From an uncultured delta proteobacterium (GTDB lineage Bacteria > Myxococcota_A > UBA9160 > SMWR01), in contig CAWHTE010000003.1 of assembly GCA_963832165.1 (NCBI GenBank), positions 64,001 to 128,000 of the forward strand: a DNA stretch of 64,000 bases. Reading direction: 5' to 3'. The notes under the pieces are model-generated. The model saw only the letters and a list, made by a program, of their open reading frames with translations. It ran no database searches and was not told where the DNA came from. How positions within the stretch are numbered: position 1 is the stretch's first letter; every line of letters begins with the position of its first letter. Positions 1 to 64,000 of the stretch are shown here, one piece after another. The position numbers and the translations under genes were made by a program.

Positions 1-1224
1 GCGTTCCACCACGACCCGCGCTTCCCCGCGTTCCGCAACGCGCTCTCGATCCTCACGAAGGCGACGATCGACAACGCCGACGCGATCTACTTCTTCGCAC
101 CGATCGACGGACGCGAGTCGTACGTGGTGCGCGGAAGCGTCGGCGACCATCGGCACTGGCGCGGCCAGCCCGCCGCGGCCGCGGGCCGCAAGGCGCCGCA
201 GTACCTGATCTTCGAGCTGCACGACGGCCCGCTCGCCGGCGACACGGGCAGCCTCACCGAGCTGCGACCCGGCGTGAAGGTGCAGACGGGCCGGCTCGAT
301 TCCTCCGAGATCGAGGTGGCCGACGACGGCAGCTTCGAGATCCTGCTCGCGCCCGAACGGCCCGACGGATACACGGGGAACTTCATCGTCTCACACAAGC
401 GCGTGTCGCGTCCGCACCCCGATCAGCTCGATGGATCGCTCGACCGCTATGCGTGCTGGGTCAGCGGCCGCCAGCTCTTCTACGACTGGGAGCGCGAGGA
501 CCCGAGCCCGCTCTCGATCCGCCGCGTCGGCGCAGAGCACGAGCACCCCCCGGCGTTCACCCCCGAGCGCGCCGCGGCGCAGCTGCGCGAGATGGGCGCA
601 CTCGTGCGCGGTCAGGTGCACTTCTGGAATGAATTCTACACGGTGCTTCTCGAGACCTACGGCAAGCGAGAGGGCGGACATCCGGGCCGGCCCGGCGAGC
701 GCTTCATGCCGCGCAATGCGTTCAATCGGCCGAATGCGGCCTCGGGCGCGACGGGCGGCGGTCAGAGCACGAACATCTACGCGGGCGGCGTGTTCGAACT
801 CGAGCCCGACGAGGCGCTCATCATCGAGTCGCGCATCCCGGTTCCGCCGCAGTACATCGGCTTCCACCTCGGAAACCTCTGGGGCGAGTCACTCGACTTC
901 GCGAACCACCAGACGAGCCTGAACGGCTTCCAGGTGGAGCCCGACGAGGACGGCGTGCTGCGCTATGTCGTCGCGCACCGCGATCCGGGTGTGCCGAACT
1001 GGATCGACACCACGGGCCATCGCGAGGGCTTCCTCACGCCGCGCTGGGCCTACTCCGAGCAGCCGACGCCCGATTGCTGGCCGAGCATCAGCGCGACCGT
1101 GGTGCGCTTCGACGAGATCCGGAAGCATCTTCCCGCCGGTGTGCGCACGGTGAGCGCCGGCGAGCGCGCCGAGCGGATCCGCGTGCGGCAGGAGCACGTG
1201 CAGCGGCGCTATCGGGTGTTCTGA
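1..1224 (+). CDS. DUF1214-like protein (5' partial)
   Basis: Frame is open from base 1 (AFHHDPRFPAF...IDNADAIYFFAPIDG); C-terminal motifs WGESLDF...QTSLN and VVAHRDPGVPNWIDTTGH match the actinobacterial/myxobacterial DUF1214-type family. Confidence 0.7.
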   Translation, partial: AFHHDPRFPAFRNALSILTKATIDNADAIYFFAPIDGRESYVVRGSVGDHRHWRGQPAAAAGRKAPQYLIFELHDGPLAGDTGSLTELRPGVKVQTGRLDSSEIEVADDGSFEILLAPERPDGYTGNFIVSHKRVSRPHPDQLDGSLDRYACWVSGRQLFYDWEREDPSPLSIRRVGAEHEHPPAFTPERAAAQLREMGALVRGQVHFWNEFYTVLLETYGKREGGHPGRPGERFMPRNAFNRPNAASGATGGGQSTNIYAGGVFELEPDEALIIESRIPVPPQYIGFHLGNLWGESLDFANHQTSLNGFQVEPDEDGVLRYVVAHRDPGVPNWIDTTGHREGFLTPRWAYSEQPTPDCWPSISATVVRFDEIRKHLPAGVRTVSAGERAERIRVRQEHVQRRYRVF

Positions 1225-1242
1225 GCCATCGTTCGCGGCACG

Positions 1243-1818
1243 ATGAACGCCCGGCACGCATGGGTCGCGCTCGCGCTGTCTCTCGTCTTCGCACCCGCTG
1301 CACTCGCCGTGGACGCGGGCGCGCCGCCCGGATCGATCACGTTCGTGGGCGAGAACGTGGTGTCGACGGCGCACGGCCGGTTCCGCGAGTGGCGCGTCGT
1401 GCGCGCCGAGATCGATCCCGACGATCCGCAGAGCGGGGTGGTCGAGGTGGAGGTGGACGTCGCGAGCCTCGAGACCGGCATCGAGCGCCGCGACCGGCAT
1501 CTGCGCACGGCCGACTTCTTCGATGTCGAGAAGTTTCCGAAGGCGCACGCGCGCATCCACGGCGCGGAGCCGGACGGCCAGAGCGAGCGCGGCAAGCCGC
1601 GCTATCGCGCGAAGTTCGATCTGGAGATCCGCGGCGTGAGGAAGACCGTCGACGGGGAGTTCGAGGTCGTAGAGACCTCGCCGCCGACCGTCGAGGGCGG
1701 GCTCACGATCAACCGGGTCGACTTTGGCATCGGCGAGCCCTACGCGTGGTACGTGCCCGGGTCGATCGAAGAGCAGGTGCCCGTGCGGTTCCGCGCGACG
1801 CTTCCGGGTGTCCATTGA
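1243..1818 (+). CDS. YceI family periplasmic lipid/polyisoprenoid-binding protein
   Basis: Signal peptide; ETGIERRDRHLRTADFFDVEKFP and INRVDFGI motifs. Confidence 0.9.
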   Translation: MNARHAWVALALSLVFAPAALAVDAGAPPGSITFVGENVVSTAHGRFREWRVVRAEIDPDDPQSGVVEVEVDVASLETGIERRDRHLRTADFFDVEKFPKAHARIHGAEPDGQSERGKPRYRAKFDLEIRGVRKTVDGEFEVVETSPPTVEGGLTINRVDFGIGEPYAWYVPGSIEEQVPVRFRATLPGVH

Positions 1819-1820
1819 GG

Positions 1821-2420
1821 ATGGCCGTCGTCGCGCTGATCGCGCTAGGCGCGTACATCGCGGCGAGTTTCGGCTGGCGGATGTGGCTCCAGCGCCGGTT
1901 GACGGGGGATGCGGGCCTGCGCGCGGCGCCGCGCACGCGCGCGGAGTGGGTGTCGGGTGCGGGCCTGGTCGCGGGAGCGATCGCCGTCGTGCTGGCTCCC
2001 GTGCTCGATCTGGCCGGGATCAGCGAGCCGATCGCGGCGCTCGAGGGGCCACTGCTGCGCGCGGTCGGCATCACGCTGTTCGCGCTGGGCTTCTATCTGA
2101 CGATTCGGGCGCAGCTCGACATGGGCGAGTCGTGGCGCATCGGCGTCGACCTGGAGGAGAGCACCGCGCTCGTCACGGGCGGTGTGTTCCGCTTCGTGCG
2201 CAATCCGATCTTCACGGGGATGCTGCTCGTGTGCGCGGGCTCGGCGCTCATGGTCCCCAACGCCCTCGCGCTCGCGGGCGCCGCACTGATCGCGGGGAGC
2301 CTCGAGATCCATGTGCGCAGCGTCGAAGAGCCCTACCTGCTCGGGGTTCACGGCGAGCGGTACGCGAGCTATGCGCGATCCGCGGGGCGGTTCATGCCGC
2401 GCGTCGGCCGGCTGGGTTGA
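1821..2420 (+). CDS. Isoprenylcysteine carboxylmethyltransferase (ICMT/PEMT) family membrane protein
   Basis: ATG at 1821 after GAGG; LVTGGVFRFVRNPIFTG and EEPYL...Y..Y...GRF motifs; several TM helices. Confidence 0.85.
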   Translation: MAVVALIALGAYIAASFGWRMWLQRRLTGDAGLRAAPRTRAEWVSGAGLVAGAIAVVLAPVLDLAGISEPIAALEGPLLRAVGITLFALGFYLTIRAQLDMGESWRIGVDLEESTALVTGGVFRFVRNPIFTGMLLVCAGSALMVPNALALAGAALIAGSLEIHVRSVEEPYLLGVHGERYASYARSAGRFMPRVGRLG

Positions 2421-2429
2421 TCGGAAGCG

Positions 2430-5078
2430 CTAGGCGGCCCCGCGCGCGATCTCGGCGAGCCGGCGCACCACTTCGCCCGCGGAGCGCACGCGCTGGCTCG
2501 GCCGCTTCGCGAGCAGCTGCTCGACCAGCGCTGCGAGCGGCTCTGGCGTGCCCGGCGCGATGTCGCGCAGGTGCGGCGGCGGCGTGTGGCGGTGGTGGAA
2601 CGCGACGTCGCCGTCCCTGAACGGGACGTGGCCCGTGAGCAGCTCGAAGAACGTCACGCCGAGCGCATAGAGATCGGCGCGGTGGTCGACCTGCTCGCCC
2701 GCGCTCTGCTCGGGTGCCATGTAGTAGGGCGTTCCGCCGACCACGGTGGTGCTGCGCCGCACCTCCTCGACCATCTTCGCGAGCCCGAAGTCCATGATCT
2801 TCACCACCTTCTTGTCGGTGAAGAAGATGTTCGCGGTCTTGATGTCGCGATGGACGATGCCCTGTTCGTGGGCGTACTGGAGTCCCTGTGCGATCTGCCC
2901 GCCGATCTTCGCGACCGTGCCCGCGGACAAGCGCCCCTTCTCGCGCAGCACCCTCTGCAGCGGGCTTCCGCGCAAGAGCTCCATCGTGATGTAGAGCGTG
3001 TCGCTCTCCTGTGCGGCATCGAACAGCGTCACGATGTTGGGGTGGTTGAGCGCGGCCGCCGCGCGCGCCTCGCGCAGGAACAGCTCGATCGCCTTCGGGT
3101 GGTTGCGGATGTGGTCGGGCAGGCGCTTGAGCGCGACCTCGCGGCCGAGCCGCCGGTCGCGCGCGCGGAACACCACGCCCATGCCGCCGCGGCCCACCTC
3201 TTCGATGAGCTCGTAGCGGAAGCCCTCGTCGAAGCCGTCCACGACGGCCCGGCCCGGCGTGAGGTCGGGGCTCGTGGTCTGCGAGAGCAGCGCCTTGCGC
3301 AGCGCTTCGGAGCGCGTGGCCAGGTGCGGCCAGGTGGCGTCGCGCCCGCGCAGGCGCTCGAGCAGCGACAGCGCGCGGTCGTAGTGGTGCGTCTGCTCGC
3401 ACAGCACCGCGAGGCGATCGAGTGCCTCGCTCGGGACGTCCCCCTCCGGGCGCGTTGCGAGCAGCTCCTCGAGCTTGCGCACCGCCAGGTCGAGGTGGCC
3501 TTCCTTCTGATAGGCGTCGGCGAGCAGCAGCACGGCGGTGGCGTAGTCCGCGTGCGACACGGGGATCCGGTGCAGGCATTGGATCGCCTGGGCGCGGTCG
3601 CCGCGCTCGAGCGCCACCTGCGCGGCCTGGAGGTGCTCGCCGTGCTTCGAGAGCGCATCGATCCAGCGGACGACGTCTCCGGCGCGCTGGAAGCAGTCGA
3701 TCGCACTGTGATAGTCGTCCGCGCGCACGAACGCCTCGCCCGCGCGCGACAGCTCTCCCGCGCTGCGGAACAGCTCGCCCGCGCGCTCGTCGTCGCCGAT
3801 CGACTCGAACAGGTTTGCGGCTTTCTCGTACTGGTTCAGCGCTTGATAGGTCTCGGCCGCCGACGCGCGCTCGCCCGCGAGCTCGTAGTGGCGCGCGGCG
3901 CTCTCGAGCTGCCCTTGCTCCTCGTGGAAGCGCGCGAGCAGCCGGTTGGCGATCTGCGTCTGTCCCTCGCGCTCGAGCGCGCGCGCCGCGGTGGCGACGT
4001 CTCCGTTCAGGTACGGCTCGACCGCCGGCGGGCAGCCCGAGAACACGAGCTGGGAGTGGTCGCCGAGATCGACCGCGATCACGCGCGGCTCGAACGTCTC
4101 GACCTCGAGCGCAGCCTCGGCGACGCGGTCGGTGCTGCCGACGAGGATGCGGTGCTTGCCGGGGTCGAGCGTGTACGGGACGGGGCCGCGCGCGAGGCGC
4201 AGCGAGCCGGGCGTGCCGTAGCGCGCGACGAACGCCTCCTCGACCGCGCGCCGGTCCCACGTCACGCGCACCTCCACGGGGCACGCGCCCGGCGCGAAGT
4301 CGAAGCCCACGCGCACGGTCTCGCGGCGCTTCGGCACGACCTCCTGCTCGGCGAAATGCGTCGCGACGATCTCGTCGCTCTCCGAGGTCAGGAGATAGCC
4401 CTCGACCGCGATGAAGTGCCGTCGGCACGGAACCGCGAGGAACTGCGTTTCGCGCGAGACGCCCCAGCGCTCCGTGGCGCTCGCGACGCGCGCGGCATGG
4501 CGCGCGCGATCGACGTCGCTGGGTGCGGCGGCCTTCGCGCTGCCCGCAGTCGCGCGCGTCGCCGAGCCTCACGCAGAACGTGCCGCGCAGGCCGGCCGGA
4601 TAGTCGATCGTCACCGCGAGCGCACCGCGGCCACGCGTGGTGCGCGCGAGCGCACCGAGCAGCAGCAGCAGCGCCACGACCGCCGTCAGCTCGCGCAGCG
4701 CGTCGGTCGTGAGATCGCCGTGCTGGAGCCCCGCGAAGCCGTCCACCGCGAAGCGCGGCAGCCAGGGCTCGATGCGCGCGAACTGTTCGCCCGCGCGCGC
4801 CGACACGACGTCGTAGAGCGCCGCTGCGGCGCTGCCAGCGCGGATCGCTGCGCCGCCCGGCTCGTGGGTGTCCTCGGCCGCGGGCGCCTCCGCGGTCGGC
4901 ACCGCGGCCGCGGGGGGGGATCGAGCAGGTGGGCGGCCTCGTCGAGCGTCATGCGCGGCGCCGGGGGATCGGGCTGCGCGGGGGGGCCGGCGGGCGCACG
5001 GCTCGCATCCGCGCGACTCGCGATCGCGAGCGCACACAGGAGCGTCAGTGCAACGACGCGCGAGCGCTTCGGCGACAT
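2430..5078 (-). CDS. Membrane-anchored Ser/Thr protein kinase with TPR/alpha-solenoid region and C-terminal kinase domain (frameshifts at ~4915 and ~4565)
   Basis: Kinase motifs GRGGMGVV, VALK, HRDIKTAN, DFG, GTPYYMAPE; TPR-like helical repeats; signal peptide (ORF 4686-5078) and TM helix (TAVVALLLLLGALA) join through two frame changes, one in a G8 run. Confidence 0.85.
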
Positions 5079-5162
5079 GAAAACTCCCCATCCTCATCGG
5101 TCGGGCGAAGCCGCCGGTTGAGAATCGGGACGCGCCGGTGCGGGCGTCGGTTGCCGATGCCT

Positions 5163-5918
5163 CTAGGCGCGCGCGCCGAGCGCGGGTCCGACCAGCTGCG
5201 CGGCCTCGGCAACGGCCCTGGCGGCCGCTCCGCCGCGCACGACCACCCATTTCTCGTCCTGCGCGGCGCTGATCCGCGTGACGAGGAAGTAGCCGAGGCT
5301 CCCGCTCACGGCGGCGCCGACGTCGCCGACGAGCGAGATCCCATGGGCGATCTGGACGTGCTGGATGCCCGCTGCGGTCTGGAACAGCACCAGCGCGAGC
5401 GCCTCGAACCCGACCCACGCCGCGAGCCCGATCCACCACGCGAGCACGAGCCGCGGGGTGGGCAGCCGCTGCCAGCCGAGCGGATCGGCGGACGCGGGAT
5501 CGCTGCCGCGCCAGACCTCGCTCATCACCTGATACGGGCGCCAGGTGTTGAGCACCGGGATCACGAACGCGAGGTAGGTCCACTCGCGGCCGAAGCGGAT
5601 CCGGCGCACGCCGAGCGCGCGCAGGTTGGCGCGCGCCTGGTGGAGCCAGGGCACGAAGACCGCCGCGATCACCACGGCGCACACGATCTGCGCGAGTCCG
5701 ATCCGCCGGCCCGCCTGGGCGTGTGCGACCTTGGCGATCGGGCCCAGCGACGTGCCGCTGTCGACCGCGGCCATCGCGCGCAGCTCGCCGAGGTCGTAGC
5801 CCGCGGCCATCCAGGCGAGCGCCGCCGCGAGCACGAACAGGCAGCCGAGCACGCGCGCCGACCGGCGCACGGAGAAATAGAGCGGGCGCATGTTCACGGA
5901 ATCGGATGCGTGGCTCAT
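5163..5918 (-). CDS. DUF4328 family membrane protein
   Basis: WLHQARANL...W...FVIPVLNTWRPYQVMSEVW motif, about 4 TM segments; reads in frame with the upstream SPOUT gene. Confidence 0.75.
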   Translation of the reverse strand: MSHASDSVNMRPLYFSVRRSARVLGCLFVLAAALAWMAAGYDLGELRAMAAVDSGTSLGPIAKVAHAQAGRRIGLAQIVCAVVIAAVFVPWLHQARANLRALGVRRIRFGREWTYLAFVIPVLNTWRPYQVMSEVWRGSDPASADPLGWQRLPTPRLVLAWWIGLAAWVGFEALALVLFQTAAGIQHVQIAHGISLVGDVGAAVSGSLGYFLVTRISAAQDEKWVVVRGGAAARAVAEAAQLVGPALGARA

Positions 5919-6657
5919 CTGCGATCCTCTGCGTTGGCGCAGCCGCTCGGCGGCGAGGATCGCCACGGCGGCCTGCAGGTTGTACGACGAGACGAATCCC
6001 GCCATCGGAATGCGCGTGACGACGTCGCAGCGCGCGAGCAGCGCGCGCGGAACTCCCTCCGCCTCGCCGCCCACGACGAGCAGCAGCGGCGGCGTGAGAT
6101 CGACCTCCCAGGGCGCCGCGCTTCCGCTGTCCTCGATTCCGACGATCCGTTTGCCCGCGCGGCGCGCGGCGCCGATCACGTCGCCGGCGCGCTCCCACGC
6201 GACCGGCAGGAAGCGGTCGGCGCGCATCGAGGCGCGCCGCGCCTCGCGCCGCTGGTCGTGGTCGAACGAGTTGTCGATGTAGACGCCGTCGGCGCCGCTC
6301 ACCTCGGCGGTGCGGATCGCGGTGCCGACGTTGCCGGCATAGCGCGCGCCCACGATCAGCCACACCGCGCCGCCGCGCGCCATCACGGTGTCGAGGTCGG
6401 CGTCGCGCTCGGGGCCGATCAGCGCCGCGACCTCGAGCTCACCGGCGAGGCGCGCGTGGCGCCGCTCGCCGCTGCGCACGATCTCGGCCCCGGCTGCCGA
6501 CGCGCGCTCGCACAGGGCGGCGAGCTCGGCCGGGAGCGGGCCCTCGGGCACTACCACGCAGCGCACCGGCTCTCCCGCATCGAGCGCCTGCGCGAGCGCG
6601 GCCTGGCCCTCGATGCGCCGCCGGGAAGGGCTAGGCGCCGGAAGACGAAGTACTCAT
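5915..6657 (-). CDS. TrmH/SpoU family SPOUT RNA 2'-O-methyltransferase
   Basis: GNVGTAIRTA, VVGGEAEGV, RIPMAGFVSSYNL motifs; ATG at 6657 comes into frame if one base near 6639 is removed. Confidence 0.8.
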
Positions 6658-7366
6658 TCTGGTCGCCCGAGTGGCCGTCGGCGCGATAGCGCTGGTCCAG
6701 CGCGAGCGGAAGGCCGGCTGTCCAGGTCGCGAGCTCGGACTCGTCGAAGAAGTGGAAATAACGCACCCAATCGTCGCCGGGGCCCCAGGGAATCAGGCGA
6801 TCACCGGGCTCCAGCTGTGAGCAATCGATCGGCATACGTGCGCGGGAACTGTAGGAATTCCAGTCGACCGCGCGTTCGGCCTCGCCGCGCAGCCAGGTCG
6901 TGAGGACGAGCCGGCCCCCGGGAGCGACGCGCGCCGCGCAGGCTTCGAGCAGGGCCAGGCGGCGCTCCCGGCTGGGCACGCCGTGGATCACCGCGATCAC
7001 CGATACGAGCTCGAACGGGCCGGAGGGCAGGGCGTCCGGATCCGCGACGACGTCGCCGACCTGCCAGCGCGCGCCGGCCAGGCCCATGCTGCGCGCCTGC
7101 TCGAGCAGCGGCTCGCTCGCGTCGACGCCGCAGATCTCGAGTGCGCGCGGCGCGAGCGCCTGCGCCAGGTAGCGCGCGAACCGGCCATGGCCGCAGCCGA
7201 CGTCGAGCACGCGCAGCGGATCCTCACCCGGCGCCGCGCGCAGCACCGCCGCGAGCGGGTCCCAGCCCGGCCACGGCGCGGTGCGCTTCGCGCTGAACTC
7301 GGCGGCGTGGTCGCGGTAGAAGTCGGTGTTGATCGCGGCGAGAGCGCGCACCGTGGCTTCGTTCAT
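6631..7366 (-). CDS. Class I SAM-dependent methyltransferase, Trm9/ALKBH8-like
   Basis: FSAKRTAPWP, VLDVGCGHGR, SVIAVIHG...RERR, APGG...W, RYFHFFDESEL; removing the same base near 6639 gives a TAG stop at 6631-6633. Confidence 0.75.
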
Positions 7367-7393
7367 GCGCGCCTCTGATACCTTCGGCGCCTC

Positions 7394-9155
7394 ATGCAGC
7401 CGCGCACCTCCCGCGCCGGATTCGATCCCGAGCCGCACCGCGCGGAGCTCAGCGCGATCATCGACGCCGTGCTGCGCGCGCGCGAGCTCGATGCGCGCGG
7501 ATCTCGACCGGATCGTGCGCCGCCATCCCAAAGCCGGGCGCGGCATGTTCTCGAAGTCGGAGATCATCGCGGGGTTCCGCGCGTTCGTGGCGGATGCCGG
7601 AGCCGAGGCCGAGTTCGTGCGCCGGTTGCGCATGCGCCCGGTGCGCACGCTCTCGGGCGTCACGCCCGTGACGGTGCTGACCAAGCCGTTCCCGTGCCCG
7701 GGCACCTGCATCTTCTGCCCGAACGACGTGCGCATGCCGAAGAGCTACCTCGCCGACGAGCCCGGCGCGCAGCGCGCCGAAGACAATCGCTTCGATCCCT
7801 ATCTCCAGACGTGGAACCGTCTCGACGCGTATCGGAGCATGGGACACCCGACCGACAAGGTCGAGCTGATCGTGCTCGGGGGTACCTGGTCGCATCACCC
7901 CGAGGCCTATCAGCTCTGGTTCGTCGAGCGCTGCTTCGATGCGCTGTGCGACTTCGGCGAGGCCGTCGATCGGCGCGCCGAGGCGGGCCGCGCCGCGGCC
8001 GACTACCGCGCGATCGCAACGCTCGATGGCCGCGCGCTCGACGACGGCGCCTACAACCGCGCGATCTCGCGGCATCTCGCCGCGGCGCACGGCGGCGCGC
8101 TGCTGCACGCGAGCGAGACGTCGAGCTGGGACGCGCTCTCGGCCGCGCAGCGGCGCAACGAGTCGTCGCCGGCGCGCTGCGTGGGGCTCGTGTTCGAGAC
8201 GCGACCCGATCAGATCGATGCCGCGGAGACCCGCCGCCTGCGCCGGCTCGGCGCCACCAAGATCCAGCTCGGGGTGCAGAGCCTCGACGACGAGATCCTG
8301 CTCGCGAACCGGCGCGGCCACGACGTCGCCGCGACGCGCCGCGCGTTCCGCGAGCTGCGCGCCGCGGGCTTCAAGCTCCACGCGCACTGGATGCCGAACC
8401 TGCTCGGCGCGACGCCCGCGCGCGACGCGGCCGACTACCGGCGCCTGTTCGACGAGGTCGACTTCCGCCCGGACGAGCTCAAGCTCTACCCGTGCCTGCT
8501 CGTCGAGAGCGCGGCGCTCGCGGCGCATCACGCGCGCGGGGAGTGGCAGCCCTACGGCGACGGTGCGCTCGTCGACCTGCTCACCGACTGCATCGAGGTC
8601 ACGCCGCGCTGGTGCCGCCTCACACGCGTCGTGCGCGACTTCTCCGCGCACGACATCGCGGCGGGGACGCACACGGCGAACCTGCGCGAGGTGGCCGAGC
8701 GCGCGCTCGCGGCGCGCGGCGCACGCGCGCAGGAGATCCGCAGCCGCGAAGTGCGCGGGCGGGCGGTTGCCGCGGCGGATCTTCGCTTCCTCGACACCGG
8801 CTATGCCACCTCGATCGGCCGCGAGCACTTCCTCGAGTTCGCCACGCGCGACGACCAGATCGCCGCGTTCGCGCGCTTGTCGCTTCCCGCGGAGCCGGCG
8901 GACGAGGGCGAGCTCGCGAATGCCGCGCTGCTGCGCGAAGTGCACGTCTACGGCGCGTCGCTGGCGCTCGGCGAGCGCGTGGGCAGCGCCGCGCAGCACG
9001 CGGGCCTGGGCCGCCAGCTGATCGACGCGGCCGCGACCCTCGCGCGCGATGCGGGCTTCGCGAACCTCGCCGTGATCTCGTCGGTCGGCACGCGGCCCTA
9101 CTACCGCAGGCTCGGCTTCGAGGACGGAGAGCTCTACCAGCACCGCGCTCTCTGA
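7394..9155 (+). CDS. elp3: Elp3 radical SAM/GNAT tRNA uridine(34) carboxymethyltransferase (frameshift at ~7500)
   Basis: RTLSGVTPV, CPGTCIFCP, MPKSY, KVELIVLGGT, ETRPD, HWMPNL, PDELKLYP, LREVHVYG, QHAGLG, VISSVGTRPYYRRLGF. Confidence 0.92.
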
Positions 9156-9186
9156 TACCGTTCGGAATCCCACGAGCGAGGAACCC

Positions 9187-10080
9187 ATGGCGAGCCCCGA
9201 GTACGAGCAGCTGCGCAAGGTGTTGAAGCCGGGCCTGGCGATTCCCGGCGATCCGCCCGAGCTCGTGCGCGAGAAGATGCACCGGATCCATCCCACGAAG
9301 TTCCCGGACGACGTGAAGGTCCATCACACGTCGCTCGGCGGCGTCGACGCCGCGTGGGTCGACACGCCCGAGAGCGCGGGCTCCACGCGCGTGTTGCTGC
9401 ACGTGCACGGCGGTGCGTTCGTGTCGACCGGAGTCGAGCACTACATCCCCTACGGCGCGCGGCTGTCGCGCCCGTTCGCGGCACGCGCGGTCGTGTTCGG
9501 CTACCGGCTCGCTCCCGAGCACCGCTTCCCGGCCGCGCTCGACGACACGCGCGCCGTCTATCGCGCGCTGCTCGACGCGGGCACGCCGCCCGACCGGATC
9601 GTCATCGGCGGGGACTCGTGCGGCGGCGGAATCGGCATCGCGCTGCTCTTGCGCCTGCGCGACGAGGGCGCGCCGCTGCCGGCCGCGTTCGTGGGGCTCA
9701 CGGGCTGGTACGACCTCGAGATGACGGGCGACTCGGCGAAGAACCCGCGCGGGGTCGATCCGTACGTGGACCCGGAGTGGATCCGCGCGCGCGGCCGCGA
9801 CTACGCGGGTCCGCACGTCGACGTGCGCAACCCGCTGATCTCGCCGATCCACGCCGATCTCTCGGGGCTTCCGCCGCTGTTCCTCTCCTGCGGCGAGATC
9901 GACATCACGCGCGACGACTCGACGCGGCTCGCCGCGCGCGCGGGCCGCGACGGCGTGGCCGTGACGCTCGAGGTGAACCCGGAGATGATCCACGGCTTCC
10001 ATGGACTCTCGGACCTGATTCCGGAAGGGCGCGCATCGCTCGAACGCGCGGGCGAGTTCGTGCGGAGGCATCTGCCTTGA
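9187..10080 (+). CDS. Alpha/beta hydrolase, hormone-sensitive lipase (family IV) esterase
   Basis: HGGAF, YRLAPEHRFPAA, GDSCGG, terminal HGF. Confidence 0.9.
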   Translation: MASPEYEQLRKVLKPGLAIPGDPPELVREKMHRIHPTKFPDDVKVHHTSLGGVDAAWVDTPESAGSTRVLLHVHGGAFVSTGVEHYIPYGARLSRPFAARAVVFGYRLAPEHRFPAALDDTRAVYRALLDAGTPPDRIVIGGDSCGGGIGIALLLRLRDEGAPLPAAFVGLTGWYDLEMTGDSAKNPRGVDPYVDPEWIRARGRDYAGPHVDVRNPLISPIHADLSGLPPLFLSCGEIDITRDDSTRLAARAGRDGVAVTLEVNPEMIHGFHGLSDLIPEGRASLERAGEFVRRHLP

Positions 10081-11537
10081 ATCGCCCCGTGATCGTAGGC
10101 GTGTCGCAGGTGCTGCAGCGCGACGAGGACCCCGCTGCCACGCGCGAGCCGCTCGAGCTGATGGTGGACGCGGTGCGCGCGGCGGCCGACGACGCGGGCA
10201 GCCGCGAGCTGCTCACGCGCGCGAATCTCGTGCTCGTGTCGCGCGGAATGTGGCGCTATGCGGATCCGGGTCGCGCGATCGCACAGCGCGTGGGCTGCCC
10301 GGGCGCGAAGAGCGGGCTCACCCAGTACGGCGGGAACTACGTGCAGACCGCCGTGAGCCAGACGTGCTCCGAGATCCAGCGCGGCGCGCTCGACGTGGCG
10401 ATCGTCGCGGGCGCCGAGTGCGGGCGCACCTGGGCGCGGCTCTCGAAGCAGGGACGGCCGACGGATTGGAGCGAAGCGCCGGGCACGCCCGACACGATCA
10501 TCGGCGACGAGCTCGTAATGTGGCACGACGCCGAGATCGCGCGCGGGATCCGGATGCCGATCCAGATCTACCCGATCTTCGACGTCGCGCTGCGCGCGGC
10601 GCTCGGCGAATCGGTCGACGCCCACCTGCGGCGCATCTCCGAGCTCTGGGCGGGCTTCTCCGCGGTCGCGGCGGGAAATCCCAACGCATGGATCCGCGAG
10701 CGCAAGAGCGCGGAGGAGATCCGCACGGCCGGCCCCGAGAACCGGCCCGTGAGCTTCCCGTATCCGATGCTCATGAACTCGAACTCGCGCGTCGACATGG
10801 GCGCGGCACTGCTGCTCACGCACGAGGAGATGGCGCGCTCGCTCGGAGTGCCGCGCGAGAAGTGGGTCTACCCGCACGCGGCGACCGATGCGCACGACCA
10901 CCCGTTCGTCTCGGAGCGCGACGAGCTGCACCGCTCGCCTGCGATCCGGATCGCGGGCGGGCGCGCACTCGAGCTCGCGCGCGTCGAGCCGAAGGACCTC
11001 GCCTATCGCGATCTCTACAGCTGCTTCCCGAGTGCAGTCCAGGTGTCCGCGCGCGAGCTCGGCCTCGAGGTGCACCCGCCGCTCACCGTGACGGGTGGAC
11101 TCACGTTCGGCGGCGGTCCGATGAACAACTACGTGATGCACGGCATCGCGCGCATGACCGAGGTGCTGCGCGACGATCCGGGTGCGAGGGGTCTCGTCAC
11201 GGGGAACGGGGGCTACCTCACCAAGCACGCCTTCTGCGTCTACTCGACCGCGCCGCCCGAGCACCCGTTCTCGCACGAGGTCCTCCAGGCCCAGGTCGAT
11301 GCGCTGCCCAAGCGCGACGTGGCGATGGAGCACGAGGGCGCGGTGGCGATCGAGGCCTACAGCGTGATGTACGGCGAGGAGGGCGGTGCCTCGATCGGCC
11401 ACGCCGCGGTGCGTCTGCCCGACGGACGGCGCGCCTGGGGCAACGTCACCGATCGCGACGCTGCGGCCGCGATGACGCGCGAGGAATTCTGCGGGCGCAC
11501 GGCGCGCCTGACCCGAGACGGCGTGCTCGCCGTGTGA
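10077..11537 (+). CDS. Acetyl-CoA acetyltransferase (thiolase-like) protein
   Basis: TTG overlaps the upstream TGA; PVIVGV-Q, DLYSCFPSAVQ, TVTGGLTFGGGPMNNY, NGGYLTKH. Confidence 0.85.
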   Translation: MNRPVIVGVSQVLQRDEDPAATREPLELMVDAVRAAADDAGSRELLTRANLVLVSRGMWRYADPGRAIAQRVGCPGAKSGLTQYGGNYVQTAVSQTCSEIQRGALDVAIVAGAECGRTWARLSKQGRPTDWSEAPGTPDTIIGDELVMWHDAEIARGIRMPIQIYPIFDVALRAALGESVDAHLRRISELWAGFSAVAAGNPNAWIRERKSAEEIRTAGPENRPVSFPYPMLMNSNSRVDMGAALLLTHEEMARSLGVPREKWVYPHAATDAHDHPFVSERDELHRSPAIRIAGGRALELARVEPKDLAYRDLYSCFPSAVQVSARELGLEVHPPLTVTGGLTFGGGPMNNYVMHGIARMTEVLRDDPGARGLVTGNGGYLTKHAFCVYSTAPPEHPFSHEVLQAQVDALPKRDVAMEHEGAVAIEAYSVMYGEEGGASIGHAAVRLPDGRRAWGNVTDRDAAAAMTREEFCGRTARLTRDGVLAV

Positions 11538-11540
11538 GCG

Positions 11541-11562
11541 TGCTAGTCGAGCGCGGCTAGCA
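11541..11562. terminator. Hairpin between convergent genes
   Basis: TGCTAGTCG-AGCG-CGGCTAGCA inverted repeat just after the thiolase stop; no U-tract. Confidence 0.35.
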
Positions 11563-11709
11563 ATGTCTGAAGCGCGAGAGCCGCATCACCATCTCGCGGC
11601 TCACGCGAGCTCGCTGACCCGTCCTCCAGATCGCTACGGCGATCCTCGCAATGCCCAGCCAGACGAGTCCGTAGAGCGTTCCCAGATTCAACGGAACCAG
11701 GTCGGTCAT
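11557..11709 (-). CDS. Putative small single-TM protein (50 aa)
   Basis: MTDLVPLNLGTLYGLVWLGIARIAVAIWR...; G-rich SD-like run before the ATG; hydrophobic helix followed by a basic tail. Confidence 0.35.
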   Translation of the reverse strand: MTDLVPLNLGTLYGLVWLGIARIAVAIWRTGQRARVSREMVMRLSRFRHC

Positions 11710-11840
11710 GCCACCCCCCCGTCGCATGCCTCGGCGCGCCCGCCCAACCGGGCCACCGGTGTCATCGATCTTAGTGCTCGATCCGATCCGTGTTAAGTGG
11801 ATTCTTGGCGGTGAGGCATTTTTCCCCCGAGCTCGGCCCG

Positions 11841-13256
11841 CTAGTCGCAGTCGCGAGGTCGTTCCAGGGCGCGCGGCTCGACGAGCCCCGCCGGGTGGCG
11901 CCCGAAGCGGTCGAGCACGGACTCGAGCACGGGCAGAGCCGCGAATACGCGTCGCGTGCGGATCAACCAATCCCAGAGCGGCTCGAACTTCTTCCAGCCC
12001 GCGGCGTAGGCGAAGTGGCGCGCGCGGCCGATCCACTCGCGTTTCGCCGACGCGCCGCGCCAGATCGCGCTCCAGCGGTAGAAGTCGCGATAGGCGCCCC
12101 AGTAGCCGGCCTCGAGCTGCTCGGCGGTCATGCCGCGCGTGCGGTACACGACCTGACGCGTGTCGTAGCGATCCCAATCGCGATGCAGGATCCGGCCCTC
12201 GCGCTCCATGCGCTGGTGGAGCGCGGTGCCGGGGTAGGGCGTCAGGATGTGGAACGTCGCGGTCTCGATGCCCTGGCCGACCGCCCAGTCGACCGTACGC
12301 GCGAACACGTCGGGGCCGTCCTCGTCCATCCCGAACACGAAGCTGCCGTTCACCATCACGCCGAGGTCGTGCAGGCGTCGGATCGCAGCGCCGTAGTCGC
12401 GGTGCAGGTTCTGCGGCTTGCGCTGCGCGCGCAGGTTCTGCGCGTCGAGCGTTTCGAAGCCGACGAACAGGCTGCGCAGCCCGCAGTCGGCCGCCTTCTC
12501 GAGCAGGCGCGGCCGCAGCACCGAGTGCACGGTGCCCGCGGCCTGCCACAGCCGCCCCATGCCGCGCATGCCGTCGAATAGCGCCTCGGCGAACGGTTCG
12601 TTTCCGAACAGGTGGTCGTCGAGGAAGTAGAGGTGCCGCCCCGGCAGCCGCTCGATCTCGGCGAGCGCGGCGTCGACGGTCTGGGTGTAGAAGCCGCGGC
12701 CGCCGGCGAAGAACGCGTCCTTGTAGCAGAAGCCGCAGTGGTGCGGGCAGCCGCGCGAGACGACGATCGAGTTCGGCACGAGATAGCGCTCGCGCCGGAT
12801 CAGGTCGCGCCGGATCGGCGGCAGCGCTGCGAGCGTGCGTTGCACCGACCGGTAGAGCGGCTTCGCGCTGCCGGCACGGTAGTCGGCCAGGAACACGGGC
12901 CACGTGTCCTCGCCCGGCCCGAGGAAGATCGTGTCGGCGTGCGCGGCCGCCTCGTCGGGCAGCGAGGTCACGTGCAGCCCGCCGAGGCAGACGTGCGCGC
13001 CGCGCGCGCGGTAGCGGTCGGCGATCTGGTACGCGCGCCGCGCCGACGTGATGTAGACCTGGATTACCACGAGGTCGGGCGCGTCGTCGAGATCGAGCGG
13101 CTCGACGTGCTCGTCCTGGATCACGACCTCGTCGTCGGGCGCGAGATAGGCCGCGAGCGTCGCGAGACCGAGCGGCGGGAACAGCGAGTACTTGATCGGC
13201 CGGTAGTAGGGCGAGAGCGCCTCGGTGAGCGCGGGCAGGATCATCTTCACGCGCAC
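11841..13256 (-). CDS. B12-binding domain radical SAM protein
   Basis: PPLGLATLAA, VCLGGLHVT, SRGCPHHCGFC, FLDDHL, GFET, FVFGMDED, LTPYPGT. Confidence 0.92.
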   Translation of the reverse strand: MRVKMILPALTEALSPYYRPIKYSLFPPLGLATLAAYLAPDDEVVIQDEHVEPLDLDDAPDLVVIQVYITSARRAYQIADRYRARGAHVCLGGLHVTSLPDEAAAHADTIFLGPGEDTWPVFLADYRAGSAKPLYRSVQRTLAALPPIRRDLIRRERYLVPNSIVVSRGCPHHCGFCYKDAFFAGGRGFYTQTVDAALAEIERLPGRHLYFLDDHLFGNEPFAEALFDGMRGMGRLWQAAGTVHSVLRPRLLEKAADCGLRSLFVGFETLDAQNLRAQRKPQNLHRDYGAAIRRLHDLGVMVNGSFVFGMDEDGPDVFARTVDWAVGQGIETATFHILTPYPGTALHQRMEREGRILHRDWDRYDTRQVVYRTRGMTAEQLEAGYWGAYRDFYRWSAIWRGASAKREWIGRARHFAYAAGWKKFEPLWDWLIRTRRVFAALPVLESVLDRFGRHPAGLVEPRALERPRDCD

Positions 13257-13753
13257 GATCGCGGTACTCCGAGCACCATCACCGAGACGGTGCGGTCGCG
13301 GGCCTCGTCGCACTCGAGCAGGAACACCCGCTGCCAGCGGCCGAGCTGGAGCCGCCCGCCCACCACGTTCAGGCACTCGGTCGTGCGCAGCACCAGCGCG
13401 CGCGCGTGGGCGTGTCCGTTCGGCCGCTCACCCGGCGCGAGGTTCACCGTGCGCACCTCGAACCGGTCGTGCTGCCAGCCCGCACCCGCGGGCGCCCAGC
13501 GCTCGAGCAGCGCGCGGAAGTCCTCGTGCAGGAGCGGCTCGTTCTCGTTCACGACCAGAGCCGCGCTCGTGTGCAGGCACTGCAGGTTGGCGAGCCCGTG
13601 TGTGATTCCCGAGCGCTCGACGCACGCGATGAGCCAGTCGGTCAGGTCGACGAAGTGCATCGGGCCCGCGGTGCGCAGCTCGATTGTGCAGGTGAACGCG
13701 GAGAGCGGCGGGTCAGCGGGCAATTCGGACGGGTGCGGGGCGGTTGTCGCCAT
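13247..13753 (-). CDS. yjbQ: YjbQ/UPF0047 family protein
   Basis: HTSAALVVNENEP, NGHAH, GRLQLGRWQRVFLLECD. Confidence 0.9.
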   Translation of the reverse strand: MATTAPHPSELPADPPLSAFTCTIELRTAGPMHFVDLTDWLIACVERSGITHGLANLQCLHTSAALVVNENEPLLHEDFRALLERWAPAGAGWQHDRFEVRTVNLAPGERPNGHAHARALVLRTTECLNVVGGRLQLGRWQRVFLLECDEARDRTVSVMVLGVPRSCA

Positions 13754-13833
13754 CGATCGGTCTCCCGGGTGGGCGGCTGCCGGAGTGACAGCTGCGTGCG
13801 GGAGCAGGTTCGGCGCCGGACGCGCGGAAGAAA

Positions 13834-13858
13834 TGAGCGCGGTGTGATCAGTTCGTGA
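13834..13858 (-). promoter_or_regulatory. Three TCA boxes phased at 11 bp; candidate wHTH binding site
   Basis: Minus strand reads TCAcgaactgaTCAcaccgcgcTCAtttc, about 80 bp upstream of yjbQ. Confidence 0.4.
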
Positions 13859-15248
13859 GGGGAGGCTGAGCGCGAGGGCCCGGCGGGATGGGCCGGTAGG
13901 TGAGCCCGAGGATCACGCCGGTCCCGAACGCAAAGCCTTCCCATGCGCTCACCACGACCCGCGTGAGCGCGCCCGGGCTCGTCTCACCCAGTAGCCGCGC
14001 GACCGGTGCGAGGCCCACTTCGGAGCCGGGGAACGCGACCGCGAGCAGGTTCAGGCTCATCGCGCCGAGGAAGCTGCCGTTTGCGCCGAGCCATCCGGTC
14101 GCGAGCCCGCAGATTGCGCCCGCGAGCAGCGCCGCCGCGACGCGCGCGGCACCGACCGGCGTCGCGAGGCCGCCGCTGAGACGCGGAGTCGCGAGCGCGT
14201 AGCCAATTCCGATCGCCGCGCCGATCACGAGACCCTCGAAGCCCCCCGCGACCGCCGACAGGTTCACGCCGAAGATCCCGCGCAGCAGCAGCGCGGCGAG
14301 CCCATGACACAGCGCGCCGATCGCCGCGCCGCCCGCTGCGCCGCCGAGCACGACTGCGGGTGCGCGCGCGGCCCGGAACGTCACCTCGCCGAGCGTGAGC
14401 CCGCCCGCGACGCCGACCGCGCCGAGACCGCCGACCACGCCGCCGAAGATCGCCAGCACGGGCATCACGCCCGCGCTGCCGGTCGCGCCGGGTCCGAGCC
14501 AGAGCGCGCTGCCGCCGAGCACACCCGCCACGAGTCCGGCCGCGGCGCCGCCGAACACCGCGGCGAGCCAGCGCCGGCGCGCGAGTGACCACAGTTCGTG
14601 GAGCCGCAGACGCGCGAGCGCCAACCCGCTGCGCCACATCCCGGTGTGTCCCAGAAACGGCACGGGTGCGCCGTCGCGCACGTCCCAGCGCGCGTCGCGC
14701 AGCGTGGCGAGCGCGAGCGCGGAGCCGGCGCGTGCTTCGAGTGCTCGGCGCGCGCGCTCGGCGTCGAGCTCGAGCAGCGTGCGCGCGGCGTCGCGGCGCT
14801 GCGCGTCCGACTCCTCGCCGACCGCGTCCGACAGCAGCGCCGCGAGGGCGGCGTCGAACTCGCCGTCCGCGCGCGGTGCAGGCGCGGCGATCACCGGCTT
14901 GGCCGTGTGGGCGGGCGCGACCTCCTCGATCTCGCGCACCTCGGCGTACACGAACTGATATCCGTGGCGCGCCGCGGTGCGGATGAACGTGGGCGAGCGC
15001 GGGTCGTCGCCGAGCGCGCGCCGCAGCGTGCGCACGGCCTGGTTCAGCGCGTTGTCGCTCACGACGACGTCGCTCCAGACGCGGTCGAAGATCTCGCGCC
15101 GGTGCACCGCCTCGGGGCGGCGCTCGAGCAGCAGCACGAGCAGGTCGAAATAGCGCGGGATCAGCGCGAGGTCGCAGCCGTCGCGCAAGAGCTAGCGGCG
15201 CGCGCGCGACACCACGAAGCCGGCGAAGTGGAAGGCGGCGCGTTGCAC
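13848..15248 (-). CDS. OmpR/CadC-type winged-helix regulator with multi-TM C-terminus; in-frame TAG at 15192-15194
   Basis: VQRAAFHFAGFVVSRARR*LLRDG...FDLLVLL...VWSDVVVSDNALNQAVRTLRRALGDD...IRTAARHGYQF; Gly-rich TM helices. Confidence 0.8.
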
Positions 15249-15276
15249 GGGCCCGGAGAATACTCGCCGGCCGCGA

Positions 15277-16323
15277 TCAGTCCGCCCGGCGGACCAGCTC
15301 CACCGCGCGGCCGAGCGCGTCGAGACGCGAGCCGTCGTCGCCCGCGAGCGGCTCGATCCGCAGCATGCCGATCCCCGCGCTGCGATAGGCGCGCAGGCGC
15401 TCGCGGATCCGCGACTCGGGTCCGATCAACGTGGTGCGCAGGATCAGCTCGTCGGGGACGCGGCGTGCGGCCTCGTCGCGCTTGCCCGCGAGCCACAGGC
15501 GCTGCACCTCGATCGCGGTGTCCTCGAAGCCACCGCGGCGATAGGCGTCGTTGTAGAAGTTCGTCTTCGCAGAGCCCATGGCGCCGAGCGTGAATGCCAT
15601 GCGCGGCTTCTGCGCCGCGATCAGCGGCTCCGGATCGTCCGTGACCGCGAACGTGCAACCGACGCAGAGCGTCAGGTCGGAGAGCTTGCGCCCCGCGCGC
15701 TCGGCGCCGCGCCGCAGGTGCGCCAGGTGCGTTTCGGCGGCTTCGGGCGTGAACGAGGTGCCGAGCCAGCCGTCGCCGAGCTCGCCCGTGAGCTCGAGCC
15801 CCTTCGGCGAGAGCGTCGCGAGATAGATCGGGATGTTCGGGTTGGCCGGCTGCGCGAGGCGCAGCGCCTTGCCCTCGCCACCGGGCCGCGGCAGTACGTG
15901 GTGCTCTCCCGCATAGCGCAGCGGCTCACCGCGGAACGCGAGCCGCACGATCTCGATCGTCTCGCGCATGCGCGAGATCGGCTTCGCGAACGACACGCCG
16001 TGCAGGCCCTCGACCACCTGCGGGCCCGACGCACCGAGCCCGAGGATGAAGCGGTTCCCCGAGAGCGCCGCGAGCCCCATCGCCGTCATCGCGGTCATGC
16101 TCGGCGCGCGTGCGCTGATCTGGAGGATCCCGCTGCCGAGCACGAGCCGGTCGGTCTTCGCCGCGAGATAGGCGAGGACCGATACCGCGTCGTAGCCCCA
16201 GGCCTCCGCGCTCCACGCCGCGTCGACGCCGAGCTTCTCGGCCTCGATCGCAAACGCGGCGATCCGCGCGAACTCGCTCGCCTGGCCCGAAGCCGGTCCG
16301 CCGACGCCGATCGCCGTCTTCAT
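15277..16323 (-). CDS. LLM class (F420/flavin-dependent) oxidoreductase
   Basis: WSAEAWGYDA, GRF-like NRFILGLGASGPQVVEGLHG, IPIYLA...PKGLELTGELGDGW. Confidence 0.9.
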   Translation of the reverse strand: MKTAIGVGGPASGQASEFARIAAFAIEAEKLGVDAAWSAEAWGYDAVSVLAYLAAKTDRLVLGSGILQISARAPSMTAMTAMGLAALSGNRFILGLGASGPQVVEGLHGVSFAKPISRMRETIEIVRLAFRGEPLRYAGEHHVLPRPGGEGKALRLAQPANPNIPIYLATLSPKGLELTGELGDGWLGTSFTPEAAETHLAHLRRGAERAGRKLSDLTLCVGCTFAVTDDPEPLIAAQKPRMAFTLGAMGSAKTNFYNDAYRRGGFEDTAIEVQRLWLAGKRDEAARRVPDELILRTTLIGPESRIRERLRAYRSAGIGMLRIEPLAGDDGSRLDALGRAVELVRRAD

Positions 16324-16922
16324 TTCGAGCTCTCCTGCAGCGCGCGTTCGAGGAACGGGAGATGATCGACCCCGAAGTACGGCTCGTCCGCGAAGAACAG
16401 CGTCGGCGCGCCGAACACGCCGCGCGCGACGGCCTCCTCCGTGGTCGCGCGCAGCTCGTCCTTCACGGCGGGCGTCTGGGCGCGCTCGGCGATCTGCGCG
16501 GCGTCGAGTCCCGCGGTGCCGAGCACGTCGGCCACGACGGTGGCATTGCCGAGATCGAGGCCCTTCACCCAGATCGCGGAGTAGATCGCCGCGTGGAAGC
16601 GATCGAACACGCCGGCGTGTTGCGCGGCGACCGCGGTCCGCATGAGCGCGAGGGTGTTGATCGGAAAGTGCGGGTTGTGCTCGAACGGCACGCCGTGGTA
16701 GGCGGCCGCGCGGCGCAGCGCGCGCATGCCGTATGTGCGCTTGGCCGCCACCTCCTCGTACATGGGCGACTGGTTCCCGGTCTCCTTGAATACGCCGCCG
16801 AGCAGCATCGGGCGGTAGACGAGCGTTGCTGCGTGGCGCTGCGCGAGATCCGGGACCACCGCACTCGCGATGTAGCTGTAGGGGCTGCCGTAGTCGAAGA
16901 AGAACTCGAGCGTGCGGGACAT
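16320..16922 (-). CDS. 2-hydroxychromene-2-carboxylate isomerase / DsbA-like (GST kappa) protein
   Basis: FFFDYGSPYSY, PMLLGGVF, RGVFGAPT, FGVDHL. Confidence 0.9.
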   Translation of the reverse strand: MSRTLEFFFDYGSPYSYIASAVVPDLAQRHAATLVYRPMLLGGVFKETGNQSPMYEEVAAKRTYGMRALRRAAAYHGVPFEHNPHFPINTLALMRTAVAAQHAGVFDRFHAAIYSAIWVKGLDLGNATVVADVLGTAGLDAAQIAERAQTPAVKDELRATTEEAVARGVFGAPTLFFADEPYFGVDHLPFLERALQESSK

Positions 16923-16954
16923 TGGCTCGAAACATAGTTCGCTAGCTTCGCCTC

Positions 16955-17587
16955 GTGAAGCTCCTCTCCGTGAACGTGGGATTGCCGCGCGACGCCGTCT
17001 GGCGTGGCGAAGTCGTGCGCACGGGGATCTTCAAGCACGCGGTACCTGGACCCGTGGCCGTGCGCGGCCACAACCTCGCGGGCGATGGGCAGGCCGACCT
17101 GCGCGTGCACGGCGGCGCCGACAAGGCGGTCTACGGCTATCCGAGCGAGCACTACGCATTCTGGTGTGACTGGCTCGGCGTCGAGTCGCTGCCCTGGGGC
17201 GCGCTCGGCGAGAACCTCACCACCGAGGGCCTGCTCGAAGCCGAGGTCTGCATCGGCGATCGATTTCGCGTGGGAAGCGCGCTGCTCGAGGTGAGCCAGC
17301 CGCGCATTCCGTGCGCGAAGCTCGCGCTGCGCCACGAGCGCGCGGATCTGCCCAAGCATTTTCTCGCGAGCGGGCGCTCCGGGTTCTACTTCCGGATCGC
17401 GCGCGAGGGAGAGGTCTCGCCCGGCGATGCGATCGAACGCGTCGCATCCGACCCGCGCGGGCTCTCGGTCGCCGAAGTGCAGAGCATCAAGCGCGGGGTG
17501 GCGGGGCCAGCGCTGATCCGCCGCGCGTTCGAGCACCCCGCACTCGCGGCGGTCTGGCGCGAGGACCTTCGTAAGCGTCTCGAATAA
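16955..17587 (+). CDS. MOSC domain protein (YiiM-like)
   Basis: GDGQADLRVHGGADKAVY, GENLT, VSQPRIPC, SGFYFR. Confidence 0.9.
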   Translation: MKLLSVNVGLPRDAVWRGEVVRTGIFKHAVPGPVAVRGHNLAGDGQADLRVHGGADKAVYGYPSEHYAFWCDWLGVESLPWGALGENLTTEGLLEAEVCIGDRFRVGSALLEVSQPRIPCAKLALRHERADLPKHFLASGRSGFYFRIAREGEVSPGDAIERVASDPRGLSVAEVQSIKRGVAGPALIRRAFEHPALAAVWREDLRKRLE

Positions 17588-17644
17588 CCGCCCCGGGACC
17601 GCGCCGTGCGCAGCGCGCGCGGCTGCCGTACGGTTTCGGGCCGG

Positions 17645-18577
17645 ATGATGGTCCAGGCACCCAGGTTGGGCCGCGCGATGGCCGCGGCGGTCGCGTGCGG
17701 GGTCGCACTCGCGCTCGCGGCCGGGGCGTCCCCCGAGCCGCCGCCGGATCCGCCCGCGGCGATCGCGGCGCTGGGTCTCGACCCCGCGCAGGCGCGCCTG
17801 TGGAGCGAGGGGCTCGCGCTCGAGACCCGCGAGTCGTTTCCCGCCTCGAACCAGCGCTACGAGCAGCTCGCCGCCGCGCATCCGGAATCGGCGTTCCTGG
17901 CGTGGCGGATCGCGCGCAACCACTGGCGCGAAGGCGAGCGGCTGCCGGTCGAGGCCAAGGAGAAACGCCGCGCTGCCTTCGAGCGCGCACTCGAGTGGGC
18001 GGAGCGCTCGCTCGCGCGCGACCCGAACTGCGGCGAGTGCGTGCTCTGGACGGTCGTGTCGCGGGGCCGCCTCGCGACCACCGTGGGCGTCATCCAATCG
18101 GTGCCGATGGTCGCGCCGATGGCGAAGCTGATCGAGCGCGGCATCGCGCTGCAGCCGACCACGCGCGACAACGAATGGAATACCACGCTCGGCAATCTCT
18201 ACTACGCGGCGGCTGCCTTCTATCGCGTGGCGCCCGAATGGCCCGGGGTCGAGTGGGTGATCGGGACGCGCGGGGACAAGGATCGCGCGCTCGACTACAT
18301 CGAACGCGCGGTCGCGATCTCGCCGATGCGGCTCGACTACCAGCTCGAGCGCGGCGTGCTGCTGACCTGCATCGGCGTCGATCGCGGCGACCGCACCGCG
18401 CTCGAGCGCGGCCGCAAAGCGCTCGCGAGCGCGCGCGAGATGCCGCACCACCTCGGCACCGACGCCATCGACGCGAAGAACGCGGAGATCCTGCTCGCGA
18501 AGCCGGAGCTCGCGTGCGGATACCAGCGCGACGGCTTCATCGATCTTTCGAAGATGAAGCGGGCCGGCGTGCTCTGA
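17645..18577 (+). CDS. Exported helical-repeat (TPR-like) protein
   Basis: N-terminal signal peptide; repeated amphipathic helices such as ALEWAERSLARDPN and ALDYIERAVAISP. Confidence 0.6.
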   Translation: MMVQAPRLGRAMAAAVACGVALALAAGASPEPPPDPPAAIAALGLDPAQARLWSEGLALETRESFPASNQRYEQLAAAHPESAFLAWRIARNHWREGERLPVEAKEKRRAAFERALEWAERSLARDPNCGECVLWTVVSRGRLATTVGVIQSVPMVAPMAKLIERGIALQPTTRDNEWNTTLGNLYYAAAAFYRVAPEWPGVEWVIGTRGDKDRALDYIERAVAISPMRLDYQLERGVLLTCIGVDRGDRTALERGRKALASAREMPHHLGTDAIDAKNAEILLAKPELACGYQRDGFIDLSKMKRAGVL

Positions 18578-18592
18578 CGCCGCAGCGGCGGC

Positions 18593-19714
18593 TCACATCT
18601 GTGCGACGAGATCGGCCAGTGCGAGACACGCGGTGAGCCCCGGGCTCTCGATCCCGTAGAGCTGCACGAGACCGGGGACCCCGTGCTGCGCGGGTCCGTC
18701 GATCGCGAAGTCGCGCCAGCTCCCGCCGGGCGCCGAGAGCTTCGGGCGGATCCCCGCATAGCCCGGCCGCAGCGCGCCGTCGGGTAGCCCCGGCCAGAAT
18801 CGCCGCGCCGCGCGGTAGAACAGATCCGCGCGCTGCGCATCGACGGCATAGTCGAGCGTCGGCACGTATTCCGCGTCCGGCCCGAACTTGAGCTGCCCGC
18901 CGAGATCGACCGTCGAGTGCACCGAGAGCCCGCCGTGGCGGGTCGGGTAGATCGGGCGCCGGAACGGCGAAGGCCCCGCGTACGCGAAATAGCTTCCCTT
19001 CACGTAGTAGAGGTCGGGCACGCGCGCGGCGTCGTAGCCGAGGGTCCGCCGCGCGAGCTCGTTCGCACCGAGGCCCGCCGCATTGATCAGCCGGCGGCAG
19101 CGCACGGTTTCGCGCCGTTCACCGCCGATGCGCACTGCGAAGGACGCTGCCTCCCGCGCCGCGCCGTCGACCGGCGCGTGGTAGGCGATGTGCGCGCCGC
19201 GCTGCTCTGCGTCGGCGAGCAGCGCGCTCATGAGCTGCTCCGGATCGACGATGCCGGTGGCCGGCGAGAGCGCGGCCGCGACGCACGAGACCTCCGGCTC
19301 GAGCTGGCGCGCTTCGGCCGCCGAGAGCACGACGAGCGCGTCGTCGCCGACGAGGCCGTTGGCGCGCGAGAGCACGACCAGGTGCTCGAGCGCCTCCCGC
19401 TCCTGCGCGTCGGTCGCGACCAGCAGCTTCCCCGTGCGCCGGTGGTCGATGCCGCGCTCCGCGCAGTAGCGGTAGAGCGTGCGGCGGCCCGCGACGCAGA
19501 GGCGCGTCTTCCACGAGTCGGTCGGGTTGTAGATCCCCGCGTGGATCACCTCGCTGTTGCGCGACGAGGTCGCCGTGCCGAAGCGCGGCTCGCTCTCGAG
19601 GATGACCACCTCGCGGCCGCGCAGCGACTCCGCGCGCGCGATCGCGAGCCCGATCACGCCCGCGCCCACGACGACCGTGTCGAACACGGCGGTCGTGTCG
19701 AAGGCGCGGCTCAC
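18593..19714 (-). CDS. FAD-dependent oxidoreductase, L-2-hydroxyglutarate dehydrogenase family
   Basis: VVVGAGVIGLA, SSRNSEVIHAGIY, INAAGLGA, YAGIRPK, GIESPGLT. Confidence 0.88.
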   Translation of the reverse strand: MSRAFDTTAVFDTVVVGAGVIGLAIARAESLRGREVVILESEPRFGTATSSRNSEVIHAGIYNPTDSWKTRLCVAGRRTLYRYCAERGIDHRRTGKLLVATDAQEREALEHLVVLSRANGLVGDDALVVLSAAEARQLEPEVSCVAAALSPATGIVDPEQLMSALLADAEQRGAHIAYHAPVDGAAREAASFAVRIGGERRETVRCRRLINAAGLGANELARRTLGYDAARVPDLYYVKGSYFAYAGPSPFRRPIYPTRHGGLSVHSTVDLGGQLKFGPDAEYVPTLDYAVDAQRADLFYRAARRFWPGLPDGALRPGYAGIRPKLSAPGGSWRDFAIDGPAQHGVPGLVQLYGIESPGLTACLALADLVAQM

Positions 19715-20928
19715 TGCTCCGGTGCGCTCACTCGGACGCGCAGCCCTTCGCGCAGTCCCTCGATCTCACCCACGACGAGCGCCTCGCCTCCCGTGAGGCC
19801 GCGCGAGACGATCGCGCGGCCGTCCGCGGACTCGCCCGCGCTCGCGATCTCCTGGCGGCGCAGCTTGTCCTCGGTGACCACCCACGCGAACTCGCCCCGA
19901 TCGTCGCGGCGGATCGCGTCGCGCGGCGCGAGCACCTGCGGTGCGGCGCTCGCGACTCCGCCCGCGGGCTCGCCCGCGAAGAACGTGACGCGCACGCTCA
20001 TGTCGGGCCGCAGCCATTCGTCGGGCTCGAGGATGCGCACCTCGACCTTGAGCGTGCCCTTCTGGCGGTTGATCTGCGGATAGAGCTTCACGACGCGCGC
20101 GGCATAACGCTTGTCGGGATAGGCGTCGGGCGCGACCTGGGCGGGCTGGTCCTGCTTCACCTTCGAGAGGTCGGACTCGTTGATGTCGAGCTCGGCGCGC
20201 AGCTCGTCGGTGTTCGCGATCCGGATCAGCTCGCCCGAGCCCGCGAAGCCGCCCGGCACCGCGATCTCGCTCACCTCCTTGAGCTTCTCGAGCACGATGC
20301 CGGCCGTCGGAGCGCGCAGCACCGCGTCGTCGAGGTCGAGCGAGAGCTGATTCACGCGCGCCTGGAGTCGGTCGACCGTGGCGCGTGCCACGTCGAGCTG
20401 GGTCTCCTTCACGTCGAAGGTGGCCTGCGATCCCACGTCGCGCGCACGCAGCTCCTGCTGGCGTTTCAGCTCCTTCTCGGAGAGCGCCACCTGCGCGCGC
20501 GCCTCGGCGAGCGCCGCGCGCGCCTCGGCGTGAGCGGCCCGGAACGGCCGCGCGTCGAGCTTCACGAGCGCCTGGCCCTTCTCGACGCGCTCGCCCTCCT
20601 CCACGAGATAGGCCTCGATGCGTCCGGGGACGCGCACGCCGAGCGAGATGTAGCGGTCGCCCGTCACGACGTAGCCCGAGCCCGTGAGCACGGCGGCGGA
20701 GGTGGGTGTTGCGCCCGAGCCGGAGGCCTGGGCGTAGTCGACCTTCACTTCGGTAACGCTGCCGAGTGTCGCGCGCCAGGCGAGCAGCAGCAGCAACAGG
20801 AACAGCGCGCTCGCGCCGCCGATCCATGCGGGGCCCCACCAGCGCGGCCGCTCGCTTACCGCGGGCGCGCTGCGGTCGATGCGCAGCGCGGCGAGATCGT
20901 CGCGTCTGCGCTCGCTCTCGGCGGCCAT
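19711..20928 (-). CDS. Efflux periplasmic adaptor (MacA/HlyD-like) subunit
   Basis: N-terminal TM, biotinyl-lipoyl halves (VEEGERVEKGQALVKLD, LRAPTAGIV), coiled coil, LRPDMSV. Confidence 0.9.
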   Translation of the reverse strand: MAAESERRRDDLAALRIDRSAPAVSERPRWWGPAWIGGASALFLLLLLLAWRATLGSVTEVKVDYAQASGSGATPTSAAVLTGSGYVVTGDRYISLGVRVPGRIEAYLVEEGERVEKGQALVKLDARPFRAAHAEARAALAEARAQVALSEKELKRQQELRARDVGSQATFDVKETQLDVARATVDRLQARVNQLSLDLDDAVLRAPTAGIVLEKLKEVSEIAVPGGFAGSGELIRIANTDELRAELDINESDLSKVKQDQPAQVAPDAYPDKRYAARVVKLYPQINRQKGTLKVEVRILEPDEWLRPDMSVRVTFFAGEPAGGVASAAPQVLAPRDAIRRDDRGEFAWVVTEDKLRRQEIASAGESADGRAIVSRGLTGGEALVVGEIEGLREGLRVRVSAPEQ

Positions 20929-20937
20929 GGCCAGAGC

Positions 20938-22116
20938 TTAGGCCCTCCGCAACGCTTCCACCGGTCGCAGGCGCGCCGCGCGCAGCGCGGGGAACCAGCC
21001 GCCGATCAGGCCGATCGCCAAAGAGAGCGCCGCGGCCCAGGCCAGGTCGAACGCGCTCACGCGCAGGTCGATCACGTTGGTGGTGAACGTCACCGCGGTG
21101 AAGCCGACACCGCCCAGGGCGCTCGAGATCCCCGCGGCGAGAACCGCCGCGAGCGCGCCTCCGACCACGAACCCCGCGCCCGCCATGAGCAGCGACTCGA
21201 TCAGGAACGCGGAGAGGATCGCGCGGCGCGAGAAACCGAGAGCGCGCAGCGTGCCGATCTCGGCGGTGCGCGCCTGTACGCTCGCGTAGAGCGTGTTGGT
21301 CGCGCCGCAGATCGCGCCGATCCCCGACAGCACGGCGAGTCCGATCACGATCAGATAGAGCGCGTCCGCCGACTTGGACTGCTCGGCGTAGTACTCGGTC
21401 TCGCGCTGGGCTTCGAGCGCCCAGCGCGGCTCGTCGCCGATGCGCCGCGCGAGCGCGTCGATGTCGGCGCCGGGCGCCGCGCGCATGCGGAGGCCGGAGT
21501 AGGGCAGCGGGCGCTTCGCGTCTCGCGCGAGCTCGCGCACGTCCGCCCACACTTCGCTCTCGAACGAATCGCCGCTGCTGTCGAAGCGCCCCACCACCTT
21601 CCAGGTGCCGCGCCCGAACTTCAGCTCTTCGCCCACCACGGCGCCCGCATAGCGACCGGCGACGCCGGATCCCACGATCACCTCGCCGCTCGAGGGGTTG
21701 AACATGCGACCCTCGACGATCTGCACCGAGTCGTGCACCGCGAGCGCCACGGGCTCGACGCCGCGCACGAGCACGTTCTCGCGGCCGCCGTCGCGGCGCA
21801 GGAAGAACGGCTGCACCACGAGCTCGGGTGAAACGAGCGGCTCGCCGTTGCTGCCCTTCGCGACGCCCTCGAAATAGCGCAGCGTCTGATAGGCCTCGAG
21901 CGGCACGGCGCTCGATCCGTCGTTGGTGGCGCCCTTGCGCATGATGATCAGGTTGTCCGGCGCGCCCGTCGTCACGAGCGTGCGGCGCAGGCTCGACACG
22001 AGCGAGAGCAGGAGCGTGGTGGCGAGCACCACGACGGCGACCACGCCGAGCGTGAGCGCGGTGCGCGTGCGGCGCGCGAGCAGGTTCCCGATGCTGTAGC
22101 GAAGCGGCAGTGCCAT
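20938..22116 (-). CDS. MacB/FtsX-type ABC transporter permease
   Basis: NLLARRTRTALT, RTAEIGTLRALGF, PALRAARL. Confidence 0.9.
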   Translation of the reverse strand: MALPLRYSIGNLLARRTRTALTLGVVAVVVLATTLLLSLVSSLRRTLVTTGAPDNLIIMRKGATNDGSSAVPLEAYQTLRYFEGVAKGSNGEPLVSPELVVQPFFLRRDGGRENVLVRGVEPVALAVHDSVQIVEGRMFNPSSGEVIVGSGVAGRYAGAVVGEELKFGRGTWKVVGRFDSSGDSFESEVWADVRELARDAKRPLPYSGLRMRAAPGADIDALARRIGDEPRWALEAQRETEYYAEQSKSADALYLIVIGLAVLSGIGAICGATNTLYASVQARTAEIGTLRALGFSRRAILSAFLIESLLMAGAGFVVGGALAAVLAAGISSALGGVGFTAVTFTTNVIDLRVSAFDLAWAAALSLAIGLIGGWFPALRAARLRPVEALRRA

Positions 22117-22119
22117 GGC

Positions 22120-23286
22120 CTAGAACACTTCGCGCAGCGTCTGCACGACGCCGCGCCGCGCGGCGCCGAACGACGGCACGATGCCCGACAGCATGCCGAT
22201 GAAGAAGGCCAGGAACAGGCCCTGCACGAGGATCGTGTTCGTGACGATGAACGACGCGAGTGGACCCATCGCGGGGTTCCACGAGCTCGAGGCGTGGCGC
22301 ACGATCTGGGAGAGCCCGAGCGAGGCGAATGCGCCGGCCGCGCCCGCGAGCGTCGCGAGCAGCGTCGCCTCGGCCACGAGCATCCCGAACACGGTGCGGC
22401 GCGAGAATCCGATCGCCTTCAGGATCGCGATCTCGCGCATCCGCTCGCGCACGGTCATGCTCGCGGTATTCGCGGCGATGAACACGATGCAGACGGCCAC
22501 GAGCGCCGTTACGAGCATGATCAGGAACACGAGCCCCTCGAGCGCGCCGAAGAAGTTCTTGAAGTAGCTCTTCTCGTTCTCGGTCGCGGTCTGCGCCTCG
22601 CTGTTGCGGAACGTCTCGTCGATCTCGCGCGCGAGCGGATCGAGGCGGGAAGGATGGTCGACGCGCACCCACATCGTGCCCAGGAAGTCGAGCGTGCCGC
22701 CGGCCGCCTCGACCGCCTGCACGAGATACTCGCGCTGGAACCAGAAGTGCGGCGCGCGCTCGTTCGGGATCGTGCCGACGATCTTGAACGTGAGATCGAC
22801 CGGGAACACCGTGCCCTTCAGCGTGACGGTGTCGCCGACCTCCCAGCCATACTTCTTGAGCGTGCCGCCGCCCACGATGGCGCCGTCGCGCCGGCGCTTG
22901 AACTCCTCGAGCTGCTCCTTCGGGATCCCGTAATCGGGCCACGTCTCGGCCACGAGATCGGGCTCGATCGCGAAGTTCGGGAACGAGACGCCGTCCTCTT
23001 CCCGGAACACCCCGCCGAACCAGGTCCAGCTCGTGACCGCGACCACGCCCGGCATCGCGCGCACCTTCTGCATGTAGGAGTAGGGCACCGGGTACACGAG
23101 GCCGGCCTCGTTGTGCACCACGACGCGCGTATTCGTGGCGACCTGGTCGAGGATCCGGTTCATGCCGTCGGGCATCGTGGCCAGGAAGCACACGAGCGCG
23201 ACCGCGAGCGCGATCGCTCCGCCCGTGAGCAGGCTGCGCACCTTGTTGCGCGAGAGGTTGCGCCACAAGAACGCGGGCCAGCTCAC
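22120..23286 (-). CDS. MacB/FtsX-type ABC transporter permease
   Basis: RNKVRSLLT, ERMREIAILKAIGF. Confidence 0.9.
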   Translation of the reverse strand: MSWPAFLWRNLSRNKVRSLLTGGAIALAVALVCFLATMPDGMNRILDQVATNTRVVVHNEAGLVYPVPYSYMQKVRAMPGVVAVTSWTWFGGVFREEDGVSFPNFAIEPDLVAETWPDYGIPKEQLEEFKRRRDGAIVGGGTLKKYGWEVGDTVTLKGTVFPVDLTFKIVGTIPNERAPHFWFQREYLVQAVEAAGGTLDFLGTMWVRVDHPSRLDPLAREIDETFRNSEAQTATENEKSYFKNFFGALEGLVFLIMLVTALVAVCIVFIAANTASMTVRERMREIAILKAIGFSRRTVFGMLVAEATLLATLAGAAGAFASLGLSQIVRHASSSWNPAMGPLASFIVTNTILVQGLFLAFFIGMLSGIVPSFGAARRGVVQTLREVF

Positions 23287-23972
23287 GCTGCGCCTCCTCC
23301 CGCTACGGTGCGGTCGAGCAGACCCTTGTCGAGATGGTGGATCTCGTCGACGAACTGCTCGCCGCGCGAATCGTGCGTGACCATCACGACGGTCTTGCCG
23401 AACTCGCGGCGCAGGTCGCGCAGCAGTGCCAGGATCTCGACCGCGTTCTTCGCGTCGAGATCGCCCGTGGGCTCGTCGGCGACCACGATCTCGGGATCGG
23501 ACACGATCGCGCGCGCGATCGCGACGCGCTGCTGCTCGCCGCCCGACATCTCGCTGGGCATGTGCGTGGCGCGCTCGGCGAGCCCGACCACGCGCAGCGC
23601 GGTATTGGCGCGCTCGCGCCGCTCCGTCTTGGAGAGCTTGGTGAGCAAGAGCGGCAGCTCGACGTTCTCGCGCGCCGAGAGCACCGGGATCAGGTTGAAG
23701 AACTGGAAGATGAAGCCGACGTGCTGGGCGCGGAAGCTCGCGAGCTCGTCCTCGGACAGCTCGTTCAGGTCGCGTCCGGCCACCGTCACGCGGCCCTCGC
23801 TCGGTCGGTCGAGCCCTGCGAGCAGGTGGAGCAGCGTGGACTTGCCGGAGCCGGAGGGCCCCATCAGCGCGACGAAGCGTCCGCGCTCGATCGTGAGCGA
23901 GACGTGGTCGAGCGCGCGGACCTCATCGGCGCCGCGGCGATAAACCCGGGACACATCCTCGAGTTGGATCAA
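23283..23972 (-). CDS. ABC transporter ATP-binding protein (LolD/MacB-type)
   Basis: GPSGSGKST, MSGGEQQRVAIARA, ADEPTGDLD, VTHD. Confidence 0.95.
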   Translation of the reverse strand: MIQLEDVSRVYRRGADEVRALDHVSLTIERGRFVALMGPSGSGKSTLLHLLAGLDRPSEGRVTVAGRDLNELSEDELASFRAQHVGFIFQFFNLIPVLSARENVELPLLLTKLSKTERRERANTALRVVGLAERATHMPSEMSGGEQQRVAIARAIVSDPEIVVADEPTGDLDAKNAVEILALLRDLRREFGKTVVMVTHDSRGEQFVDEIHHLDKGLLDRTVAGGGAA

Positions 23973-24013
23973 GTGCGGGAACTCCGCGCAGGCGCCGCCC
24001 TAGCGTACCAGAG

Positions 24014-25184
24014 TCAAAAGACTTCCCGCAGCGTCTCGGCCACGCCCCGGCGCGCGGCCCCCAGCGCGGGGATGACCCCGGAGATCAGGCCGACGAAGAA
24101 CGCCAGGAACAGTCCCTCGACCAGAATCGTGTTGCGTCACGATGAACCACGACAGCGGCCCGAGCTGCGGGTTCCAGCCGCCCGACGCGGCCCGCGCGAG
24201 CCGGGAGAGCCCGAGCGAGACCCCCGCCCCGATCGCGCCCGCGAGCGTCGCGAGCAGCGTCGCCTCGGCCACGAGCATGCCGAACACTTGTCGGCGGGTG
24301 AAGCCGATCGCCTTCAGGATCGCGATCTCGCGAGACCGCTCGCGCACGGTCATGCTCGCGGTGTTCGCGGCGATGAACACGATGCAGATCGCGAGGAGCG
24401 CGCCCACTACCGTGATCAGGAGGGCCATCCCCTCGAGCGCCTGAAATTGGCTTCTGAAGAAGCTCTTCTCCGTCGCGGAGGCGGTCTGCGCTTCGCTGTT
24501 GTGGAAGGTCTCGTCGATCTCGCGCATCAGCGGGTCGACGCGTGCGGGATCGTCGACCCGCAGCCAGATCATGCCCGCGCTGTCGAGATTCCAGCCCTTC
24601 GCGACCACTGCCTGCGCGAGATACTCGCGCTGGAACCAGAAGTGCGGCGCGCGCACGAGCGGGATCTCGCCGACGATCTTGAAGGTGAGCGCGATCTCCC
24701 AGTCCCGGCTCGTGAGCGTGACCTGGTCGCCCGGCGCCCAGCCGTACCGTTCCATGGTGCCGCGCCCGACCACGGCGCCGTCGCGCCGCCGTGCGAACTC
24801 CGCGAGCACCGCCGGATCGATCTTCCAGTCCGCCCACACGACGCCGACCGCGTCAGGCTCGACCGCGAGGGTCGGGAACGACGCGCCTTCCTCTTCTCGA
24901 TAGGCGCCGCCAAACCAGGTCCAGCTCGCCGCGGCCACCACGCCGGGCATCGCACGGATCTTCTCCAGATAGGCATAGGGCAGCCAGTCGTAGGCGACGC
25001 CCGCCCCGTCGTGCACGACGATGCGCGTGTTCGCGGCCACCGAGTCGAGCATTCGGTCGAGCCCGTCGGGCATCGTGGCGAGGAAGCACACCAGCGAGAT
25101 CGCGAGCGCGATCGCGCCTCCCGTGAGCACACTGCGCAGCTTGTTGCGCGCGAGATTGCGCCACAGAAACGAGGTCCAGCTCAT
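24014..25184 (-). CDS. MacB/FtsX-type ABC permease, paralog of 22120-23286 (frameshift at ~24130)
   Basis: MSWTSFLWRNLARNKLRS vs MSWPAFLWRNLSRNKVRS; both end LREVF* after the frame correction; AGGAGG SD. Confidence 0.85.
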
Positions 25185-25196
25185 GCCGCCTCCTGC

Positions 25197-25236
25197 TGGT
25201 CTTCGCTCGCCTCCCGGCTCGCTGCGCGAAACTTGC
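25197..25236 (-). repeat. GNA mini-hairpin dispersed repeat, copy 1 (intergenic, next to the permease SD)
   Basis: + strand TGGTCTTCGCTCG-CCTCCCGG-CTCGCTGCGCGAAACTTGC; near-identical to 57827-57865. Confidence 0.75.
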
Positions 25237-25316
25237 AGCTCCGCGGGCCATCCTATCAGAATGCTGGGAAAACCCCGCTGGATCGGTATCTTTGGCCCCC
25301 TCGCGGCGGAGGACCC

Positions 25317-25604
25317 GTGACCGAGCTCAACATCTTTTCGATGCTTTTCGCGCTGATGCTGGCGACTTTCGTCGGCTTCCAGGTGATCCAGAACGTGTCG
25401 CGGCTGCTCCACACGCCGCTGATGTCGCTGACCAACGCGATCTCCGCGATCGCCGTGGTGGGCTCGATCATCATCGCGGGCGAGCAGAAGACGACGTTCT
25501 CCACGGTGCTCGGAGCGGTCGCGGTGTTCGCGTCGGTGACCAACATCGTCTCCGGGTTCCTGATCACCGACCGCATGCTCAAGATGTTCAAGGAGCGGAA
25601 GTAG
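25317..25604 (+). CDS. pntAb: NAD(P) transhydrogenase subunit alpha, membrane part (PntAb)
   Basis: LHTPLMSLTNAISAI, NIVSGFLITDRMLKMF. Confidence 0.92.
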   Translation: MTELNIFSMLFALMLATFVGFQVIQNVSRLLHTPLMSLTNAISAIAVVGSIIIAGEQKTTFSTVLGAVAVFASVTNIVSGFLITDRMLKMFKERK

Positions 25605-25606
25605 CC

Positions 25607-27004
<1,398 letters not shown>

Positions 27005-27033
27005 GATCAGACAGGAACCTGGGGGTGGTGGGG

Positions 27034-28176
27034 ATGACCAGGAACTTTTGCGCGCTCATGATCGCCGCCGCAGTGATCGCCTGCGGACCCGGTGGCGAAT
27101 CCAAGTCGGGTGATGCGGGGCCGATTCCGGTCGGTCACGTCGCGTCGCTGACCGGTGACACCGCGACGTTCGGCCAGAGCACGGACCGCGGCATGCGCAT
27201 GGCGATCGAGGAGATCAACGCCAAGGGCGGCGCGCTCGGCCGGCCGCTCGAGCTGCTCTCCGAGGACGACCGCTCGATCACCGAGGAAGCGCGCACCGCG
27301 GCGCAGAAGCTGCTCCAGCGCGACCAGGTGGTGGCGCTGCTCGGGGAGATCGCCTCGTCGCGCTCGCTCGCGGCCGCACCCGAGGCGCAGCGCTCGCGCG
27401 TGCCGATGATCTCACCCGGCTCGACCAACCCGAAGGTCACCGAGGTCGGCGACTACATCTTCCGCGCCTGCTTCATCGATCCGTTCCAGGGCACCGTGAT
27501 GGCGCGCTTCGCCACCGAAGAGCTCAAGGTCAAGCGCGTGGCGATCCTGTTCGACTTCAAGCAGGACTACTCCGTCGGCCTCGCCGATTACTTCCGCAAG
27601 ACCTTCACGGAGCTCGGCGGCGAGATCGTCGCGGACGAGCGCTACACGAGCGGCGACATCGAGTTCCGCGCGCAGCTGACGACGATCCGCGCCGCCAAGC
27701 CCGACGCGATCTTCGTGCCGGGCTATTACACGGAGCTCGGCCTGATCGCGAAGCAGGCGCGCGAGCTCGGCATCGACGTGCCGCTGCTCGGCGGCGACGG
27801 CTGGGATTCGGAGAAGACGCTCGAGATCGGCGGCAAGGCCGTCGAGGGCTACTTCTTCTCGACGCACTATGCGGCCGACGCCGACAGCCCGAAGGTCCAG
27901 GAGTTCGTGAAGCGCTACACCGAGAAGTACCACCAGACGCCCGACGCGATGGCCGCACTCGGCTACGACACCGCGGGCATCCTCGCCGACGCGCTGACCC
28001 GCGCCGGCTCCACCGATGGCGCGGCGCTGCGCGACGCGATCGCGTCCACGAAGGACTACGAGGGCGTGACGGGCCGGATCAGCATCGACGCCGAGCGCAA
28101 CGCGCGCAAGGACGCCGTCGTGCTCAAGATCGAGGGCGGCAAGTTCAAGTTCTACCGCTCGGTGCCGGCGAGCTAA
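27034..28176 (+). CDS. livK: Branched-chain amino acid ABC substrate-binding lipoprotein
   Basis: Lipobox-like VIAC; EEINAKGG, TNPKVT...YIFRACFIDPFQG, EGVTGRISID. Confidence 0.88.
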   Translation: MTRNFCALMIAAAVIACGPGGESKSGDAGPIPVGHVASLTGDTATFGQSTDRGMRMAIEEINAKGGALGRPLELLSEDDRSITEEARTAAQKLLQRDQVVALLGEIASSRSLAAAPEAQRSRVPMISPGSTNPKVTEVGDYIFRACFIDPFQGTVMARFATEELKVKRVAILFDFKQDYSVGLADYFRKTFTELGGEIVADERYTSGDIEFRAQLTTIRAAKPDAIFVPGYYTELGLIAKQARELGIDVPLLGGDGWDSEKTLEIGGKAVEGYFFSTHYAADADSPKVQEFVKRYTEKYHQTPDAMAALGYDTAGILADALTRAGSTDGAALRDAIASTKDYEGVTGRISIDAERNARKDAVVLKIEGGKFKFYRSVPAS

Positions 28177-28181
28177 CGCAT

Positions 28182-28226
28182 TGGACTTCGCTCGGCTTCG
28201 CCTCGCTGCGCGCGCCCTTCGGGCGC
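28182..28226 (-). repeat. GNA mini-hairpin dispersed repeat, copy 2 (livK-livH spacer), plus adjacent GCGCCC-GAA-GGGCGC hairpin
   Basis: + strand TGGACTTCGCTCG-GCTTCGC-CTCGCTGCGCG followed by GCGCCCTTCGGGCGC. Confidence 0.7.
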
Positions 28227-28256
28227 TTGCTTGGCCTTGAGGTCGAGCGTTAGGCT

Positions 28257-29159
28257 TTGGAGCAATTTCTCCAACAGCTCCTGAACGGGATCGCCTGGGG
28301 CAGCATCTACGCCCTGATCGCGCTCGGCTACACGATGGTGTACGGCGTGCTCAAGCTGATCAACTTCGCCCACGGCGAGGTCTACATGGTCGGCGCGATG
28401 GCGGGCTACTACTGCGCGCACGCGCTCGGCTTCGCGGCCGAGCCGTCGCTCGCGGGCCTGTTCGTGGTGCTCGTGCTGTCGATGGCGGCCTGCGCCTTGC
28501 TCGGCGCGACGATCGAGCGCGTGGCCTATCGGCCGCTGCGCAATGCGCCGCGCCTGGCCTCGCTGATCACGGCGATCGGCGTGTCGCTCCTGCTCCAGAA
28601 TGGCGGTCAGCTCCTGTTCGGCGCCGATCCGAAGTTCTTCCCGTCGATCGTGGTCGCGCGCGAGGTCGTGCGCTTCGGCAGCGTCGCGGTGTCGAACATC
28701 CAGCTCTTCGTGCTCGGCACTGCGATGGTGCTGATGGTGGGACTCGAGGTCGTGGTGATGCGCACGCGCTTCGGCCGCGCGATGCGCGCGGTGTCGGTCG
28801 ATGCGCCGGCCGCCGCGCTCATGGGCGTGCCGGTCGACCGCGTGATCTCGGGCACGTTCATGCTCGGTTCGGCGCTCGCGGCCGCCGCCGGGATCCTGGT
28901 CGGGCTCTCCAATCCCAAGATCGATCCGCTGATGGGACTCCTGCCCGGACTCAAGGCGTTCGTGGCCGCCGTGCTCGGCGGCATCGGCAGCATCCCGGGC
29001 GCGATGGTCGGGGGTCTCCTGCTCGGCGTCGTCGAGACGATGGTGTCCGCCTATCTCTCGAGCACCTATCGCGACGCGATCGCGTTCGTGATCCTGATCG
29101 CGATCCTGCTCTACCGGCCGACGGGTCTGTTCGGTACGGGTCAGGTCGAGAAGGTATGA
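28257..29159 (+). CDS. livH: Branched-chain amino acid ABC permease
   Basis: YALIALGYTMVYGVLKLINFAHGE, KAFVAAVLGGIGSIPGA. Confidence 0.93.
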   Translation: MEQFLQQLLNGIAWGSIYALIALGYTMVYGVLKLINFAHGEVYMVGAMAGYYCAHALGFAAEPSLAGLFVVLVLSMAACALLGATIERVAYRPLRNAPRLASLITAIGVSLLLQNGGQLLFGADPKFFPSIVVAREVVRFGSVAVSNIQLFVLGTAMVLMVGLEVVVMRTRFGRAMRAVSVDAPAAALMGVPVDRVISGTFMLGSALAAAAGILVGLSNPKIDPLMGLLPGLKAFVAAVLGGIGSIPGAMVGGLLLGVVETMVSAYLSSTYRDAIAFVILIAILLYRPTGLFGTGQVEKV

Positions 29160-30172
29160 CGCGCGGCGCGCGCACGGCGGTCGCGTTCGCGGCGGCGTGC
29201 GCGCTGCTCGTGCTGGCCGATCAGGCGCTGCCGCGCGTGCTCAACAGCTACTACCTGACGATCCTCGTGCGCATCCTGGTTGCGGTGCTGGCCGCCGTGA
29301 GCCTGCAGCTCGTGAACGGCTTCACGGGACAGTTCTCGATCGGCCACGCGGGCTTCATGGCGGTGGGCGCCTACACGAGTGCCGCGCTCTCCGTCTACGC
29401 GAGCGCACCGCTCCTGGCGGACCTGCAAGCGTGGTTCCCGGTCTCCGTGGCGCACGCCATCTACTACCCGATCCCGCTCGTGATGGGCGGTCTCGCCGCT
29501 TCGCTCGCGGGTCTGCTCGTCGGGATCCCGGCGCTGCGGCTGCGCGGCGACTACCTCGCCATCGCCACGCTCGGATTCGGCGAGATCATCCGGATCGCGA
29601 TCCTGAACATCGACGCGGTTGGCGGCGCGCGCGGGTTCGCACTCACGGCCCAGGCCGGCGTCGACCTGCGATACGAGAGCCTGGGCGCGGTGGGCGCGGT
29701 GGTGGCGATCTCGGTCGCGTTGATCGCGCGGCTCGTGTACTCGGCAGGCGGGCTCGCGTTTCGCGCCGTGCGCGAGGACGAGATCGCGGCCGAGGCGATG
29801 GGCATCGCCACCACGCGCGTGAAGGTCGAGGCGTTCGCGGTGGCGAGCTTCTTCGCGGGCGTGGCCGGCGCGCTGTTCGCGCACGCCGAGGGCTATGTCC
29901 ACACGAACAGCTTCTCGTTCGTGCGCTCCTTCGAGATCATGGCGTTCGTGGTGCTCGGCGGGCTCGGCTCGCTCACGGGCGCCGCGCTCGCGGCCGCCGT
30001 GCTCACGGCGGCCCCGGAGCTTCTGCGCGGGCTCGGCGAGTGGCGCATGGTGCTCTACTCGCTCCTGATCATCGGGACCATGCTCGTGCGGCCGCAGGGC
30101 CTGCTCGGATCGCGCGAGCTCTCGCTCGCCTTCCTGTCGCGCCGCGTACCACCGCGCGCAGCGGGGCCGTGA
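29156..30172 (+). CDS. livM: Branched-chain amino acid ABC permease
   Basis: GFTGQFSIGHAGF, LRLRGDYLAIATLGFGEI, VREDEIAAEAMG. Confidence 0.93.
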   Translation: MTRGARTAVAFAAACALLVLADQALPRVLNSYYLTILVRILVAVLAAVSLQLVNGFTGQFSIGHAGFMAVGAYTSAALSVYASAPLLADLQAWFPVSVAHAIYYPIPLVMGGLAASLAGLLVGIPALRLRGDYLAIATLGFGEIIRIAILNIDAVGGARGFALTAQAGVDLRYESLGAVGAVVAISVALIARLVYSAGGLAFRAVREDEIAAEAMGIATTRVKVEAFAVASFFAGVAGALFAHAEGYVHTNSFSFVRSFEIMAFVVLGGLGSLTGAALAAAVLTAAPELLRGLGEWRMVLYSLLIIGTMLVRPQGLLGSRELSLAFLSRRVPPRAAGP

Positions 30173-30948
30173 TGGCGCTGCTCGAGCTCTCCGACATCAC
30201 GGTTCGCTTCGGGGGCGTCGTCGCGATCTCGAAGCTCGACCTGCGCGTGGATGCGGGGCAGCTCGTCGCGATGATCGGGCCCAACGGCGCGGGCAAGACC
30301 ACCGCGTTCAACGTGATCACGGGCGCGTGCGCGCCGACCGAGGGGCACGTGCGCTTCGACGGCGCGCAGATCGACGGCCGGCCCGCGCACCAGGTGTGCC
30401 GGCGCGGCATCGCGCGCACGTTCCAGAACATCCGCCTGTTCCGCACGCTCACGGTGCTCGAGAACGCGCTCGCGGCGCTGGTCGGCGCGCAGCGCTCGGG
30501 GCGCGCCGACGTGCTGCGCGGCGGCGACTGGTACCAGCGCGAAGCCGCCAACGAGGAGCAGGCGAGGGCGCTCCTGGAGAGAATGGGTCTCGGGCGTTTC
30601 GCCGACGCGCGCGCCGATTCGCTCCCGTACGGCGAGCAGCGCCGGCTCGAGATCGCGCGCGCTCTCGCGACGCGGCCGCGCCTGCTGCTGCTCGACGAGC
30701 CGGCCGCGGGCATGAATCCCTCGGAGAAGGAGGCGCTGCGCGAGCTGATCGTGCAGCTGCACCGGGACTTCGAGCTCACGATCGTGCTGATCGATCACGA
30801 CATCCCGTTCGTGATGAACCTGTGCGAGCGCGTGTCCGTGCTCGATCACGGCGAGAAGATCGCCGAGGGCGCACCCGACGTGGTGCGCCGCGATCCGCGG
30901 GTCATCGAAGCGTACCTGGGCACGGACGATGCCGCGGAGCACGCGTGA
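30172..30948 (+). CDS. livG: Branched-chain amino acid ABC ATPase
   Basis: GPNGAGKTT, RTFQNIRLF, LPYGEQRRLEIARAL, DEPAAGMN, VIEAYLG. Confidence 0.93.
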   Translation: MALLELSDITVRFGGVVAISKLDLRVDAGQLVAMIGPNGAGKTTAFNVITGACAPTEGHVRFDGAQIDGRPAHQVCRRGIARTFQNIRLFRTLTVLENALAALVGAQRSGRADVLRGGDWYQREAANEEQARALLERMGLGRFADARADSLPYGEQRRLEIARALATRPRLLLLDEPAAGMNPSEKEALRELIVQLHRDFELTIVLIDHDIPFVMNLCERVSVLDHGEKIAEGAPDVVRRDPRVIEAYLGTDDAAEHA

Positions 30949-31670
30949 GCGGAACGAACACTCCGCTCTTGCGCGTCGAATCGCTGTCGGTCGCCTACGG
31001 CGCGATCCTCGCGCTGCGCGGCGTCGACTTCGAGGTGGCGCCCGGCGAGATCGCCACGCTGATCGGCTCGAACGGCGCGGGCAAGTCGACGCTCTTGCGC
31101 GCCGTGAGCGGACTGCTGCGGCCGCGCTCGGGCCGGATCTGGTTCGACGGAGTGGACATCACCGCGGAGCGCGCGGACCGCCGCGTCGCGCGCGGGATCT
31201 CGCAGGTGCCCGAGGGCCGCCGGATCTTCGCCAACCTGACCGTGCGCGAGAACCTGCAGATGGGCGCCTACCTGCGCGATGCGCGCGACTCGAGCGCCTA
31301 CGAGCGCGCGCTGACGCTGTTCCCGCGCCTGCGCGAGCGGCTCGGCCAGAGCGCGGGAACGCTCTCGGGCGGCGAGCAGCAGATGCTCGCGATCGGCCGC
31401 GCGCTGATGGCCCAGCCGCGACTGCTGCTGCTCGACGAGCCCTCGCTCGGCCTCGCGCCGCTGCTCGTGCAACAGATCTTCGCGATCATCCGCGAGATCA
31501 ACGCGCAGGGAACGACCGTGGTGCTCGTGGAGCAGAACGCGCGCCAGGCGCTGCGCGTCGCACAGCGGGCCTACGTGCTCGAGACGGGCGCGGTCACGCT
31601 CTCGGGTTCCGCGCCCGAGCTCGCGCAGGACGAGCGCGTGCGCCGCGCCTATCTCGGCGGAGCGGGCTGA
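30945..31670 (+). CDS. livF: Branched-chain amino acid ABC ATPase
   Basis: GSNGAGKST, VPEGRRIF, LSGGEQQMLAIGRALM, DEPSLGLAP, VEQNA. Confidence 0.93.
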   Translation: MSGTNTPLLRVESLSVAYGAILALRGVDFEVAPGEIATLIGSNGAGKSTLLRAVSGLLRPRSGRIWFDGVDITAERADRRVARGISQVPEGRRIFANLTVRENLQMGAYLRDARDSSAYERALTLFPRLRERLGQSAGTLSGGEQQMLAIGRALMAQPRLLLLDEPSLGLAPLLVQQIFAIIREINAQGTTVVLVEQNARQALRVAQRAYVLETGAVTLSGSAPELAQDERVRRAYLGGAG

Positions 31671-31671
31671 C

Positions 31672-32328
31672 TCATCTGACTCCCCAGCCGCGGAGTCGAT
31701 CTTCGAGGGAAGCCCTCTCAGCGGTGAGATCGAATGATTCGGGCTCGATCGCGTCGGGAAGCCCTTCTTCGCTCCGCACGAACATGGTCAGCACGAAATT
31801 CCTGCGCTTGTCCCCCCGCGCAGCGCGCGGGACGTAGCTGATCGCCATCAGAGTTTCGGGAGCGATCTTCCAGACGGCCATGAAGTACTCAGCACTCGGG
31901 TTCTGCCACTGAGCCGACATCGAAAGGGGTTTGCCCCAGGTCTCCGCGGCGGCTCGGAGCTTCCGCTCGATCGCCGCATCGAGCACCTCGGGAGGGTACG
32001 TGTCCCCGTAGTAGACGGTCTGCAGGGCGGGCGGCTCGCCCGATACGAGATAGACGATGCCGCGTTGCTGATTCTCAGATTCGGCTACCTCGAAGAAGAT
32101 CGCGGGAAACTTCGTTTGATCGACCTCGTCGTCGACGATGCCATCGCCGCGGAGCTCGACGAGCTCATCCCGCGTCATGCCGAGTTGCAATCCGCGGACC
32201 GCTGGGATCATGAAATCCGCCGAGATCGAGCCTCCAGACAGGAGTCGACAGCTCACGAGATACACCAGCAGGCATCCGCCGATCGCAGCGGCACGGACGA
32301 GCGCGAATCGATCCGGAGATTTCCTCAA
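31672..32328 (-). CDS. Hypothetical putative lipoprotein coupled to the RAYT gene
   Basis: TTG at 32328 overlaps the transposase TGA; basic N-terminus, hydrophobic stretch and LVSC lipobox-like motif; visibly lower GC than the flanks. Confidence 0.55.
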   Translation of the reverse strand: MRKSPDRFALVRAAAIGGCLLVYLVSCRLLSGGSISADFMIPAVRGLQLGMTRDELVELRGDGIVDDEVDQTKFPAIFFEVAESENQQRGIVYLVSGEPPALQTVYYGDTYPPEVLDAAIERKLRAAAETWGKPLSMSAQWQNPSAEYFMAVWKIAPETLMAISYVPRAARGDKRRNFVLTMFVRSEEGLPDAIEPESFDLTAERASLEDRLRGWGVR

Positions 32329-33032
32329 GCGGATCTCCGCGCGAACACGGGACCGCCCGGTATCTCGTCCGGACCGAGGAGTCCGCATCGCCTCCAGCCC
32401 GCTGACAGCAGCCAGGTTCGTGGCGGTGAGACGGCCCGTCCGTTGGTCGACACCAACGTGGACGCGAAACTCCGAGACCACCCATCGAACCAGCGACCGG
32501 AAGACGCCGGATCGATTCGGACCGACCGTGGGAGCGCACGACCAGACTTGGCGGCGTGTCGGCGCGCGTTGAGCAGCACGTACGACAGTGCATTCCGCAC
32601 CTCGCGCGGCGTGCGCAGTGCGCGCACGTGATAGCGATCCGCGAGCACGGCGCCCGAGCGGCGGAACACCCGGTTGACGGCTCTCGCGAGCCGCGCGCCG
32701 AGCGATTTCATCCCTCGCCCGAGTGCGCTCCGGTCTTCGGCCTCGACGATCAGATGCGCGTGATCTGCCTGGATCGAATAGTGAACGAGGCGGAAGTCTC
32801 CGCGATCGCAGCACCCGGCGAAGCTCTGCTCGAGCTCGTGCACGAGGCGCGCACTGCGCAGTGAAGGCACTCCGGAGCGAACCTTTAGAGTCACGTGGCA
32901 GGGGAAGCGCTCCGCAACGCCTTCGCGCGGGCGGTGCCGGATGCGCGGTTTCGGTCCGGGCCGACGTCCGCCTCTGTGCTTGCGCCCGGTCCAGCGTCGA
33001 TCGAGCTCCAGCTGTGCGATTCTATGTCCCAT
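32325..33032 (-). mobile_element. REP-associated tyrosine transposase (RAYT; Y1/IS200-like HUH)
   Basis: PCHVTLK, VHYSIQADHAHLIVEA (HUH), RAVNR...GAVLADRYH, ALSYVLLNARRH (catalytic Tyr), DPASSG.WFDGW; no tnpB. Confidence 0.85.
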
Positions 33033-33040
33033 AAATGTGT

Positions 33041-33069
33041 ATGTTAGGGCGATGTTCTGGATTTGTCAA
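33041..33069 (-). promoter_or_regulatory. Sigma70 promoter of the RAYT gene, probably leaderless
   Basis: TTGACA-N17-TAACAT ending 8 nt before the ATG; no SD. Confidence 0.7.
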
Positions 33070-33087
33070 GAGTGCGTGCGTTCCGAA

Positions 33088-33185
33088 GTCGGATTCCGAC
33101 GCCCGACCACTCCTCGAAGCGGCTTTCCCGGCGCTGCCGCGGACTCGCAGGTCCCTCATCGGCACCTCTACTAGCGGTCGGGCGT
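33088..33185. repeat. Inverted repeats upstream of RAYT
   Basis: GTCGGA-T-TCCGAC (33088-33100); ACGCCCGACC (33099-33108) pairs with GGTCGGGCGT (33176-33185). Confidence 0.45.
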
Positions 33186-34696
33186 GAGTGCGGCGAGAAT
33201 CCGCGCCGTGAAAGTGCCCCGCGTGAAGCCGGTGCCGCTCTTTGTCGGCCTCGTTCTGTTCGCGCTTCCGCTCGTGCTTCGACACCGAGCTGTCGAACTG
33301 GGGCGAGCACGGGGCGCAGCCCGCACTCGCTGCGGGGCTGACGCTGCTCATGGCGACGTGGTGGATCACCGAGGCGCTTCCGATCGCGTGGACCGCGTGC
33401 GTGCCGCTGCTCGTGCTGCCGTTCGCCTCGGTATACGGCGCGAACTTCGCCGAGAATCTCTGGGGCGCGTTCGCGCCCTACGTCGATCCCTACATCTTCC
33501 TGTTCCTGGGCGGCATGGGCATCGCGGCCGCGATGCAGCAGTGGGGCCTGCACCGCCGCATCGCGCTCCAGGTGATGCGCGTCGTCGGCACCGATGCGCG
33601 GCGTCTCTTGTTCGGCCTGCTGCTCGCGACGGCCACCGTGTCGCTGTGGATCTCGAACACCGCGACCGCGGCGATGATGTTCCCGATCGGCCTCGCGCTG
33701 ATCGCCGAGTTCGAGCGCGAGAGCGGTAGACGACTCGCGCGCTATGGCGCCGCGCTGATGCTCGCGGTCGCCTACGGCGCGAACGTGGGCGGGATCGGCA
33801 CGAAGATCGGCACGGTGCCGAGCGCGCAGCTCTCGGGCTTTCTCGCGCAGCGCGGCGTCGAGGTCTCGTTCCTCGAGTTCGCGTCGATCGGCATTCCGTT
33901 CGTGCTGCTCTTCCTGCCGATCGTGTGGCTCGCGCTGTGGCGGATCGGGCGCGTCGACGCACCCGCCGAAGAGGACGGCCAGCGCGCGCTCGCAGGCGAG
34001 GGCGCACGGCTCGGCGCGATGCAGCGCGCCGAGCGGATCGTGCTGGGCGTCTTCCTCGTCACCGCGGCGGTGTGGGTGATGGGCAAGCCGATCACGGATG
34101 CGCTGCGCGCGCGCGGGCTGCCCGACCTCGCCACCGCGCACGTCGAGGCGGCCATCGCGATGCTCGCGAGCCTCGTGCTGTTCACGTGGCGCTCCGATCG
34201 CCGGCGCGTGCTCGAGCCCGCGTCGCTGCGCTTCGTGCAATGGGAGACGCTCGTGCTGCTGGGCGGGGGCTTCTCGCTCGCAGCGTGCATCCAGGCGAGC
34301 GGGCTCTCGCACTGGCTCGGCGCGCAGCTCGAGGCGCTGCGCGCGGCGCCGCCGTTCGCGCAGGCGGTAGCCGCGAGCGTCGTGACCGTGACGCTCTCGG
34401 CGTTCGCCTCGAACGCGGCGACCATAGCCGTGATGCTGCCCGTGCTCGGGGTCAGCGTCGCGCCCGAGCACGCGACGGCGATCCTGTTCGCGGCCACGTT
34501 CTCGGCCTCGTGCGACTTCGCGCTGCCGGCCGGCACGCCGCCCAACGCGATCGTGTTCGGATCGGGCTACCTCACGATCCCGCTGATGGCGCGCACGGGG
34601 GTGCTGCTCGACCTCGCGGCCGCGCTGTGCGCGGCGACGTGGTGCTGGTTTGCCGTGCCACTCCTTCTATCTTCCGCGGCCGGAGGGGGACCCTGA
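33184..34696 (+). CDS. SLC13/DASS family sodium:dicarboxylate/sulfate symporter (frameshift at ~33278; start uncertain)
   Basis: WWITEALPI, SLWISNTATAAMMFP, GGIGTKIGTVPS, SNAATIA, FALPAGTPPNAIVFG. Confidence 0.88.
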
Positions 34697-36883
34697 TGCG
34701 CGGACTCCGCATGGTCGGCTGGGCGGCCGCGGCGCTCGCGGGCGCGGGCGCGCTCGCGGTGATCGCCACCGCGCGCGGCGAGGCGATCTCGAGCGCGTGG
34801 TTCCTGATCGCGGCGATATGCCTCTACGCGCTCGGCTACCGCTTCTATTCGGGCTTCCTCGCGCGGCGCGTGTTCGCGCTCGACGCGGGGCGCGCGACGC
34901 CCGCGCACCGGCTGCGCGACGACAAGGACTACGTGCCGACGAACCGCTGGGTGGTGTTCGGCCACCACTTCGCGGCGATCGCGGGGCCGGGCCCGCTCGT
35001 GGGGCCGATCCTCGCCGCGCAGTTCGGCTACCTGCCCGGCACGCTCTACATCCTGATCGGCGTCCTGATCGGCGGCGCGGTGCAGGACTTCACGATCCTG
35101 GTCGGATCCATGCGCCGCAACGGCAAGTCGCTGGGCCAGATGGTGCGCGAGGAGATCGGCCCGCTCGGCGGCGCAGCCGCGCTCGTGGGCGTGCTCGCGA
35201 TCATGATCATCCTGATCGGCGTGCTCGGGCTCGTCGTGGTGAACGCGATGTTCGGCAGCCCGTGGGCGACTTCGACCGTGGCCGCGACGATCCCGATCGC
35301 GATCGCGATGGGCCTGTACATGACGCACTTGCGGCCCGGCCGCGTGCTCGAGGCGACCGTCTTCGGCGTCGCGCTCGTGGTGTTCGCGGTCTTCGCGGGC
35401 CGCTGGGTCGACGAGAGCGCGGCGCTGCGCGTGTTCTTCGACCTCGACAAGAAGACGCTCGCGCTGTCGATCATCGCGTACGGCTTCACCGCGAGCGTGC
35501 TGCCGGTGTGGCTGCTGCTCGCGCCGCGCGACTATCTGTCCGCGTTCATCAAGATCGGCACGGTCGCGATGCTCGCGATCGGCCTGCTCGTGGTACACCC
35601 GCCCGTGCAGCTGCCCGCGCTCACGCAGTTCATCGACGGCAGCGGCCCCGTGTTCTCGGGGAAGCTCTTCCCGTTCTGCTTCATCACGATCGCGTGCGGC
35701 GCGATCTCGGGCTTCCACGCGCTGATCTCCTCCGGCACCACGCCCAAATTGCTCGACCGCGAGACCGACGCGCGCATGATCGGCTACGGCGCGATGCTCA
35801 TGGAGAGCTTCGTGGCGATCATGGCGCTGCTCTCCGCGGCCGTGATGGATCCGGGCGTCTACTTCGCGATCAACTCGCCCGCGGCGCTGATCGGCACCAC
35901 GGTCGAGAGTGCCGCGAGCACGATCACGAGCTGGGGCTTTGCGCTCGCACCCGAGACGCTCGACACGCTCACGCGGCAGATCGGCGAGCACACGCTGCTC
36001 TCGCGCACGGGCGGCGCGCCGAGCCTCGCCGTGGGCATGGCCGAGATCTTCTCGCAGGCGCTCGGCGGCGATGCCGTGAAGGCGGTCTGGTACCACTTCG
36101 CGATCATGTTCGAGGCGCTGTTCATCCTGACCACGCTCGATGCGGGCACGCGCGTCGGGCGCTTCATGGTGCAGGACCTGCTCGGCAACGCGTGGGCGCC
36201 GCTCGGGCGCACCTCGTCGCTGTCCGCGAACGTGCTCGCGTCGGGGCTGATCGTCGCGGGCTGGGGCTATTTCCTGTACCAGGGCGTGGTCGATCCGCTC
36301 GGTGGGATCAACACGCTGTGGCCGCTGTTCGGGATCGCGAATCAGCTGCTCGCGGCGACCGCACTCACGCTCGCCACGACGATCCTGATCAAGTCCGCGC
36401 GTCCGGTCTACGCGTTCACCACGCTCGCTCCGCTCGCGTGGCTGCTCTCGGTCACGATGACGGCCGGGCAGTCAGAAGATCTGGGACCCCGATCGGCGGA
36501 TCGGCTTCCTCGCGCAGGCCGATCATCTCGCGGGCCAGATCGCCCAGGGGCTCGTGGCGCCCGAGAAGCTTGCCGAGACGAAGGTGCTGATCTTCAACAA
36601 CCGGCTCGACGCCGCGATCACGGGCGTGTTCATGGTGCTCGTCGCGATCGTCGTGCTCGACGCCGCGCGCGTGTGGTGGCGCACGCTGCGGCCGGGCGGC
36701 GGCATGGCGCCCGATGCGATTCCGATCCCGGTCGTCGAGGGACCCACGCCCGCGCCCAGCGGCGCGACGCTGTCGCGCGCACTGCGCGGATTCGCGCGCG
36801 GGTTCACGGGGCTCGTCCCTTTGCGCGGTGACATCCGGCGAGCGCTCGAGCAACGGTCGGCCCAGCGCAAGAGTTGCTGCTGA
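34696..36883 (+). CDS. cstA: Carbon starvation protein A (peptide/pyruvate transporter), frameshift at ~36470, with C-terminal ...KSCC tail
   Basis: FGHHFAAIAGPGPLVGP, PVWLLLAPRDYLS, ITIACGAISGFHALISSGTTPK, LFILTTLDAGTRVGRF, LWPLFGIANQLL, IFNNRLDA. Confidence 0.92.
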
Positions 36884-36970
36884 CACTCAGTCAGGCCGCC
36901 GGTATCCCGAGCCGCGGCTGGCGGTTAGTCGAGGTTTTGCACAACGGAATCGGCCGGCGGATTAATTTGG

Positions 36971-36995
36971 CGACTCGAAGTTTCGATTCGAGTTG
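36971..36995. promoter_or_regulatory. Palindromic operator-like site upstream of the PEP-CTERM gene
   Basis: CGACTCGAA-N7-TTCGAGTTG with AATTT/AAATT flanks in an AT-richer intergenic region. Confidence 0.35.
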
Positions 36996-37060
36996 AAATT
37001 GCCTAGCAGAACCGCGTAGGTTAATGCGCCTGCAACACCTTGTTGGGAAGGGGTTTGTCG

Positions 37061-37714
37061 ATGCGGAAGCAGTCGCTGTCTATTTCGGGGAAGAGGTTGT
37101 GGCTCGTCGGCGCGTCGATCGCGCTATTCGCGCAACAGGCCGCCGCGCTGTCGCTGGACGTGGACGGGCGGACGGTGCAGGTCACGAACTGCTTCGACGA
37201 AGTTTGCGGGGGCGATAGCGCCTTCCCGGGAGCCGCGTTCGCTGCGTTCAACGACTCGGCGACCGTTGGGAGCCTCGTCGCGAATCAGAACACGACGGTG
37301 AGCACGAGCGCGATGAGCGGCACCGTCGATGTAGTGCTCGACACGCCGCAGCCGGACTCGAACTTCGCGAGCTCGCTGTTCGACGTCGCGTTCACGGCCG
37401 GCGCTGCGGAGCTGTACTCGTTCACGGGTACCGCAGCCGCGAGCGGCCCCACGGACATCCTCGCGGGTCTGTTCGACATCACCACGAACACCCTGATCTT
37501 CTCGTTCACCACGGCGGGACCCCACAACTCCGCGGGTGCGTTGACGTCGGGCGACCAGTACCTGCTGCGCGTCTACTCGAACCTGTTCGGCGAGGGATCC
37601 GCGGGCTGGGATTTCGAATTCACGGTCGGCAGCAACGTGCCCGAGCCCTCGACCGCCACGCTGCTGGGGCTCGGGCTGCTCGGGCTGGCGATCCGGCGCG
37701 GACGCCGCGCGTAG
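37061..37714 (+). CDS. PEP-CTERM sorting domain protein
   Basis: Signal peptide, Ser/Thr/Gly-rich beta region, VPEPSTATLLGLGLLGLAIRRGRRA. Confidence 0.9.
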   Translation: MRKQSLSISGKRLWLVGASIALFAQQAAALSLDVDGRTVQVTNCFDEVCGGDSAFPGAAFAAFNDSATVGSLVANQNTTVSTSAMSGTVDVVLDTPQPDSNFASSLFDVAFTAGAAELYSFTGTAAASGPTDILAGLFDITTNTLIFSFTTAGPHNSAGALTSGDQYLLRVYSNLFGEGSAGWDFEFTVGSNVPEPSTATLLGLGLLGLAIRRGRRA

Positions 37715-37827
37715 TCGTTTCGTTCCCGCGCTGACGCAGAGAGAGGCGCAGCTGCTCGGATTCTGAGCAGCCGCCCCGACTTCCTTGGGCAGTCCCAGGA
37801 TGCCCGCGCGCTTCACGCGCCGGTAGT

Positions 37828-37843
37828 TGGCACCGCATTTGCT
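37828..37843 (+). promoter_or_regulatory. Sigma54 (-24/-12) promoter
   Basis: TGGCAC-CGCAT-TTGCT exact consensus, 27 bp before the WS/DGAT GTG. Confidence 0.75.
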
Positions 37844-37870
37844 CCTTGCCTCGCGCGGGGAGGACCGCGC

Positions 37871-39446
37871 GTGGCTCGTTATGCCTACGAACGACTGTCC
37901 GCACAGGACGCCACGTTCCTGTGGGCCGAGCGCGAGAACGCGCCGATGCACGTGGGTGCGGTCGCGATCTTCGAGACCGGACCGCTGCGCAACGCGGACG
38001 GCGGCGTCGATTTCGCGCGCTACCGCGGGCGCGATCGAGTCGGTGCTGCACTGGATCCCGCGCTACCGCCAGAAGCTCGCGTGGACGCCGCTCGAGGGCT
38101 GGCCGGTGTGGGTCGACGACCGCCACTTCGACATCGGCTACCACCTGCGCCACCTCTCGCTCGCGCGCCCGGGCACGCTCGCGCAGCTGCGCGAGCTCGC
38201 GAGCCGGATCCTCGCGCGCCCGCTCGACCGCTCGCGCCCGCTCTGGGAGATCTGGGTGATCGAAGGGCTCGAGGGCGGCGACCAGTTCGCGCTGCTCAAC
38301 AAGGTCCACCACTGCATGATCGACGGCGCCGCGGGCGCGAACATCTCGCAGATCCTGATGTCGCCGTCGCCGAACGCCGCGATCGATCCGCCGATGGCGT
38401 ACATGCCGCGCCCCGAGCCGACCGGCACCGACCTCCTGCTCGATGCGCTGCGCGACCGCGTGCGCCGCCCGGTCGCGGCGCTCCAGGCGCTCTCGGAGAT
38501 CGTCTCGACGCCCGAACGCGTGAGCGGTGCGCTCGGCGAGGCGCTGCGCCGCGCGCGCTCGCTCGGCGATCTGCTCGGCTACATCGCGCCCGCGTCCGCG
38601 ACGCCGATCAACGGCGAGCTGAGTCCGCACCGGCGGCTCGACTGGCTCACGATGCCGCTCGCCGACCTGCTCGAGCTGCGCGCCGTGCTCGAGTGCACGG
38701 TGAACGACCTCGCGCTCGCGGTCGTGGCGGGCGCGCTGCGCCGCTATCTGTTCCGCCGCCGCGTCGACGTCGCCTCGCTCGAGTTCCGCGTGGCCACGCC
38801 GGTGTCGACGCGCACCCAGGCGGACGAGCAGCGCCACGGCAACCACGTGTCGACCTGGATCCTCTCCCTGCCGCTCGCCGAGCCCGATCCGCTCGCGCAG
38901 CTCGCGCTCGTGTGCGAGCGCACCGCGGAGCTCAAACGCACCAACGCGGCGCTCGGCGCGGACACGGTGATGAAGCTCGCCGAGTGGCTGCCGACGCCGC
39001 TCGTCGAGCGCGGCACAGCGCTCGCCAACGGTCCGATCAACTCGGTCGTCACGAACATTCCTGGGCCGCAGTTCCCGCTCTACGTCGTGGGCTCGCGGCT
39101 GCTCGGGATGTACCCGGTCGTGCCGCTCCTGCCCGGCGTCGGGCTCGGAATCGCGCTCTTCTCCTACGACGGGAAGCTGTGCTGGGGGTTCAACGCCGAC
39201 TACGAGCTCGTACCGGACCTGCACGCGTTCCACGACGACGTGTGCGCGGCGTTCGAGCAGCTCCGCGCCGCCGCGGTCGCGCGCTACATGCAGAAGCGCA
39301 CGGCGAAGGCGGAGGTCGAGATCGAGGTCGAGGTTGCCGGAGCGAGAAGCCGAAGCCGCGCCGCGCGCCGCGGTGCCGGAACTCGAGCGAAGGGGAGCGC
39401 TCGCGGCCGCCGGAGACTCTGCGGCCTGATCACTCCGACTCGATGA
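37871..39446 (+). CDS. Wax ester synthase/diacylglycerol acyltransferase (frameshift at ~38028; 3' end uncertain)
   Basis: ERLSAQDATFL...PMHVG, LDRSRPLWE, HHCMIDG catalytic motif, TVNDL, VTNIPGPQFPLY. Confidence 0.9.
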
Positions 39447-40128
39447 AGCGGTAGCCGACGCCCTGCTCGTTGGCGATGAAGCGCGGATGACTCGGGTCGT
39501 CCCCGAGCTTCTCGCGCAGCTGCGCGACGTACACGCGCAGGTACTGCACGTCGTTCTCGTGTCCGCGCCCCCAGATTTCGCTCAGCAGCTGCTTGTGGGT
39601 CACCACGCGCCCCACGTGCATCACGAGCACGCGCAGCAGCTCGAACTCCTTGCGCGAGAGCTTGATCGGTGAGCCCGCGAGCGCGGCGCGGCGCCGCGCG
39701 ACGTCGAGCTCGAGCGGGCCGACCCGGTGCACCGACGCGTCCTCTCGCGCGCGCGGCCGGTCGCGCAGCAGCGCGCGCACGCGCGCGAGCAGCTCGGGCA
39801 TGCTGAACGGCTTCACGACGTAGTCGCTGCCGCCGAGGTCGAGCGCGCGGACCTTCTCGGCGGCCGAGCTGCGGCCGGAGACGACGAGGATCGGGACGCG
39901 GCTCCAGAGGCGGACCTCGGCGATCAGCTCGCGACCGTCGCGATCGGGCAGGCCGAGGTCGAGGATCACGAGATCGGGATCGGCCTCGGCGCACTGCGCG
40001 ATGCCCGACGCCGCATCGAGGGCCTCGAGCACCTGGTATCCGTGCGACTCGAGCCCGCGGCGCAGCAGCTGCCGGATCGGCGCCTCGTCGTCGACGACGA
40101 GCACCCTCGGTCCCAGGGCACTTTGCAC
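39430..40128 (-). CDS. OmpR-family response regulator, KdpE-like
   Basis: LVVDDE, ILDLGLPDRDG, KPF, VVTHKQLL.EIWG...YLRVYVAQLREKLGDDP...GVGYRF. Confidence 0.88.
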   Translation of the reverse strand: MQSALGPRVLVVDDEAPIRQLLRRGLESHGYQVLEALDAASGIAQCAEADPDLVILDLGLPDRDGRELIAEVRLWSRVPILVVSGRSSAAEKVRALDLGGSDYVVKPFSMPELLARVRALLRDRPRAREDASVHRVGPLELDVARRRAALAGSPIKLSRKEFELLRVLVMHVGRVVTHKQLLSEIWGRGHENDVQYLRVYVAQLREKLGDDPSHPRFIANEQGVGYRFIESE

Positions 40129-40274
40129 CCGTCGGCGGCGTCGTATCGTCGCAACCGCGCGGTGAGACTGACCCGGAACGGCGGTCGGTGCAGTCATCTC
40201 GCGCGCCAGCCTAACTTTATGTGTTCTTTACGGCAAGTGGCGTTTAACAGGGATAAATCCGAATAGAACCTTTA

Positions 40275-40340
40275 TGCCCGCGGGTCATAGGGTTTTCCGA
40301 CTCGGAGAGCCCTGTGTCTCCGGGAAAAAGAGCGTGGGCA
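40275..40340 (+). promoter_or_regulatory. Candidate structured 5' leader RNA of the tonB operon
   Basis: Outer stem TGCCCGCG/CGTGGGCA encloses a 14-bp hairpin (40286-40316); all four non-Watson-Crick pairs are G-U on the + strand. Confidence 0.45.
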
Positions 40341-40347
40341 CAACACT

Positions 40348-40989
40348 TTGTCGGGTCTTCGACTACCGATCTCGTTCGTCCTGGCCCTGGCCTTCACAGT
40401 TTCCATGTTCTGGGTCCTGGGGCTCATGATTTCCCAGCGCGAGGTACCGGATACGGTGCTGGCGATCCCGCGGATCGACTTCTCGCGCCTGGTCCGGGAC
40501 TCGGACACCCAGGAGATCGCCCGGGTAAAGCCCGAGATCAAGAAGATCGAGCCGCCGCCGAGCCCCCAGAACGTCTCGACCAATACCAAGGCGAGCGTCG
40601 CCGCGGGCCTGGATCAGAGCAATCTCGCGCCGGCCGGCGTCGACTTCGGCGGATCGGGCGAGGGCGGCCTGCGCCAGGGCGGCGCTCCCGCCGTGGCCAT
40701 GTCGGGCGGCTCCGACCGCGGTCCGGTGCCTCAAGTCCGGATCGAGCCCGATTACCCGCCGCAGGCGAAGGACCGCAGCATCGAGGGTTGGGTGCTGTTC
40801 CGGTACACGGTCACGAAGGAAGGCCGGGTCAAGGACGTCGTGATCGTCGACGCCCAGCCCAAGGGGATCTGGGATCGCAACACGATCCGCGCGGTCCAGA
40901 ACTGGCGCTTCCAGCCCGCGCTCAAAGACGGCAAGCCGATCGAGACGGTGGGCATGCAGACCAAGTACGTCTTCGAAATGGAGCGCTGA
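40348..40989 (+). CDS. tonB: Energy transducer TonB
   Basis: N-terminal TM, Pro-rich linker, RIEPDYPPQA...IEGWV...VTKEGRV...WRFQP. Confidence 0.9.
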   Translation: MSGLRLPISFVLALAFTVSMFWVLGLMISQREVPDTVLAIPRIDFSRLVRDSDTQEIARVKPEIKKIEPPPSPQNVSTNTKASVAAGLDQSNLAPAGVDFGGSGEGGLRQGGAPAVAMSGGSDRGPVPQVRIEPDYPPQAKDRSIEGWVLFRYTVTKEGRVKDVVIVDAQPKGIWDRNTIRAVQNWRFQPALKDGKPIETVGMQTKYVFEMER

Positions 40990-42449
40990 TGGCGAGTCGG
41001 CTCGCGTTCCATCGAGCTCTGGTGGCGGTCGCGCTCGTGGCGTGGCTGGTCGCACCCGCGGGCCGCGCCCAAGAGGCGGCCCCCGCCGAGAAGCCCGCCG
41101 CTGCGCAACCGGAGGCGAAGCCCGCCGAGAAGGCCGGCGCGAACACCGCGCAAGACCAGCCGCTCTCCGAGGAAGAAGAGGCGAAGCTCGACGCCGAGGA
41201 CGAGAAGAAGCGCGAGGAAGCCGAGCGCGGAACGAAGTGGCGCGCGAAGACCAAGCAGGAGGCCAAGGAGGCCGAGGCCGCGATGGCGCGCACCGTCGGA
41301 CGCCGCACCGGCCGGTTCCTGGCCAAGGCCAGCGAGCTCTTCACGGAGAGGAAGTACGACGAGTCGAACGAGGTGCTCGGGCGGTTGAACCTGAAGCGGC
41401 TCAACTCGTACGAGCGCGCACTCGTCTACAAGTACCAGGGCTACAACGCGTACGGGAAGGAACAGGTCGCCACCGCGATCGAGATGCTGCGCAAGGTGCT
41501 CGCCGAGAACATCCTGCCCAAGCAGGACTCCGCCGATCTCCTGTTCCAGATCTCCCAGATGCAGATGGGCACGGAGAAGTACGAGGACGCGATCGCCACG
41601 TTGAAGGAATGGTTCGCGCAGGAAGAGAAGCCGGGTGCCGTGGCCTACTTCGCGCTCGCGATCGCCTACTACCAGCTCAAGGACTTCGAAGCGGCGCTCG
41701 TGCCCGCCAAGAAGGCGATCGAGGTCGCCGAGAACCCGCAGCAGGGCTGGCTCCAGCTCGTGCTCGCGATCTACTTGAACAAAGAGGACTACGCGTCGGC
41801 GACGCCCGTGCTCGTGCAGCTGCTCTCGCGCTATCCCCAGGTGGGCAAGGCGTACTGGATGCAGCTCGCCACGCTCTACGGCGTGCAGAAGGACATCCCG
41901 CGCGCGCTCGCGATCATGCAGCTCGCGCACCGCCAGAAGTTGCTGGACGAGGACGCGAACGTGCGCCGGCTCGCCTCGCTGCTCCAGTCCGAGGACATCC
42001 CGATCCGCTCGGTGAAGGTGCTCGAGCAGGGATTCGAGCAGAAGGTCCTCAAGGAGGAAGCGACCTCCTACGAGCTGCTCGGCAACAGCTGGATCCTCGC
42101 GCGCGAGGCCGACAAGGCGGAGCCCGCATTGCAGAAGGCGGCCGATCTGTCGCCCGAGGGCGACATCTACGTGCGGCTCGGCCAGGTGCGGCTGCTCAAA
42201 GAGGACTACGCAGGCGCGACCACCGCGCTCAAGAGCGGTCTCGCAAAGGGCGGTCTCGACGATCCGGGCGCGGTCGAGCTCCTGCTCGGGATCACGTACT
42301 TCAACGAGGGCAAGCTCGGAGAGGCGCGCAGCTGGTTCGAGAAGTCGCGCCGCTCGGAGAAGTCGCGTCCGACGTCGGACGCCTGGATCAAGCACATCGA
42401 CGAAGAGCTCGCGAAGCAGAGCGGTGAGTCGGGTGCGGTGGGAATGTGA
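40989..42449 (+). CDS. Exported TPR protein (TtpD-like)
   Basis: Signal peptide; multiple TPRs (LNSYERAL, YWMQLATLY). Confidence 0.8.
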   Translation: MASRLAFHRALVAVALVAWLVAPAGRAQEAAPAEKPAAAQPEAKPAEKAGANTAQDQPLSEEEEAKLDAEDEKKREEAERGTKWRAKTKQEAKEAEAAMARTVGRRTGRFLAKASELFTERKYDESNEVLGRLNLKRLNSYERALVYKYQGYNAYGKEQVATAIEMLRKVLAENILPKQDSADLLFQISQMQMGTEKYEDAIATLKEWFAQEEKPGAVAYFALAIAYYQLKDFEAALVPAKKAIEVAENPQQGWLQLVLAIYLNKEDYASATPVLVQLLSRYPQVGKAYWMQLATLYGVQKDIPRALAIMQLAHRQKLLDEDANVRRLASLLQSEDIPIRSVKVLEQGFEQKVLKEEATSYELLGNSWILAREADKAEPALQKAADLSPEGDIYVRLGQVRLLKEDYAGATTALKSGLAKGGLDDPGAVELLLGITYFNEGKLGEARSWFEKSRRSEKSRPTSDAWIKHIDEELAKQSGESGAVGM

Positions 42450-42475
42450 AAATTCGCAATCGGAAGGAAACAGAG

Positions 42476-43333
42476 ATGAAGTACGTGACACGCACATCGA
42501 TCACGGCGCTCGCCGCCGTCCTGCTCGTGTGGGCGGTGTGGCCGGCCGCCGCGGAAGAAGAGAAGAAGGGCGTGCCGCTCGAGACAGTCGTCCAGGCGCA
42601 GATCGCCGCGGACCAGGACGCCGTCGCTTCGCAGAAGAAGATCAACGAGCTCGACGACCAGGCCAAGGAGATGCTGCAGAAGTACAACCTGCTCGTGGCG
42701 GAAGCCGCGAGCATGAACAACTACAGCGATCAGCTCCAGCTGCAGGTCAAGGACCAGGGTGACGCGATCGCGTCGTACAACCAGCAGCTCGTCGACATCG
42801 AGCACACGGCGCGCGAAGTGATGCCGATGATGCAGCGCATGCTCGACCAGATCGACCGCTTCGTCGAGCTCGACATCCCGTTCCAGCTCGAGGAGCGGCG
42901 CGGGCGCATCCAGAAGCTCAAGGACGTGATGGGCAAGGCCGACGTCGCGATCTCGGAGAAGTACCGCCGGATCGTCGAGGCCTATCAGATCGAGCTCGAC
43001 TTCGGGCGCACGCTCGAATCCTACGACGGCAAGCTCGAGGGCGATGCCGCGGGCCGCACGGTGAAGTTCCTGCGGATCGGACGCGTGGCGCTGCTCTACC
43101 AGACCCTGGACGGCGAGGAGACCGGCTACTGGGACAACGACAAGAAGGGCTGGGTGGTCGACAACCACTACCGCGAGGCCATGATGGAGGGCGTTTCCGT
43201 AGCGCTCAAGGAGGGCGCTCCGGAGCTGATCGAGGCGCCCGTGCACGCGCCCCAGGACTCCGCCCCGGCCGAGGCTCCCGCCCCCATCGCTCCCGCGGCG
43301 CAGAGCGCCACGGACACGGAGACGCAGTCATGA
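42476..43333 (+). CDS. DUF3450 family protein (TtpB-like)
   Basis: SQKKINEL, DIPFQLEER, EKYRRIVEAYQIE, FLRIGRVALLYQTLDG. Confidence 0.88.
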   Translation: MKYVTRTSITALAAVLLVWAVWPAAAEEEKKGVPLETVVQAQIAADQDAVASQKKINELDDQAKEMLQKYNLLVAEAASMNNYSDQLQLQVKDQGDAIASYNQQLVDIEHTAREVMPMMQRMLDQIDRFVELDIPFQLEERRGRIQKLKDVMGKADVAISEKYRRIVEAYQIELDFGRTLESYDGKLEGDAAGRTVKFLRIGRVALLYQTLDGEETGYWDNDKKGWVVDNHYREAMMEGVSVALKEGAPELIEAPVHAPQDSAPAEAPAPIAPAAQSATDTETQS

Positions 43334-44719
43334 TCCGCAAGGTCCTCCTCTCCCTCTCCCTCGCCCTCGCGGTGCAGATGCCGCTCGCGTTCGGCGCGAT
43401 CGGCGCCGACACGCTCGACGACCTGCTCGCGGAGACCCAGAAGGCGCGCGCCGCGGAAGCGGAGGAGAACAAGAAGCGCGAGGCGGAGTTCCTCTCGAGC
43501 CGCGACCGCCAGAAGGCGATGCTCGACGAGGCGCAGGCCAAGCACAACGCGGCCAGGGCGCGCAGCGAGAGCCTCTCGGCGCAGTTCGACGCCAACGAGG
43601 TGACGCTCGCCGACCTCGAGACCAAGCTCAAGGCGCGCGAGGGCAACCTCGGCGAGCTGTTCGGCGTGACCCGCCAGGTGGCCGGCGACACGTCGGCGAT
43701 CCTCTACAACTCGCTCACCAGCGCGCAGTACCGCGGGCGCGACGAGTTCTTCACCAAGCTCGCCAAGAGCAAGGTATTGCCGACGATCCCCGAGTTCGAG
43801 CAGCTCGCATTCGAGCTCCTGCGCGAGATCACCGAGACCGGGCGCGTGGCGCGCTGGAAGACCGAGATCGTGACCGCGGACGGCGAGAAAGAGGTCACCG
43901 ACGTGGTGCGGATCGGCGGCTTCATCGCGATGGCCGGTGAACGTTATCTGGACTTCAACCCCAAGCTCGGCACGTTCTCGGTCTTCGCGCGCCAGCCTCC
44001 CCAGAGCGAGCTGATCGAGGCCGCGCGCGCACTGACTTCGGCGACCTCCGGCTACCACGAGGCGTTCGTCGACCCGTCACGCGGCGTGCTCCTGTCGATC
44101 TACACGCAGCGCCCCTCGGTCTGGGAGCGCGTCGAAAATGGCGAGAAGATCAACTACGTGATCCTCCTGGTCGGCTTCATCGGCCTGGTCGTGTTCGGTG
44201 TACCAGTTCTTCTACCTGATCCTCGTGCGCCGCAAGGTGGCGCACCAGCTCAAGCACCTCGACCGGCCGATGCGCGACAACCCGCTCGGCCGCGTGCTCG
44301 CCACGTTCCGCGGCGATCCCCAGATGATCGAGGACGACGTCGAGGTCGTGGAGCTCCGGATCTCCGAGGCCGTGCTCAAGGAGGTGCCGACGGTGGAGCG
44401 CTTCCAGGCGTTCCTGCGCCTCGCCGTCGCAGCGGGCCCGCTGCTCGGACTGGTCGGAACCGTGGTCGGTATGATCATCACGTTCCAGAGCATCACCGAG
44501 TCGGGCTCCTCCGACCCCAAGCTCATGGCCCACGGCATCGGTGCCGCGATGATGGCGACCGTGCTCGGCCTCGGCATCGCGATCCCGCTGCTTTTCATCA
44601 ATGCGGCGCTCGCGACCATGTCGCGCAGCGTGGTGCAGGTGCTCGACGAGCAGAGCAACGGCCTGCTCGCGGAGCACATCGAGCGCAAGCAGGGCCGGAG
44701 CGAGGACGCGAATGTCTGA
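43330..44719 (+). CDS. Large MotA/TolQ/ExbB proton channel protein with periplasmic domain (TtpC-like; frameshift at ~44198)
   Basis: LGELFGV.RQ, VVRIGGF, DPSRG; GPLLGLVGTVVGMIITFQSIT...DPKLMA.GI..A...TVLGL. Confidence 0.88.
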
Positions 44720-45245
44720 CGTCGGTGACCTCCTGATCACGCCCTACCGCATCGTGGCGGACATGATCGAGCTCGGCGGTTTTTGGGTCATCTTCATCTT
44801 CCTCTCCGGACTCCTGCTCTGGACGCTCGTGCTCGAGCGGTACTGGTACTTCTCGCGCATTCTTCCCAGGCAGGCCCAGCAGTATCTCTCCGCATGGAAG
44901 GTGCGCTCGGACCACACCTCGTGGTGCGCGCGCTCGATCCGCCAGATGATGATCTCGAAGCTCAACGCGGGAATGTCGGCGAACCAGATCCTGATGAAGA
45001 CGCTCGTGCCGCTCGCGCCGCTGCTCGGACTGGTCGGCACGGTGTCCGGCATGCTCAAGGTGTTCGAGTCGATGGCGTTGCTCGGGTCGGCCGACGCGCG
45101 CACGATGGCCAATGGCGTCTCGGAGGCGATGATCTGCACGCTGACGGGCCTCGCGGTGAGCATCACGGGCTTGTATCCGGTCTATTACTTCGGCCACCGC
45201 ACGCGCCGCGAGACCGAGCTGCTCGCGGACCACTTCGAGTTCTGA
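44712..45245 (+). CDS. exbB: MotA/TolQ/ExbB proton channel protein
   Basis: LERYWY, APLLGLVGTVSGM, MANGVSEAMICT. Confidence 0.88.
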   Translation: MSDVGDLLITPYRIVADMIELGGFWVIFIFLSGLLLWTLVLERYWYFSRILPRQAQQYLSAWKVRSDHTSWCARSIRQMMISKLNAGMSANQILMKTLVPLAPLLGLVGTVSGMLKVFESMALLGSADARTMANGVSEAMICTLTGLAVSITGLYPVYYFGHRTRRETELLADHFEF

Positions 45246-45246
45246 G

Positions 45247-45654
45247 ATGAAGACGCGCCGCGTATCCGGGGCCGACGTATCACATTCCGGCATCGATCTC
45301 GCGCCGATGCTCGACTTCGTGATGAACCTGCTGATCTTCTTCATCATCACCGCCGTATTCGCGAAGGAGGTCGGGATCGAGGTGTCGCGGCCGGGCTCGG
45401 GCGCGGGCGAGGGCGGCAAGGAATCGAAGAGCATGATCGTGACGATCTACGGCACCGGCGACATCGAGATCGAAGGGCGCATGGTGGACGCGCGCGCGGT
45501 GCGCGCGAACGTCGAACGCATGCACGCAGTGAAGCCCGAGAACGGCGTGATGGTGGTGGCCGACAAGAGCATCCATTCCGGTCTGCTCGTCGAGGTGCTC
45601 GATCAGATCCGCCTGGGTGGGGTCACGGACATCTCGTTCGGCGCGACGAAGTAG
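45247..45654 (+). CDS. exbD: Biopolymer transporter ExbD
   Basis: IDLAPMLDFVMNLLIFFII, VVADK. Confidence 0.9.
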   Translation: MKTRRVSGADVSHSGIDLAPMLDFVMNLLIFFIITAVFAKEVGIEVSRPGSGAGEGGKESKSMIVTIYGTGDIEIEGRMVDARAVRANVERMHAVKPENGVMVVADKSIHSGLLVEVLDQIRLGGVTDISFGATK

Positions 45655-45663
45655 GGTCGAGAA

Positions 45664-46074
45664 ATGGCACAGCAGCACACAGCCGAATCGGAAGAAACCG
45701 GCATCGACCTCGCGCCGATGCTCGACTTCGTGATGAATCTGCTGATCTTCTTCATCATCACGACCTCGTTCATCAAGGAGGCCGGGATCCAGGTCGACAA
45801 GGGCCTCTCGGTTACCGCGGTCCACAAGGAATCCGGCAACATCCTGATCGCGATCCGCCAGAACGGCGAGATCTGGATGGATCGCAAGCAGGTGGATCTG
45901 CGCGAGGTGCGCCCGATCATCGAGCGCTTCCACATCGAACGCCCCGAGGACACGGTCGTGGTGGTCGCGGACAAGGCGGCGCCCGTCGGCACGCTCGCGC
46001 AGGTGATGGACCAGGTGAAGTCGGCCGGGATCAAGGACGTCGCGATCGGCGCCCAGAATCCGGCGGGCGGCTGA
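45664..46074 (+). CDS. exbD: Biopolymer transporter ExbD (second copy)
   Basis: IDLAPMLDFVMNLLIFFIITTSF, VVADK...VMDQVK.AGI. Confidence 0.9.
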   Translation: MAQQHTAESEETGIDLAPMLDFVMNLLIFFIITTSFIKEAGIQVDKGLSVTAVHKESGNILIAIRQNGEIWMDRKQVDLREVRPIIERFHIERPEDTVVVVADKAAPVGTLAQVMDQVKSAGIKDVAIGAQNPAGG

Positions 46075-46080
46075 TCTCAG

Positions 46081-47034
46081 CTAGGCGAAGCGCACCGCGC
46101 CGAGCTTGCGCGCTGCGATCACGACCTGCACTGCGCGGATGCGGTCCGCGCCGTCGAGCTCGATGTGCAGCAGGGTGCGCGGCGCCTGTCGGCGCTGGGG
46201 GGCGCCGAGCACCGTGAGCAACGCGGGCAGGCCGTTCACCACGCGGATCTCGGAGCGCGCGTCCGACTTCTGCCGGTGGAGCGCGGCCATCTGATAGAAG
46301 CGCGCCACGCGCGCGCGCCCGGACATCGGCTGCGCGAGCGCCGTGAACTCGCCGTTCGCGTCCGTGATCGTCGAGACGGAATCCGTGAACAGCGCCTCGA
46401 GCCCGTTCGCGTCCTGCGCGAGCAGGCAGGTCTGCAGCCGCTCGAGCGCGGCGCGGTGGCGGTCGCGCAGCGCCGCGTCGGGAACGCAGCGGTCGCGGTC
46501 GTAGTCGGCGAGCGCGCGCCGGCCGCGCAGGTGCAGGACGCGCACGTTCTCCTCGCTGGTCGCGAGCACGTCGGCGGTCTCGCGCGCCGTGTAGCCCAGC
46601 ACGTCGCGCAAGAGCAGCGCTGCGCGCGGCCGCGGCCCGAGCGCCTCGAGTGCGATCAGGAATGCGAACGTCGCGCTCTCCTGGAGCCCGTAGCGGCGCT
46701 CCGGATCGCTGTGCTCGCCCGCGCGCGGCAGGTCGCGCTCGTCGCCGTCGTCCTCGATCGCTCCGGGCAGCCACGGCCCTTCGTAGCGCCGGCGCTTGCG
46801 CCGGCGCAGCACGTCGATGGCGAGGTTGGTCACGACGCGCACGAGCCAGGGCGCGAGCGATCCCGCAAGCGGCTCGGGCGGCGCCCCGACCGCGCGCGCG
46901 AACGCCTCCTGCACCACGTCGTCGGCATCGGCGGCGGTGCCGGTCAGGCGATAGGCGAGCGCGAAGAGCGAGCCGCGCTCGGCGCGAAACAGCGCGTCGA
47001 GGTCGGCGGCGGGAGCTCGCGCCTCGCTCTGCAT
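46081..47034 (-). CDS. ECF sigma factor with SnoaL-like C-terminal extension (ECF41/SigJ-like)
   Basis: LAYRLTG..ADADDVVQEA, RRYEGPWLPG, ALEAL.PR.RAALLLRDV, C-terminal TDANG and VNGLPA. Confidence 0.85.
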   Translation of the reverse strand: MQSEARAPAADLDALFRAERGSLFALAYRLTGTAADADDVVQEAFARAVGAPPEPLAGSLAPWLVRVVTNLAIDVLRRRKRRRYEGPWLPGAIEDDGDERDLPRAGEHSDPERRYGLQESATFAFLIALEALGPRPRAALLLRDVLGYTARETADVLATSEENVRVLHLRGRRALADYDRDRCVPDAALRDRHRAALERLQTCLLAQDANGLEALFTDSVSTITDANGEFTALAQPMSGRARVARFYQMAALHRQKSDARSEIRVVNGLPALLTVLGAPQRRQAPRTLLHIELDGADRIRAVQVVIAARKLGAVRFA

Positions 47035-47063
47035 CTCGTCTCTCCGGGCCCCTTTGCCGTAAC

Positions 47064-47090
47064 GACGCGCGGGGACCGCGAAACGTTACA
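47064..47090 (-). promoter_or_regulatory. ECF41-type promoter, likely autoregulatory
   Basis: TGTAACG-N16-CGTC on the minus strand, ~30 bp before the sigma ATG; ECF41 consensus is TGTCACA-N16-CGTC. Confidence 0.6.
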
Positions 47091-47102
47091 GCGCGGCCCC
47101 GG

Positions 47103-47399
47103 TCAGCGAGTGCCCTCGACCAGGATCGCGAAGTGCTTGGAGGTCGCCTTGAGGCGCTTGCCGATCACCGCCTGGTACTCGCCCGACTCGTAGAGCGCCT
47201 TTGCCTTCTCCTTCGATTCGAACTGGAGCACCACGGTCTGGCGGCCCGCGTCGTCCCCCTCGATCCGATTCGTGGCCGGATCGAACGCGATCAGCTGGCA
47301 CTCGGTCCCGATCTTCATCGCCGGGCCGGCAGCCTTCGCATATTCCCCGTAGGTCGCGGGGTCCTCGACTTCGTAGTTCACGATCAGGTACGCCGACAT
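47103..47399 (-). CDS. DUF1330 family protein
   Basis: MSAYLIV...YGEY, VVLQFESKEKAKALYESGEYQ; AGGAGG SD. Confidence 0.88.
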   Translation of the reverse strand: MSAYLIVNYEVEDPATYGEYAKAAGPAMKIGTECQLIAFDPATNRIEGDDAGRQTVVLQFESKEKAKALYESGEYQAVIGKRLKATSKHFAILVEGTR

Positions 47400-47482
47400 C
47401 GTTCCTCCTGGCGTTGGGTGGGCGAAGATAGGGGCGCGTTTCCTGTTCCGCCGCGCGGTCGAGCGGGCACTCACCGGGTGCG

Positions 47483-48901
47483 ATGGTCGGACTCACGCGC
47501 CGCGCACAGTGGATTGCGGGGTTTCTGACGGCGCTCGCCACCCCGTCGGCGGGCGCCGTCGACGACGCCGCGATCCACGCGCTGATCGACGCGCTGAAAC
47601 CGGTCGCCGAGGCGATCGCGGTCGACGGCAGCTCGGCGGATTGGGGCGCGATCCCGGCCTTCGCCGACCCGTCGGGCGACGGCGGTGGAGACGCCTCGCG
47701 CGACATCACGGGCGTGCGAATCGCGCCGACCGCGACCGCGCTCACCGTGCTGATCGAGACCGCGGGGCCGCCCGCCGCCGCCGATTGGGCGTTCTGGATC
47801 CGTATCGATTTCATGGGCGAGCAGTACAACGACGTCGAGATCGCGCTGAATCCGAGCGGGAACGACGTGCTGTTCTATTCGCCAGAGGACGGCTGCGCCC
47901 AGCCCGCGCCGGACTACTGCTCGATGCCGTGGGAGCACGCCGCACTCGCGATCGGGAGCGCCGTGGAGATTCGCATTCCCTACGCCGAGCTCGACGCTGC
48001 GCTGCCGGCCTCGATGCAGGGGAAGCTCTCGGGAAGCGGCGCGCGGAGCTTCGTACGCGTCCAGCCGCATACGGTCGCCTATCCGCCGCCCGACTTCTTC
48101 TACACGGAGATCGACGACGGAGCGGCGGTCGGGAGCTTCCGGCTCGTGACGACACCCTACGCGCTCGATCCGCCGCTGCCGCCGGGCGGCGATGCCTACA
48201 CGGCGCTGCCGGATCCGTTGCCGGGACTCTGGTACGTGGGGCAGGGAGCGTTCACGCACGGGACGCACGCGGGCTACTGGGGATACGACCTGCACAAGAC
48301 CGACAACGCGCTGCATCCCGAGTCGCCACACGGAAGCACCGACCTCGACGACAACTTCAGCTTCGGCCAGGCGATCCTCGCACCGGCCGCGGGCACCGTG
48401 TACTCGCTCGAGAACACGAGGCCCGACCATCCACCGTACGATTACAGCGACCCGGGTCCGCCGAACTTCCTGTTTCTCGAGATCCCCGGGAATCTCGGCC
48501 TGCTGTTCAGCCACACGCAGCAGGGCACGATCCCGTTCACATCTGGCAACGCGGTGGCTTCGGGAGCGCTCGTCGGGCGCGTCGGGCATTCGGGCTCGAC
48601 GGGCTGGCCGCATCTGCACTACGGCGCCGAGGAGATCGACAACGGCTTCGCGAGCCACCCGCTCGGCATCACGAACGCGAACGTGGGGCTGAACCCGACA
48701 GCGTCCGACCCGTGGCGCCGCACGATCCCCTCCTGGGGCATTCGCGAGGGTTTCTTCGTGTTGCCCGAGCCCGACGCCGACCTCGTGTTCGTTGCGGGAG
48801 TCGCGCTGCTCGTGCTCCTGTCGCAGATCAGGCGCGTGCGCGCTTCCTTCGCCGCGCGAGCGCCCAGAGCAGCGCGCCGCCGCCTGCGAGTCCGGGCATA
48901 G
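47483..48901 (+). CDS. Exported M23 family peptidase-like protein with PEP-CTERM-like anchor
   Basis: Signal peptide; THG...GYD, ILAPAAGTV, FSH, VGHSGSTGWPHLHY; LPEPD followed by a TM helix and basic residues. Confidence 0.75.
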   Translation: MVGLTRRAQWIAGFLTALATPSAGAVDDAAIHALIDALKPVAEAIAVDGSSADWGAIPAFADPSGDGGGDASRDITGVRIAPTATALTVLIETAGPPAAADWAFWIRIDFMGEQYNDVEIALNPSGNDVLFYSPEDGCAQPAPDYCSMPWEHAALAIGSAVEIRIPYAELDAALPASMQGKLSGSGARSFVRVQPHTVAYPPPDFFYTEIDDGAAVGSFRLVTTPYALDPPLPPGGDAYTALPDPLPGLWYVGQGAFTHGTHAGYWGYDLHKTDNALHPESPHGSTDLDDNFSFGQAILAPAAGTVYSLENTRPDHPPYDYSDPGPPNFLFLEIPGNLGLLFSHTQQGTIPFTSGNAVASGALVGRVGHSGSTGWPHLHYGAEEIDNGFASHPLGITNANVGLNPTASDPWRRTIPSWGIREGFFVLPEPDADLVFVAGVALLVLLSQIRRVRASFAARAPRAARRRLRVRA

Positions 48902-50961
48902 CGCCGGGCTCGGGCAGGAGCGTGCCCTCGTGGGTTCCCGCGCCCGCGAGCTCGATCACGCGCGAGTCCGAGAGCGTGATCTGCGCGGGCCCGTCCGTGG
49001 TGATGCTGTAGTCGATCGGGGTCTGGGAATCGAGGCACGCCCCGCCGCTCGAGGCGTCGATTGCGAACGAGGCGACGTGCCCGAGCGTGGCCTCGATCCG
49101 GTTCTGCGGCGCGATCGGCGTGAGACCCACGACCGAGAAGCTCTGCGCCTCCCAGGGCACCGGATCGATGCCCACGCTGGGTGGATTCTCCGCGAACGTG
49201 CGCTCGAAGCCGCCACAGCCGAACGACTTGATGTCGATGTCGGCGTAGTCGCGCTCTTCGGGGTCGGTGTAGGTGCTGCGGATCTCGGAGATCCAGTAGG
49301 CGCGATCGTGGCGGATCCCGAGCTCGGGCGAATCGGCGAACGGCGCCGTCCGGTACGTGACGCGCGGTGGCTGCGTCCGCCGCACGAGATTCGCCGTGTA
49401 GGCGGCCTCCTTCATCCAGTCGTCGAAGAGCGCATACGTGAAGTGCTCGGCGGCCGGGTGGTAGTAGAAGATGTGCGGAAAGCCCGTCGCCGCGAGCAGA
49501 CCGCGCAGCCAGAGTCCCTGCGCGCTGTTCACGAGCTCGTCGGCGCCGCTGTAGAGCAGCGCCCCGTCGACCTCGCGCAGGTTCATGACCCACTCGGCGG
49601 GAATGCCGACCTCGCCCGCCTCGCAGCGCTGGACGTCGGGCTGGCCGCACGCGTCGCCGGGGTAGCCCACCCAGTCGATATAGCCCGCGAAGCGATCGGG
49701 ATAGGTCGTGGCGAAGCGCAGCGTGCCGTAGCCGCCCATCGAGTAGCCGCCCGCGAACACGCGATCGAGGTCGACGGGATAGTTCGCCTCGACGTCGGAC
49801 ATCACGTCGAGCACGTCGCGCTCGGAGATGTCGGAGTAGAAGCCCGCGGGACCGCGGCCCAGCGGCACGATGATGATCCGGTTCAGCGCTTCGCCGATGT
49901 TCTGCTGCAGTCCCTCGTGCAGCGGATTGGCGCTCGAGATCAGGCTCGTGTGGTTGGCGGAGAAGCCGTGCAGCGCGAGCTGCAGGCCGTGCGGCGCGGG
50001 CTCGTCCGGCACGTAGATCCCATACGGCTGGTTCCTGCCGACGAAGTGGAACTCCTGCGCGAACGAACCTGCCGCGCCGGAGACGCCGCGTCCGGGGATG
50101 CCGTCGAAGTTCACTCCCTCGGCGCCCGTGTCGTGGACGATCGCGCCGTCGCCGTTCAGCGCGATCGTGTAGTCGGACGTGTAGACGCGCTCGTAATAGC
50201 CAGGGCCCGGTCCCGCGAGCTCGGTGGCGCCGCCCGTGAGGTCGGAGACCTTGACCACGTGGCCGAACTGCGAGATGTCGCCGGACTCGAGCGCGGCGGC
50301 CTGCTGATCCTCGAACCAGGATCCGGCTTCGCTCGTACCGCGGAACGCGACGTTCATCACCGCGCGCGTGCTCGCGACCGCGGCGACCGCCTGCAGCCGC
50401 CAGTGCGTTGCCGGACGGAAGCGGGATCGCGCCCTCGATCGTATTCGTGACGGGATTCCCGCTCGAGAACAGGTGCAGCTCGTCCCAGCCCGTGCTCGAG
50501 AGCGGCGTCGCGAAGTCGGGGAGCGCGATCAGGTCCGCCCAGGTGCCGCCGCCCGTCGCAGCCTTGTCGTCGCTGTCGATCGCGAGCGCCACGACCGTGC
50601 TGTCCGCGTCGAACAGCGAGTTCATCTCGAACGTCACGAGCAGCTGATCGCCCGATACGCGCAGCCGGATCGCCGCGATGTCGGCGTAGTTGTTCACTGT
50701 GCTGCTGTCCGCGTTGGGATAGCTCTGCGCGCCGGTCGGGTTCGACAGCGATCCGGTCGAAGGAGCCTGCCCGAGCCCTCCCGATGCGCCGTAGTCGTCG
50801 TAGACGTAATCGCGGTAGACGAGCTCGCCGGCACAGATCTCGACGGTGCCCGCGATCCAGGAGCCGGTGCCGCAGCCCGTGGGGGGTACGGGCGGGTCTG
50901 CCGCTGCGCTCGATCCGACTAACAGAACTGTCGACAGAATCGCCGCCAATCGTCGGACCAT
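48828..50961 (-). CDS. Exported alpha/beta hydrolase with PEP-CTERM anchor (frameshift at ~50405)
   Basis: Signal peptide; LHG, GYSMGGYG nucleophile elbow, ADELV, AEH; LPEPGAMPGLAGGGALLWALARRRKR. Confidence 0.8.
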
Positions 50962-51078
50962 GACGCAGCACCTCCCTCGGAGCGAGCTGGGATCATATGT
51001 CCGGTGCGAGCGAAAAGTCGAGGCGGCGGGGTGCGAACTGATTCGACCAACTAATTCGACTCGCGAAGCACGACCCTA

Positions 51079-51630
51079 CTAGGTATCGCCCGCAGTGATC
51101 TGCGCCTGGCCCTCGCGCATGCGCGAGCGCGACGCTTCGATCTCGTCGATCCCGAGCACCGTGATCGCGAAGCCGCGGTCCGTCCGCTCGACGAGCTTCT
51201 TCTCGCGCAGGTACCAGAGGTGGAAGGCGAGCAGCTCGCGCGGACACGCGAGCAGGCGCTCGAGCTGGACCTCGCCGATGCCGGGCTCGATCAGATCGCG
51301 GCGGCGCTGCGTGTAGAGCACCGACAGCAGGCGCTCGCGCACGACCTTGTCGTCGTCGCGGCGCTCGCAGCCGATCGCTTCGTCGAGCAGGCTGAGCCGA
51401 TCATCGACCGCGTCGGCGTAGAGCACGTCGTAGGCCGCGCGCTTCTCGGGATTCGAGAGTGTCTCGTGGGCCTCGGACAGCTCGTCGAACTTCCTGCGAT
51501 CGCCGGTCTCGGGATTATCGGGATGGAAGCGCTTGGCGAGGTGGCGATAGACACGGTTGATCGTGGTGGTCTCGGCGCGCGGGTTGACCTGGAGCACCTC
51601 GTAGTAGTCGACGAAGCCACCGTTGCTCAC
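51079..51630 (-). CDS. J-domain protein with C-terminal winged-helix-like domain
   Basis: DYYEVLQV...YRHLAKRFHPDN...KRAAYD; C-terminal FHLWYLREKKLVERTDRGFAITVLGID. Confidence 0.85.
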   Translation of the reverse strand: MSNGGFVDYYEVLQVNPRAETTTINRVYRHLAKRFHPDNPETGDRRKFDELSEAHETLSNPEKRAAYDVLYADAVDDRLSLLDEAIGCERRDDDKVVRERLLSVLYTQRRRDLIEPGIGEVQLERLLACPRELLAFHLWYLREKKLVERTDRGFAITVLGIDEIEASRSRMREGQAQITAGDT

Positions 51631-51712
51631 TGGTCCTCCCGCGTGGGTTCCGAACGCGTCCGGTTGCCGTATCGGAAGGACTCGCGCGGGTCCTGAGGGC
51701 GAGTTGCGGGGG

Positions 51713-53722
51713 CTAGACCCCCTTCCGCGGCGCGCGCTCGTCCCAGCGCCGCTCGAACACGCGCTGCTCCCCCTCGCTCGCCGCGAGCCGCGCCTCGACC
51801 CGGAACGCATCGCCGGTACAGGAGATCTCGACCCGGGTCTCGACCGCCACCGACCAGGCCCCGCGCCGCAGCTCGGTGCGCTGCTCGATCGCCGCGCGCG
51901 CGCCCAGCGGGTCTCCCGGGTGGATCCGGGTGGCGATCTCCATGCCGTCGCCGCCGTCCATGCCCACGGTCGCGTGGCGGCCTAGCACGACACGCCCCTG
52001 CGCGTCGTAGCCCGAGCGCATCACGCTCACGAGGTCGCCGCCGTTCGGCTCGAGGTCCGAGCGCTGCTCGAGGTGCGCCTGGCCGAGCGGGACCCAGGAA
52101 CTGTGCTCGGCGCGCTCGGGTGGCGCGAATGCGGGCAGGCCGGAGTCGCGCGGATCGGGCGGCCGGATCGGCACCACGAGCCGACATCCCTCGGTGTCGA
52201 TCTGCAGGGTTGCGGGCACGGGCGAGGGCCAGACCAGCGGCCAATACGAGTTGGCGATGGCGAGCCGCAGTCGGTGGCCGGGAATGAGCACGTACGCGGC
52301 GTCGTTCAGGCGGAACCGCACATCGATGCGCCGTCCCGGGGCGAGCGGCGCCCACGCGGCGTGGTCGGGCGTGTGCGTGAGGTTCCAGAGCCCGTAACAG
52401 ATACGCGTCGAGGACCCATCGGGTGCGACGTCGCACAGGCGCGCCACCACGAACGCAAGCGGTTGGTCCGACGCCACCACGAGCCGCAGCTCGGGCGCGC
52501 CCAGCAGCTCGGTGCGCTCGCGGAACGGCTCCGTGTCGAAGCACAGAGACTCCGCGTCGTCCTCGCGCTGATCGCGCGGCTCGGCCAGGAGCCACCCGCC
52601 CGCCGCGCGGCCGGAGGTCTCCACCGTTCGGATCTCGAGCCGGGCGGGGGCGCCCGCGGCGCCGAGACGGCCGCGCGAGAGGTGGAACGCGCGCGGCTCG
52701 ATCCGCGCGGACGGCCAGCCCGCTTCGGCGATCCAGCGGCCAGGGCGCTCGTCCGTTTGGGCGCCCCCGAGCGCGGCCTCGGGCATCCAGACGCGATAGG
52801 CCGGTCGCGCGGCCGCGGGCGCGCCACGCAGGCAGTGATTCCACCAGTCGAGCACGTCCTGGAGGAAGCCGATCGCGGGTCCGGGCGTGCCCTCGTGCGG
52901 ATAGACGTGGCCCCAGGGCCCGACCAGGCCGCAGCGCGGTGCCGTCAGGCCCTCGACGAGCCGCGGAATCGCGTTGCTGTAGCCGTCGGCCCAGCCGCCC
53001 ACCGCGTACACGGGGCACGCGATCGAGGCGTAGTCCTCGCACACCGAGCCCTGGCGCCAGTAGTCGTCGCGCAGCGGGTGCTGCAGCCAGCGCAACGGAT
53101 GCGGGTAGGCGGCTTCGAGGCGCTCGTGCCAGAGCGAGCGCCAGCTCGCGCCCACGAGCTCGGGGTCGGGCGGCTGCGCGCAGAGCTGAAAGAACACGCC
53201 TCCCCACCACAGGTTGTCGTTCAACAGACAGCCGCCCATGTAATGCACGTCGTCCGCATAACGGTCGTCCGTGGAGCACACGCTCACGATCCCGCGCAGC
53301 GCGGGCGGGCGGCGCGCCGCGATCTGGAGCGCATTGAAGCCGCCCCACGATTTGCCGATCAGCCCGACCGCACCGGTGCACCACGGCTGCGCGGCTGCCC
53401 ACGCGATCACGTCCAGGCCGTCTTCCTGCTCCTGCGGCAGATACTCGTCGAGCAGCACGCCATCGCTCTCTCCGGATCCGCGCAGGTCGACGCGCAGTGC
53501 GGCGAGACCGTGGCCCGCGAACCAGGCGTGCATCGCTTCGTCGCGCTCGCGCGTACCGACGCGCTTCCCATACGGGATGTATTCGACCACCGCGGGCGAA
53601 CGCGCGGCGCCCTCGGGCAGCCAGATCCGCGCGGCGAGGCGACTGCCGTCGCGCAGCGGGATCCACGTGTGCTCGATCTCGCGCACGGCGTGCGGAAAGC
53701 TCGCGACGACGGTCGCGCCCAT
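51713..53722 (-). CDS. CocE/NonD family hydrolase
   Basis: LAARIWLP, EYIPY, RVDLRGSGESDG, GKSWGG, GGWADGY, GPWGH. Confidence 0.9.
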   Translation of the reverse strand: MGATVVASFPHAVREIEHTWIPLRDGSRLAARIWLPEGAARSPAVVEYIPYGKRVGTRERDEAMHAWFAGHGLAALRVDLRGSGESDGVLLDEYLPQEQEDGLDVIAWAAAQPWCTGAVGLIGKSWGGFNALQIAARRPPALRGIVSVCSTDDRYADDVHYMGGCLLNDNLWWGGVFFQLCAQPPDPELVGASWRSLWHERLEAAYPHPLRWLQHPLRDDYWRQGSVCEDYASIACPVYAVGGWADGYSNAIPRLVEGLTAPRCGLVGPWGHVYPHEGTPGPAIGFLQDVLDWWNHCLRGAPAAARPAYRVWMPEAALGGAQTDERPGRWIAEAGWPSARIEPRAFHLSRGRLGAAGAPARLEIRTVETSGRAAGGWLLAEPRDQREDDAESLCFDTEPFRERTELLGAPELRLVVASDQPLAFVVARLCDVAPDGSSTRICYGLWNLTHTPDHAAWAPLAPGRRIDVRFRLNDAAYVLIPGHRLRLAIANSYWPLVWPSPVPATLQIDTEGCRLVVPIRPPDPRDSGLPAFAPPERAEHSSWVPLGQAHLEQRSDLEPNGGDLVSVMRSGYDAQGRVVLGRHATVGMDGGDGMEIATRIHPGDPLGARAAIEQRTELRRGAWSVAVETRVEISCTGDAFRVEARLAASEGEQRVFERRWDERAPRKGV

Positions 53723-54909
53723 CAACGCCGGCGGAACAGCGCGATCGCGCCGCGGCCATAGCCCGCGACGTAGACGTGCGCTCCGTCGGGAGAGACGCCC
53801 ACGGCGCACGCCTCGACGATGTCCGCGGTGCCGGCATCGTGATGGACCGGGACGGGTCGTAGGCCACCGCTGGTCACGTCGAATGCGACGAGCGAGCCGG
53901 GATCGGCCGCCGCCGCGTAGACCTCGCGTCCGCTCGGAGCGAACGCGAGCCCGAGCGGGCGGCGCAGGCGCCCGGGCGCGTCGACGCCCGCGTGTGCGGT
54001 CGCGAGTCGCTGCAGTGCGCCCGTGTCCGGATCGCGCGCAAACAGCTCGATCGCATCCTCGCCGTAGCCCGCCGCGACCACGCTGCGCCCGTCGGGGCTC
54101 ACGACGACGCTCGCCGCGTTCGTGAGCGCGTGGGCCGGGTCGTCCGCGTCGCGCACGGTGGCGGTGCGCGCGAGCCGGCCGTTGGCCGGGTCGCGTTCGT
54201 AGACCGCGAGCGCGGAGGCATCGAAGCCCGACGCATAGAGGTGTCGCGCGTCGGGTGAGATCGCGATCGAGGTCGGGCCAAAGCCCGGCTCGCGCTGGGT
54301 CTCGACGAAGCGCAGCCTGCCGGTCTTCGCGTCGCGCGCGAATACGACCAGCGAGTCGTCCTCGCGACCCGCGACGTACACCGACTTGCCGTCGGAGCTC
54401 ACGGCGACCGACACCGCGCCGCCGAGTCCGCGCACACCCGCGACGCGGTCGTGGATCACGGCCGCGAAGCGCAGCTTGCCCGTCTTGGTGTCGCGCGCGA
54501 ACACCGCGAGCGCGTCGGCGTCGAAGCCCGCGACGTAGAGGTGCGCCCCGTCCGGGGACAGCGCGAGGTCGCCGGGCTGGTCGAGTCCGTCCACGCCTCG
54601 CACGCCGTCGCGCATCACGCCGGCGGGGTGCAGTGCACCGCTGTCGGCGTCGCGCGCGAAGATCGCCACGGCGTTGGAGCCGCTGCCCGCGACATAGAGC
54701 TGTGTGCCGTCGGGCGAGAAGGCGATCGCGACCGGCTCGTCGATCCCGGTTACACCGCCGACCCCGTCGCGCACGGCGTCGGTGTACACGAGCGGCCCGC
54801 TCGCCCCGGCGCATGCGCTCGCGAGTGCCGCGGCGAACAGCGCGGCGGCCGTCGCGAGCGCGCGGCGCTGGCGCGACTCGCCTGGGCGGATGGGCTTTAC
54901 GAGCGGCAG
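53722..54909 (-). CDS. Lactonase-family beta-propeller lipoprotein (start uncertain, possibly CTG at 54909)
   Basis: About 7 repeats of SPDG.HLYVAG...LAVFARD; signal and LASAC lipobox lie in frame upstream of the called GTG; GGAGG 8 nt before CTG. Confidence 0.8.
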   Translation of the reverse strand: MPLVKPIRPGESRQRRALATAAALFAAALASACAGASGPLVYTDAVRDGVGGVTGIDEPVAIAFSPDGTQLYVAGSGSNAVAIFARDADSGALHPAGVMRDGVRGVDGLDQPGDLALSPDGAHLYVAGFDADALAVFARDTKTGKLRFAAVIHDRVAGVRGLGGAVSVAVSSDGKSVYVAGREDDSLVVFARDAKTGRLRFVETQREPGFGPTSIAISPDARHLYASGFDASALAVYERDPANGRLARTATVRDADDPAHALTNAASVVVSPDGRSVVAAGYGEDAIELFARDPDTGALQRLATAHAGVDAPGRLRRPLGLAFAPSGREVYAAAADPGSLVAFDVTSGGLRPVPVHHDAGTADIVEACAVGVSPDGAHVYVAGYGRGAIALFRRR

Positions 54910-54963
54910 GGACCCAACCTCCGCGGATCGCGCGTGGGCCCGAACTCTATCCCATGCAGGCGG

Positions 54964-56511
54964 CTACTCGTCGTCCTCGTCTTCGTCGCCCGTATCGATC
55001 GGATCGCACGGCCAGTGCGCGCCGAAGCGCGCGCGGAACACGGGCTGGGCGAGCATCAAGTGGCCGCGCTCGTCGGGCTCGGCGAGCCGAGCGCGATCGC
55101 CCTCCCAGACCACTGCGCCCAGCACGATCGCGGACATCTCCGCAGCGGCGTCGAACACGCGCCGCTCTTCGCCCTCGCCCACGGCGATGCGGCCGTGCTC
55201 CACGACCTCGCGCACGAACGCGAGTGCATCGCGCAGCGTTTCTTGCGCGACCGCGGGCGAGCTCTCCGAGATTCGCCACATGCCCTCGTGATCGACTCCA
55301 CGGTAGAGCGCGCGCCCGACTGCGGGGTCGTCGCGGTTCGACTCGTCCGGATCGGGCGCGATGGCCAGGCACAGCGTCGAACCGTCGGGCAGACCCACGA
55401 TCGCGCCCATGGCGTCGCGCACCGACCACCAGGTGAACCAGCCCCCCGTGTTGGGCGGCGGCCCGATCGCCACCGACCCATCGCCGCGCGCGACCACGGC
55501 GTATTCCGGGGTGGACGGCGGAGGTGTCCAGGAGCCGTTCGGCGTCACCCGCAGCTCGTAGCGCGGCGACGAGTCGGCCGTGAGCCCCGCCATCCAGTAG
55601 AGCAGGTACGCAGCGGCCCGCGGAAGTGCGACCTCGCCGCCCGCGAGCGGTGCCGGCGCGTCGCCCGTCCACGCGTCGAGCACGGAGACGAGCTCGCTCG
55701 CTACCGGGATCTCCTGCTGGGGCTTGGGGCGCCGGAGGAGCCGGTCGAGGAAAGCCTCGAGATCGGGATCGGGCACGGCCGCCGGCAGGCCGAGCGGGAA
55801 TTGCTCGGGGACCCGATTGCCTTCCTCGTAGCTGTACCAGCCGCCGTCGCACCTATCGGGCAGCTCTCCGTCGAGCCGCGTGACGTGCACGAGCATCCCG
55901 ATCGCGCTCGCGGACGAGAGATCGATTTCGAGCTCTCCGTTATCGCGGCTCGCCGCGACGTCGCTCCAGAGCTCTTCGTAGCCCGGATCGTCCTCGCCCG
56001 AGTACTCGAGCATCTTCGCGAGCCAGACGGGGAACGCGCGGCCCGGATGGCAGCGGCGGAAGAACGCTCCGGGGGCCTCGCCGCACTCGGAGAGCACGTT
56101 GCGTCCGTTCATCGATCCGGCGTGCGCGTAGAGGTCGACGCGCCAGCTCCCCGGCGCGGCCTGGACCACCGCGACGCCGTGGCCATCCTCGTCCCGGCCG
56201 TGCTCTTCCTTCCAGGTCGAGAGCACCCAGGGATCGAAGCCGCCCATCACGAGCAGGCGGCCGTCGGGCGTGTCGATCCGCGCCGAGGTGCACGCGAGCC
56301 ACTGCGCCTGCTCTTCGGCCGTGAGCGGCTCGTCCACGACGATCCGCACGGGCATCGCGTCGTCGCCGTAGAGCATCTGGAGCAGTACCTGGTGCGCGGC
56401 CGCGAACTGGACGTCGTCGCTGCGGTCGTCGGCGATGATCGCGTCCGCCGCGGAAGCGGCGATCACACTGAAGCCGCCCGAATCGTTGTCGATGTAGACG
56501 TCGCGCCGCAT
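54964..56511 (-). CDS. Hypothetical acidic protein (515 aa)
   Basis: Long ORF with natural composition, GGAGG upstream, same strand as neighbours; no recognisable motif. Confidence 0.7.
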   Translation of the reverse strand: MRRDVYIDNDSGGFSVIAASAADAIIADDRSDDVQFAAAHQVLLQMLYGDDAMPVRIVVDEPLTAEEQAQWLACTSARIDTPDGRLLVMGGFDPWVLSTWKEEHGRDEDGHGVAVVQAAPGSWRVDLYAHAGSMNGRNVLSECGEAPGAFFRRCHPGRAFPVWLAKMLEYSGEDDPGYEELWSDVAASRDNGELEIDLSSASAIGMLVHVTRLDGELPDRCDGGWYSYEEGNRVPEQFPLGLPAAVPDPDLEAFLDRLLRRPKPQQEIPVASELVSVLDAWTGDAPAPLAGGEVALPRAAAYLLYWMAGLTADSSPRYELRVTPNGSWTPPPSTPEYAVVARGDGSVAIGPPPNTGGWFTWWSVRDAMGAIVGLPDGSTLCLAIAPDPDESNRDDPAVGRALYRGVDHEGMWRISESSPAVAQETLRDALAFVREVVEHGRIAVGEGEERRVFDAAAEMSAIVLGAVVWEGDRARLAEPDERGHLMLAQPVFRARFGAHWPCDPIDTGDEDEDDE

Positions 56512-56541
56512 CGCCCACCCCCCTCCGTTGGCTGGCGCCCT

Positions 56542-59169
56542 CTATTTCGACACGCGAGGCGCCTCACTGGAGCCCGCGAGCAGCAGGGCCGCCGCGGGCA
56601 GCAGGAACGGCCGCACGATCAGCGTGTCGATCAGCACGCCGATCGTGACGCCGATCCCGACCTGCTCGAGGAACGCGATCCGCGAGAGCAGGAGCGTGGC
56701 GAACGTTCCCGCGAGCACGATGCCGCACGAGGTCACCACGGGGCCCGTGGCTTCGAGCGCGCGCGCGATCGCGGCGTCGAAGGGCAGGGCGCGCGCCTCC
56801 TCGCGCGCGCGCCCGAGCACGAACACGCCGTAGTCGGCGCCGATCGCCACGAGCAGCACGAACAGGAAGAACGGCGCCTTCCAGTCGACGCCCGGCCACG
56901 CGCCGAGCTCGACCAGCAGCTGGAGGCCGCCCAACGCGGCGAAGTACGAGGCCAGGATGAACGCCGTGACGCACAGCGGTGCGACCACGCCGCGCAGCAG
57001 CGCGACGAGCAGTGCGAACACGCCGACGAGGATCCAGATCTCGAGGCGCTCCTGATCGGCGCGCGTGAGCGCGGCGAGCTCCGCGGTGATCGCGCTCGCG
57101 CCGCCGAGCCAGACGGCCGCGTCGCGTATGCCGAAGCCGGCGAGCCACACCGGGATCCGCTCGCGCAGCTGGTCGCATAGCGCGACCGCCGCGGGCGAGT
57201 TGGGCGCCGCCGCGAGGCGCAGCTCGAACAACGCCGCGTGGCCGTCGCGCGTCACGTAGTGATCGAGCGCGCGCGCGAGATCGGGCACCGCGCGGACGTC
57301 CGAGGACGTCAGCGCGAGATGATCGAGCAGACGCGCGGATCCGGGCTCGCCGTGCAGCACCTCGAGTCGGTCGGCGCCCAGTGCGACGCCGTCGGCGAGC
57401 TGGCTCGCGCCGCGCGCGGCGCGGCCGAGCCCGGTCTCGAGCGTGCCGAGCTTCTCGCCCGTGGTCTCGAGATCCCGATCCGCGGCGTCGAAGCGCCCCG
57501 GCGCGAGCGCGGCCAGCAGCGAGCTCTTGCGCTCCGAGGCGAGCTCTTCGCGCTTGGCCGCGAGGTCCGACCGTCCCGAGCCCACCTGGCTCTCGGCGTC
57601 TCCGAGGCCCGACGCGAGCTCGCGCGCTCCCGCGCTCGCGCGCCCGAGACCCGATCGCAACGCGTCGAGCTGGCTCGCGAGCGTTCCGCGCGCGAGCAGC
57701 GCGGGGTCTCCGGTCGGCTGCGTCGCGCTCCAGACCGCTGCCACGCCGGGCTCGGCCGCGAGCGTGCGCGACAGCTGATAGATCGCGTCGAGCCCGTCGA
57801 CCGCGCGCAGCGAGCGCACATCCCGATGGTCTTCGCTCGCTTGCAGCTCGCTGCGCGAAACTTGCGCGTCGGGCATCGCGATCACGGCGACGAGCGGCGA
57901 GACCGCGGCCGGGTCGAAGTGGCGCGTGAGCGCCTGCCAGCCGCGCTCGGACGCGCTGCCGTCGGGGAAGTCGAGCTCGAGCTCGAAGGAGGGCGACAGG
58001 CGCAGCCCGATCCACACGAGCGGCGCAATCGGGATCGCGAACGCGACGAGCACGGCCATGGGGCTCTTCACGACGAGGCGCGCGATCGCGGCCCAGATCC
58101 GGCGCGTCGGCTCCTGCGCGCCCGGAGCGCCGGGCCAGAACAGCGCCGCGCGCGCGTGCCGGAACAGCTCGGGCGCGAGCGTGAGGATCGCCGCGAGCGC
58201 CACCACCGCGCTGATCGCGAGCGCGGGCCCCGAGTTGCGGAACAGGCCGAAGCGCGCGAGCGCCATCAGCGCGCAGGCCACCGCCACCGCGGCGGCGCTC
58301 GTCGCGATCACGGGCGTCGTGCTGCGCAGCGCGGTGCCGATCGGGTCCGCGCTCGCGGGATCGCGGGCCGCTTCTCGCACGCGCGCGAACAGGAGCAGGC
58401 AGTAGTCGGTGCCGATGCCGAACAAGAGCGCCACGAGGAATCCGCGCGTCTGATAGGCGACCGGCATGCCGAGCTCGGCCGCGAGCGTGACCGCGCCGAA
58501 CGCGACCCCGAGTGCGACTCCGAGCACGACCAGCGAGACGAGCGCGGCGAGCGGCGCGCGGTAGACCGCGAGCAGCGTGATCGCCACGAGCGCCACCGTG
58601 GCGATTCCTGCGCGCTGCCCGCCTTCCTCGATCGCAGCCAGATAGTCGCGCCCGAGCGTCGCCTCGCCCGACAGCGACGCGCGCAGCCCACGGTCGCTGC
58701 CGATCTCCTCCGCGAGGATGCGCTCGACGTCCGCAACGACCGCGCTCGCGCGCTCGGACGCAAAGCCGAGCGACAGCCGCACCACGACGAGCGCCGCGCG
58801 CCCATTCGCGGCGACGAGCCGGTCCGCGAGCACGGGGTCGTCGGTGGGCGAGAGCACCGCCGAGAGCGTGTCGGCGGGCAGCTCCGCGCGCAGGCGATCG
58901 GCCAGCTTGCGGATGCGATCCTGAGCGGCGGGGTAGACGGACGCCGCCGGGTCGGGCGACTCGGCTTCGACCACCACCACGACCTGGCTCGGTGCGCGTG
59001 CAGCGGGGAAGCGCTCCGCGAGCGCCGCGTCGGCGCGGCGCGTGAGCGAGTCGCGCGGAAAGAACTCGAGCGGATCCGTGACGGCGACCGACGCGAGCCG
59101 CGGCGCGATCGCGATGCCGCCCGCGAGCGCGGCGAGCCAGAGCACCGGGATGAGAATCGCGCGCCGCAA
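56542..59169 (-). CDS. MMPL family (RND) transporter
   Basis: LLFGIGTDYCLLL..R..E and LVAIGADYGVF..GR..EE, TGPVVTSCG.VLAGTF, GVLIDTLIVR; coiled-coil insert. Confidence 0.9.
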   Translation of the reverse strand: MRRAILIPVLWLAALAGGIAIAPRLASVAVTDPLEFFPRDSLTRRADAALAERFPAARAPSQVVVVVEAESPDPAASVYPAAQDRIRKLADRLRAELPADTLSAVLSPTDDPVLADRLVAANGRAALVVVRLSLGFASERASAVVADVERILAEEIGSDRGLRASLSGEATLGRDYLAAIEEGGQRAGIATVALVAITLLAVYRAPLAALVSLVVLGVALGVAFGAVTLAAELGMPVAYQTRGFLVALLFGIGTDYCLLLFARVREAARDPASADPIGTALRSTTPVIATSAAAVAVACALMALARFGLFRNSGPALAISAVVALAAILTLAPELFRHARAALFWPGAPGAQEPTRRIWAAIARLVVKSPMAVLVAFAIPIAPLVWIGLRLSPSFELELDFPDGSASERGWQALTRHFDPAAVSPLVAVIAMPDAQVSRSELQASEDHRDVRSLRAVDGLDAIYQLSRTLAAEPGVAAVWSATQPTGDPALLARGTLASQLDALRSGLGRASAGARELASGLGDAESQVGSGRSDLAAKREELASERKSSLLAALAPGRFDAADRDLETTGEKLGTLETGLGRAARGASQLADGVALGADRLEVLHGEPGSARLLDHLALTSSDVRAVPDLARALDHYVTRDGHAALFELRLAAAPNSPAAVALCDQLRERIPVWLAGFGIRDAAVWLGGASAITAELAALTRADQERLEIWILVGVFALLVALLRGVVAPLCVTAFILASYFAALGGLQLLVELGAWPGVDWKAPFFLFVLLVAIGADYGVFVLGRAREEARALPFDAAIARALEATGPVVTSCGIVLAGTFATLLLSRIAFLEQVGIGVTIGVLIDTLIVRPFLLPAAALLLAGSSEAPRVSK
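57804..57865 (-). repeat. GNA mini-hairpin dispersed repeat, copy 3, in frame inside the MMPL gene
   Basis: TGGTCTTCGCTCG-CTTGCAG-CTCGCTGCGCGAAACTTGC (57827-57865) plus inverted half CGCGCAGCGAGC (57804-57815); encodes QVSRSELQASEDH. Confidence 0.75.
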
Positions 59170-59193
59170 CGCGCTCAGCTTATCGATTCGATC

Positions 59194-61784
<2,591 letters not shown>

Positions 61785-61830
61785 GCCCGGCATGCATAGG
61801 CACGGATTCGGGCGCTACAACTTGTCCCCC

Positions 61831-62904
61831 ATGCCGGCCCTGAGCGTTCTGCAGTACCAGCTCCGCAAGGCGATCCAGGACGCGCTGCGGCGGGCCGGAT
61901 ACAACCTCCACCGCCTCACGCCGCTCGAGCGCCGTTTCTTCGAGCAGATCGAGCGGCAGAAGCGCGAGACGAGCGTCGAGAGCGTGTTCGGAGACGCACT
62001 GCCGCGCCTGCCCGAGCTGCGGCGCCGCTATGCCGCGGTGAGGCTTCCGGTCGCAACCCATTCGATCTGGGGAGGGTCCGGGAAGGAGTCCACCTCGGGC
62101 AACGACGTGGGCTGGGGCTGGGGCGGCGTGGATCTGCGCAATTTCCGCGGCGGCAGCGCCTACGTGTTCGACTACCTGGGATCGGCCCCCGAGGTGGGCC
62201 TGCTCCGCTACCACCTCTACGCGGAGTCCCTGCGGGCGCGCGATCCGGGAGGGCTTCTGTCGCGGCTCTCCGAGGACGGCGCGTTCGGCTGCTTCACCTA
62301 CGACCATCCGACCGTCGGGTGCGTGAGCCGCGACCTGCTCGATTCCGTGCTGGAGCTGAACTTCCTGCACCGGCACCTCGGGCTGCTCGACCGCACCGAT
62401 CTGCGCATCCTCGACGTCGGCGCCGGATACGGCCGCATGGCGCACCGCACGCTCGAAGCGAATCCGGGCGTCCGCTCGTATACCTGCGTCGATGCGGTAC
62501 CCGAGTCGACGTTCCTGTGCGAGTTCTACATGCGCCACCGCGGACTCTCGGAACGCGTCGAGGTGGTCCCGCTCGATGAGCTCGAGACCCGGTTCGACGG
62601 GCGGCGGTTCGACCTCGCCTTCAACATCCACAGCTTCTCGGAGTGCACCTACGTCGCGATCGAGTGGTGGCTGCGGAAGCTGTGCGCGCTGGGCGTGCGC
62701 CACCTGTTCATCGTTCCGAACGACGCGACGCGCTTCCTGTCGATGGAGCCCGATCGCTCGAACCGCGACTACGCGCCGCTGCTCGCGGAGCTCGGCTTCC
62801 GCGAGGTCGCGTGCGAGCCCGTCTTCCCGGAGCCCGCCGTGCAGGAGCTCATGAGCGTGCGCGACAACCTGTACCTGTTCGAGCGCGCCGAGACCGCGAC
62901 CTAG
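61831..62904 (+). CDS. Putative sugar O-methyltransferase (class I SAM)
   Basis: SRDLLDSVLE, ILDVGAGYGRMA, CVDAVPES, NIHSFSEC. Confidence 0.75.
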   Translation: MPALSVLQYQLRKAIQDALRRAGYNLHRLTPLERRFFEQIERQKRETSVESVFGDALPRLPELRRRYAAVRLPVATHSIWGGSGKESTSGNDVGWGWGGVDLRNFRGGSAYVFDYLGSAPEVGLLRYHLYAESLRARDPGGLLSRLSEDGAFGCFTYDHPTVGCVSRDLLDSVLELNFLHRHLGLLDRTDLRILDVGAGYGRMAHRTLEANPGVRSYTCVDAVPESTFLCEFYMRHRGLSERVEVVPLDELETRFDGRRFDLAFNIHSFSECTYVAIEWWLRKLCALGVRHLFIVPNDATRFLSMEPDRSNRDYAPLLAELGFREVACEPVFPEPAVQELMSVRDNLYLFERAETAT

Positions 62905-62907
62905 CTG

Positions 62908-63633
62908 TTAGTGGCGGCGCCGCCAGGCCAGGATCGCCATGCCGCCCGCGACCAGCAGGGACGTCGAGGGCTCCGGCACGGCCTGGCCGACTGCGCGAGC
63001 TCCGATCGTGAACGCGTAGTAGTGCTCGTAGTTCGGGTTGGTCCAGGTGATCTGCGTGTAGGTGCCCGGGAACAGCACCACGCCGTTGCCCTCGTTTCCG
63101 CAGACGGCTCCCGCCGGACAGGTCGAGAGGGGCGGTCCACCGCCGGTGGTGTACAGGCCCGTGCCGCCGTACCCGTCGCTCGAACCGCCGGTGCCCTGGA
63201 TCGCAAACGGCTCGTCTCCGAACAGGAACACCGCATTGAATGTGGGGTTCCCGAGGCTGTAGATCGCGATCACGGGATCGATGACCGGAGCGCTGAACGT
63301 GATCGTGCTGGTCGGGGAGAGGATCAGGTTGCCGCCCTGGAGTCGGATCGCGTCGCGCGGATTTGCGCCCGAGTTCGGAGGCGCGTTGTCCACGATGCCG
63401 CCGGTCCAGGTCGCGCCGGGCGACCAGGGATCGTCGACGAATCCCTGCATCTCGCCCGTGTAGGTCACGTTGACGCCGAGCCCCCCGATCGTGCCGTTCG
63501 CGGCTCCGTCTTCGCCCTGACCCACCGTTCCGCCCAGCCACGTCGTCCACGAGATCGTCGCCGCGAGTGCCGTCGACGGGACGAGGACCGCGATCGCACC
63601 TACGAGTGCCCACCACTTGTGCTTCAACAACAT
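62908..63633 (-). CDS. PEP-CTERM sorting domain protein
   Basis: Signal peptide; Gly/Thr-rich; VPEPSTSLLVAGGMAILAWRRRH. Confidence 0.9.
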   Translation of the reverse strand: MLLKHKWWALVGAIAVLVPSTALAATISWTTWLGGTVGQGEDGAANGTIGGLGVNVTYTGEMQGFVDDPWSPGATWTGGIVDNAPPNSGANPRDAIRLQGGNLILSPTSTITFSAPVIDPVIAIYSLGNPTFNAVFLFGDEPFAIQGTGGSSDGYGGTGLYTTGGGPPLSTCPAGAVCGNEGNGVVLFPGTYTQITWTNPNYEHYYAFTIGARAVGQAVPEPSTSLLVAGGMAILAWRRRH

Positions 63634-63871
63634 CTGCCGTCTCCGAATCAATCGAGCGTTAGAGGCTCCACCGGAGCGCGCACTGCCGGCCTCTCGACGA
63701 GCCAGCGAGGCGTCTGGGCTGCAAAAATTGCAGCTGCACGGGCAACGAGGCTGCGCCGTTCACCAGGTGCATCGACAGCATGAGCTCCAGTCCCCAGGAG
63801 TCGCCATGATGCGCAGCGCGAAGTGACGAGATCAAGAAGATTTGGGCTTTCCGACGGAAAATAAGCCAGCG

Positions 63872-63940
63872 AACGACCGTTTCAGGGTCGTTTGGTTAGA
63901 TAACCAAATCATCTTTTCTGGCAATTAGTTAGGTACCTAA
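63872..63940. promoter_or_regulatory. AT-rich region with clustered palindromes (operator-like)
   Basis: AACGACC/GGTCGTT (63872-63892), TTTGGTTA-GA-TAACCAAA (63891-63908), TTAGGTACCTAA (63929-63940). Confidence 0.45.
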
Positions 63941-64000
63941 TCAGCCGTTGGTGTTAATCTGCGTCGCCATCCGGGGGGACGAGGGGGGACAGGCACCTTC

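Follow-up and report, generated by a model that had tools for sequence, protein, structure and literature searches.

Elp3 of archaea and eukaryotes makes cm5U34, the substrate on which Trm9 acts. The closest described systems are eukaryotic Trm9-Trm112 (S. cerevisiae; Y. lipolytica, 5CM2), with the ALKBH8 domain, and, among prokaryotes, the Haloferax volcanii pathway, in which, as reported, a single-subunit Elp3 is followed by a Trm9 (HVO_1032) that makes mcm5U and depends on Trm112 in vivo; the same text reports elp3 and trm9 as clustered in Sulfolobus (PMC6144793). The MnmE-MnmG pathway has the same task at the same base, namely to place a substituent on C5 of U34. For bacteria, a 2017 review states that no genes resembling the methyltransferase partners of Trm112 were detected (PMC5372719), and a 2020 review finds direct evidence lacking for cm5U derivatives in Elp3-bearing bacteria and the derivative downstream of the Elp3 product not demonstrated in Dehalococcoides mccartyi (PMC7663514). 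Our literature search, made in main texts, found no description of a bacterial Elp3-Trm9 pair.

The locus described here lies in a window of 64,000 nucleotides, the whole stretch of DNA analysed, from an uncultured delta proteobacterium (Myxococcota_A; UBA9160; SMWR01; assembly GCA_963832165.1, contig CAWHTE010000003.1, positions 64,001 to 128,000, forward strand). Its features, in window coordinates, are:

5163..5918, minus strand: DUF4328 membrane protein (PF14219, E 8.8e-25), last of the minus-strand run
5915..6657, minus strand: two-domain SPOUT methyltransferase of RlmB/TsnR/AviRb architecture (PF00588; profile match 9H1K)
6631..7366, minus strand: Trm9-like class I methyltransferase, about 244-245 aa (alignment to Trm9, residue roles from PMC4678810)
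7367..7393, no strand: divergent gap of 27 bp, with a −10-like TAnnnT at 7379-7384
7394..9155, plus strand: Elp3, radical SAM and KAT domains (TIGR01211 score; best PDB match 5L7J)

The three enzyme genes are where a preliminary description of this DNA had placed them, the start codons of the methyltransferase (7366, minus) and of Elp3 (7394, plus) being separated by the 27-bp gap that it gave. The motifs that it quoted are all present (FSAKRTAPWP, DVGCG, SVIAVIHGVPSRERR, PGG..W and RYFHFFDESEL), and a domain search agrees that the second gene codes for a class I methyltransferase and the third for a SpoU-family methylase. Of the 30 relative loci fetched, 20 have the DUF4328 gene next after the methyltransferase or SPOUT gene.

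The arrangement of elp3 and the methyltransferase gene is conserved. Of 41 relatives, 30 carry both genes, and in every one of these the two stand side by side and divergent; in a wider set from several phyla, elp3 is found in the flank of 52 of 80 methyltransferase loci, divergent in 51. None was seen in the flank of the other 28, of which 19 include 2.5 kb or more of DNA upstream. The head-to-head link recurs under the record labels Myxococcota, Chloroflexota, Acidobacteriota, Patescibacteria and Gammaproteobacteria. MnmEG was not found in this genome, and among the 41 relatives mnmG was found in none and mnmE in none over the cut-off; MnmA is present in this genome, and MnmL and CmoB were not over cut-off. 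In a sample of 151 genomes of the phylum, elp3 occurs in 24 (19 of them from one order, so that kin are not independent) and mnmG in 83, with no overlap. The methyltransferase occurs in 21 genomes of this sample, all of them with elp3 and 20 with the two genes side by side, and three elp3 genomes gave no methyltransferase match. These data support Elp3 and the Trm9-like methyltransferase as a unit, conserved head to head, that takes over from MnmEG.

Elp3 scores 448.8 bits on TIGR01211 (NCBIfam cut-off 350), has the Pfam domains Radical_SAM, Radical_SAM_C and GNAT, and finds D. mccartyi Elp3 (5L7J) as its best PDB match (E 7.9e-98). With that protein it shares the CX3CX2C cluster motif and lysines matching K77 and K193; CPGTCIFC, HPTDK and FKLH align with 5L7J, and REVHVYG and QHAGLG are also present. 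Roles for the Fe-S cysteines and for K77 and K193 in the acetyl-CoA pocket are given in PMC6367351. Alignment to 5L7J shows the cysteines of the linker zinc site of prokaryotic Elp3 to be replaced; this is compatible with Elp3 membership, since eukaryotic Elp3 also lacks them.

Searches with family profiles bring the methyltransferase closest to Trm9. 5CM2, the yeast-type Trm9 of Y. lipolytica, was the top PDB match for family profiles A1 (E 2.7e-14) and A3 (E 1.7e-18, over positions 27-229), and second, not first, when the single protein was the query; Foldseek also ranked it first, by a small margin (1.1e-12 versus 6.2e-12 for the next entry) and at 23% identity. In VIA-align, the rows of many class I enzymes nearly tied. 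5CM2, whose solved chain is just 184 residues long, stood outside the top 50 entries in both searches, an absence that we do not count as evidence. An automatic TRM9 label was carried by 15 among the 120 homologues listed. The protein shares with Trm9 and ALKBH8 the class I fold and the order of motifs over 27-229; it differs in being bacterial and in having its gene head to head with elp3. The likeness to the Haloferax system, which is archaeal, is drawn from its description.

The active site is kept in large part. This copy has Y17, R28, D82, H128, W158, W194, R202 and N237, of which R28, D82, W158, W194 and R202 match by alignment the yeast-required R29, D72, W145, W168 and R241; N237 presumably corresponds to N271, the printed alignment ending two residues before it. 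The pocket in common with Trm9/ALKBH8 therefore comprises R29, D72, H115, W145, W168 and R241 and, presumably, Y18 and N271. Two positions differ: G129 stands for H116, and F204 for Y243 of the RYY motif. In yeast Trm9, H116A abolished activity and Y243A lowered it tenfold, H116 having a positioning role in direct SN2 transfer (PMC4678810). The SIAVxH motif of the preliminary description masks an important difference from yeast, yeast-type Trm9 having two histidines where this protein has His-Gly. Because Gly129 replaces the catalytic H116, the protein is, on its sequence, filed as Trm9-like and not as a standard Trm9.

Across 362 aligned family members, the residue equivalent to Y18 is kept in 362, R29 in 361, D72 in 358, H115 in 358, H116 in 277, W145 in 360, W168 in 305, R241 in 360 and N271 in 352; the Y243 position is Cys in 259, and Tyr is not among the residues listed there. 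All 85 sequences that lack the histidine keep Y17, R28, H128, R202 and N237. Its loss falls mainly in one clade (41 rows, 38 of them His-less, SH-aLRT 95), with two separate cases; the quick tree, made from 90 of the 362 sequences, has no eukaryotic or archaeal row and is therefore silent on donor or origin. As judged from the alignment, Gly for His116 is a clade-wide change that leaves the rest of the pocket intact.

These data bear on the product of the locus. Given the gene identities, their linkage, the exclusion of mnmG and the residue conservation, on which our reading is based, it seems rather likely that the two enzymes form a wobble-uridine pathway that takes the place of MnmEG and leads from cm5U34 to mcm5(s2)U34. 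Elp3, by its family membership, would use acetyl-CoA and a radical-SAM step to carboxymethylate U34 at C5, as is known for the archaeal and eukaryotic enzymes; the divergent methyltransferase would bind the anticodon loop and move the methyl group of SAM to the carboxylate, giving mcm5U34; and, with the MnmA of this genome, the Lys, Gln and Glu tRNAs would carry mcm5s2U34. A family of Trm9-like enzymes that is linked to elp3, and was never seen together with mnmG, indicates which end product bacterial Elp3 is likely to have, and this could be tested through one soluble 245-residue enzyme. It would also shift the presumed divide in decoding chemistry between the mnm5U of bacteria and the mcm5U of archaea and eukaryotes.

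The family could, however, make mcm5U while its His-less clade has lost or changed the reaction, binding cm5U34 tRNA and methylating it poorly or yielding another product, so that cm5U or some other derivative would be the end point in this organism. The yeast enzyme needs the histidine (PMC4678810), the loss of which marks mainly one clade and goes with that of Cys204 (present in 250 of 277 His-keeping and 9 of 85 His-less sequences), and the methyltransferase dN/dS of 0.46-0.53 in His-less genomes exceeds the 0.26-0.27 of two His-keeping pairs. Elp3 dN/dS is also raised in the same genomes (0.25-0.29 versus 0.13-0.20), so that the ratio of methyltransferase to Elp3 is similar (1.8 versus 1.3-2.1); moreover, practically all 85 His-less sequences retain the residues that bind SAM and uridine, and a positioning role, as ascribed to the histidine (PMC4678810), might pass to other residues. 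We hold a lost or changed reaction to be unlikely. Under the mcm5U pathway, placement of the carboxylate would fall to the conserved Arg28, His128, Arg202 and Tyr17, with no second histidine, and the His-less clade offers a natural test of the need for the proposed Arg/His dyad.

The preliminary description had suggested a pathway perhaps without Trm112. A Trm112-family gene was found elsewhere in this genome and in 39 of the 41 relatives, and it occurs also in relatives that lack the pair. The hydrophobic residues by which Trm9 docks, V59, F78 and V102, map here to Arg, Glu and Gln, so that the surface looks polar, and a complex prediction for the methyltransferase and the Trm112-like protein of the genome scored 0.11 against a mark of 0.32, which we count on neither side. 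If active alone, the methyltransferase would provide a single-subunit model for Trm9/ALKBH8. The strongest Trm112 match of the genome, C2:37645, was set aside: it is probably foreign DNA, since the initial 80 kb of C2 stand out in composition.

TrmL is a single SPOUT domain of about 155-165 aa. The SPOUT enzyme of this locus, which had been proposed as a TrmL-like third step, has its SPOUT domain beginning at residue 97 of a 239-residue frame, with an N-terminal domain before it, and its profile matches the 23S rRNA methylase 9H1K over both domains (positions 20-214, E 6e-21), TrmL entries reaching E 2e-10 or weaker. Among NCBIfam models RlmB scored best (66.9 bits); the TrmL model TIGR00185 gave 35.2 bits against a cut-off of 190.6, a strict one passed by just 2 of 14 control genomes. 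An identification as TrmL was rejected on these grounds. The enzyme shares its domain build with the two-domain 23S rRNA 2'-O-methylases (RlmB, TsnR/NshR, AviRb, 9H1K), its top profile matches, but falls under every NCBIfam cut-off and belongs to a subfamily of its own, whose third motif has an invariant YNxQ; it looks like an rRNA-type methylase. Two other PF00588 genes are present in the genome.

A third step by this enzyme, 2'-O-methylating U34 to mcm5Um in place of TrmL, would fit with the lack of a TrmL match in this genome at E 1e-10 and with the rarity of full TrmL-like matches, seen in just 2 of 41 relatives, yet both of these relatives keep the SPOUT gene as well. Likewise, the gene lies directly behind the methyltransferase gene in 17 of 24 SPOUT-bearing relatives, of several families, and in 8 of 8 His-less versus 7 of 20 His-keeping genomic loci, but seven of those eight His-less loci are from one clade and only 2 of the 80 wider loci have it. 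It is present in 19 of 31 relatives that hold the methyltransferase (12 lack it) and in 5 of 9 with neither elp3 nor the methyltransferase, and thus shows no association. We consider a third step very unlikely: of the three-gene module first proposed, the Elp3-Trm9-like pair, conserved head to head and without mnmG, stands, whereas the SPOUT enzyme, occurring independently of the pair, is probably a neighbour outside the pathway and would act as an rRNA-type 2'-O-methylase. Very doubtful, too, is a bolder version, in which three genes make a wobble base new to bacteria (mcm5Um or another cm5U derivative), a Myxococcota clade having rebuilt the Trm9 site without its catalytic histidine and free of Trm112, with the two-domain SPOUT enzyme as a fixed partner.

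As assembled, none of the three genes is intact, each having a one-base frame break. Elp3 had been described as complete; its identity, over the TIGR01211 cut-off, stands, but its frame does not, the ATG at 7394 and the body of the gene lying in different frames with a break near 7495-7502 that sets apart some 34 N-terminal codons. This N-terminal piece is in frame in relatives, and contigs of two public runs, themselves from relatives, have one base fewer at 7502. The likely stop of the methyltransferase (6631-6633) is out of frame, the frame continuing to 6551. The likely SPOUT start at 6657 overlaps the end of the methyltransferase gene and is out of frame in the window, where the SPOUT frame has no start codon from that end to 6566; the junction was read from the closest relative, G004. 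The likely SPOUT stop (5915-5917) is also out of frame, and the SPOUT frame runs into the DUF4328 gene, to which it is fused through a break near 5920. Compared with G004, the window has one base more, net, at each of three break sites. Decay of the locus in this strain, with the breaks real and the genes pseudogenes, would account for three breaks in 3.2 kb against a genome background of about 0.4-1.1 expected, and the pair can be lost, since 9 of 41 relatives have neither it nor mnmG; against decay, one-base gains are found elsewhere in the assembly (12 single extra versus 4 missing bases in 88,304 aligned coding-like bases), a search of the gene bodies found no in-frame stops, GC3 is 0.89-0.94, the displaced Elp3 piece included, and dN/dS is below 1. 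Decay is highly improbable on this evidence, and the breaks are probably assembly errors.

That the methyltransferase acts not on cm5U34 but on a different site in tRNA, on a protein or on a small molecule, its linkage to elp3 being inherited gene order, is scarcely credible: in structure-only alignment METTL6, NTMT1 and small-molecule methyltransferases differ from one another by no more than about 2 Z units and no NCBIfam methyltransferase model reaches its cut-off for this protein, but the most conserved positions of the family are the Trm9 pocket residues, the head-to-head link spans the five labels given above and the phylum sample has no methyltransferase holder that lacks elp3.

Lastly, the pair would share a common, very short divergent control region. 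The −10-like TAnnnT of the window is on the elp3 strand and is preceded by TG. Of 28 loci, 21 have TAnnnT, against a mean of 6.5 and a maximum of 15 after shuffling. A full scan for sigma-70 sites gave none, and the extended −10 (TGnTAnnnT) showed no enrichment, with 2 of 28 loci against a shuffle mean of 0.9. The longer TAnnnTA, which the window itself does not have, occurs in 15 of 28 loci (shuffle mean 1.3, maximum 6), and its symmetry in many relatives could allow use in both directions.

All three genes of the preliminary description, encoding an Elp3, a Trm9-like class I methyltransferase and a SPOUT methyltransferase, were located in the window together with every motif quoted for them, and 27 bp do separate the minus-strand start codon at 7366 from the plus-strand one at 7394. 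The locus and other open reading frames, the latter as read from translation, are as follows.

2430-4337, minus strand: serine/threonine kinase-like protein with TPR-like repeats
5163-5918, minus strand: DUF4328 membrane protein, neighbour of the SPOUT frame
5915-6657, minus strand: SPOUT methyltransferase
6631-7366, minus strand: Trm9-like methyltransferase
7394-9155, plus strand: Elp3
11841-13376, minus strand: presumably a B12-binding radical SAM-like ORF
13247-13753, minus strand: ORF preceding the latter, which we take to be YjbQ-like

elp3 was detected in 31 of the 41 genomes of the order (27 over the cut-off and four partial) and the methyltransferase gene likewise in 31; the two are adjacent and divergent in all 30 genomes that have both, contig ends cut the locus in the two genomes with a single gene, and nine genomes have neither. 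The usual bacterial U34 enzymes, whose presence the preliminary description had left to be checked, were searched for in the same 41 genomes: mnmG was found in none and mnmE over the cut-off in none, with 9 of 14 controls positive. Among 151 genomes of the phylum, elp3 was found in 24, mnmG in 83, both in none and neither in 44, although 19 of the 24 elp3 genomes belong to one order and the events are not independent. The methyltransferase gene was found in 21 of the 151, all with elp3 and 20 with the two adjoining on the same contig. Of 28 divergent gaps compared, 21 carry TAnnnT on the elp3 strand (6.5 on average after shuffling) and 15 the symmetric TAnnnTA (1.3 on average), an enrichment that suggests overlapping divergent -10 boxes. 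Four near-complete relatives (G018, G030, G034 and G038) have neither elp3 nor mnmG; in these, and in the 44 phylum genomes, the wobble uridines may have no C5 group or be modified by a third route.

In the pathway proposed here, Elp3 would put cm5 on U34, the Trm9-like partner would esterify the resulting cm5U34 to mcm5U34, and MnmA would add the 2-thio group on Lys, Gln and Glu tRNAs, the whole standing in for MnmEG. For this copy we consider the reading reasonably probable, and we hold it with greater confidence for the majority of the family, which keeps a His at the position of yeast Trm9 H116. The bacterial pair, His-less in the window, would be a variation on a known pathway; the pair is well supported by its linkage and by the exclusion of mnmG in the genomes compared. 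Among the papers listed in searches of openly available full texts, most of them judged by their listing, we found no description of a bacterial Elp3-Trm9 pair. Bacterial genes resembling Trm112-partner methyltransferases were not detected, according to PMC5372719; numerous bacteria have Elp3 (PMC13315578), direct evidence of cm5U derivatives is lacking for Dehalococcoides (PMC7663514), and Haloferax has mcm5U and Trm9-Trm112 (PMC6144793).

The window Elp3 scores 448.8 bits against TIGR01211 (cut-off 350), and its top PDB match is D. mccartyi Elp3, with which it shares the CX3CX2C motif and the equivalents of K77 and K193, key residues of that enzyme (PMC6367351). It differs in its linker (8727-8759), which, aligned to the D. 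mccartyi protein, is without the zinc cysteines described in the same paper as strictly conserved among prokaryotic Elp3 proteins and lacking in eukaryotic ones; the six other loci compared over this stretch do not have them either.

The kinship with Trm9 first proposed from motifs was borne out by profile searches. Y. lipolytica Trm9 (5CM2) ranked first with a 72-sequence methyltransferase profile (E 2.7e-14), with a wider 52-sequence profile (E 1.7e-18, positions 27-229) and, by a small margin, when a structure model (pLDDT 94) was searched with Foldseek, but second of 45 PDB matches for the single protein (METHYLTRANSFERASE), and VIA-align did not tell class I methyltransferase families apart. 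Annotation pipelines already flag some family members, 15 of the 120 homologues listed being automatically labelled TRM9. Residues tested in yeast (PMC4678810) were mapped onto 362 family sequences, close relatives and some duplicates included, through profile and PDB alignments (Y18 and N271 from offset and position). Y18 is present in 362, R29 in 361, D72 in 358, H115 in 358, W145 in 360, W168 in 305, R241 in 360 and N271 in 352; the Y243 position has Cys in 259 and Phe in the window copy. At the H116 position, 277 sequences have His and 70, including the window copy, Gly. A quick tree built from 90 of these sequences places the His-less ones mainly in one clade (38 of its 41 rows; SH-aLRT 95), and two cases stand apart from it. 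Cys204 survives in only 9 of the 85 His-less sequences but in 250 of the 277 that keep the His. H116 is essential in yeast, its change to alanine abolishing activity (PMC4678810), and methyltransferase dN/dS is higher in two His-less pairs (0.46-0.53) than in two His-keeping pairs (0.26-0.27), as would be expected had activity in the His-less clade been altered or lost. We find this unlikely, since Elp3 dN/dS shifts in parallel and all 85 His-less sequences retain Y17, R28, H128, R202 and N237 (window numbering). As read from these alignments, the pocket is maintained and the catalytic dyad altered.

The suggestion that the enzyme might act without Trm112 was followed up in the genome and at the docking residues. 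The genome does encode a native Trm112-family protein of 82 residues (G000:C11:69306-69551), longer than the bacterial form of roughly 60 residues (PMC5372719); it has a single cysteine, and some 35 additional residues separate its knuckle halves. Of the 41 relatives, 39 have the gene, among them those that lack the pair, and the protein is 54-89% identical over full length across the order. The Trm112-docking residues of Trm9, V59, F78 and V102 (PMC4678810), are replaced by R52, E77 and Q102, and these positions are hydrophobic in 13, 95 and 164 of the 362 family sequences, respectively, which favours independence from Trm112.

The SPOUT protein, by contrast, did not hold up as the TrmL-like third gene that had been envisaged. 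It scores 66.9 bits as RlmB and 35.2 as TrmL, both below cut-off, and an 18-sequence profile covered both domains of two-domain 23S rRNA methylases at E 6e-21, but reached TrmL entries at no better than 2e-10. The gene is found in 24 of 41 relatives, adjoining the methyltransferase in 17, elsewhere in two, and in five of the nine genomes without the pair (in one of the five at a contig edge); it is absent from 12 of 31 methyltransferase holders and present in only 2 of the 80 wider loci (best 80 of at least 423). A third pathway step would fit the scarcity of TrmL-like genes (2 of 41 relatives) and the adjoining SPOUT in 8 of 8 His-less against 7 of 20 His-keeping loci (three partial loci excluded), but 7 of these 8 are a single clade and, given its distribution and profile, we regard that role as quite improbable. 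In 20 of 30 relative loci, the greater part of them inside the family, the methyltransferase is followed by the DUF4328 gene, more often than by the SPOUT gene (16 of 30); we know of no connection of DUF4328 with tRNA modification.

Each of the three genes has a frame break as assembled. The ATG at 7394 is out of frame with the Elp3 body; the methyltransferase frame reads past the stop at 6631-6633 to 6551, whereas its closest homologues end after about 245 residues; and the SPOUT frame lacks a start codon upstream and continues into the DUF4328 gene, that of the relative G004 being open back to an ATG within the methyltransferase end. Relative to G004, whose DNA is 82% identical, the window carries a net surplus of one base near each of 5920, 6626 and 7496; this surplus is seen at about 7495-7501 also against G005 and G001 and at about 5921 against G002, and the base at 7502 is absent from contigs in two of four public runs compared. 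Three breaks within 3.2 kb, where 0.4-1.1 were expected, could speak for a decaying locus with genuine breaks, but among 30 frame-changing gap clusters in 88,304 aligned coding-like bases (20 G004 stretches) 12 are single extra bases in the window's genome and 4 single missing ones, an excess of gains that suggests assembly error. Decay appears improbable; GC3 is 0.89-0.94 in all gene pieces and dN/dS below 1. In an ENA protein (P0064) the methyltransferase reads through this same methyltransferase stop into SPOUT; as its N-terminal half is also missing, it is probably another error-prone assembly, though it may reflect a genuinely extended C-terminus in the closest strains.

In a wider comparison, elp3 lies in the flank in 52 of the best 80 of at least 423 confirmed GTDB loci from a pattern scan, divergent in 51 and within 500 bp in 35; the other 28 have no elp3 in the flank, 9 of them with short flanks. 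That the methyltransferase acts on an unrelated substrate is very unlikely.

Two genomes of the order have proteins identical to ones in records labelled Myxococcota. In the window's genome (5.54 Mb, 11 contigs, 89% complete) 55 tRNA genes were predicted, with 13 different anticodons that have U34, and MnmA is encoded; at that completeness, MnmL and CmoB gave no match over the cut-off. Arg CGN codons are read by GCG, UCG and CCG anticodons, no ACG tRNA being among the predicted genes of this 89% complete genome, and tRNA-Sec is encoded. One stretch (C2:1-80000) is a tetranucleotide outlier, whose order of phosphomannomutase, Trm112 and SIS-like genes we take to resemble that of actinomycetes, and is probably chimeric or contaminant.
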